A DNA stretch of 47,584 bases, the filler included, from Sphacelaria rigidula (Eukaryota): the NCBI GenBank assembly GCA_964200075.2. It is 2 parts of 2 records of this genome, joined end to end, with 100 filler letters (N's around TTAATTAATTAA, not from the genome) between each part and the next. Parts side by side here need not be neighbours in the genome. Positions count along the whole stretch, not along the records: positions 1 to 23,750 come from CAXNAA020000247.1; 1 more part is not named here. One strand, 5' to 3'. Positions 1 through 47,584 of this stretch are shown here, one piece after another; position 1 is the stretch's first letter; each line of letters starts with the position of its first letter. A program made the translations under genes and the position numbers. The notes below the pieces were generated by a model. The model was not told where the DNA came from, ran no database searches, and worked only from the letters and a program-made list of their open reading frames with translations.

Positions 1-43
1 CAAATACCCCCCCCCCCCTATCGTAGGACGACTCTGAACGATC

Positions 44-1165
44 TCAAGCCATGTCACAGGAGCAGATAGATTCACCCTGAGCATCGCAAGCCCCAAGCTT
101 GCTTTGCTCACTCTCATCACGAAGATAACACCCCCTTGCAGCGGTGAGCATGCAAGGTGTGTCCCCAATCACGCTCCGGTCCGGCGGCCACAAGCAACCT
201 GAACCTTTGCCGTTCAGCGCTAGCTCATCGGAGCAAATTGGCTTCGCGCTTCCAACGGCACGGGCGGCAGCGGTTGGATCGAATAGTCCCGCTTCAGCCA
301 CCGCCTCCTGCTCAGCGCACTCCTGAACGGCGACAGCGGCAGCTGAGCTGCCTGCAGTCCGCTCGAGCTGCGTGGCAAATACCAGCGATGGCTGCGTGAC
401 TTGTTCGCCCTCTCCAACAGCAATACCAGCAGCATCTAAACCAATGCTTACCGTGGTACTGTTGGCGGGCGCGTACTCATGCCTACCCGTTTTGACAGAC
501 ACGTGCTGCGTCTCCTTCCCGCTCTGCACAGTGAAAACAGCTGCCCTGTTTCGTGGTTTAAGACGCGCCCTACCGACTGCACGTTTGGCGGGTTCACTGT
601 CGCGCCTATCCCCTCGGGCAGACACATGCTTCTCGGCTTTCACAGTGCAAGCATCTGCCCTGTATCGTTGTTTCAAACGCGCAGCACCTACTGCACGTTC
701 GGCGGGTGCACTGTCGTGTCTGTCCCCTCGGGCAGATACATGCTTCTCGGTTGTCACAGTGCAATCAGCCCCACCAGACGGCGCATGCTTGCGCAACGTG
801 AAAAGCAACTGCTCGTTCTCAACATCATTATCATGCTTCAAGAACGTGTCACACAGACACATAGCGATATGTTTCGGCATGAGCTCAGAACCTGCTGCCA
901 CATCAAAGAGATTTGTCCACCGCGCTTTCACCTGATGTACATCTCGCAAATACTGCTCGTATTTGCGTAAACACTCGGCCGATTTCTCGCTCGAAAACTT
1001 GCGGCCGTAGTACGGCATCTCCAGCGCCAGTACAGGAACAACACGACCATAGACGGTGACATATTCCCGCACCTCATCATGTTGAACAGTTGAACAGGCT
1101 TTGCCGCTGCCTCCACGCTTCTCATCAAGCGCCGAGCCACCACGACATATGCACATAGTGGACAA
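44..1165 (-). CDS. Gag-like protein of a probable LTR retrotransposon (no pol seen)
   Basis: Uninterrupted 373-aa ORF. The N-terminal helical segment (MPYYGRKFSSEKSAECLRKYEQYLR...ELMPKHIAMCLCD...EQLLFTLRKH) resembles Ty3/gypsy capsid regions. Context: PBS-like motif upstream and a G-run 25 nt after the stop. Assignment by resemblance only. Confidence 0.5.
   Translation of the reverse strand: MSTMCICRGGSALDEKRGGSGKACSTVQHDEVREYVTVYGRVVPVLALEMPYYGRKFSSEKSAECLRKYEQYLRDVHQVKARWTNLFDVAAGSELMPKHIAMCLCDTFLKHDNDVENEQLLFTLRKHAPSGGADCTVTTEKHVSARGDRHDSAPAERAVGAARLKQRYRADACTVKAEKHVSARGDRRDSEPAKRAVGRARLKPRNRAAVFTVQSGKETQHVSVKTGRHEYAPANSTTVSIGLDAAGIAVGEGEQVTQPSLVFATQLERTAGSSAAAVAVQECAEQEAVAEAGLFDPTAAARAVGSAKPICSDELALNGKGSGCLWPPDRSVIGDTPCMLTAARGCYLRDESEQSKLGACDAQGESICSCDMA
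495..762 (-). repeat. About 2.3 tandem copies of a 114-bp (38-aa) unit inside the gag-like ORF
   Basis: TVTTEKHVSARGDRHDSAPAERAVGAARLKQRYRADAC / TVKAEKHVSARGDRRDSEPAKRAVGRARLKPRNRAAVF / TVQ...HVS in the translation. Confidence 0.85.
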
Positions 1166-1917
1166 TCACAAAGCAGAACCTCAACAGCTCAACAGCGGTT
1201 TCAGAAAAAACAGCGTTGTTCCTCAATCACAGAAGCAATAACTTTCCACACACCAAGACGCGCTTGGCCACCAAACGACAATGGCCAGAGCGCGTTTTTC
1301 TCACCCAGGTCTCACCACGTGGTGGAAGTCCTTAAACTCCTCTTCTTGAACGCGACTGGCCAACCTCGAACCAGCCCTCTCGCAATTATCCCGTCTCGAG
1401 TGGCAATTGCGCCGCGTTTTTTGGAATGTACACGGGCTCGCCAGCTGTCGATCGACCGCCCGCACCTCATGCACGAGCGATACCACAGCCCGCCCTAGCA
1501 CTGCCTCAGAACCTCCTCGGTTCTACTCCACCAACTCCTCGCGACGTTAACACGCCTTGAGCTGGTCTTGTTTGCTGCAAACTGATCAGGCCTGCAGACT
1601 TCCCTATCTTGCAGTGTCAGCTGCTTTTCAGCGAATCCATCGCCATCAGCGGACTTAATGAACGTTCATTGTACACTTCTGACACTCAAGATCAGATTGC
1701 CATGTGGACTTCTCCCATCACGGGCACATGGACTTCGGCAGCTTTAGCTATTGTATTAACCCTCAGCATAGTACAGGAGAGCAGGACCATAGCCTCTCTA
1801 CACCAGAGTGGCAAAACCAATCCTACTCGTCATGGAGGTCACCATAACGGAGTCCGGCAATCAGACCCGCAACTCCACCTACAAGTGCCCCTAGGTAACA
1901 ATGGTGGCTAGAGTCTA

Positions 1918-2092
1918 CAGCTTGCAACTACACGTTGATATCCTACTCAAGGATATCATGCGCCTCAGTGCCAAGGTACTACAGAAAGCATATTGGGCCT
2001 CGTGGGAGGGCGTTTCGGAACTGAAACGAATCATTCACCGATTGACCGCTTTTCACTCTCAATCGCATCCTCTACTCTCAATCTCACGGAAC
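1918..2092. repeat. Partial copy of the MITE at 46607-46908 (opposite orientation)
   Basis: cttgcaactacacgttgatatcctactcaaggatatca...cactctcaatcgcatcctctactctcaatctcacg aligns to the reverse complement of about 46620-46789. Confidence 0.85.
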
Positions 2093-2715
2093 CTTCGTTT
2101 ACAATAGCCACATTGCCTGCTGCCAGACTGTCAGGACATTGGATCCATGAGCACTGCTACTGTCTGTACGGGGATGCCCCCCTTGTCCGATACGTGGGGA
2201 AGGGTCCGTGGCGCAGTGGTCGCGTCAAGCAGCTGAACGCTGGGCGTTCTCACTCAATACTTCGATTCGGAGAATGATAGTAGATGGGGAGCGGCAACTG
2301 CTGTGTGTCCAGGTGCCCCTTGGAGCAAGACGCGTTTGATTTCTGTATGACAGTATTTCCGCGAAAAATAAAATCAATAGGGATTTGAGACTGGGAAGTC
2401 TAGAATAACAAAGTCGCCAAATTCGCGTCGCAAAAAAACCGTTAGTCGAATAGTTTACCCGCAGCAGAAACCAAATTTACTTCGTGAAATTGGTACAGAG
2501 CACTGAAGCAAACGAAAAACAAGGTTGCGGCGCAGGTATCACCATGGTCACACAAGAACAGCTCCACCCTGTCGCAACGACACGCACGAAAACGGGGGCT
2601 GCGACGGCGCATTTGAAAATGCCGCAAAACTCTCCAGGAAACACTGGCGCTGAGCTACTGATCGGCGTGCAACGAGCATGTCATAATCACCAACTCGCGT
2701 TCGTGTTGAAAAACC

Positions 2716-5700
2716 TCACGCAAGGGGGGGGGATGGAGCCGAAACTGACAGCTCCATTTTCATGCTTTCCTCTTCACCAAAAGACAACCCTGAAAAAGTA
2801 TCCACCGCAGCATCTTCTGCCCGAAGGTGTTCACCAACCATCGATGGCGTCCTGCAAATACGCTTCTTCACCCTTCCATCACAAGTATCGCTGGAGTTAC
2901 TGCCAATCCTGATGCTCCCACCTTCATCAGAGGAGGTAGGGACGTCAACCCTCCTCCGCAAGTTCTGCCTGGAACACTGAAGGGCAGGAAACCCTTCCAA
3001 TTTCACCCTCGTGTGCGGCCTTGTCCCCAGAGATCCGCCTTCGGCACCCTCGGCAGGCTGCGACGGCGCGGTACCAACAAGTTCGGAACTCAGGAGCAAA
3101 ACAGGGCAAAAGCCAACATCACCCGCACCACCCCCGTGACTGATGGAATGACTTGGTTGTCCGTCCTTGGTGAAATGTTTATTGAAGATGTCTCCACACT
3201 GCCCTCGCGTGGTTGCTCGAGATACGACATGTTGGCAAATGTTACCCCGTTCGACATCAACACGGCACACACGCCGGTTCGAGCAGCCCTCATTACCGTA
3301 CTTGATGCTCGTTACATCGACCATCCCCACCCCGGCGTGGTCGGTACAGACCTCCGCCGACCGGCTTCCCCCTACATACGATGGGTGCTTCGAGCAGCCC
3401 TCGTTACCGCACTTCTTGTCCTTCACATCGATCATCCCCACCCTCGCGTGGTCAGCGCAGAACTCCGCCAACCGGCTTCCCGATACAGCATACGATGGAT
3501 GTTTGGAGCACCCCTCGTTGCCGCACTTCTTCCTCACGACATTGACCGTTCCTACCCCCGCGTGGTCGGCACAGACCTCCGCCAAGCGACTTCCCACTAC
3601 ACCATACGATGGTCGTTTGGAGCACCCCTCGTTGCCGCACTTCTTCCTCACGACATTGACCATTCCCACCGACGCGTGCTTGGCACAGAACTCCGCCAAC
3701 CGACTACCCGCTACACCATACGATGGATGTTTGGAGCAGCCCTCGTTGCCGCACTTCTTATTCACGACATTGACCGTTCCCACCTCCGCATGCTCAGCAC
3801 AGAATTCCGCCAAGCGACTTCCCGCTACACCATACGATGCTTGTTTGGAGCAGCCCTCGTTGACGCACTTCTTCTTCACGACATTGACCATCCCCACCCT
3901 CGCGTGATCAGCACAGAACTCCGCCAACCGACTTCCCGCTACATTATACAATGATTGTTTGGAGTAGCCCTCGTTCCCGCACTTCTTCCTCACGACGTTG
4001 ACCATTCCCACCCTCGCGTGATCGGCACAGAACTCCGCCAACCGACTTCCCGCTATACCGAACGATGGTTGTTTGGAGCAGCCCTCGCTGCCGCACTCCT
4101 TCCTCACAACATCAATCATCCCTTCGATGGCGTGATCAGCACAGAACTCTGCCAACGTGCTTCCCGCTTCACCATAAGATGATCGCTTGGAACAGCCCTC
4201 GTTGCCGCACTTCTTGTTCAACACATCCATCATCCGGGACCCGGCGTGGTCGGCACATAACCTCGCCTTCGAACTCCCCGCTACACCGTGAGATGGTCGT
4301 CTGGAGCAGCCCTCCTTACCGCACTTCTTGCTTTTCACATCGATCATCCCGGACCTCGCGTGGTCGGCACAGAACCCCGTCTTCCGGCTTCCCGCTTCAC
4401 CATACGATGGTTGTTTGGAGCAGCCCTCGTTGCCGCATTTTTTGCTTCTCACATCGACCATTCCCACTCTCGCGTGCTCGGCACAGAACGTCGCCTTTCG
4501 ACTCCCCGCTACACCGAAAAATGGTTGTTTGGAGCAGTCCTCGCTGCCGCACTTCTTGCTTTTCAAATCTATCATCCCCACCTCCGCGTGCCCGGCACAG
4601 AACTCCGCCGTTCGGCTTCCCGCTAGACCATACGATGGGATTTTGGGGCAGCCCTTGCTATCGCAGTTCTTCCTCAGAACGTTGATCATTTCCGCCTTCG
4701 CGTGCTCGGCACAGAACTTCGCCAACTGGCTCCCCGCTACACCATACGATGGCTTCTTCGAGCAGCCCTTGCTGCTGCACCTCTTGCTCTTTACATGGAT
4801 CATCCCCGCCTTCGCGTGCACGGCACAGAACTCCGCGGACCGGCTCCCCACCACACGGTACGATGAGATCTTGGAGCAGTCCTCGTTGCCGCACTTCTTG
4901 CTTTTCAGATCGACCATCCCCACCTCCGCGTGCCCGGCACAGAACTCCGCCTTTCGGCTTCCCGCTACACCATACGATGGGATTTTGGGGCAGCCCTTGC
5001 TGTCGCACCTCTTGCTCACTACATTAGCCATCCCTTCTCTCGCGTGCACGGCACAGAACTCCGCCTTTCGGCTTCCCGCTACACCATATGATGGTTGTTT
5101 GGAGCACCCCTCATTGCCGCAGTTCTTCCTCAGGACATTGACCATTCCCGCCCTCGCGTGCTCGGCACAGAACTCCGCCTTCCGCCTTCCCGCTACACCA
5201 TACCATGGCATCTTCGAGCAACCCTTGCTGCTGCACCTCTTGCTCTTTACATGAATCATCCCCGCCTCCGCGTGCACGGCACAGAACTTCGCGGACCGGC
5301 TCCCCGCCACACCGTACGATGGCTGTTTGGAGCAGTCCTCGCTGCCGCACTTCTTGCTTTTCAGATCGACCATCCCCACCTCCGCGTGCCCAGCACAGAA
5401 CTCCGCCTTTCGGCTTCCCGCTACACCATACGATGGTTGTTTGGAGCACCCCTCATTGCCGCAGTTCTTCCTCGGGACACTGACCATTCCCGCCCTCGCG
5501 TGCTCGGCACAGAACTCCGCCAACCGGCTGCCCGTCACACCATGCGATGGAATTTTCGAGCATCCCTCGTTGCCGCACTTCTTGCTCACGAGATTGACCA
5601 TTCTCACCCTCGCGTGATCGGCACAGAGCTCCGCCAACCGACTTCCCGCAATACCATGCGACGAGATTTTGGAGCAGCCCTCACTGCCGCACTCGTTCCT

Positions 5701-5781
5701 TACTACATCGATCATCCCTTCCCTAGCGTGATCAGCATAAACCTCCGCCAACCGGCTTCCAGCTCCACCGTGCGACGGCAT
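2716..5781 (-). CDS. EsV-1-7 repeat family protein (cysteine-rich tandem repeat, putative Zn-binding), main open segment
   Basis: 1021-aa ORF with 21 complete 38-aa units (one is 37 aa), consensus CGNEGCSKQPSYGVAGSRLAEFCAxHAxxGMVxVxxKK, plus partial units and a non-repetitive C-tail. Matches the EsV-1-7 repeat known from Ectocarpus and its virus. The ATG at 5781 lies inside a repeat, so it is probably not the ancestral start. Confidence 0.9.
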   Translation of the reverse strand: MPSHGGAGSRLAEVYADHAREGMIDVVRNECGSEGCSKISSHGIAGSRLAELCADHARVRMVNLVSKKCGNEGCSKIPSHGVTGSRLAEFCAEHARAGMVSVPRKNCGNEGCSKQPSYGVAGSRKAEFCAGHAEVGMVDLKSKKCGSEDCSKQPSYGVAGSRSAKFCAVHAEAGMIHVKSKRCSSKGCSKMPWYGVAGRRKAEFCAEHARAGMVNVLRKNCGNEGCSKQPSYGVAGSRKAEFCAVHAREGMANVVSKRCDSKGCPKIPSYGVAGSRKAEFCAGHAEVGMVDLKSKKCGNEDCSKISSYRVVGSRSAEFCAVHAKAGMIHVKSKRCSSKGCSKKPSYGVAGSQLAKFCAEHAKAEMINVLRKNCDSKGCPKIPSYGLAGSRTAEFCAGHAEVGMIDLKSKKCGSEDCSKQPFFGVAGSRKATFCAEHARVGMVDVRSKKCGNEGCSKQPSYGEAGSRKTGFCADHARSGMIDVKSKKCGKEGCSRRPSHGVAGSSKARLCADHAGSRMMDVLNKKCGNEGCSKRSSYGEAGSTLAEFCADHAIEGMIDVVRKECGSEGCSKQPSFGIAGSRLAEFCADHARVGMVNVVRKKCGNEGYSKQSLYNVAGSRLAEFCADHARVGMVNVVKKKCVNEGCSKQASYGVAGSRLAEFCAEHAEVGTVNVVNKKCGNEGCSKHPSYGVAGSRLAEFCAKHASVGMVNVVRKKCGNEGCSKRPSYGVVGSRLAEVCADHAGVGTVNVVRKKCGNEGCSKHPSYAVSGSRLAEFCADHARVGMIDVKDKKCGNEGCSKHPSYVGGSRSAEVCTDHAGVGMVDVTSIKYGNEGCSNRRVCRVDVERGNICQHVVSRATTRGQCGDIFNKHFTKDGQPSHSISHGGGAGDVGFCPVLLLSSELVGTAPSQPAEGAEGGSLGTRPHTRVKLEGFPALQCSRQNLRRRVDVPTSSDEGGSIRIGSNSSDTCDGRVKKRICRTPSMVGEHLRAEDAAVDTFSGLSFGEEESMKMELSVSAPSPPLA

Positions 5782-6140
5782 CTTCGAGCAGCTCTCGTTT
5801 GCCGCACTTCTTCCCCACTACGTTGGCCACCGCTACTCTCATGTGCTCGGCACAGAACTCCGCCAACCGGCTTCCCGCTACACCATACGATGTCTGTTTG
5901 GAGCAGCCCTCGTTGCCGCACTTTTTGCTCAACACATCGATCATCCCGGACCTGGCGTGCTCGGCACAGAACTCCGCCTTCCGACTTCCCGCTACACCGT
6001 TAGATGGTTGATGGAGCAGCCCTCGTTGCCGCACCTTCTGCGCGCCAGACTGACAATCCCCCCCTCTGCGTGGTCGGCACAGAACCCCGCCTTCCGGCTT
6101 CCCGCTACACCGTACGGTTGTTGTTTCGAGATACCGTCGT
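3270..6140 (-). repeat. 114-bp coding tandem array (about 25 units)
   Basis: Motifs ggagcagccctcgttgccgcac and ggcacagaactccgcc recur every 114 bp. Confidence 0.95.
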
Positions 6141-6377
6141 TACTAGTTCTCTTTGTTTACTTCATATGCCATGGGCAGCTCCACGACGTTGACGCCCGTC
6201 ATGCGATTTGGTCGTCGTTTCAAGCAGCCCTTCTGGGCGCACTGCCAAGCTAGCTTCGCCGCCACGTCGGCAAAACGAGAGGCTCTAGCGCACACATTCG
6301 GCCATTTCGGCCGCTTCTGGCAGTCCCACTGTCAAATGGCCGAACAAGAGGGGCAGGCTGTCGCTCCTGGTGCTGCC
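5782..6377 (-). pseudogene. Frameshifted/degenerate 5' portion of the EsV-1-7 gene
   Basis: About 3 further repeat units. One extra base at about 5798 (ctcgtttgcc vs ctcgttgcc) and one missing base at about 6010 (ggttgatggag vs ggttgtttggag). In-frame TAA near 6158. Degenerate units QCAQKGCLKRRP and DCQKRPKW lie upstream. Candidate acceptor tttcag ends at 6378 on the minus strand. Confidence 0.65.
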
Positions 6378-9300
6378 TGAAATTTAGAAACGGATTCAAA
6401 AACCGGGCCAAAGGTTGTCAAGTGTTCGTCAAAAGAGGCATGCAGTCCTTCGAGGGAAATGATCAGTACGGGCGGCTCATATCTTGCGTGGGCTTTCACG
6501 ATGTGATCAGATCGGGTAGGCCTTTGCTCTGTCAGAAGATCCTTTTCCAAAACATGACGTAGTGCTGCCGATTCCTCTAGAGAGCTTTGCAAAACCCTAC
6601 ATAACTCCTCAATTGAGTTCTCTATTGGACTGCGCAGCCCATGCAAGAAACAACACAAACACATGCCATAACACTAGGGCTGAAAATCAGTAGTATGAGA
6701 TGGTATTGATCGCAAAAAGCACCACAGAATGAATATATACGGTTTTCTTGAACTTTGGAAGATTTCGAGCCTCCACAAAAAATTCGTAGCCCACCCTCTG
6801 TCGCTGTCAGTTGTGTCATGCAGAAAGCCTGACAAAGTTGGAATGTATATACTTCACAAATGTCTCTGCCTAACTTTCTCCACTCAACTTCAGCCGATTG
6901 CGCCAATGAAGTGGAATGATTGAGGGGGTGTTGACGTGATCGTCGTAAGTACAATCTTGCCAATATCTGCTCGTTACGTGCTGCCGCTATAGTTGTGCGT
7001 ATTGACGCAACCGGCCGAGGACACCAAGCCTCAAAAGGCAGGCAAGTTTCTCGGTGACTGATGGCCATGAAACCTTTAGTTTCCGCAACACCCATTGGCA
7101 TGCATGTAACGCCCGAGTACGAAAAATCATCGAACAAACACGTGGAACTACACCACAACAACCGGGAGTAAACAACCGAAGTTGATCTTTCCATGAACGA
7201 GTCGGGAATCCTACCGACAACGTACGGAATCCTACTTTACTCTCGCGTCAAGACCAACTATCTTCCATGCAAAAGCTCGAAAGGACGACATACTGGAGGG
7301 AAGGCGATTGAGACGACTGGTTACAACAACAAAGGCAACAGACACTGGCATTCCTGCCTCTCTATACGAGAAGCGAAAGTCAGTGCCTTACTGAATGCTG
7401 GACCTACTCAGCCAACCAAGACTCAACGCAACCAGGAGATACGAGATTGATGGGTAAGCCGGACGCTTCGAAATTTAGGATACTAAAACTACTCGGGTTC
7501 ACTGGTTGAATGGGTAGTAGGTATCGGTGTCTACAGACTCCACACTGTCCATTCCGAAGAAAAGTCGCAAAGTTACGGTATGGCTTGAGCGGTAAAGCCC
7601 ATGCTTGAAGACATAAATTTCGCTGTGGTTATACCTTCTAAAAAGCTCATATCCTGCCTCAACACCGGTACATGACGATCTCGATGAATTCCGGAAGACA
7701 GCTCATAACGAGTGCATGGCTACATACGATGCTCAACAAATACACGATCCTCGACGGAGCAATGATGGACTGAGCGATGTACTCGAAGTTCCCCCATAGT
7801 ATGCCTCAAGGGTTGTTGCTGAGGTTGCGAATGCACATGGCTTCACATGTGCAAGGGAATACATCATATGCAACACCCCCCTTGTGTGTTACGATAAAAC
7901 ACACAACAAACTATGCGATTGGGATACCCCACTGTATGTGGTCGTGTTGGTCTTTGGTCGTTTGGTATGGACTGGAAACCGAGGTGCTGAAGCAATTAAG
8001 CACGCGTCAGCGGCACACTAAAGTAAAGTAAGCTTAGCACCAGCACTTCGGATACATCAGCCCCCGAAAAATGATGCTTCCGGCTACCGAGAAGATCAAC
8101 GCATGATAGCACCCCCGCATTATACCATCTCAGTGCACAGGGCGCGTGGAAAATGCCCGTAAGAGCACATTACACCAGCCCCCAATACGAGACCGGAGGT
8201 GATGGTTCTGAAGCACTTACTTCAGCAAGTCAAGACTTAGCTTCGTATGACCCCGGCGTTTTATTCGCGGTCACTTCGTACGCATGTGGCAACTGTTCAT
8301 TTATTGCTGGTGCCGCATACGGGCCCTCCGTGTTGTTTGATTGCCGCATACAGGCGTTGGCACAAAATAGGCATATTCAAGGTAAACAAAACGTCATCAC
8401 TCGCTATTAACGGTGGAGACTCGAGCAACAGGAATGAAAGCAACAAGTTTGGTAGAAATAGGGCATACGCAATATAGCTTCAAGACCTGCCACCATCACA
8501 TTATTGCAATCCTGTCTGATGAGTTGCTCCCACGTTGACTACATAGTGTTACATGTCTTTGATAACAATGATATCAACGCTGCAGTTCGACCAATTCTTC
8601 TGATGGCATAATGCAAAAGCAGTTCTCCACAGACAGCATTGTTTCAACCTCCCCTCCTCATGCCATATGCTCCCAACTTGCCCTTGGACGGAACAAAATG
8701 GTGAGTAGAACCCAGACCCTCGACTGGTCAGGGGATTGTCGATACAGATCGATGCTTTGCATCGCAGACAGCACCCATGCGGGTCTTGACGTGTGCTCCA
8801 GCTGGGAATATAGAGGCCATGGTGTACGTTGGGTTTGTGCCGACATGAGCTGGACACGAGGTTGCCCCCGAGCAACACGTTTCAGTGTGTACTTCCTCCC
8901 GACTCTGGATATATCGACAGATCGGTTTATCGAGTCAAAAAAGTACACGAAAAAATGGTGATGAGACAACATATGTCGAGCACGAAACAAAGGAGCGGCA
9001 TTATTATGTTATCCTCGCCTAGTGCACACCGCGGGCCGTCGATATAACGTAGCGACAGTACATACTGAGGATGTACCAGGAAAAATACTCAGGAGGTGTG
9101 TCGATGGGTTACACCCAACACACGACTTGAAATTCTCGTCGGCACATTTTGCACCTATGGGCCCACCCGTATATCCCATGCCTAACATACATACTGCGCT
9201 CATTTACATCAAGCTTCCAAGGCACTCACTTACGAACAACGTATTGCGCCAGCAATATATTGCCCATTTCGGGCATGAAACAGTTTGTGCGGTCAATACA

Positions 9301-10178
9301 TATTGCGCTTGTCCGGCATGTCATGTTTTACACAAACGGTATGTGTTGGTGCATCTTCCGAAGGAGTGTGCTGTGCGAATAACATACCTCGAAGTCATAC
9401 GTGGCCGGCTATATGTACGACCGATACGAATTACATCCTGAGATCGGTCTACACGTTGTTTGCTCATCATATACCGACTCGCCTTTGCGGCAGGATATTG
9501 TTCAGTCAATATATATTGTATACCGCAAATGGAATTTTTGTCAGTTATGCCTGTGAATGACGGCCCTAGCGACCATAAATCCGTGGGCAAAAAACAATAA
9601 AAAGAATCGTGGAGGAATAATGAAGACGTCATGAACTGTTGGGACCCGTGCCAAACCTCTGCTGAACCCCTGCTCTAACAGCACACACGCTCCATCCCAA
9701 CTTACATAGGTTTAGTATGGGACAGCTGTAATTGTTTCATCGCCTCGTTCTCGACACGGGAAGCTAACCGGTCTGTGGCACTTCACACCCCCTCGCATAC
9801 AAACGAAACCTAGGAACTACAGGAGCCGATTCGACCAATTCGCCACAGCGGACCCGAGAAGCCCCAAAGCGTTGAAGGAAACGCATTTCAAAGTACATTT
9901 TGGGTTTGATGCAGCAGTTTGCAGAGTGCTGCGGCCTCTGCAGTGCGCGTTCCGGGAAAGCGTTCCTATAGTCGCTAGTTCCGGTGTGTGGGGAGCGCAC
10001 GCATCAAAACTGCAGTCCAATCCTCTGCTTCGTCGCCGAGTTAGCCGCGTTGAAATACGGGCAAAACAACATACTGCGACAAAAGGGGCACAACAACAAC
10101 ACAAGCAGCAGCTTCTATCTTCCTGTTGTCGTAACCCTGTGTACAGGTGTACAGCAACGTTGGTCACAGATTTGTCGT

Positions 10179-10725
10179 GAAATGTACCACTTCCTCTGTC
10201 CCACAAGTAAGGGTACCGGTACGGGCCCTTAACGATACCCAATCGGTTTTTTTGTAAGGGAACTCTACGGTGTTTTTTGGATGAGAAAAATGTGTTCAAA
10301 ATTTGCAGCTTGTGCTTGAACCATGCCGCCGAACGACTGCAAAAAAAGTAGTCGGCCCAAAAATGGCTGTTCTTTGCACCTTTCCGAAAGGAAAAAGATT
10401 GTCGATTTTTTTTTTCTTGAATTCTTTTTAATCGCCCCCGCCTTCACTGGGGCTTGCTGCCAGGAAGTCCCACGCGATGAAAAAAAAAAAAAATGACACT
10501 TTTTTTCCCTCGGAAAGGGCCAAAAATTGGGCCGATTACTTTTTTTTGCAGCCGTTCGACGGCATGGTTCAAGCACGAGCTGCAAATCTGCAACACATTT
10601 TCTTGACCCAAAAAACACCTAGAGTTCATGAGAAAAAAGAAAAACGATCGGACATCGTTAAGGTCCCGTACAAATTCAGGTACCTTTACCTACGGGACAG
10701 AGGAAGTATTACTTTAGTACATTTT
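10179..10725. mobile_element. Foldback/MITE-like element, imperfect arms of about 240 bp with a loop of about 60 bp
   Basis: aactctacggtgttttttgg...tttgcagcttgtgcttgaaccatgccgccgaacgactgcaaaaaaagtagtcggccc is mirrored by gggccgattactttttttgcagccgttcgacggcatggttcaagcacgagctgcaaa...aaaaaacacctagagtt; outer cacttcctctgtccc / gggacagaggaagt. Confidence 0.85.
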
Positions 10726-12032
10726 GCATGAGCGTGGTCGTCATTCCAAGTGACGTGTGTACTTGTGATAGATACTGATTGGCTTATTTAGGTCTCCTTT
10801 CTTCAGCATTCGACTGACTCTTTAGTTGGTCGGTCCAATCTCCCGATACATAGTACCCAAAATCGGGCCCACAACAGTACAATTGTATCAAGTCCGGTAC
10901 AGTTTCGGAAAACCTCGAGGCCATCTTCAATTCCCCGCGAGATTGGAAATCTTCCCTGTTTCACTGACGAGGTATCCCGACAGGACGTGAAGGGGTGTCC
11001 ATTCTTTTCATCCCTTCATCGTACTAGCCAGGTTATTCAGATCCGCAGTCGCAAGGTACGAGCTGGGCCATCCTAGACACGGATTCCAGCTCTCAAAGCA
11101 ACATCTCGTCGACACGGACGACATGGGCCATGATCCGCATATTGTATAAATCGTCCAACCAAGGGGAAGGTGCCCACCTGCTCAAACGTTTGGGCCCATA
11201 TTTTATCGTTGATGAAACCCCATGTATAGTAATTCCTAGACCTAAGGGAGATGGCGTGCATACTGAAATATCTGTGAAACCCCCGATCGACGCATTCAGT
11301 GGATGACGACGAATTTTGGTGTGGACATTCCCTGGAGCACGGAAAGACGATAGACACCTTCATCTTTACCAAATTCTTATCCATCTCGAGGTATGGCACA
11401 TATAGGTTTCTACACTAAAACAAGTATATTACGAGCAGCTGCACAAGATTAACTAAACCTGGATATCGCGTCTCAGTTTTTGAGAGTTATGATATGAAAT
11501 CTCGTATGGAGAACCGTTGGTGCATGATAAAACGTATGAACACAGCTTTTTCCACTTTTTTTTTGTCTTTTTTTTCATTTTGTTCGTGTTTTTGGAGCAT
11601 TTTTGAGGGAAAATGAGCACTGCTTGTGGGCCTTGTCCCCTTTTTCTAGCTCGATTTCTAGAATGGTAATATGCAACTCAGGATAAAAAACCACAGAGGT
11701 ATGCTGAATAAACAAAAAATGCCGTACAAAGGCCTGCAAGCTACATATCCGCGTCTCCGCTGGCCCAGGTCGTACCGTTCCGGAGTACCCACGCAAAAAA
11801 TAATCGCTTTCCCTCCGGTGCGGAGTATCTCACTGCGGTAGCGAGCTGCGGGCTGGAGTGTTTCCCCTCTTAAAGGAACACACCATCAATACATGAGCTC
11901 GGACGGGGAAACTCTAAGCAGCTGTTTCTCCTCTGCAAGAAATACACAGTGAGCAGATGAGCTCGGACGGGAAAACGCTAAGCAGGGCCACATCAGTAAC
12001 CAACCATGACATCACCGGGAGGAAGCAGAAAT

Positions 12033-12170
12033 GGTGCTTCGTCTCGAAAAGGATGCGTGGTCAGTGGCCAAACGACCAAGGCAAGCAATAAGTGAGTACG
12101 CCCCCCGCCCCCTCTTTCGTCCTGGTCTGGCGAGAACTCGGCGTGATCCATCCCGGCTTTGTAGGGGCGG
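12033..12170 (+). repeat. Poly-C-associated short repeat family, variant A followed by the start of variant B
   Basis: gtgcttcgtctcgaaaaggatgcgtggtcagtggccaaacgaccaaggcaagcaataagtgagtacgcccccc; homologues at 23851, 23921, 32428 and 37097. Confidence 0.85.
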
Positions 12171-12586
12171 ACCCCCGATGGGGTCCGCGTCGGTTGGCGA
12201 TGACGCTTTGAGAGACATCGCTTACTGTGTCAGCTAGGCAACCAGGTTACCGGTTTGTTTCGCGCGCTTGCGTGTTTTTTGCGGTAACCATTACGGTAGT
12301 CGAGCTAGATCATGTTGTGCGGCGTGGGTGAACCTCAACTCCGCACAAAGGGGATGATCGTACTACGTATTGTTCAAATGGTGAGACGCCCATGAGGCGT
12401 TGTGTAAGCCGTGGCTGTCTCTGGAAATGGAGATACCCGAAAATGAAGCAAGTCATCGCAGGCTGTCATCCGAATGCAAGATTATCAGTAGGCTTCGGGC
12501 CGAAAAATCTCAGCAGGGTGCAGCCCACCCTTCATGCAACACGCCGAACACACCGCGGCGCTTTGCGCATGGTGACTGAGAGCGAG

Positions 12587-12686
12587 CCTGGTCCGGCGAA
12601 AAACCGGCGTGCTCCGTCCCGGCTTTGTAGGGATGTGAGATCAATGGTACTATGACTATGGCATGCATGATCATGAGTACACCCCA
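12587..12686 (+). repeat. Poly-C-associated short repeat family, variant B
   Basis: cctggtccggcgaaaaaccggcgtgctccgtcccggctttgtagggatg...tcaatggtactatgactatggcatgcatgatcatgagtacacccc; homologues at about 37171-37233 (+) and 39730-39838 (-). Confidence 0.8.
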
Positions 12687-12854
12687 CACCTGCCCCCCTC
12701 AACGTGTCCCCCTCAACGTGTCTGGGGAGGACATGAAGCGATCTCATCCCTGGTTGAGAGAAGTAGGGGGACGGAGTTGAATGTAGCTTTGATGGCGCCA
12801 CATGTCTCGATCTGTACGCAAGTCGGGGGAGCCTAGATTCGGAAGTTCTTTTCG

Positions 12855-14405
12855 TGAAGGGCAATGGGCTAAAATAGGTATACCATCTCGTTCTTTGCCT
12901 CAAAAAAGTACGAAAAATGGCCAGAAACGCGAAAACAGCACAACACGCCATTATGACCGTTTCGCTCCGAGTCTTTCACGCATGTCACTCGGGCGGGCCC
13001 TTGGTACCGGGGCCTCAAAACAAAAATGGAAAAAAAATAACATGTTACTCCAGAAACCGCTTCCCCTTTATAGGCTAAACACTCACCAGGTATATTGTTT
13101 TCAGGAATTCTTTTTCAATCGGACTCTATCTGGGCCACCGATCGGCCGAGGACGTACCTGTGCTAGGCCATCGCGTTCTACACTGTACCTGATGTGGCAC
13201 ATCGCGCGCAAGGGAGTCTACGCGCCAACTCCAACAATGGCGCCCACACCTTCGGCTCTTTTCCCGCTCATTTGCCGTTCACGGACGCTACAACGATCAC
13301 GCCCCTGTCTCCCCGGAAATGGTTCCCGAGTCTCTCCGCATCGACACCATAACTGGACTCCCGACTCACAGCGCGTCGGTCTTTTGTGATCCGGGTGTTG
13401 TGGAACACCGTACTGTTGCGATCTCGGGGCTGGTGTCAGGGTCAAGCTAGGCTCGTCCGTCACCAACCGGCGGTTGTCGCATCATCGATGGTTGGTTCAA
13501 GCAACGGATACAGTACTGGCCGTCACGCATATAGAACAGTTCTGCGGACACAATCCGAACTTCTCGCTGGCGTCGGTGATTGCTATGCACGGTCCCGATA
13601 GACGTGACGGATGTGTTCTGCGAGTGTTTTCGTTGGACACACGTTAGTCTGTACTGTAGTGCTGGACGCTAATACCGTTATTTCCCCATGATTATATGCG
13701 TGACGGCCAGTGGTGTATCCGTTGCTTGAACCAACCATCGATGATGCGACAACCGCCGGTTGACGACGGAAGAGCCTAGCTTGACCCTGACACCAGCCCC
13801 GAGATCGCAACAGTACGGTGTTCCACAACACCCGGATCACAAAAGACCGACGCGCTGTGAGTCGGGAGTCCAGTTATGGTGTCGACGCAGAGAGACTCGG
13901 GAACCATTTCCCTGGAGAACGGGGCGTGGTCGTTGTAGCGTCCGTGAACGGCAAATGAGCGGGAAAAGAGCCGAAGGTGTGGGCGCCATTGTTGGAGTTG
14001 GCGCGTAGACTCCCTTGCGCGCGATGGGCCACATCGGGTACAGTGTAGAACGCGATGGCCTAGCACAGGTACGTTCTCAGCCGATCGGTGGCCCAGATAG
14101 AGTCCGATTGAAAAAGAATTCCTGAAAACAATATACCTGGTGAGTGTTTGGCCTAGAAAGGGGAAGGGGTTTCTGGAGGCCAGACGTCCGTTTTCGCGTG
14201 GCCCGTATATCGCGAGTAACATTTTTTCCCCCGTTTTTGTTTTGAGGCCCGGGTGCTAAGGGCCCACCTCGTGACATGCGTGAAAGATTTGGAGCGAAAA
14301 CGTTCAAAATGGCGTGTTGTGCTGTTTTCGCGTTTCTGGCCATTTTTCGTACCTTTCTGAGGCGAATAACGAGAAAGTATACATTTTCTGGACCGTTGTC
14401 CTTTG
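12855..14405. repeat. Large inverted repeat: arms about 12855-13533 and 13693-14405, spacer about 160 bp
   Basis: Near-identical ORFs on opposite strands (13386+/13583-, 13218-/13760+). Arms align base by base, ending in gccgtcacgcatata / tatatgcgtgacggc. Confidence 0.95.
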
Positions 14406-15519
14406 ATGAACCCCAGTATGGCTCAGATTGGGGGAGCCTAGATCGGGATTTTCGATTTTCGCACCAAAACCCCCAATCTGCGCTGATATCGGGTAAGAGT
14501 GGAGCCCACCCCAACCTGTAAAAAGGTGACGTAGGTACAGTAGTGACATACGATGATAGGTCAAGAGGAATTCGATCCTTTTGAAACCGCAGCAGTAAAG
14601 TCTCGTGTGACAGCACGGACCGTGCCTACTTGTCCCAGGTGCTGGGGTAGCTTCGTAGCAACGGTAGCGCACACGGGGTTTGACAGGCGGGTAAGAAGTG
14701 TTGATGCCGTGCTCTGCGGCGATGGTAATACACTGCACTGCACTGCCGCGAGTATTACCGTGACGGACGGGTCTGTACCACCCTGCTGTGTGTTGTCGTT
14801 GTGCTTGCAGGGTGCTGCACGGTACTGCACCCGTACAGGACACTCCACTCGCACACTGTCCTCGTAGTACTGACTGTACCATCATGAATCACCGCACGGC
14901 ATTATCGTGTACTATGATAATTTAGTAGCGTACAGTGCAACACTGTATCATACCTGACGGTACCACGGTACGACCCTATCCTCGGAGGATGATTCACTGC
15001 CTGCTTGTTCTTCGGCTTCACTAGAAAGCTATAGCACGCCCAGCAGAAAATGCTCCCCCGTGTACAGAACCATATTCAACAAACCTGTTGAACCATGATA
15101 AGGACCCTGCAATACGATTTCCACGAACGAATCGCCTTGATTCTGGATTTGTCCCCATTAAAAATCGTCTAAATAGTTCATGTGTTTAGGTGCATCGCCA
15201 TTCGTGTGTAACCGGCCAAAACGGTGGATACCACCCGTGGGACATATCATTTGGGAAGGGGGGAAATGTGTACATGAGATATCTGGAAAAGGAGTTTTCT
15301 TCTTCCCTATTATTTCCATATTTTAAGTATCCCGAGAAAAAATCACGTCATCATCATGTCACTCAGGCAAGAACGGTGGATGCTATACCCCTGAAATCAC
15401 GGTATAAAGCACCCTCCGGAACGGCTATTCCCCTCGTCCCCTGCGCCACCATGCACCCCCTCCCCAAATTCGACTTCACCAATGTTATTCATATACCATT
15501 GTGCACCATCTGTCAAGTT

Positions 15520-15785
15520 TTGAACACGTCGGACAGCTCATGAGATACCTGGAATTAATAATCGAACGGGACTCCCAAATCCCTCGTCCAGTAATACAAA
15601 GTACGTGACAGCAGGGTGCGAGAATCTAAAGCACTTCCTCTGCGCATCGCCGCGTGCTCAGTGCCCAGTACTGTAGGGAGAAAATTTTGGAAGGGGGCCC
15701 AAAGGAGCTAGCTCATGATCCGGATCAGTACACTGACAAGAAGTAATTTTCAGGAAGCTCATGAGGTGTCCAACGTGTGAAATTG
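15520..15785. mobile_element. Small MITE-like element with imperfect TIRs of about 40 bp
   Basis: acacgtcggacagctcatgagatacctggaatta vs taattttcaggaagctcatgaggtgtccaacgtgt. Confidence 0.6.
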
Positions 15786-15956
15786 TGGGCTCTTAGTGAG
15801 TTTACTAATGTATTGAACTCGACAACTCAAAGCATGGCCTGGAACAAAGTGGGACTGCCCTAGGGTGAAGACGAAACCGCGAGCTGAAAACCAAATAATC
15901 TTGTAAGGCCAAGACCGTTTCCTATAGTCACGAATCTATCCTTGCACAAAGCTGAG

Positions 15957-16346
15957 GGTTTCAGCCCGCCTGCACGCGATTTTTTTCCCGCGGATATTTT
16001 TTTCGGAATCCAGTCCACTGGGCAATGTTTCGCGGCTAGATGTGGGAAACCATAAAATGTCTCCGATTATCTGCATATTGGCCTCTGTCGGGTCACCGTT
16101 TTGCTCAAATCAAGAAACGCCCGAACATGGATTGACAACGAACGGAAACTGCAAATCTGTCCCTCGCGCGCACATATTCTGCAGTGTCTTGGTTGAAGCA
16201 AAGAGGTGACACAACAAAACTCAACGTCAAGATAATTGGAGAATTGATTGCTTTCGTCACAACTAGCCGAGGAACACTGTTCAGCGGGCTGGGGTCCGAA
16301 AAATAAATCCACTGGAGAAATTCGCCCGTAGACGGGCTGAAATCCT
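15957..16346. mobile_element. Degenerate foldback/MITE element (arms of about 85 bp, may extend further)
   Basis: ggtttcagcccgcctg...ggatattttttcggaatccagtccactgggcaatgtttcgcggctag is mirrored by ctagccgaggaacactgttcagcgggctggggtccgaaaaataaatcc...gacgggctgaaatcc. Confidence 0.7.
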
Positions 16347-16508
16347 GGATGTATTCGAGTACAGATTTGTCCCCCCCAAAACACGTTCTAAGCGCCCAAT
16401 CTTCACCTTGACCGAGAGCTTCCAGCATCAAGCACTTGTGTATAGAGTGGTAGCCTATCATTACGCAGTACCGCGCGAGTTTCATCCAATCGTGTTCCAG
16501 AGCAAGTG

Positions 16509-17411
16509 CAGGACGGGAAGAGTATGTACTTTTGAATACTCGGGTGAAATACCCGGGTATTTACTGTGCCCAAGGTCTGAGTATATTCGGTACGGCCTCA
16601 AATACCGTGCCAAAATTTTGGGTAGATTGGGTACCACCCCAAATACTCTACCCAATTATGGGAAAATCGGGTTCCACCTCAAATTATTCAATCGCGTACT
16701 ACCTCGAATTATTCACCCAATTGTTGGGGAAGCACTGCAAGCCATACCTGGGTATGGGGCCGCTTCTTACAGTCTGAAAATGGGCTCTCCGAGAACTGCC
16801 CTTTTGGAGCCTCTTTATCGCGGAGTTTTGGCGGAATAAGGACCTTGGCGGATTGGGTCTCCTCTGAAAGATTTGCCATGTTTCTCACGAGGGTTCTAGC
16901 GCACTTTTCCGATTTTCGTGCGCCCAGTCTTACTTTTAGCCGGGTTCCCGACTTCTTCAGTTGCCCCAAAAATCTTCGAATCGTCTGGTTAAAAACTTGT
17001 TTTTCCCGACAACTGGGCGATTTTTGGGGCGACTGAAAAAATCGAAAAAGTGCGCTGGAATCCTCGTGGAAAACATGGCAAATCTTTCACAGGAGGCCAA
17101 ATCCGCCAAGAGCCGTATTCCGCCAAAAATCCGCGATGAAAGGCTAAAAATAGGCAGTTCTCCGATCTTCAGTTTTGATACTGTTAGAAGCGACCATAGA
17201 GTATCGCTTGGGTGTAGCCTCAATACCCTACCCATATATTGGGTAAGCACTCTCAGCAAATACCAGGGTATAGAGCATCACTTGGGTATGACCCCAATAC
17301 TCAACCCAAATATCGGGTGAGTTGGGTACGATCTAAAATACTTTACCCAATGTGTTGGTAGATTGGGCAAGATGTCAACTGTCTACCCGAATATGGGTGA
17401 GCCTCGTCCTA
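16509..17411. mobile_element. Non-autonomous element built of sub-repeats of about 40 bp (TTGGGTAGATTGGGTAC..CCTCAAATACTCTACCCAA), interrupted by a foldback element
   Basis: Sub-repeats lie on both sides of the 16756-17195 insert. The same left end (cagg.cggg..ag.tatgtacttttgaa) occurs at about 18070, and a related right-end fragment at 19895-20048. Confidence 0.7.
16756..17195. mobile_element. Foldback MITE (almost fully palindromic, about 440 bp), nested insertion
   Basis: ggccgcttcttacagt / actgttagaagcgacc termini; internal tgaaagatttgccatgttt / aaacatggcaaatctttca and ttcagttgccccaaaaatc / gatttttggggcgactgaa. Confidence 0.85.
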
Positions 17412-18067
17412 GCACAACATTTTTTCATCGAGGGAAACGTGCGGTGGAATTGATTTGGGCAAATTCCGTTCACTTCCCGCGAGTTGGGTCCAAGCGAATT
17501 CGCAAGCTTTTGCTCGAAAAAAAAACAGTAAAATTATTGAAGCGGTAATTTTTCGCTTGTATACAGTACAGTACTGTACTATCTGCGCTGTATGCACACA
17601 GTATGCCTGAGAGTGTGTGTGTGGGGGGTGTTTTGTACAGTAGGATATGAGAGAAGCGGGTAACGTGAAAAGCAGATAGCACACGACTATCTGTACTCTC
17701 TGCTTACGGTACGACGTGAACAGGATTTACACAACGTGCAGCTTGGTACTGCCCGCACTGTCCATGAGTGTACGCAAGTCGGTTGTCCACTTCACCACGC
17801 AGTTCCGCCGCCGATCCCCACCACGGAGAAAGATGCTCAAGTTCTCGACAACGGAAAATAAACACATCATACCCAACTACTGGAGGATATCTACCCCCGT
17901 GCCTAGGTCGTGCTCTATGCTGCAGGGTTGCGGTAGTAGCTGAAAATGAGTTGTGTGGGGTTTGCATAGTTCTGTGAACGGGTAGTATCTGGCGTGGTGG
18001 TCTGCAGGATAGGAGTCAAGTGCCCCTTTGTACCTTTGTTCCACATTGTTTCGATCGACAAAGCCAA

Positions 18068-18251
18068 GTACAGGTCGGGTGAGGTATGTACTTTTGAAAA
18101 TGGGTTAAAACAACTCGGATATTTAATCTTCCCAAGGTTTGGGTAGATTGGGTACGGCCTCAAATACTCTTCCGAAACTAGGGGTGGATTGGGCACAACC
18201 TCAAATACTTTACCCAAATCTTCGGCAAGTATTCTCAGCAATACCTGGGTA
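18068..18251 (+). repeat. Fragment of the TTGGGTAGATTGGGTAC sub-repeat element
   Basis: Aligns to 16509-16755. Confidence 0.75.
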
Positions 18252-18513
18252 TCAGCGTTATTCCTTCACGATAATATGGAGGCGGTGGTTTGGAAGGTTA
18301 GGCGTCAAGATAACCCAGACCTCGCTGTTAATGACGTCAGAACTGGGAGGATGTGGAGATTGGTACTACAACGTGGTGTCACGGGCACAGCGGTAGCCGC
18401 GCGAGGCGCTGGGGGCCCGGTATGCATTGAAACGGTGGATACCAGGGTGACGGTACATATATATTTTGGCACTTTCTGCCTGATGACGATTATACTGGGT
18501 ATGGTTTCGACTT

Positions 18514-18770
18514 AATTCAACTTCACGGTCGACGAGGGAAAGGGACTGGTGAACCCCTCTCGCGATAAAACAATGTAGGAAAGCACCGCAGGAAGAGGGT
18601 GGAGGCTTCAAACAAGAACAAAAACAAAACCTCCTGTGTTGGCCTTCCTTCTGTGTGACCCCAGCTGGTGCGCCCATATAATTTACGGAAAGGTGTAGAC
18701 TGGCGTCCAGAATAGATGGGATGGTAACACAGGACACACACGTGGCATTGGTCGGGCACGCAGGCTGCAA
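18514..18770 (-). repeat. Dispersed repeat (GGTCACACAG...TCGCGAGAGGGG...CCCTTTCCCTCGTCG family)
   Basis: Reverse complement aligns to 38205-38422. Confidence 0.85.
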
Positions 18771-19894
18771 CGGATTCCGTCGGCCCCATCATCAATCTTT
18801 GCCCATTGCGAGATGAACGCCCGCAGAAACTTAGCAACTAGGCATCGGTTGGGCTCCGTTATATATCTGAGGGTCGGGGGCTGAAAGTTCCCGGTCCAAG
18901 TCGCTCGACAGGTCAGGTTTACGCTTTTGTAGCGCGACCATTGCGTTCTGCCACAGACCCTCGCCGGTGTTCCCGGCAGGGGGCAACATCTCCGTGCAAA
19001 TAGTAGCAATACCAGCGTACCCAAGTTGCTGACAACCTGGAAGCCGGCAAGGTGGTTGCAGTGGTGTTTTCTAGCGATATCAACTTACAGTGCGCTGGGA
19101 GGAAGTTTGTACGTGTATATTTCGGCGATTGCCCCACTTACATTTTGCCCACATCTTGCGGTTTTTTTCAAGGTCTCATCGCGTTAGATCACACTTGGGA
19201 ATGTACCGTGCCCTCGGCAAAAGATTTTTACAGTCAGTACGTGAACGATGCAAAAGAGTGCACTGTGCATAGTATGGAATCTGTTTTCTGCTGCAATTTG
19301 CGCAAAACTCGTACTTGTAGTCGGTAGCTGCACGCACTACACTTTCGTCGCGGCACAAGCGTCTGCATTCATGCCTTGACAAACTGAGAGACAGCGGGGG
19401 GGCAATACCGCACAGGGATAGGTTGAAGGTGTGACGTGCTGCGGTGTGGTATGTATGTCACTCTGCACCCTGCTGCTGGGCAGGGAGCAGGTAGTCCCGC
19501 CCAAGGCGTCACTGCTGCGGTTGGTACGCAGTGTCAAACACAGACGGCAAGCAGTATTTTGTATGTATGTGTTTCAAGACCGATGCACACACGGTGGGGC
19601 TCTCATCAAGAGAACCCTGCACCAACTTCATCCTGTTCTAGCGCATACAGACATATTTTCAGCAGAAATCGCTTGCGATATGTGCTGTGACGGATCTTGT
19701 GCGTGATGCGGCTTTCTCCATCGTGGGGGGTGACCCGTCAAGCTAGTGCCCACCCCTCTTGCCATGATGACCTCCTCTCTCAGCACAAAACAGTTTCAAA
19801 CTGCGGAACATGACTCTGTCTACTAGAACGTACACCCTTCCCAGACGTATGCCTCCATATCATCGAAAAGGAGTAACACTAATTAAGAGCATCA

Positions 19895-20048
19895 CTTGGG
19901 TTTGTCCTCGATACTCTACCCAAAATTTGGGTCGACTGGGTACGAGTTTTTGGATAGTAGTTTATATTTCAAATACCCTATCCAAATTTTGGGGACTACT
20001 TTTCAAAATATCGAGTATTGGGTGTACCCTACTCGACCCGCCTTGCAA
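19895..20048 (+). repeat. Right-end fragment of the sub-repeat element
   Basis: atactctacccaaaatttgggtcgactgggtac sub-repeat; terminal gtaccctactcgacccgccttgca is roughly complementary to tgcaggacgggaagagtatgtac. Confidence 0.6.
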
Positions 20049-22643
20049 CACTCGTACTCATGTCAGTGTCTGTTCTGTTTTCTGCCGGCGGTTGGGAAAC
20101 AGTAATAATCAGTTTGTGCACTGCGAGAAGTGCAATCGAGCTGGACTTCTCGTAAGAGGGAGAAACTGATATTTCCTGTAGTTGGAGGCCAACATGACTG
20201 TGGTTTTATGCTTTATCAAGCATGCTGATCCCATCGTGTATTGATGTTGGTATAGGTGGCAAAAAAGGTGACACTCAACCATGCGCAACTCTGTGTGCTG
20301 GCGCTGGTACTGGTGTTGCTATTTTCAGAACAGTATTTTACCGTGATACACTCGTAGTCGATGCGTGTCGCGTAACACTAGGCGAGTAGCTCCAAGACCA
20401 TCTTAGTGGTAGCGCAGGAACAATGTCCACAGCGCAGTCCGTACAGTTTAGTAGGGCGACTTCGTGTAGAGCGACAGGGTACACTTTGTACGACCCTGCT
20501 GAGGCTACAAGCATCTACGGGGTTTTGACAAGTGAGGATCATCTGCACGAAGCAGGTACTGTAATGTGCCGTGGGTGAAGTGCACTAGTTCCTCCGATAG
20601 GCCGGATATGTGAGTGCTGGTGCTGGCTCGCTGGATCCCTTGCTTGCCATTCTTCTTTCAAAAGTAGTTCACAAACCCTGTAGGTAATTTGTTTGTTTTT
20701 TTGCGTTTCTGCTGCGCTTGCGCAAACGTCCTGAACGAACATTTGAACATAGCCAACACAGGTGCGGACAGACTACCGTAGATTGCGGAGTACAGCACAA
20801 CTCAGCACATACTGCAATGCACGTATGAGGCCTCTGCACTTGGTGCGATACAACAGCATCGCGTGTGAAAAGGTTTCAAGTACATGATGTGACCTCACCA
20901 GTTATGTACTGCACTAGCTTCACCAAGCGCTGGGCCTCGGAGCCCTGCTTGAGCTTGTAGCTGTTGTGTAGCTGCGACCCCGATCTCCTTTTATTAGCTG
21001 TGTTTTGAGTGACATGACATGTGTAACGAACGCCCCCAACGCCCCCCCCCAGCCAATGTTACGCCCAGTTTAGTGTCACGTTTTTCACCACCACCCCCGA
21101 ATCGCGCTTGGTGGAGTAAAATAACTTGACAGGGCGAAATAATGACAGATATCGTATTTCACAGCTATAATACTTATCCTACACTACACCTCGGTCAAAG
21201 TTCGATTCAATTCCATCCAGTACAGCACACGGACGATCGACGGATGATCAGGAAAGAAGCCTACGAAGTCTGTACAAAGCCCAAAAGCCATTTTCCATAT
21301 GGCCTACGCACACGCGATCGCAGATAACTCGCGCTGCACAAACGGCAGCCAGTCGAAACTCAAGAGGCAGGTAGTAACTGCTATTAGCCATCGTTTAATA
21401 GAGAGTTTGATTGTGTTTTTGATCATAGAGTCAGAGCGCAAAGCGGAAGCGTTGAAACTTCAGAGTGGACGCTCAAAAGTTCATCGCGAAAGCTGATGTG
21501 ACGTGGCTTGATGCGGACTTTTTTTTCCCGCATTGATTTGCCGCAGGTTGTGCCGCCAAACAAATGTGCGATCGCCCAGCGTGCAATCATGTGCTGTCCG
21601 GAAATGCACCAGTCAAGACAGCATGTGCTGTTGTCCAAAAATGCACGCTTCGTTGCACCCGTAGTACTTCAATCCACCAGTGTTGCGCCGAAAGAAAAAA
21701 AATATACCGACTACCTGAAAGCCCGCACACAAGAGTCATAGTATAGGACTTCAGGTGGAACCAGCCGCAAAGTAGGTGTATTTCACACGGCCGTCGAGCT
21801 CCACACCAAGGAGTGCAGGTCCGACGCGCGACACCACTGCGAAGCTTTGAACAAGGCAGGAGCGCTGGTGCTGGTTTATGATTGAAAAGGTGACGTTTAA
21901 GTGACAAATTCCCGCGTTGGGTGGTAAGAACACTGTTGCTGTGCACCCTAACCTGGGGAGGGAAAGTTAGTTCGATGTGTGGCGACCACGCAGGTCCAAC
22001 CGGGTCTGCAGCACGGAGACGGTGTTGTGCATCATGTATAGATTCCATGGGGAAAAGAATCGCGTGAAATGGTTCAGTGCACAAGGTTCGCGACACGATT
22101 ATCCGCAGGCACTCCTAGTGGTAAGGTTGGACCGTGTGAAGTTTGACATTTGCAGCAGTTTCTTCGTAAATTCCAATATAAATACTGCCATGCACCGCCG
22201 CTCGCTTTTGTTTTTACTGTACTGTATTTGATGTACATGAATTTATTGTGCTGTGTTTGAAGTAGAGTACCGTACAGCAGGTGTTGTGAGTGCCAGTATA
22301 CAATAAGGGGTTACGTCGCGTGCTGCTGGCTACAATGCTGTACACTGTTCTGGGCATGGATAAGTTCAGGGCACGTTCATTGACCCACAGGAAAAGGGAC
22401 CACGCACCCCAGCCACTGCAAGTGTAGGAAAAGTACTGTATTAACGTCGAATACCCTGTTCGTGGAGACCTAATTGTATATATTTATCTCTTTAAGATTC
22501 AACGGGGGTGCCCCGCCCCCTTCCTCGCGGAGCACGCCATTAACGAACGATGGTTCAGGCCCTATGTTATCGCCACGCTGTTATTGTCAGGTACGAACAC
22601 CTCGCCTCTATTACCCCTCAATGAATGACTTCGTTCCTGTGTC

Positions 22644-23321
22644 GTGAATGTGTGGTTTATGGCGGATACCAAACACGGTGACTGCCCATGTGTGTACGCA
22701 GCTGAGCTGCAGAGACAGATCGGCAGCACACGGGTGATGGTGATCGCGGCCTCGATCGCGCAATCATGTCTGCCTTCCTCATTGCTGCATGTTTGTCGCA
22801 GCTCTGGGATCATGGACACGCGCCGCGGGGATACCACGGCGATAGACCAGAACAACCACTCACACCAGTCCATGGCGGACGTGAAGTTCAACAACCGCGG
22901 TTGGAGTACCACGTCTGAAGACGCACAGACGCCCATGACGAAGGCCAATGTTGTCGTCAACTTATCGGAACATGCGCGTATCGACCCCACGGGGAGGATC
23001 GATCGTCTTCTGTGCGGGTGTTACCTATCGGCGGCGGAGAAACACCAGTGCAACGGCAACTGCAAATGCGCGAAGCTTGGGAAGAATTGCTATCCCATAC
23101 TGTGTGGGTGCAGGGGGCGGTGCGATCCTGCTGTCGACGCGCAAAGCGTACTGGTTGGCAAAGGGTTGCAGTTGGTGATGACGAATGAGGTGGATCCCGG
23201 GGGTGATAGCAGCGACGAACCAGAGACGAGCTCGGATGATGACTGCGAGTGGCGTAGCAGCACATCATCGGAGGAATCACGTGGTTCGCACGGAGACACG
23301 GCCGAGGACATACTGGAATGA
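22644..23321 (+). pseudogene. C-terminal segment of the Academ-like protein with a 9-Cys (CXC-like) cluster and acidic tail
   Basis: CGCYLSAAEKHQCNGNCKCAKLGKNCYPILCGCRGRC followed by DPGGDSSDEPETSSDDDCEW; no convincing start codon. Confidence 0.65.
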
Positions 23322-23750
23322 TACTTGGACCGGATGAACGATGTGTGAGAGAGTGGTCAACGCACAGGTATGATACCAAGACCTTCGGCGAAGGAGGTTG
23401 GCGTCGATAGTCATGCGCCCCGGTCCCCCCTCGTTTTTTGTGATGCACAGGCCCGTCCATTGCCCGCAATCCCGGAGATTTCTTCTTCTGTTTGATATTA
23501 TGTTGGATGGATGGGGCTGCGGTGGGTTGCAGCAATTGAGTTGTTGCAATCTGTCAAATGTTGCAATCTGTGAGTTTGTAACATGAGGGGAGCACAATGT
23601 CGCTGCCGTAGATGGTATTGGAATGCAGCTGTCGATGAGTGAGTTTTGGGAAAGCATACCTCGTGGGAGTTGCGCGAGCATGCAACCGCCGATTGATGTC
23701 GATCAGTCATGCTGCGCGGCGACGCCGCCCCTTTTCGGGTGCTATCGTGA

Positions 23751-23850
23751 NNNNNNNNNNNNNNNNNNNNNNNNNNNNNNNNNNNNNNNNNNNNTTAATT
23801 AATTAANNNNNNNNNNNNNNNNNNNNNNNNNNNNNNNNNNNNNNNNNNNN
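23751..23850. other. Assembly gap with artificial six-frame-stop spacer
   Basis: 44 N + TTAATTAATTAA (23795-23806) + 44 N = exactly 100 nt. Confidence 0.95.
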
Positions 23851-23997
23851 GGATGCGTGGTCAATGGTCAAATAACTAAGGCAAGCAACAAATGAGTACC
23901 CCCCCCCCCCCCCCACCGTCAGTGCTCCGTCTCGAAAGGGATGCGTGGTCAATGGTCACACGACTAAGGCAAGCAACACATGAGAATGCCCCCCCCC
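23851..23997 (+). repeat. Two tandem copies of poly-C-associated repeat, variant A
   Basis: ggatgcgtggtcaatggtca..actaaggcaagcaaca.atgag..ccccc occurs twice. Confidence 0.9.
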
Positions 23998-26082
23998 AAA
24001 GCCAGCCCGAAAGTGTCACGAAAACCTGTGCGGTACCTTGCTTCCGTATGCTACCGCGTGGGGAAAAAAAGACACGGCAAGCCCTCATGCCGCTCGCAAA
24101 AATATAGCGCACATTTCACACGGGGTCGTTTCAGCCATCTGTTCCTTTTAGATAGCCACCTGCTCCATAGGTGCATGGAGTTCATACGGCACCCGTGTGT
24201 ACCAGGATGCACTGTGACATCGACCGTTATCTGCCCGACGACCTGCCCCCTGAAATGCATAAGATGCTCACCATCTGAAACCGCACCCTCAACATCACAC
24301 CAGCAGTCAGGACACATCCCACGGGACGTCGGATGGGGTTGAGATCATGCTCGACTCAGGGATGGACGAGATCACGCATCATGCAGACAGCGGGTACCAG
24401 GCGACACCGAAATCGCTCTGCTTGTCGATGTGTAAAGTCACGTGAAGTTTCGCCAATCGTTACTTGTGTCTGCACACGCGTTGACAAGAAAGAACGAAGT
24501 CTGCCATGATTTGGCTCACACCGCTTCTCGTCGCTAGTGCATGTGGCCACGGGGTATCATGTCATTGAACAGAGAGTTTCAGTGCCGCCATCATCGAGAG
24601 AGGAGACCCGTTTCGCACTAACGAACATGTGAACGAACGTCACTGTACAATACGTGGGGATAAAATGATGGAACATGGCCCAACTCATACTATTCTTCTC
24701 CCACGTAATCACTTATCAGCACACATTATGCAAATTTATCACGGGTCCCCAGCCATACTTCAGCTGAAAATGTCATACCTTCAGATTGAGAATTAAGTGG
24801 GTGCAATTCTATACCTTTTCTTCCTCTGTGTCATGTTTTCGTGGAGAGCCCGAATGAGGAAAAGTACTTGGAAGCTTCAGAACAATACGAAATTTGACCA
24901 ACGGGATTGGACTCAGATTTAGAGCCCAGTGTGGCTACAAAAAGTGCAAATGAAAACACACCACGTCGCCATCCCAGGCAAAGGAAGGACGACGCGAGAG
25001 ACCACGGAGGTGTGCTAAGGGCTGGTCAACCTACTGAATAACGTGAGCCTTCCTAGAATTTCCATTCCAAGCAAGAATTTTTGACTCGAGCTCGTGCATA
25101 CTGTTCTGTCATACGGAGTCGAGTAAATCGAGACAAATCGATTGAACCGTTATACTATAGTTGTGTTAGGTTCGTCTCTCAAGTCGTCTCTCGTTCGGGG
25201 CTCCACTGAAGACGACCCGTGATTGCGATGATCACTGGGCAGCACACGCGAGCGCAACATAATTCCATGTATTGAAGTAGTCAACACCACGCAATGCTAT
25301 TCCCTCGCATAACTGGCCCGTGTCCGAGACGAAGGCATGTGTTACGGATAAATGCCGCAGGTCTAGTGAGTTTTTACAGTCATCATGCCTCTTATAACAG
25401 AGGCGCAGAATGCAATGATAAATGATTCCCAATGCCCGCCCGGTGCTGGCATTTTGCTTCATCATCCTATGGTACTTACATATTTGTATTTGGTTCGCCC
25501 TACGGGTCTGCTGTTGATTGAGTTCATGAGTCCGTTGGTAATGCTTTTTACGTGCTACGTTTTACGTCAGATACGGGGCGATTCACACACTTTTGTGGGC
25601 AACTGTTCGGTGCTGTGGTGGCAACAACAAGAGAGGAACCTTATTTCCTTGTACGTTACACTGCTATACTCGTACCAGTACCGACTTGTGTTGATGTGAA
25701 GACGATCCTTTTATACAATCGATTGTAGGCAGCACTTTTGTGGTACGTACCATATATACATGTACAAAATCCCAAGCTGGAATTCATGCCAGATCGTTGT
25801 CATCTCTGTTTAGCCGTATTTGCCCTGGAATGCGTGTTATCGCACGTCTACAACTGGTCGCAGGGCGAATTGGAAGACGCATCGCCGCGTCTCACGGCTG
25901 TCGAGGCACGTCAAGTTGCATGTGATTTTAACTAAGAATGATTCTTAGACCCCCTCTGTTGCAACCCGATTGGGTGAACGAATCGTCCATTTATCCTCTC
26001 GTTCTTGGAGCCAGCGCACGGATAAGCTGCCAAGGTACACACAAAAAGCGCAGGGCTGGGACTAGTACTGAGAGGAGGTGGA

Positions 26083-26202
26083 ATGAAGTCTCTGAGTCGG
26101 AAGGTGGACAGCTTCGATGGCCAAACTATAACTATAGATGGCAAATCTGCTTATGAACTGGGAGGTTTTCTTGGCGGAGGGGCAGCTGGCGTCGTTTACG
26201 AG
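26083..26202 (+). CDS. Ser/Thr protein kinase (CAMK/SnRK-CIPK-like), exon 1
   Basis: MKSLSRKVDSFDGQTITIDGKSAYELGGFLGGGAAGVVYE with Gly-rich loop; upstream in-frame TAA; donor GAG|gtatgt, phase 0. Absent from the ORF track because it is too short. Confidence 0.85.
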
Positions 26203-26929
26203 GTATGTGTTGTGTGCTGCGTGTCTTCAGGAAAATGTGTCGCACAAACGATTGAAAAATAATCTCTCGTTTCTTGTTTTCACTTGCACCTCACGTCGGC
26301 CTGTGTCAATACTAGTATAGTCTGTATCACAGATTACGGCACGAACCTGGCGTACCCTTTTCGAGATGTTACATGACGTCATGTTCTGCTTGCAGTACAT
26401 ACAGTACTGCGGTGAATACGTTCACTTCCGGTTTGGAGTGGTGTGTTGGGTTTTACCGGCTGCAGAGGCAGTTTGTATCGAGTCAGTCATGCAACGGCCT
26501 TCCGACTGTTCCATCACCTGTTCTGTCGCGTGTCGGTGATGGGCAAAGTGGGCCGTCTTGGATGGACTCTTTCACAAATGAGCAAAATTCGATATTGCGT
26601 TGCTATGAGATTGGAGTTTTCAGTTCCCAGTTGAGGTTGGGAGGGCGATCGCGCGAGTCAAAAGCACTGACGACAGGGCTGTGATGAACGCAGTCACGAT
26701 AATGCCCCCCTCCTTTGCACCGTGTTCGCGGAATCAAACGGCTCGCCTTATCCGATGGGGCAACTCTCTGGATTTGATGCGCTTTGACTGTCCTGCAAAT
26801 ACGACAATGCCAGCACCCACGGTTACGCCCAAGGGTGAAAAGTTGGAAGGTTTTCTTGAAGCAAGAACCCCTTTTGTTGGTGTCTGCACATGTTGAGCAC
26901 GGCAGCTGTTCACGTTGTATCATAAATAC

Positions 26930-27925
26930 GGTGGTTTGAAAACTGTGTGGTGAAGCCTCTTAGTATATTGACTTACCTTGTGAAGTTCGTCTCTATTTTG
27001 CGTTCTCCCAGTCGGATTGCATACAAACCCGGCTCTAAATTCTGTATTCTTGAGTACATGGTGAGCAAGGCCAGCTTTTGACACAAAAGCGACCACCTTC
27101 TCTCGTACGTCTTGCTGCAAGAGCTCGCGCAATATCGTCGTACTGCTTTCTGTAGTGTAACGTTTACTGTCTGTGAAGTGATGCATCGCCTCAGGACAGC
27201 GGCGGCTCATGTGTTATTTCCTAAAGGACGATTGCGCGCCTTTGCACGATGTCCGTCATACGGTATGGACGCACTATAGGAGTGTAGTAGGCTGCACCAT
27301 TAATGCTATAGTGTGCCACTAGTATTGATGCCCTGTGTTGCTTCGAGGGCATTGAGAATGTCTTGGTTTTCGCAAGCAATACTGCCTCATACTGTTCGTC
27401 CCTGTTTCGGAACACAAGCGGTAACTCAATTTTTTCCCAATTAACCCTTTTTGGACCGACCCCCCACCAACACAGGGTTGACCCTGTGTTGGTGAAATAA
27501 TAATAAACAAGTCTTCGAGCGACCTGCTCAATCACGGCGAGGCAAAATTTATCGCCCAGATCCGAACGACCGGTGCTGGGGTTGTTGGCGAGTATGATGC
27601 CACTGTAAAGATCGTGTGGGACCCTATCCCTGGCCCAGAAAAGCCTTCGCAGGTTTCCAAATGCAGGGCGGTCCGAGCTTGGTATATGATGTGACTTGTA
27701 CTCAGTATACCTTTCCCGAGTTTTCCGGTGGGTTTTTTGGGTCTCAATTTCCTACTAAAATGTAGTAATTACACTAACACAGGGTTGAGCGGAAAACCGG
27801 GAAGGAGTGAAGGAGTGTACATGCTACCATGTGGTCATTTTCACCACCCCCTAAAACCAGGTGGGCTGTCGAAACACAACAGGATATACCGTCATGAGTT
27901 CTGCTTATCCTTCTGGCGATGACCT
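26930..27925 (-). pseudogene. Possible hAT-like transposase N-terminal relic inside kinase intron 1
   Basis: Broken BED-finger-like pieces (CNYY ... ARTALHLETCEGF) followed by KVVAFVSKAGLAHHVLKNTEFRA; splice-like sites ctgcag| (about 27925) and AAG|gtaagt (about 26977). Weak, by-eye similarity. Confidence 0.3.
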
Positions 27926-28890
27926 GCAGGGTGCAGTCAACATGTATGTAGTGGGCGGAGATGAAGAAGCGGTATAGAGGCAGTTGATCTCGGTAGCTGA
28001 GAATTGCCAGAACGTGCAAGGGAGTAAGCAGCGGCAGCTGCTGCTTCAGTCGGAGAGGCCTACTACAATGTACTGTACTATACTGTTGGATTTTCAGCAA
28101 CACGCCACTTTTTCGTTTAGACACCAGACACGTCATTCCTCACCAGCCTCTTGGTCGTTCTGGAGGCCCGGTCCCAAAAGGGTCAAGGGACAACGGTAAG
28201 CCTCCGTACACCTTTATTTATTTTTTGGTGGTGGGGGATCTAAAATACGCTCACTATTATTCCTCATTCACACACGGGTCAATTTCGCGAAGCAGCAATG
28301 TGTCAAGAGGGTATAGCCATTTCTTCGTTTCAAAGCGTTACTTCATTGTTTGGAGTGCGCTTATATGAGAGCTTCGGTCATGGACAGTCTGATGCTCCCA
28401 AGCCATAGTGTCCTCCGCGTAACAAATCAGATGGATTTTTCTACCCTGTCCCCGCCCACTGGTATTGGTTTATCACGCTCGCGATTGTCCCGCGAGAACA
28501 ATTTTATTATCATGGGAATGCTCTGTAAGCGAGAGAGCCGTGGCGTTCTGCGCAAGCTACGAGTAGGGGCACATGAGACCATCAACCTCATGAAAGTTCC
28601 GCATATGGGTGTCCACTCCATAAGCAAGTGATAGATACTGTCTTGACATTTTTCACGTCGAATGCCTGAGCGAGGAGAGGGGCGGAGACTCAAGCAGGCG
28701 CACTCGTGAACATACAAACAACACCGATTTTTGCGCAACTTCAACTCCGCCAAACCCGGAGTAAACGCACCTGAGAAAAGTGAGGATGGTATGGTGACGA
28801 TTATGGCACACTCCTCACTCTACTTCACCTTACGTGAAGAGACAACAGAAAGTACTCGACGCCGGAGTGGTTCGAGAGCGCACCATTTAA

Positions 28891-28988
28891 CCCTTAGACC
28901 GCGAGATTAGTCTTTCTGGATCATGCATTTTTTTTTTCACTTGAAATTGATGCCGATTCAACAGAAGACTAACCTCGCGGTCTAAGGG
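28891..28988. mobile_element. 98-bp piggyBac-type MITE with TTAA target duplication
   Basis: TTAA|CCCTTAGACCGCGAGATTAGTCTT ... AAGACTAACCTCGCGGTCTAAGGG|TTAA; 24-bp TIR with 1 mismatch. Confidence 0.93.
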
Positions 28989-29059
28989 TTAAGGGTCCAC
29001 TGAGCCAGAGTGGGTTGAAAGCGCATCATTTCGGTTGAGTTGTCGCGCGCATGTTTTCT

Positions 29060-30110
29060 TTGCCGCGAGAAAACCCAAGAAGCTGTAGCTGTTTTCGTGG
29101 CCTTCCAGAAAATATTCCGCCTTCGCTCACATACTCATGGTTGACATGGTCCCGAGTTGGTCGTTCAACACTTGAGTCTCCATTTTCGGTTGAGAACTCG
29201 GAGAGCTGCTTGCCGCATAAGAGCTGATGCCAATGTGATGCAGTTGAGTGCTACAAACACGCACACTTTTGTTTCGTTTATCGCGCGCCACAGAATGGGT
29301 TTCCTAAACCTTGAAGAAACGGCGCTGATTTGGAGCGGGACAGATTTGCTCGGTAACTACCAATCAGATAGCTCCATTTCGCTTGGGAATCGTCGGAGGA
29401 GTAGTCTAAAACCTAGTGTTTGTGCGGTCTAATCTCGTAGCGCGTTCCAACGCAATACAGTTTCATAGATGGTACACTGAACACAATACAGTAGCACGGT
29501 ACAGTACAGGCCCCCAACGCACAGCAGCAGCAGGAGTGTCGCAGCTGCGGACAGCGCGTTGTTCGTATTACGGAAGAGGGAACAGCCAACCCACCCATTG
29601 AGTTTTCGACAGTGTGCAGCCAGCACTGCGTGCCGACTAACATTGCTTTTTGCAGAGACGAACACAACGACAATATCGTAGCTCGTGGAATCCAAGCCGT
29701 ATTCACAATGCGCGAACACACAACAGGACACGTAGTTGAAGCTCCAACACTTGAGAGAGGACTCGAGTGTTTTTGCTGCGGGACAGAAGTGAAACTCAAC
29801 ATGTCCCATGTTTTAGTCCTCCGTCCGATCTCGGGGAAGTCCCCAAATTGGACCAGTGCCGAGTTTGAACGCTCGGCCGTAGTCGCGCTTCTTTCAATTC
29901 ACTTTGAGTTACCCTTGTCTGTATGTCGGAGGTTTGGCCTGCGATGTGGGCTTCACCCGCTAATCTAGTTGAGCAGATTCGATCCCGATACATCTTCATT
30001 TTGCCAAAGAAACCCACGAAGGCGTAGCTTTAGTTTTTACGTTCTCCCAGAAAATATCCCGCGTTCGTTATACTCATGGTTGATGGGGTCCCGAGTTGGT
30101 CGTTGAACAT
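29060..30110 (+). repeat. Diverged direct repeat pair of about 110 bp (29060-29170 and 30001-30110)
   Basis: ccagaaaatat.ccgc.ttcg...atactcatggttga...ggtcccgagttggtcgtt.aaca shared. Confidence 0.75.
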
Positions 30111-30177
30111 CCACGTATATCCATTTTTGCCCCTTACACGAACGAAATGCGGTTACGTACAATGGATACTCTCTTGA

Positions 30178-30275
30178 CCGTTTGGCCGCGAGCATTAGGT
30201 CACCTGTTGGACCAGCATCAATTTCGCCTTGAATATTACTGTATGACCACGTTACCTACCCTCGCGGTCAAGTGG
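30178..30275. mobile_element. Second, diverged 98-bp piggyBac-type MITE, inverted relative to the first
   Basis: TTGA|CCGTTTGGCCGCGAG ... CTCGCGGTCAAGTGG|TTAA; internal gcatcaatttc is the reverse complement of gaaattgatgc in the first copy. Confidence 0.7.
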
Positions 30276-32391
30276 TTAAAGTTAAAGTGCACGGCAGGCT
30301 CTTGCGTCTCCACGGGGAGACATGGGCACGTGTCGTCCCAGCCGTTATACCTGATCGGTGTCCTGCCCCAGCGTCAGCTTCAACACCCGGCGTTATGTTT
30401 CCCATCATCCAAGATGTTGGGCGATACTTGGCCCACGCCTAAACCCTCAGATCCCAACAAGCCCTGATTTTCGGCGCTAGGTTACTGTCTACGCTGCCAG
30501 GAATTTTCCTCAAATTTCGTGGAAGTATAGCAGTATTGGTATAGTCATTGAAGTCCCGTGCGAGCTTTTGAAGCTAATAGAATCAAGAACGCGAGCAATG
30601 CGCATCTTATGCTGCCGACTGCCGGCGAACGGACATGCGCAGAATTTGTTTTTGTGTAGCTGTGACGTGGTCCGTGTTTGGCCCCATCAGTGAAGAATTG
30701 TCCCGGTTTTTTGCGGGGTCGGCGCAGCGGTGCGATGCTTCGTGAATTATCGGACGGCTCTTTGCGTGGGGTTCGAGTAAGATTACGCCTTGAAAAGACG
30801 GGAAAGGGACGGACTTCTAGTCATATGTATGTTGTAAACTATTTCTATTGTGTGCCATTTTGTGGATGATTTTCTGAGTCTTTTTCAACACCCTTTGTGT
30901 CGCTTTTCGACTCCAGAAACGTAGGCTGCCGATATGTTCGGGGGAGCAACTGGAGTTGTTCCAAGAGTAGCCATTACAGCGTTTTTTTTTTCAATCATAA
31001 GGTGCAACGATATGCCGCCGTCTGCGGCGTGCAGGCGGGCCTCTCTTGTCATCACGATCCATGTATCATCCTTTGTTCACGTTTTGTGCATCATCATTCC
31101 ACGGCGCAATATTGAGATTTTTGGCATGGTAACTCACAGCGGGCGGGGTGGCTAAACGGGTTGTCAGTAACCCTGGTTGTGGTGATTGTATTTCTGTGCT
31201 GGTTTCCCTCCCCCCGTAAGATCCGGTGAACGTGTTTTATACTTCTACACAAGGACTACCGTGTGCCAGCTGTTACAGGGAAAGTGGGATGCTCTTCACC
31301 GCCGTTCTTATGTCCCGCGACTTTGAAACCGGTGTGCGATTATGTTGTTCGCGGATCTTGTTCGGTGGCTTCCATCACGCTGAACATTGTTGTTCATCGC
31401 CTCGGTTGTTGGGTCATACTCTCGTAGGTGCGTCGCATGTTTAGCACTGAGTGTACGATGCGAACAGTCGTGTGCATCAAGCATCCCACGCGAAAAAGTT
31501 GAGATCAGGAGACGAGGTAAAAGGAATGCCGCTAGTGACCAAGGAACTTCGATTTATTGGCTCGTTCTTCATGTTGTACCTACTTTCGGTGCCATGAGGC
31601 CTTCCAACAACCTGAAATCTCTACACCAAAACGCAGGTCGTCGCATTACCCGATATCACTCCACTAGCTCGATGTTGTTGAGCGGCAAGAGGCGGAACCG
31701 AGCTCATGCATGTTGATCTCCAGAATGTAATGTTCGGAAAAGGATATAGATGTTGAGCTTTTTGATGTAGTTCCATGAAGTCCCGACCATATGGTTCACA
31801 TACCGTTATCAACCATGGGGGATAATGGTTCGCGGTATATTTTTTTCCGTACCAGCCCGTGTCCCGGTCGACCCTTTGTATTGCAATGCACAGACAGTAC
31901 CGCTGCGCTGTGCACACATGGACACGAAGCATGGATTTAACCCCAGACCGTCTGGGCTGGTCAGATACGGGCACTGTTGTTGGCCAGTGTTGAGCTCCGT
32001 CTCGCAGTCGGGTTCGCAAAAGCGGCAGGTAGCCGCGGGTATTATTGTCAAGAAACAAAATGTGGAAAAAGAGCGAAGTGTCTATTTCCCTACTCCCGGC
32101 CCGTCCGCCGCACAGTGTGTGCAGAGGGCAGTCTGCTTGCTAATTGCTGTCTTGCCTTTTTTGGACATTTGGATACCGGGTGCGACGGTTCGTTTTTACC
32201 ACAGGTCACGAGCACAGGCAGCCACAGAATCTTCAACCTGGGAATGACCAGCTAATTCAATAATAGTCATGAGTTAATGGGAAGTATTTGACGAGTCACT
32301 CGTGAACGTTTTGTGTCATTCTTTTCTATATGATCGTACTCCCGTCCGGGGCGCAACGTGCCTCGAGGACACTCTGTCTGCTGCTTGCTGT

Positions 32392-32727
32392 GACACCTTC
32401 TACGATAGCCCCCCCCCCAAAAAAAATGTGTTCCGTCTCGAAAGGGATGCGTGGTCAATCGTCAAACGACTGAGGCAAGCAACAAATGAGTACGCCCCCC
32501 CCAAAAAAAAAATCTAGTTTGGGGGGGCAAAATCTTCACGTTTATCGAAATAGAAAAAGCCGAACACAGCGACCAGCTGGAAATTTCAACGCTTGGGCTC
32601 GTTCTTGCCAGTGTCGTCCATATGAGACGCTTCATGCAGCCTGAACCCAAACATCGGGCGCTGTAAGTCCAATTTTTTCGCGACACTTTTGGGCTGGTTT
32701 TGGGAGGCGGCTATCGTAGAAAGTGTC
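32392..32727. mobile_element. MITE-like element with TIRs of about 30 bp, carrying a poly-C repeat copy (32428-32502)
   Basis: gacaccttctacgatagcccccccccaaaa vs ttttgggaggcggctatcgtagaaagtgtc. Confidence 0.7.
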
Positions 32728-32824
32728 CTGTCCTGCCATTTTTGGACGCGTACATATCTCAAGTGCGACGGTTCGTTTCAGTTGTCCTATGCTGGAAATG
32801 TTCTCCGGCCGTCTGATGAGATGT

Positions 32825-32874
32825 ACGGCCTCTGAGTCCACCAAAATTCACGGCCTCTGAGTCCACCGAAATTC
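32825..32874 (+). repeat. 25-bp tandem duplication
   Basis: acggcctctgagtccacc(a/g)aaattc x2. Confidence 0.9.
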
Positions 32875-33947
32875 GGATTTCGAATTTCAACTTTTCCGTT
32901 CAACGGCGGCTGTGCTCGATGGTCCCGGCTGCAATTTGGCGCCACTGGCGTAGGATAATCCATATTCGGTCCTGTGGAAGGAACGATCCCCGGAGCAGAG
33001 AACAAAATTGTTTTTTTTAGTGAAAGCGCGGCATTCCCATGATGAAGCCGAGAGGGCCCGACGCGAAGAGCGTTATGCCGTTGTTTTCTTGGCCATGTAG
33101 CGCCTCCTCGCGTCGGTATTCTTGCATCTCCCACACCCACGCGGCGGCTGTGTCCTTGAGTTGAATGGTGGCTGCTGATGCCAACATATGTTCCAGTACG
33201 CGGACACTGGTACACGCACATTCAGAGGGGATGTCTGGGGGTATGGGGGTGAAGGTGGGAGCGGTTAATAACTATGACACACGCAGATGTGACGAACCAT
33301 TTTGAGGCACAGCACAATCCCCCCATTTTTTCACGTCTGCTCGAACGGGGTATGCGGTACTCATACTTCGAGTCGTTGAGCCGCAAGACACACAATTAGA
33401 TGTCCATACTGGAGTTGACTCAAGTGTCGATGCTGCACTCGGTGAAAGAGTACACAGCTTCGAGGTAATGACCCGGACTGACTGCAAGTCAGGGAGTTTA
33501 GACTCGATGTGATAGCCAGGAAAAGGGTCGACTTGGTTGCGGAGTTGCCTGAAGATCACTCCACACCCGCTAAAAACAGGGCCAGAAAAAATCATGCCAC
33601 CAAACGAGTATGTGTAATCCATGCTCAGCAGGTCCCTTGTGCAACTGCGTTTGGGAAGTGTTGTGTTAAAAACTCGCGGTTGAAGCGCAAACCCCTTGAG
33701 GAGAGGGGTGGGAAGGGAAAGAGGGGAAAGCTGAGAGACACGCCACCCGCTTAACCACCGAACACTTTCTTCGTCTTTGTTTGCCCTGTCTTGAAAATTC
33801 TCAACACTCAAGTACGGTCATGCCTGAACAACAAGAGAAGCTTCGCCAATGCCTGAAGTCTGGTGGTGCATGAATCGAGATAACCTGCCCCCTGATTGCC
33901 GTTGCTCTCTGTGTCACCCTCAACCTGTCTCCTCTGCTTCTTATAAG

Positions 33948-34322
33948 GGGGCGGACGTCTCGGAGGATTCTCACGTCCAACCCGTCGCCATCAAGATCCT
34001 GAATCCCATAGGATTCAGGCTCGCGCCAGAGGACACGCTCCGAAGATGTGTGGTAGCAAGACGCGGCCGTCTCCCCAGTGGCTACGTACAAAACGGTACG
34101 ACGTATTCAGCTAAAACCGCCGGAGGCGTCTTGGTCGGCGACCAGAGGGGGACTGGGATGGGGGGGTTGTCATCTGCTCCAGGTGTCCTTGGTAGCGGAG
34201 CAGAGACCGCGGGAGGGAGCGGTGCCATTGGCTCTGCGAGCTCTCGGTTCTCGCAAAACGGTTCCAAGCACGTTCTTGGTCCTGAGCACGTGTGGTGGCT
34301 AGTTAGCCCGAACACCAAGCAG
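33948..34322 (+). CDS. Kinase exon 2 (subdomain II VAIK + start of insert)
   Basis: ttataag|GGG; GADVSEDSHVQPVAIKILNP...HVWWLVSPNTKQ; CAG|gtgtgt; phase 0/0. Confidence 0.9.
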
Positions 34323-34690
34323 GTGTGTGTTGTGATGGGTTCGGTTCGTTTCACAGTGCCCCCCCCCCGGATGGCGCGGTGGGTCGCCAGCTCGGCGTGA
34401 AAGCCCTTTCTAGGGACCCACACTTGAAAGGATCGGTGCGTTTACTTGCGGATGTGGTGCAATAGCGAATTGGACTCGTGACATGTGACTGCACTGGGAG
34501 GGAACCTCCTCTGTACCGGTATATACATTGGAGAGACGTGTAACATCTGGTCAAGTTTATATTATACGCGGTTGACATCGTTGAAGGTGTTGGTGACTAC
34601 CAGCGTGACCGATATAGAGCGGATGAGAAAAAATGCTCGTGAGTCATGGTGCTTTTGCGGAACATTTTTTCCCCCCGTGTTGTCGTTCAG

Positions 34691-35493
34691 GTGCTGGCAG
34701 CTTACATCGACCCTCGCTACGGGAATCTCGTAGAGTTACCCCTGCCAAAGTGCATCGAGATCTGGGGTTACAATCCACAAACCGACTTCAGCAGGAGCAG
34801 CTCATCGTCGGGCACTCGCGATAATTCTTCTGCTGAAGGATCTTCCATGACAGCGGCAGTGACCAGCGGTGACCCCAATTTATCGGCGTCATCGGCTGGC
34901 GTCGGCTCGCCGAACAATAATGCGTCTTCCCACCCATCTCGTGTTTTTTCTTCCGTTTGTCGCGAGGGAGAACGAATGCCGGGGAGCGCTGGCGGCCCGG
35001 TCTTGTCAGAAAGTCGCAGAGAAGATCACGGTCGGGTCGTGGAGGGGTCCTATGACACCAGCAGCAACAACGACCGGTCATTGTCCGGACCCGACGCAAC
35101 CGTTTCGGGGACGGGGGGCGTGGAGGTACAAGTTGACGGGATGGGGGTATCCATACCGTGGGTCCCGCCGAAATTCGTGCAGTGGCTTGCTCAGCGCAGG
35201 AAGGTCCGGCGCGAGATCTGCAACATGCGGCGGGTCGGTGATCACAAAAACGTGGTCAAGCTAATATCCGTGCTCGAGTTCTTGCAGGACTCCAAGAGCA
35301 CGCTTTTTCTGATTTTGGAGCTGGTGGCCGGCGGGGAGTTACTGGATCATATCCGCCCGATGGCCGAGAGTAGCTACGGGTCGAGGAGCAGGGTAGGCGG
35401 GTCTGCATTGCGAGCGGAAGGGTCCATGCAGCGGTATTTTGGGCAGCTGTTGTCGGGTTTGTCGTACTGCCATCGACAAGGAGTGTGCCATAG
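34691..35493 (+). CDS. Kinase exon 3 (insert, helix C, subdomains IV-VIa)
   Basis: ttcag|GTG; VRREICNMRRVGDHKNVVKL...LILELVAGGELLDHI...YFGQLLSGLSYCHRQGVCH; AG|gtgaaa, phase 2. Confidence 0.92.
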
Positions 35494-36523
35494 GTGAAAG
35501 CTTGCACGTCTCTTCTATTTTACATTGTGCTTAGTGATGCTTTTTTGCGGTTTTGTTGTAAAATATTGAGTGTTCGAATCGCCTTCGCGTCTTCCAAATC
35601 GAAAATCGGTCGTGCATTTTTTTTCGTTGTGTTCCCGTTCGGTTCATACGGTGCCCCCTGGTCGCCTTGCATACACTTGTGTAGCGTTTGGTTGCATGAC
35701 CCAACATACCTCAAATCGTGGGGATACCTGCTTCTGATTCCAGGATAACCATACAAAGCTGCCCCTCCTTCTGCTCCAGAATTTCGTTGCCATTGAAGAA
35801 ATTGCGTGAATTTCCGCCCTAACCCAACACTACGGCCTTTCAGCCGCTGAATGCGTTACGCGCGAACGATCCGACCTACCTAGGTTGGTAGTCTTTGATT
35901 CAGTCATGTGTTGAATGCATCCGTTACCAATCCTGATGAGGACCAGATATACCAATACCGGCAACGTCATTCGGGATTTCGAGAATGGGCAGACCTTGAC
36001 AGGATGACAGATTCGCGTTTCGAACATTTGTCTCAGCTGTCGTGACAACAGGATGACATGCGTCCGTGTTCTATACGGCATACGCTGAGTAACACCCCCC
36101 ACGCTTACGACAACGAATAGTCAAAACCTGCAAACGCCGTCAAGATATTTTGACGGACAATGACTCTGGGTAAAGGTCCCTCCACGGTGCGGTCAAAATC
36201 ATTTGTCATGAATCCTACCCGCAATACTAAAATTGAGTAGTTGTACTGCACCAGTGTGTTGCGGTCCCAGCATAGTGCTGCCATGCCGAACTGGCGACTC
36301 CCTACATTCTGCTTGAGTTCGTACTCCCACCTGTTGGTTTTATAACCACTCAAAGAACGCATCGCGCTGTAAACGTTTTCGGTTTAGCGATTGTTTCTCC
36401 CGATTTGTGTCGATGTACTGCGGTGCACGTTTCCGACAGCTTTTTACTGACACTGCTTCCCCAAAATCATGGTTTCCGTCCTCACAAAATCATCGATAAT
36501 TTTTTGTTGTTATTACACCCCAG

Positions 36524-36657
36524 GGATCTCTCACCGTCAAATCTTTTGCTGGCCGAGTCGTCACAGAGGAACGTTCCACCAGAGCTCAAGATCGCAGATT
36601 TTGGGCTATCGGCGTGCTGCGCCGTGCCCTCGTCGGGGAATGAGAACCTGAGACTAG
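36524..36657 (+). CDS. Kinase exon 4 (catalytic loop, DFG)
   Basis: cccag|G GAT; RDLSPSNLLL...LKIADFGLSA; G|gtacga, phase 1. Confidence 0.92.
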
Positions 36658-37096
36658 GTACGAATTCACGTCCTGGTGGTGAAATGAGTGTTGCAACCCC
36701 AGCTTGAACGGGCCTCGTGGGGTGAATCGTGGTAGATGTAGTCTAAGCGGTCTACTGTTGAAAACCGGTTTCCCGTCGTGGAACCCGTGACACTGTGAAA
36801 TGATGTGAAATGAGAAGAATAGTGAAAAACGTGGACGAGCTCCGGGAGTGCTAATTAAAAGTTCGAACAGTGAAGTTGTCTGACAAATCACCGGTGGAAA
36901 GATGGGTTGATCAATTCGTTTTCGATTGGAGACGACTAACTCATCTCGAGCAGCGCAGTTTGGCCGCACGCGCGGGGGTGGAGGGTAGTCATCGTATTCA
37001 CAAGAGTGTTTCTTGTCAACCCGCATCCTCTCTTCTTGGACCGAGGCCGTTGTCCCAAAGGATCACTTGCCCCCCCCCTTGTTGCGGACAGACGGC

Positions 37097-37233
37097 GGTG
37101 CTCCGTCTCGAAAAGGATGCGTGGTCAAGACTAAGGCAAGCAACAATGAGGACGCCCCCCCCCCCCTGGTTGCGGGGTCGATGGTGTTATGGCTATGGCA
37201 TGCATGATCATGAGTACACGCCCCCCCCCCCCT
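37097..37233 (+). repeat. Poly-C-associated repeat, variant A + truncated variant B in tandem (kinase intron 4)
   Basis: Each unit ends ATGAG(G/T)AC..C-run and is preceded by a C-run. Confidence 0.85.
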
Positions 37234-37726
37234 GGTGTGTATGTTCCTTGAACTCTGTTATGGGGGTGCTGGATCCCTTCTACCGCATCCCATCAACTTT
37301 CATCAAGCTGTATCGTTGTTGCAGAAGCTGTCGTTGTCACGTTGCGGACTTCTGATAGAGAAGACTAACAAAGCAAGTGTCCTGTCGGGATTCGAACTGC
37401 AATCCGTTCGACTGGAGTAAGATGCACCAGTTTTGACCGCTGACGCGCGGCGGCAGCAGCTTAGACATTGAACATCGCGTACCTTAGTGCAAGAGTCGGT
37501 ATTCCTGACGGTAGGTCTTTGCGTACTACATGTAATTCAGGTGTGGCGAGTGGTGCACTCGTATGCATAGGATGATCTCAGTTGTACAAGAATCATGGCC
37601 AACGAGCTTGCATGTCCATCCGGTCTTGCTGGATTGTTCCAAATGCGTACATACTGACGTGTTATTTGCCCCACCGTCCCCACTCTTTCCCCCATTTTGG
37701 TTTGATGGGGTTTCTGGGGGATCCAG

Positions 37727-37824
37727 ACGATGAGCGGCCCGGTGAAAAACTGCCTCTACGCGTCACGTCTATCGTGGGGTCTCCGCACTACATGGCTCCG
37801 GAGGTTTCTATCGGGAGCGCTACT
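37727..37824 (+). CDS. Kinase exon 5 (activation loop, APE)
   Basis: atccag|AC; VTSIVGSPHYMAPEVSIGSAT; ACT|gtaagt, phase 0. Confidence 0.88.
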
Positions 37825-38204
37825 GTAAGTCAACGTATGATGCAACTGCTGCACACCAACTTCCCGTGTCTCGTACCTCCTCCGTGTTGTGCCCATGCGT
37901 GTGTGTGTGTTTTTTTTTTTGCGTGGTTTCTGTTTTTGTGTTCGAGTCGGTGGGTCTTGGAGGTGTGCCGTCTTGCGGGCTTGTTTTTTTTTGTTTCATC
38001 GCTCCTACTTCCTTGTGACCGAGTTGTGAAGATCCTACCATGTATATACGTATCATTGCTCGTCCCTTTTTTTTTTTTTTTTTTCCCCCTAGCGCGCGCC
38101 CCCGATTGTTGAGAGCGGCTTCAGCGAGTCGCATGAGCTTTTGGTAGGGCGATCTTGTGATGAGGGCTGCATTCGTAGCGCATCACTTGTGCCACAATTA
38201 GCCA

Positions 38205-38422
38205 ATCCGTGTGTGTGTGTGTTGTGTTGTCGTCCCATCTATTCTGGGCGCCAGTCTAACCTTTTCGGGATGTGTGGGCGCATCAGCCGGGGTCACACAG
38301 GAGGGAGGTCAGCACAGGAGCTTCTTCTTTTTAAATTATTTTTAGTACTGCACCGTCCTTCTGCGGTGCTTGCCTTTATTTTTTTATCGCGAGAGGGGTT
38401 TAGCAGTCCCTTTCCCTCGTCG
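38205..38422 (+). repeat. Dispersed repeat, homologue of 18514-18770
   Basis: cccatctattctgg.cgccagtcta...ggggtcacacag...tttatcgcgagaggggtt...cagtccctttccctcgtcg. Confidence 0.85.
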
Positions 38423-38497
38423 TGTGTACACGCCATTATCCGTGCATGAGGCCGCATATCATGGCGTGAGATTCGTTGCGTTTGAAGTTTGCACGGT

Positions 38498-38671
38498 TAG
38501 GACGAATCATCACAACTACGAATCACCAAATTCACGATTTCTTCGGCCTGATTGCCCAAAAGGCAGAAGACAGTTGACCGCTGGTCCAAGGGGTATCCAC
38601 GCAACTTTTACGCCATTCCACGTGTCTGAGCTGTGTGTACCTGGGTTGCAACGCTGAAAACAAGGCCTAGG
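38498..38671 (+). repeat. Dispersed repeat, uninterrupted homologue of 46565-47046
   Basis: cacggttagga.gaatcatcac...cagttgaccgctggtc...ggtatccacgcaactttt.cgccattccacgtgt...gtacctgggttgcaacgctgaaaacaa. Confidence 0.88.
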
Positions 38672-38862
38672 AAGTGACTTGTACGATTCGAAGCAACTGT
38701 ACTAAAACCAAGTAATTCCCAGACGAATCGTTGATTTGTCTGACTCTTGGAAGTTTGTAATTCGGAAAAATTGACGGTATATTTGACTGAGATGGGGGAA
38801 TATCGACGCCACCTGTCGACTCTGCGCGTTTCAAACCCCGTTCTTCTGTGTTTATTTCGCAG

Positions 38863-38966
38863 GGATATGACGGTTTCAAAGCAGATGCATGGAGCTGCGG
38901 CGTGGTCTTGTACACCATGCTCACGGCTAGCCTGCCATTCGGACGAGAGCTTGCTCGATGTCCTAG
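38863..38966 (+). CDS. Kinase exon 6 (subdomain IX)
   Basis: ttcgcag|[39 protein letters not shown]|gtgggt, phase 2. Confidence 0.92.
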
Positions 38967-39254
38967 GTGGGTCCCGCGTGCGTAGTTTTCAAGTGATCAA
39001 CCAATCTCTCTTTTTCTCTGTCGCACTTGAACCCCTCCCCTTCTTCGGGACGAGTCCGTGGTCTCAAGGGATGACCCCATCTCTCCCTGGTACACCCCTT
39101 GCTTCCTGGTCTCGCAGATTGGATCATGACCATCAGCACTCCCGCACCGCGTCGACTCTTGTCCAACAAACTCAGTCAACTAAATTTTTGACTCACTTGT
39201 ACTCTTCCTTTCGATCATGGAAATCAGATACTTGAAAGAAAAAACCAAACGCAT

Positions 39255-39320
39255 CTGGATTCGAACCCTCGTTCTCTCCACCCTAGGGTGACAGTCAGAT
39301 CATTACGTCACCCGGGCGCG
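39255..39320 (-). repeat. tRNA-derived SINE-like head (degenerate)
   Basis: Minus strand: A-box-like TGACGTAATGATC and B-box GGTTCGAATCC about 30 nt apart; no full cloverleaf. Confidence 0.45.
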
Positions 39321-39729
39321 GCGACATGTCTATTTCCCATAATCTAGTTGCCTGGCATTTCGGGGACGCGAATTTGGATCATGACCATCAGCACTCTCGC
39401 CTTGTGTCGACTCTCGTTTGATTTTTCTTTGCTATTCGCGTCCTTGCACTGAGGAGCGTGTTTATTACGATCTTATTGCGCAGGGATTATCGTGGTATGA
39501 ACGCCCCGAAGGGGTAGTGGAGGCCTTTTTTTCTGTGGCACATTGGGTGTGTTGGACGTTAGACGTGCCCGTGCCTGATCTGGACTAGATGAACAAAAAA
39601 TATTTCAAGAGGGTTTTGGTGTTGTTTTGGTCCACACGAACAGAAGCTGCGCTGTGGTCAAGGTGCTTGAAGATGGCTGATTAATGACGGTGTGCTTCAC
39701 CATCTGACACTTGCTGTCGAGAGGGTGGT

Positions 39730-39838
39730 GCGGGGGATGTACTCATGGTCTAGGATGCCGTAGTCATGCGACCATTGACCGTGCATCCCTACAAAACTGG
39801 GATGGAACATGTCGGGTTTTCGCCGGACCGGGTAGTAC
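39730..39838 (-). repeat. Poly-C-associated repeat, variant B (longest copy)
   Basis: Minus strand: C-run|gtactacccggtccggcgaaaacccgac...ggtcaatggtcgcatgactacggcatcctagaccatgagtacat|ccccc. Confidence 0.8.
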
Positions 39839-40128
39839 GGGGGGGGGAAGGGGGCGGTCAGCGTGTCGCTGATGTCGGGCACGATGAAAGACAAAATTGA
39901 CGGGTGTCGACAGGCTACGGTAGTGCGGATCGAATGTAAAACAGTGTAGTGGAAGGCAGGTAGGTACCGGGGAAGACGTTAGTTGATCCCATGAGACTTA
40001 CCGCCTCGTCTGGCGAAAGGATGAGGAGGATGAACGTACGACAAGAACAGGAAGAGAAATAATGACAAGACCCCTGTACCCCCCCCCCCCCTGTGTGTGT
40101 CCCGTCACTCCACTCCCAACGTTCTCAG

Positions 40129-41005
40129 GTACAAGAAGTGGAGAAAATGGGCCGACAAGAACATGATAGGCGCCAAGAAGTCGACGGGCTCCTCCGTACC
40201 GTCGTCACTGTCTTCATCCACGGGATTTCGAACCTCGCCCGATTCCTCGTCATTTTCCAACATTACCCTCGGTTCCGGCGTTGGGCATAGCACAATGACT
40301 ACAGCAGCGGCAGGCAAGGCATCATCATCAACACCATCCACCAAAGCAGCAGTTCCTACTGCGGCAGCTGGAGCGCCACCGTCGCCCGCAGCGCCACCCC
40401 AATGGTTGTTCCCCTCGTCTCTAATCCCCCCGCTGGCAAGATCGCTCCTGGTCGGCCTCCTCACGCCTGACCCTAAGCGCCGTATATCGGTGGACCAAGC
40501 CGCCAAGCACCCGTATCTTTTTGGCGTATATGGTGGTACCACCTGGGACCCTAGCCGTCGGTACAATAGCACCTCCGTCAACATCGATTCTACGAACAGC
40601 AGCGGTATCGGCGGGGTAGCAAAGAAACAACAGCCCAGCGACGTCGTGAACAGCGCTGTGGATTTCTCAGCACCCTCGACGGGCGTCACGAACGAAGCAG
40701 TAGGAGTGTCGCCGGACGCGACTGCTGCGACTCCTGCCGCGGCGGTTCAGACAGCGACGACGCCTTCCACAGAGCAGAGTGCCTCGGATAATGCGGCCAA
40801 GCCGGGAGCTGTAGGTGTCGGAGGCGGAGGTAGTATTCGGCGCGTTTTCGCGACGGAGTGGAAATCGCCGTGGGAAATAGAGGCGCTCGAGCAGAAGAAG
40901 GCGGCGGAGGCGGCGAGGAGAAGGGAGCAGGAATCAAAGGGCGGCGGGATAACGCCTGAGGGAGCTTTTGACCTGTCCTTTGCGCCCACGACGTCGTTCC
41001 CCTGA
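40129..41005 (+). CDS. Kinase exon 7 (insert, subdomain XI, low-complexity tail, stop)
   Basis: ttctcag|G TAC; LARSLLVGLLTPDPKRRISVDQAAKHPYL; TGA at 41003-41005. The exons sum to 2511 nt = 836 aa + stop, with all phases compatible. Confidence 0.88.
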
Positions 41006-42400
41006 GTATGAGTGATTTGTGTGCTGGAAAGTATGGAACGACGCCGCGGTTGAGTTGACATCTGATGTAGGAAGAGTCGAAATTAGCCATTTCATCGGGC
41101 TTCACTCGATCTCTCTTCACTGCGAAATTTTGGGGGGTCTTGAAAGGGAGAAGCATGCGTAAAACATCAACATCAACATACACATGTATATATATACATA
41201 CATATGGGCTCAAAATGAAGATGCTTTGCACAACGAAGGGCTTGAATATGCTATGCTTACGGTGCACCCAAAAGTAACGGATGCCTGTTGAGCTCACGTC
41301 TGGTATGCCACAGTCGAATTTTGCCAGCCAGCCAACTCGACTGATTTCATGGGTTCAATTTTTGTCACAGGGCAGGTATGTTATTTTGTCGAAAACTTAC
41401 TGGACTGCCTGTGGGGGTTTGAGTGGATGAAAGGTGTCCCTGTGGAACCTGGAGGTGCGTATGAAGATTGTTCTTTGCCCGGGGCGCCGTTCATTCCATG
41501 GGAGGGGGTAGCTTGTGAGGTTTTAGCTCAGCATTTTTTTCTGGTGTGAGGAGCTCGGCGAGGGTAGTTGGTTCCAGCGGTTCTAGCGATGTGCGCCGCG
41601 TGCGTTGTGCCACATTCGGTCAGTCTTTTTCGTCTGACTTTTTTTTGATGAAGTGAATGAACTGCTCGGACAAGCATGAAATGAAAAGTCGACTGCAGAT
41701 GTTGTGCGAGACCTCTCCCCTTGATGCCTTTACCGGAGTCTTTCTCGCAGAATTGAACCCCCTTGAAAGATTTTGGTGATGTGCGTGTTTGTGATGAGTA
41801 GGATATAAGTCTGCAGAAAAAATAGATGCTATATAGAGATCTGTTTGTCGCAAAAGGCGTGTGTTTTTGACGTGAGAAGTCCCACCATTCGAACCCAGGG
41901 TAGTTTAGTATGTGCATGTAAGCCTAACCTCGCGTTGGGGACTTCAATGTCCTTCTAGTGATGTCGTGCCTTGACCAAGGTTGCTCTCTCGTTTTTGTTG
42001 TGGAGATGCTACGGCTGCCTCGGCACACTGATGTGATGCGTGTCACTAGGCACTGGAGAGTTCATGCGCTTGACTTGTTCATGAGTCAGCTAACTGTGCG
42101 TGGGCATGCGTAGCGTATCATGTGACCGATTTGTACATGGGTGGGGAGAGATTTCGGGGGTAGAACAGGCAGCCAGGCAAGTCAAAGGTGCTGGAGTCTC
42201 TTGTATTGGGATGCCCACAGCTCGCGTAAGTTGTTTTGACCCAAGCAAGCAATAGTTACAGATTTTTGACGTGCAATTTCTGGTGTCATGTGCTCCCTTG
42301 GTCGCACATTTTCCTTTTTCTCGTGGGGGGGGGGGGGGGGGCCGCGGTTTCGGGAATTTGTTGATGGTGTGCGGGGTGTTCTTTTTTTTGAGTTTTGTCC

Positions 42401-42410
42401 NNNNNNNNNN
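42401..42410. other. Assembly gap flanked by low-quality G-rich sequence
   Basis: 10 N among poly-G runs. Confidence 0.95.
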
Positions 42411-42446
42411 GTGGGGGGGGGTGTGAGGGGTGGGTGGTGGTTGTGT

Positions 42447-42480
<34 letters not shown>

Positions 42481-43939
42481 ACGGTTGCCGAATTCATGTA
42501 TATTGTCCGCGGCGTTCTCTTCTTTGAAATTTGACCGCAGCGCTCAGGTCCCGTGATCTGATGATTAACGGAGTGGGTGCTTGATTTGAGTGGAATCGAA
42601 TGGAGATTGAATTGGAGATATGATGGTTTGTGCTGCACGCGCGCCGAATGAAACGCACCCAGAAGGTGCCAAAATCTCAAAGTGCATCGTATGGTGCAGC
42701 AATGTTTTGGCACGCGCATGCCCGCCCCTCCCTCAGTACTTGGATCGATCTTGTCGTCGAATAAGAGCAAGACTTCTGTGTGTAGGTGAGCAAGGGCTAG
42801 CGCCAGACGTGATTCGCTTGTGCTGGGGGCGTCAGTGTGTGCGTGTTTTGTTCGGGTAGGAACGTCGTATATACCACCAGACTTCTGTACCACGCCCCCA
42901 CACCCTCAGGGCGATGTATACTTTCCTTGGCTTTATACCACTACAGGGGGTGTTGCAGTGGGTTGCTAGCCCGGCGTGGCTGCATCACGCATGGACCCCG
43001 CAGTGTACTGGTATAGTTAAATTACTTGGTATCATTATAGCGGACCGGACTTGTAACGAGTGATTTTGACCGCACTTTAGAGGATCCCCACTGTATCTAC
43101 GGCATTATTCGGAGGTGCGTTGTACATCGCTCCTTTCTTAATACCGCCCGCCGATTATTATTTCCTGGGTTACATAGCATCATCGCATGGGGAACGGTGC
43201 TGATATATCGTAGCCTACCGTAGGTCGTAACGTCTCATCGTGTGGTAGTCGTGGAGGGTGGGGTACTCGACTCGAGCGTTTTTTTTTTGTGAACAGAAGG
43301 TGCAGCCAGATAAGAATATAGATGCAGGTGCACGGTTTGTGCCATGCTTCCTCATTCATGGGGGAACATGAGGTGTAAAGTGTTGTGTTCCATCCTGAAA
43401 ACAAGTGGTGAGTAATCGTGTTCGCAGATTAGAACCCTGTGCTGACTGCACTACTTGAAAATAAGGCACAGTAAGACCCAAGCGCATACTGCAGAGGGCA
43501 TGCATGCAGAAACACGGCGTACATATATATATATATATACATGAGTGTATAATTATATGGTAAGGTTTTGAACTTGATGAAAAGAACGAAAAAAGGTTTG
43601 AAAAAGGAGACGAGAATAATGGTTACCGGGAATTGATTGTGGGTGTGCATCTGTGGTGTGTTGTTTTTCTCTCAACAGTTTTGTTTTTTTGTAAAAGGTT
43701 TCGAGATGCGGGAGAACTACACTTGTTTTTATCGGCCATCCATCGGTGGAGAAGATTTGGGGCAGGAAGGCCGAAGCTTGTACAATATTGATTGGTGGTG
43801 GTTTTAGTTTCCGGTGAGGTTACTGGAGGAATTACCTCGGTCTCCTGAGAGACATGGCGCGCGAAGGGGGGGGGGGGGGGGGGGGGAGCATTTCGAGGGA
43901 AGGATTTGTTTTTGTTGGGTGGGGGGTGGTGGGGGTGGG

Positions 43940-43949
43940 NNNNNNNNNN
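43940..43949. other. Assembly gap flanked by low-quality G-rich sequence
   Basis: 10 N among poly-G runs. Confidence 0.95.
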
Positions 43950-46357
43950 TATTGGTTTGTTGTGAGGATGTGGGGGGAGGGAGGGGGGGGTGTGGGGGTT
44001 GTGTGTAGTACTTCCGAAGTTGAATTTGGTATATTTAGTAGGAGGATTGATGGGTTGGGTACCCGTTTGTACCGATGCGGGAAAAATTAGACTGTGCTCG
44101 TAGTACCATCAGGTTGAGTTGGAGACACATGCACAGAGGCGTGGGCACTCTGAACTCCCCGAAAGTACAAATATATCGTAGTAGAGCGGATGCCACGTTG
44201 TATGATAGCGGTAGCAAAGGAAGGTTTATTCCGTGTAGCAACAAATGATGGCCGTGCATTATTACTTTTTTTTTGCGCTCTTCTTGAATGCGACCTCGAT
44301 AGCAGCAGGTATACGGAGTTTTCCTCCGGGGGAAAATGTCGAATAAATGAAGGAAAAACTCGGAATTTCGTGAAATTATTTTGGCGAAGTGGCTGGCAAA
44401 TATCTTCGCATTTGAGAACAGATTTCCACCGTCTTCCCTGTAAAAATGGGATCTTTGGGTGCCCGGGTCATGGGCGTTCTCCTTGTTTTTTCGCTCAGGG
44501 CGGTGTCTTGATCCGTTTGCTACGGTATGGCGTGGACAAGATGGCATGCACCGTATCGAGACCCATGTTCATAAAAAGTATAGCAGTAGCTACCGTTCAA
44601 GATGGCGCATGCCGGTGATGACCAAGAAAGCTTTGAGAAGGCGGGGGGGCGACGTAGCTATACTTGCGGTGGATCACTTTCAGTGCGGTGTCTGAGATGA
44701 TGCGGTCAACTTCCTACCCCGCAATAACTTTTCCAAGGGAATTGCGTTGTTACCGGTGCAGTGTGGAATGCGACCGCCAGAAGTGCGGCCATGCCGGATT
44801 GATTGCCTTTCGCACGGCTTAAAGACTCGGACTGGACCAAAAGTCAATGTCCTTGTCACTACTGTACCCCTGCACGGAGGGGGGGCAGGTCTGCATGTTT
44901 TCATGTTTTGTCCGACTGGGAGATTCTTTACGTGAAAACGAGGATACATTGGCGTGGTCTTGAGTGTGACTGGTGAAATATAGTCACAGCTGCGATCAGG
45001 CTTTACAATTGACACACCCCGAGCTTTCTGTCATCCATTTGCTCCCCCCGTGGGTGCAGTATATTGAATTGACTTACGGTGTTCCCTGTCGCATTTAGTT
45101 CGTGTAGTCGCCTTGAAAATAGTCGTTCCTTTCTTGCGTCAACACCCCCTGCTGCAACACTGTAGTCGTGTTATCATAGACTAGTTTTTTTCAAGTGGTG
45201 GTGCACGCACATCCACCGGTGATTCTGTACGGAACGGCATGACAAATGATTCTCTTTGTCGTGCCGTGTGGTTATATTTTAGCCGTCTTGCTGTAGCGGG
45301 TCAGTTCTGACTCCATGTTGTTCGTTGCAATAATGTGAAGTGCGTGCATGGTTTTATGTTCGTCCCGAACGACCCGTACGTACAGGAGTGACAACTGTCT
45401 TTGTAATGTGTGCGAGTGTTTTCGCATTCCCTGTTGTAAATATTTGCATCCGTACATTTTGCTTTTTTTTTTTTTGCGTGCTGCCGTACGGTTTTGAGAC
45501 AGTTGGCGCTCCTATTCTACTACTGAAATAAATCGAAGTATGACACACATTACAAGAATTCCAAAGTAAAACGGAGCGGAGACGAATAAATATGGTGGAT
45601 GTGCAACGTCTGAAATTACAGAAATCGCAAAGCTCACGCGGGAAAGTGACAGAATATGGAATCTTTGATTCGTTGATGTGCGGCGCTGGTGAGAAAATAG
45701 GAAATATGGATCGCCGCGAGGGATCAATTGGTGGTTAGCTCGAAAACCTTCGGGCGGGTAGGTCGTGCGTTGGACCCTCGGTGACGTCACATGAACAGGG
45801 TATGATCTCACGCCCAAGAAAGGAAAGCGATTGCTTTGCTTAACTCATCACATTCGATTCCAAGGTTGTGTTCTGTACAGTATACCGGCTAGTAAAAGAG
45901 GTAATTTATCGAGAAGTACCCTTTCCAACCATACCGGAATGTTCGGGCCAAGCCTCTTGATACCCTCCCGGACTATACCCCGAATGTTTGGTACGCATTT
46001 CGGTATGGTTTGGTATGCCAACCAGGAACCCCCTACTCCCGGGTGCACCCCGTCCAAACACAACCTCGTTTGATTTAACCACGAGTTGGTCCCGCCTAAG
46101 CGCGAACTAGTAGTTTCAAGCCCCCCCCCCCCCACCTCAATTTTGAGACATGACTTTCAAATTTGGGTCGGAGGATGAGTAAGGCATGATACTGGAGAAC
46201 AAATCGGCACACCCACTTTTTTTGTTGCATGAGTCAACGGCATTTTAATAATAACTGGATATATATATGGATTATTGCCTTCAACTCCTGAGACAAGAAA
46301 AAACCCAGTTTCTCGATTTTTTTCACTCATGTGCCGTAGTCATTCTCCGTACCAAAG

Positions 46358-46490
46358 TTGAAGGGCAATGGCCTCGAAAAAGTACTCGTATACCTTCTCG
46401 TTTTTTGCCTACGAAATGTACGAAAAATGCCCAGAAACGCCAAAACGCAAAACACGCCATTTAGACTGTTCTCGCTCCGAATTTTTCAAG
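46358..46490 (+). repeat. Third, diverged copy of the outer arm of the 12.9-14.4 kb inverted repeat
   Basis: tgaagggcaatgg...gtacgaaaaatgcccagaaacgc...acacgccatt...tcgctccga matches about 12855-12978. Confidence 0.8.
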
Positions 46491-46606
46491 GGTCGGACAA
46501 ATCAATGATTCGTCTGGAAATTACTTGGTTTCAGTTTAATTGATTCGAATCGAACGAATCAATCCCTGGGCTTTGTTTTCAGCGTTGCAACCCAGGTACA
46601 CGCAGC

Positions 46607-46908
46607 ACAACATTTTTTTCGTGAGATTGAGAGTAGAGGATACGAATGAGAGTGAAAAAGTTGTCAATCAGTGGATTAATCGTTTCAGTTCCGAAATGTC
46701 CCTCCACGAGGCCCATTAATCTTTCTGTAGTAGCTTGCCACTGAGGCGCTTGATATCCCTGAGTAGGATATCGACCTGTAGCTGCAAGCACACGGCAGTG
46801 ATACAGGCAAAGAAGAGCACACACGGAACAAAAGATTGGCCGGGTTGAAGCGAACGATCAAAGCCACTCTCAATCCGCGCTCTACTCTAAATCTCCCGAA
46901 AACGTTGT
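46607..46908. mobile_element. MITE of about 300 bp with imperfect TIRs of about 45 bp, nested in another repeat
   Basis: acaacattttttttcgtgagattgagagtagag...gagagtg vs cactctc...ctctactctaaatctcccgaaaacgttgt; the flanks join into a copy of 38498-38671. Confidence 0.85.
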
Positions 46909-47584
46909 TACACGTGGAATGGCGCAAAAGTTGCGTGGATACCCCTTCGACCAGCGGTCAACTGTTTTCTCCCTTTTTTTGGGCAATCAGGCCGAAAAAA
47001 TCGTGGATTTGATGATTCGAACCCGTGATGATTCATCCTAACCGTGGATTTTTTCACGCACATCACTCGGGGGGGCCCTTGGCATCCGGGCCTCGGAAAA
47101 AGACTGAGAAAAAACATTTTACTTGCGATATATAGCCAGGCGAAAACATGCGCGACTTCGGTTTTTTCGAACTTGGTCATTATAACCCGGGATCTTACAA
47201 ATTGGGGATGGATCGTTTACTGTATTGGGGATGAGAAACCCGGAGTATTAAAATCCTCGTATCCACACCAAATCTTCGAAATATAGTTCCATTTCTTCAC
47301 CTACTGATAGCTATTGACAACTAACAGCCGGTTCTCGAAAATGGGGGTTGAAAACAAAAATAAATGAGGTTCAACTCAAAAGTCGTGCTTTCCCTGACCT
47401 AAATTCAAGACCGATGACTTTCATTTGGACCACCCCATCCCTCCCGACCTCCCTAAAACTATTTCGGCGGACTTCTAGCCTTCCGTTCCCCCAAAGAAAG
47501 GGTATGTGCGAAAGCACACTTTTGCCTTTATTTCGGGGTGAAAAAAAGGACGTTTTTTGTCCCCAAAATCGTGCTTTCGCACAT

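What the first reader, a model, noticed from the sequence alone, without database searches (positions are those of the whole stretch)
2716..6140. Very long EsV-1-7 array: fixed CCCH scaffold with variable positions, a candidate modular recognition code
Seen: about 25 contiguous, intron-free 38-aa units with near-invariant C-x4-C-x16-C-x2-H, G13, G16 and G30-M31. A few positions vary from unit to unit. Position 9 reads I,I,Q,Q,M,Q,I,I,K,I,Q,Q,R,R,Q,Q,Q,H,R,H,H; positions 10-12, 19, 25, 28-29 and 33-36 also vary. Linkers are basic (KSKK, VRKK). Known: EsV-1-7 repeats occur in the Ectocarpus virus EsV-1 and in an expanded brown-algal family that includes the developmental regulator IMMEDIATE UPRIGHT; to my knowledge the ligand is not established. 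Inference: this design parallels TALE/PPR/C2H2 arrays, so each unit may read one or a few nucleotides (or a peptide) through the variable residues, giving a rearrangeable nucleic-acid binder, possibly for defence against viruses or TEs.
Basis: partly seen in the sequence, partly recalled or inferred. Interest (0 to 1): 0.78.

Follow-up and report, generated by a model that had tools for sequence, protein, structure and literature searches.

The report
Long EsV-1-7 zinc-repeat array gene
A brown-alga-type gene encodes about 21 tandem copies of a known 38-residue cysteine-rich, probably zinc-binding repeat of unknown function; patterns across the family hint that such arrays bind DNA, but this copy is an ordinary, if unusually long, member.

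Summary
The array is real. It lies on the minus strand, with 25.0 copies of a 114-nt unit at 3281-6130, and matches Pfam PF19114 EsV_1_7_cys at E=6e-290. The three 5' units are out of frame because of two 1-nt indels. The open frame (2716-5781, 1021 aa) holds 21 complete units and starts at a Met that is position 9 of a broken unit.

This is a new, very long member of the known brown-algal/giant-virus EsV-1-7 family. It is not TALE-like: 12 positions vary, and AlphaFold2 gives no rigid superhelix (pTM 0.25).

Family-wide tests give the nucleic-acid idea indirect support:
- Position 9 has the highest within-array entropy in 105 proteins.
- Positions 9, 11, 35 and 36 almost never hold D or E.
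- Those positions are better kept between orthologous units than other variable sites.
- 118 of 202 relatives carry a C-terminal Vsr-like endonuclease domain, which this gene lacks.

I found no evidence of positive selection (omega about 0.4-0.65) and none for a defence role. The ligand remains untested.

The parts
2716..5781 (-). Main open reading frame, 1021 aa. It is a single uninterrupted frame. The ATG at 5779-5781 is the codon for position 9 of a broken unit.
   Evidence: PF19114 with 22 stretches, E=6e-290; pI 9.1, net charge +54
3301..5691 (-). 21 complete in-frame EsV-1-7 units: 20 of 38 aa and one of 37 aa at 3301-3411. The scaffold is C-x4-C-x16-C-x2-H.
4552..5463 (-). Eight units with higher-order structure. 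The nearest relatives of units lie 3 or 4 units away, which indicates recent block duplication. This stretch was the one folded.
5692..5781 (-). N-terminal partial unit of the ORF (positions 9-38) with C23 replaced by Y.
5782..6140 (-). Decayed 5' units outside the main frame. They comprise a partial unit at 6034-6140, a unit at 5921-6033 with a 1-nt deletion (within 6006-6017), a unit at 5807-5920 that is intact but in another frame, and the start of the next unit with a 1-nt insertion (within 5794-5803).
   Evidence: The insertion site is covered without differences by contigs of three runs from two studies (records 6, 15, 24).
3190..3300 (-). Degenerate last unit: C1 is replaced by Y and the spacing is lost.
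2716..3189 (-). Non-repeat C-terminal tail plus stop codon. It matches no Pfam family and no relative.
3281..6130 (.). Whole tandem array at the DNA level: 25.0 copies of 114 nt.
   Evidence: family D11

Best explanation
This is a single-exon gene of the known EsV-1-7 cysteine-rich repeat family. Its closest named relatives are proteins of the brown alga Sphacelaria rigidula, at 45-58% identity.

Shown:
- A 1021-aa, strongly basic protein (pI 9.1, net charge +54) with 21 complete 38-residue C-x4-C-x16-C-x2-H units.
- The array grew by duplication of 3-4-unit blocks.
- Its 5' end has decayed through two frameshifts.
- The rest is under moderate purifying selection.

Inferred:
- Each unit folds round one zinc ion as a small knuckle, hairpin and short helical-turn module.
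- The modules are strung flexibly rather than as a rigid solenoid.
- One acid-free, basic/polar face (positions 9, 11, 18, 19, 24, 35, 36, 38) lies on a nucleic acid, DNA more likely than RNA.
- The unit-specific residues at 9, 11, 35 and 36 tune which sequence is preferred.

In giant-virus relatives the same kind of array sits in front of a Vsr-like endonuclease domain and would aim it. The algal copies, this one included, have no nuclease and would act as binders or regulators.
For: Family and anatomy:
- PF19114 scores 935 bits against a cut-off of 25.
- Units and indels are set out.
- The nearest units lie 3-4 units apart.

Constraint:
- 0 stops in 828 codons, against 19 and 50 in the other same-strand frames.
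- pN/pS among units is 0.53.
- A relative about 1-2% diverged (run X9) shows 11 nonsynonymous and 8 synonymous differences.

Module shape: in the AlphaFold2 model each unit has strands at about 12-14 and 31-33 and a turn at 24-26.

The binding face:
- In 822 canonical units the acidic fraction is 0.02 at position 9, 0.00 at 11, 0.04 at 35, 0.07 at 36, and 0.01-0.04 at 18, 19, 24 and 38. It is 0.11-0.44 at positions 2, 3, 4, 7, 15, 21, 25, 28 and 29.
- Position 9 has the highest mean within-array entropy (1.92 bits) over 105 proteins. It is the top site in 23 of 105, and the next best site is top in 11 of 105. It exceeds 14 of 16 other variable positions at uncorrected Wilcoxon p of 0.002 or less.
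- It ranks first in both the nuclease-fused set (54 proteins) and the non-fused set (51 proteins).
- Between orthologous viral units, the mismatch divided by the within-array mismatch is 0.41-0.52 at positions 9, 11, 35 and 36. It is 0.71-1.03 at positions 3, 8, 15, 18, 24, 25, 29 and 38.

Domain fusions:
- 118 of 202 retrieved relatives carry one conserved C-terminal domain, with the motif E-x-(D/E)-E-x-x-H in 117 of 118.
- Its model (pLDDT 77.5, pTM 0.75) matches Vsr endonuclease 1cw0_A best (Z 8.7, rmsd 3.6, 131 residues aligned). Next come homing endonuclease I-Bth0305I (Z 7.5) and the putative endonuclease-like protein 3hrl_A (Z 6.9).
- All the top weak Foldseek rows I recognise are nucleases: arenavirus endonucleases, R2 retrotransposon protein, SfsA, McrBC.
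- A Tc1/mariner transposase with an N-terminal EsV-1-7 domain is reported in PMC12477816 (passage read).
Against: - No binding of zinc or nucleic acid was tested or can be tested here.
- The array model is of low confidence (pLDDT 68.9, pTM 0.25) and has no significant match among solved structures. No coordinates are returned, so I could not check that positions 9, 11, 35 and 36 lie on one face.
- The nuclease fusion is absent from this gene, from the window in six frames, and from its 11 closest relatives. Transfer of function from the viral proteins is therefore an inference.
- The Vsr match at Z 8.7 lies near the level that the tool reports for models without true relatives. Pfam and PHROGs do not recognise the domain.
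- The excess of position 9 over the other variable positions is modest (1.92 against about 1.5-1.8 bits), and it does not differ from positions 35 and 36 (p 0.13 and 0.15).
- Covariation of position 9 with other positions is weak (best z 3.0).
- No site shows pN above about 1.0-1.6 times mean pS.
- The 202 proteins were retrieved with this protein as query and are not independent. The ortholog test rests on 4 pairs and about 30 unit pairs.
- The gene has a decayed 5' end, one C6-to-Y unit and upstream ATGs, so it may be losing function.
Confidence: 0.5

Rival explanations
1. The array is a protein-protein (or other non-nucleic-acid) interaction scaffold, as many multi-zinc-module proteins such as LIM, PHD or B-box arrays are. 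On this reading the variable positions individualise docking sites or inter-unit packing.
For: - The only weak structural neighbours of the array model are multi-zinc modules that bind proteins or peptides: PZP, LIM and the nsp13 zinc-binding domain, all at E>2.
- The one genetically studied member, IMM, is described as a protein of unknown function with no DNA-binding shown (passages read).
- Unit-specific residues that are kept between orthologs would also fit fixed packing or fixed partners.
Against: - It does not explain why positions 9, 11, 18, 19, 24, 35, 36 and 38 nearly exclude D/E while other surface positions hold 11-44% acidic residues.
- It does not explain the net charge of +54.
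- It does not explain the recurrent placement of such arrays in front of a nuclease-like domain (118 of 202) and of a transposase.
Confidence: 0.22
2. The array is a decaying or functionless product of runaway tandem duplication in a fast-expanding family. On this reading the variable positions are simply the least constrained ones.
For: - Two frameshifts put the 5' three units out of frame. One of them is confirmed in contigs of three runs from two studies.
- The ORF starts inside a unit. One unit has lost C6, the first has lost C23, and the last is degenerate.
- Constraint is relaxed: pN/pS is 0.53, and the nearest unit pairs show 60 nonsynonymous against 32 synonymous codon changes.
- No orthologue above 58% identity was found among 1.84 billion cluster representatives.
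Against: - A frame of 1021 codons stays open although units differ by 23% and the other frames are full of stops.
- The ratios lie below neutrality within the array and against a diverged relative.
- The alphabet at position 9 is restricted: Q, I, R, H, M and K here, and 2% acidic family-wide. That is not what unconstrained drift gives.
Confidence: 0.13
3. The array carries a strict TALE/PPR-like code. A rigid superhelix wraps a nucleic acid, and each unit reads one or a few nucleotides through position 9 and its neighbours.
For: - Position 9 is the most variable site within arrays, both here and family-wide.
- Its common residues R, Q, H and K are, from general knowledge, typical base-contacting side chains.
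- Unit identity is kept between orthologs.
- Unit number changes fast between close viral orthologs: 13 against 17 units at 86.5% identity.
Against: - Twelve positions vary, not one or two.
- There is no confident inter-unit geometry (pTM 0.25).
- Position 9 is not separable from positions 35 and 36.
- There is no sign of diversifying selection.
- No target is known, so no code can be read.
Confidence: 0.12

Closest known systems
EsV-1-7 domain proteins of brown algae, including IMMEDIATE UPRIGHT (Pfam PF19114)
   Same: The 38-residue C-x4-C-x16-C-x2-H repeat in tandem is the same. The closest named relatives are from Sphacelaria rigidula. The family is described as hugely expanded in brown algae and as a possible novel zinc finger of unknown function (passages read).
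   Different: This copy has more units than anything I retrieved. The same loose pattern gives 20 here, at most 16 in 202 database relatives, and 18 in a viral locus. It has no non-repeat N-terminal domain such as the one used to define IMM orthologues (passage). Its 190-aa tail matches nothing. I could not see the supplementary tables of family members (bioRxiv supplements are closed), so longer annotated members may exist.
Giant-virus proteins with an EsV-1-7 array followed by a zinc ribbon and a Vsr-like endonuclease domain
   Same: The repeat, the position-9/35/36 variability and the acid-free positions are the same.
   Different: They hold 7-18 units and a conserved C-terminal domain of about 200 aa. 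This gene and window lack that domain.
TcMar-2_Ec32 Tc1/mariner transposase with an N-terminal EsV-1-7 domain (PMC12477816, passage read)
   Same: An EsV-1-7 module sits in front of a DNA-processing enzyme.
   Different: That is a transposon protein. No transposase is present here, and I saw no sequence of it.
TALE, PPR and C2H2 zinc-finger arrays (functional analogy only)
   Same: All are tandem small modules with a fixed scaffold and a few unit-specific positions. Arrays change length by unit duplication.
   Different: The ligand set (CCCH), spacing and predicted shape differ. Variation is spread over 12 positions. No superhelix is predicted, no code or target is known, and no positive selection was detected.
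Vsr endonuclease, homing endonuclease I-Bth0305I and putative endonuclease-like protein 3hrl_A (for the viral relatives' C-terminal domain only)
   Same: They are the best structural matches: Z 8.7, 7.5 and 6.9. Acidic and His motifs are conserved in 117 of 118.
   Different: There is no sequence-level match in Pfam, PHROGs or the PDB. Activity is untested.

Membership tests
EsV-1-7 cysteine-rich repeat family (Pfam PF19114) | Match to the family profile above the curated cut-off | tested here: met
   935.1 bits against a cut-off of 25, with 22 stretches in the ORF. A further 79.3 bits and 2 stretches lie in the upstream out-of-frame ORF.
EsV-1-7 cysteine-rich repeat family (Pfam PF19114) | 38-residue unit C-x4-C-x16-C-x2-H-x12 in tandem (motif as I recall it from Macaisne et al. 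2017, which was not held) | tested here: met
   Of the 21 complete in-frame units, 20 have all four ligands and 20 have the exact spacing. The period is 114 nt.
EsV-1-7 cysteine-rich repeat family (Pfam PF19114) | Zinc binding by the CCCH set | not testable with these tools
   The folding tool has no metal and returns no coordinates. The literature calls it only a possible zinc finger.
IMMEDIATE UPRIGHT orthologue | IMM-specific non-repeat N-terminal domain followed by five repeats (criterion in the methods passage of 10.1101/2024.02.19.579948) | tested here: not met
   The ORF begins inside a repeat and has no non-repeat N-terminal domain. Upstream there are only decayed units. No IMM sequence was available for a direct comparison.
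TALE-like repeat code | Near-identical repeats with one hypervariable residue pair | tested here: not met
   Twelve positions exceed 1.2 bits (9, 10, 19, 21, 25, 28, 29, 32, 33, 35, 36, 38). Units match at 77% at the DNA level.
TALE-like repeat code | Regular superhelix with the variable residue facing the ligand | tested here: inconclusive
   AlphaFold2 of 8 units gives pLDDT 68.9 and pTM 0.25. The alignment was shallow (36 rows), no zinc was modelled, and no coordinates are returned.
TALE-like repeat code | One repeat reads one defined nucleotide | not testable with these tools
   No target is known.
C2H2 zinc-finger arrays | C-x2-4-C-x12-H-x3-5-H beta-beta-alpha unit | tested here: not met
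   The ligand order is C,C,C,H with spacings 4, 16 and 2. There was no C2H2 Pfam match at E up to 0.01.
Array plus Vsr-like endonuclease architecture (giant-virus relatives) | Conserved C-terminal domain with the motifs PD, E-x-(D/E)-E-x-x-H and R-x-N-P-D | tested here: not met
   A profile of the domain finds only its repeat-like N-terminal part in the ORF. Nothing covering the core turns up in six frames of the window.

The most novel reading that the evidence does not exclude
EsV-1-7 arrays may be a so far unrecognised class of modular, length-variable DNA-recognition domain. Each zinc module would contact a few base pairs through positions 9, 11, 35 and 36. Giant viruses would use such arrays to aim a Vsr-type (homing-like) endonuclease. 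Brown algae would have kept the aiming part without the nuclease and multiplied it into hundreds of regulators. The 21-unit protein of this window would then be one of the longest readers, with a footprint of tens of base pairs.
Probability: 0.17. Interest if true: 0.85.

Novelty: new member of a known kind. Interest (0 to 1): 0.48.

Why it matters
The EsV-1-7 family is described as one of the largest brown-algal gene amplifications, with up to 335 members in a genome. It includes a developmental regulator, yet its biochemical function is unknown.

The array in this window adds only a very long member. The family-wide patterns found while checking it turn "what do these repeats bind?" into a concrete experiment:
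- Four unit-specific, acid-free positions are kept between orthologs.
- Most long arrays in giant-virus sequences sit in front of a Vsr-like endonuclease domain.

The experiment is to test DNA binding and cleavage targets of a viral array-nuclease protein, and then to swap positions 9, 11, 35 and 36. If such arrays read DNA modularly, that would explain the family's expansion as a supply of new regulators and give a new natural scaffold for DNA recognition. If they do not, the repeat is one more zinc-stabilised interaction module.

Tried and rejected
- **Whole genome:** not held.
- **Macaisne et al. 2017:** not held. What I say of it is recalled, or taken from citing passages.
- **Ancestral-state methods:** I ran no site-wise selection test that needs ancestral states and used pairwise counts only.
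- **RNA evidence:** no RNA holder is listed for the stretch. Runs X5 and X6 are only guessed to be RNA. Their contigs have no cover in 6475-7300, while X1 and X9 do.
- **5' deletion:** the site (6006-6017) is not covered by any listed contig piece, so only the insertion at 5794-5803 has independent support.
- **Structure of the array:**
  - The PDB sequence search with 8 units found 0 matches at E up to 10.
  - Foldseek with the array model found nothing at E up to 0.001.
  - ESM Atlas with 3 units gave no usable hit.
- **Covariation:** mutual information of position 9 with 18 other positions was weak, at z 3.0 or less.
- **Related loci:** The search for related loci with alignment A1 failed because it had no conserved stretch. 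I then used the single protein P0015.
- **Copy number of the nuclease-type gene:** one full match in each of the 2 viral records that were held; 3 of the 5 asked for were not held. There is thus no sign of a multi-copy selfish family there.
- **Nuclease-like domain by sequence:**
  - A PDB sequence profile matched only its zinc ribbon weakly.
  - Pfam and PHROGs found no family.
  - Atlas leads to PvuRts1I_N (0.89) and DUF559 (0.87) fall under the tool's 0.9 line.
- **DUF1490 Pfam hit:** it has 0 stretches that pass on their own, and I take it as compositional.
- **First unit count:** my own unit profile gave a maximum of 12 units in relatives. That undercounted, so I replaced it with a looser pattern.
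- **Neighbouring repeat:** the 114-nt two-copy repeat at 515-742 is unrelated to the array.
- **Complex prediction:** not used, because it cannot take nucleic acids.


Full report
**1. What is there**

Tandem Repeats Finder reports one array at 3281-6130: period 114 nt, 25.0 copies, 77% matches, 1% indels. The repeat finder finds 25 copies in register (family D11). The coding strand is minus.

The longest frame is 2716-5781, 1021 aa. Pfam scores it 935 bits for PF19114 EsV_1_7_cys (cut-off 25) with 22 matched stretches. A 100-aa ORF at 5732-6034 in another frame scores 79 bits with 2 stretches.

A pattern scan finds units starting at 5691 and then every 114 nt down to 3411, plus one at 5920 in the other frame. 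The frame therefore holds 21 complete units:
- Twenty units are 38 aa long and one is 37 aa.
- Twenty of the 21 have all four ligands C1, C6, C23 and H26. The unit at 3981 has Y6.
- Twenty of the 21 have the exact spacing.

No other EsV-1-7 unit occurs in the remaining 44 kb of the window.

**2. The ends of the array**

The 5' three unit-lengths are broken. Alignment of each to an intact unit shows a 1-nt deletion within 6006-6017 and a 1-nt insertion within 5794-5803. These match the unit spacings of 113 and 115 nt.

Reading from upstream therefore hits a stop. The first in-frame ATG (5779-5781) is the codon for position 9 of a unit that has also lost C23. The insertion site is covered, without a single difference or gap, by contigs of three public runs from two studies (records 6, 15, 24). 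It is therefore not an error of this assembly. The deletion site is not covered by any listed piece.

At the 3' end there is one degenerate unit (3190-3300). A tail of about 160 aa follows and matches no Pfam family and no database protein.

**3.

It holds. Over the 21 units of exactly 38 aa, C1, G16, C23, A24, H26 and K37 are invariant. G13 is 18/21, G30 17/21 and M31 18/21.

Position 9 has the highest entropy, 2.16 bits. Positions 28 (2.07), 25 (2.06), 36 (2.00) and 35 (1.87) follow. Twelve positions exceed 1.2 bits.

The array is not chance. The coding frame has no stop in 828 codons, while the other two frames of that strand have 19 and 50.

**4. How the array evolves**

The nearest relative of most middle units lies 3 or 4 units away, at 6-14 differences in 114 nt. 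The array therefore grew by block duplication.

Several measures of selection agree on moderate constraint:
- Pairwise counts over all units give pS 0.36 and pN 0.19, a ratio of 0.53.
- Eight independent nearest-neighbour pairs show 60 codons with amino-acid changes and 32 with synonymous changes only. Positions 9 and 28 each changed in 5 of 8 pairs, against a mean of 1.6 per column. That is suggestive but not significant once 38 columns are considered.
- Per-column pN over mean pS peaks at 1.62 (position 35) and 1.52 (position 9). That is within what neutral sites would give.
- Contigs of run X9, a relative about 1-2% diverged, differ at 19 places in the frame: 11 nonsynonymous and 8 synonymous, none at position 9. 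If I assume about three nonsynonymous sites per synonymous site, that is about half the neutral ratio.

I found no evidence of positive selection. A site test needing ancestral states could not be run.

**5. Relatives**

An exhaustive HMMER search of 1.84 billion cluster representatives finds 6271 proteins at E up to 0.001. The best is 877 aa long and 48% identical, and no hit covers the tail. Of the 10 closest proteins looked up, the 3 that carry a name are from the brown alga Sphacelaria rigidula.

With one loose pattern, the window frame has 20 units. The 202 retrieved proteins have at most 16. Giant-virus loci have up to 18. The array is thus the longest I saw, but not by a wide margin.

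The literature I could read describes the family as follows:
- It may be a novel zinc finger, with up to 335 members per brown-algal genome, often in gene clusters (10.1101/2024.02.19.579948, passages).
- It has a viral affinity and is enriched in a developmental co-expression module (10.64898/2026.04.27.720984, passages).
- IMM is a protein of unknown function (PMC7457493, passage).

**6. Is position 9 special across the family?**

From the 202 proteins I kept units with the exact spacing plus H26 and M31. That gave 822 units in 160 proteins; units of other spacing were dropped. Within that set, 105 proteins have five or more such units (675 units).

- Mean within-array entropy is highest at position 9 (1.92 bits). 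Positions 36 (1.84), 35 (1.81) and 11 (1.68) follow.
- Position 9 is the top site in 23 of 105 proteins. The next best site is top in 11.
- It exceeds 14 of 16 other variable positions (uncorrected Wilcoxon p from 0.002 to 2e-11). It does not exceed 35 (p 0.13) or 36 (p 0.15).
- Family-wide entropy is highest elsewhere, at positions 7, 2 and 14. Position 9 is therefore not simply the least constrained site.

The alphabet is restricted. The acidic fraction is 0.02 at position 9, 0.00 at 11, 0.04 at 35, 0.07 at 36, and 0.01-0.04 at 18, 19, 24 and 38. It is 0.11-0.44 at positions 2, 3, 4, 7, 15, 21, 25, 28 and 29. R and Q make up 44% of position 9. Both results hold separately for nuclease-fused and non-fused proteins. 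In the window, position 9 is Q, I, R, H, M or K and never acidic.

**7. Are unit identities kept?**

I took DNA of giant-virus relatives from IMG/VR. I compared four independent orthologue pairs, 60-87% identical, over 1206 aligned unit codons.

- Overall pN/pS is 0.43, and no position exceeds 1.04 times mean pS.
- Position 9 differs in 37% of about 30 orthologous unit pairs, fewer than positions 3, 25, 29, 38, 24, 8, 15, 7, 4, 35 and 36.
- Within the same arrays it has the highest mismatch, 0.87.
- The ratio of orthologue mismatch to within-array mismatch is 0.43 at position 9, 0.41 at 11, 0.47 at 36 and 0.52 at 35. It is 0.71-1.03 at positions 3, 8, 15, 18, 24, 25, 29 and 38.

The most unit-specific positions are therefore not the fastest between orthologues. 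This fits a per-unit role and argues against plain neutrality. The sample is small and comes from viral relatives, not from this gene.

**8. Structure**

AlphaFold2 on 8 units, with a 36-row alignment, gives pLDDT 68.9 and pTM 0.25. Each unit shows short strands at about 12-14 and 31-33 and a turn at 24-26. This is a chain of small modules without a confident mutual arrangement, so a rigid superhelix is not supported. A shallow alignment and the lack of zinc may be to blame.

No solved structure matches by sequence or by fold at E up to 0.001. The weak rows are multi-zinc modules. The tool returns no coordinates, so the test of whether position 9 faces inward could not be made.

**9. A lead from domain architecture**

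In alignment A1 many relatives shared a C-terminal region. A profile of it (A2, 11 proteins) finds the core in 118 of the 202 proteins. In 116 of those it lies within 60 residues of the C-terminus. The motif E-x-(D/E)-E-x-x-H is present in 117, R-x-N-P-(D/E/N) in 117, and PD in 115.

Its model has pLDDT 77.5 and pTM 0.75. An all-against-all structural search ranks these matches first:
- Vsr endonuclease 1cw0_A: Z 8.7, rmsd 3.6, 131 residues aligned.
- Homing endonuclease I-Bth0305I: Z 7.5.
- Putative endonuclease-like protein 3hrl_A: Z 6.9.

The top weak Foldseek rows that I recognise are all nucleases. Z 8.7 is close to the tool's stated noise level, and Pfam and PHROGs do not know the domain. 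I therefore call it probably, not certainly, a Vsr-like nuclease.

The carriers I fetched as DNA lie on giant-virus contigs. Close orthologues differ in unit number: 13 against 17 units at 86.5% identity.

In the held library, "EsV-1-7" together with "endonuclease" occurs only in PMC12477816. That paper reports a Tc1/mariner transposase with an N-terminal EsV-1-7 domain (passage). I found no printed description of the array-nuclease architecture in that library.

This gene, the window in six frames, and the 11 closest relatives all lack the domain.

**10. Reading**

The gene is a new, very long member of a known family. The most likely mechanism is an array of zinc modules that lies on a nucleic acid with an acid-free face. 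Positions 9, 11, 35 and 36 would tune the preference. DNA is favoured because of the nuclease and transposase fusions. I put this at about 0.5.

A strict TALE-like code is much less likely, about 0.12-0.17. A protein-interaction scaffold (0.22) and a decaying, functionless array (0.13) remain open. Nothing speaks for or against a defence role. Expression is unknown.

Noticed in passing
relatives P0005, P0008, P0011, P0015, P0019, P0021, P0024, P0026, P0028, P0035, P0036 and 107 others; loci L001-L014, L019: Most long EsV-1-7 arrays outside brown algae end in a conserved domain of about 200 aa (zinc ribbon plus a Vsr-like endonuclease fold) that Pfam and PHROGs do not recognise. The loci I fetched lie on giant-virus contigs.
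   Followed up: partly
L005 versus L006 (also L012): Viral orthologues 86.5% identical differ in unit number (13 against 17 by one pattern). Arrays therefore gain and lose units quickly, and L012 reaches 18 units.
   Followed up: partly
window 515-742: Two tandem copies of a 114-nt unit (81% alike) lie inside the neighbouring 373-codon open frame 44-1165 (minus strand). The period is the same as in the EsV-1-7 array, but the sequence is unrelated and has no cysteine motif. That frame has no Pfam match.
   Followed up: partly
window 2300-2500: Contig depth is about 100-fold higher than in the flanks in the runs laid (16,745 in X1 and 7,930 in X9 for 2300-2466). Many loose ends lie at 2454 and 2493. 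This points to a multi-copy element just downstream of the gene.
   Followed up: no
window 10181-10715: There are nested inverted repeats: 79-nt arms that are 87% complementary and 193 nt apart, inside 37-nt arms that are 81% complementary. This may be a small foldback or MITE-like element.
   Followed up: no
window 34643-35497: An open frame on the plus strand matches part of a protein kinase domain (PF00069, E=2.6e-12). It is probably one exon of a split gene.
   Followed up: no
window 23751-23850, 42401-42410, 43940-43949: Four runs of N (108 bases in all) mark assembly gaps.
   Followed up: no
P0020 (relative): Its EsV-1-7 units also match Pfam PF24906 Zf_WRKY19 (E=5e-13, 7 stretches). This hints that a land-plant zinc-finger family overlaps this motif. 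The window protein gave no such match at E up to 0.01.
   Followed up: no
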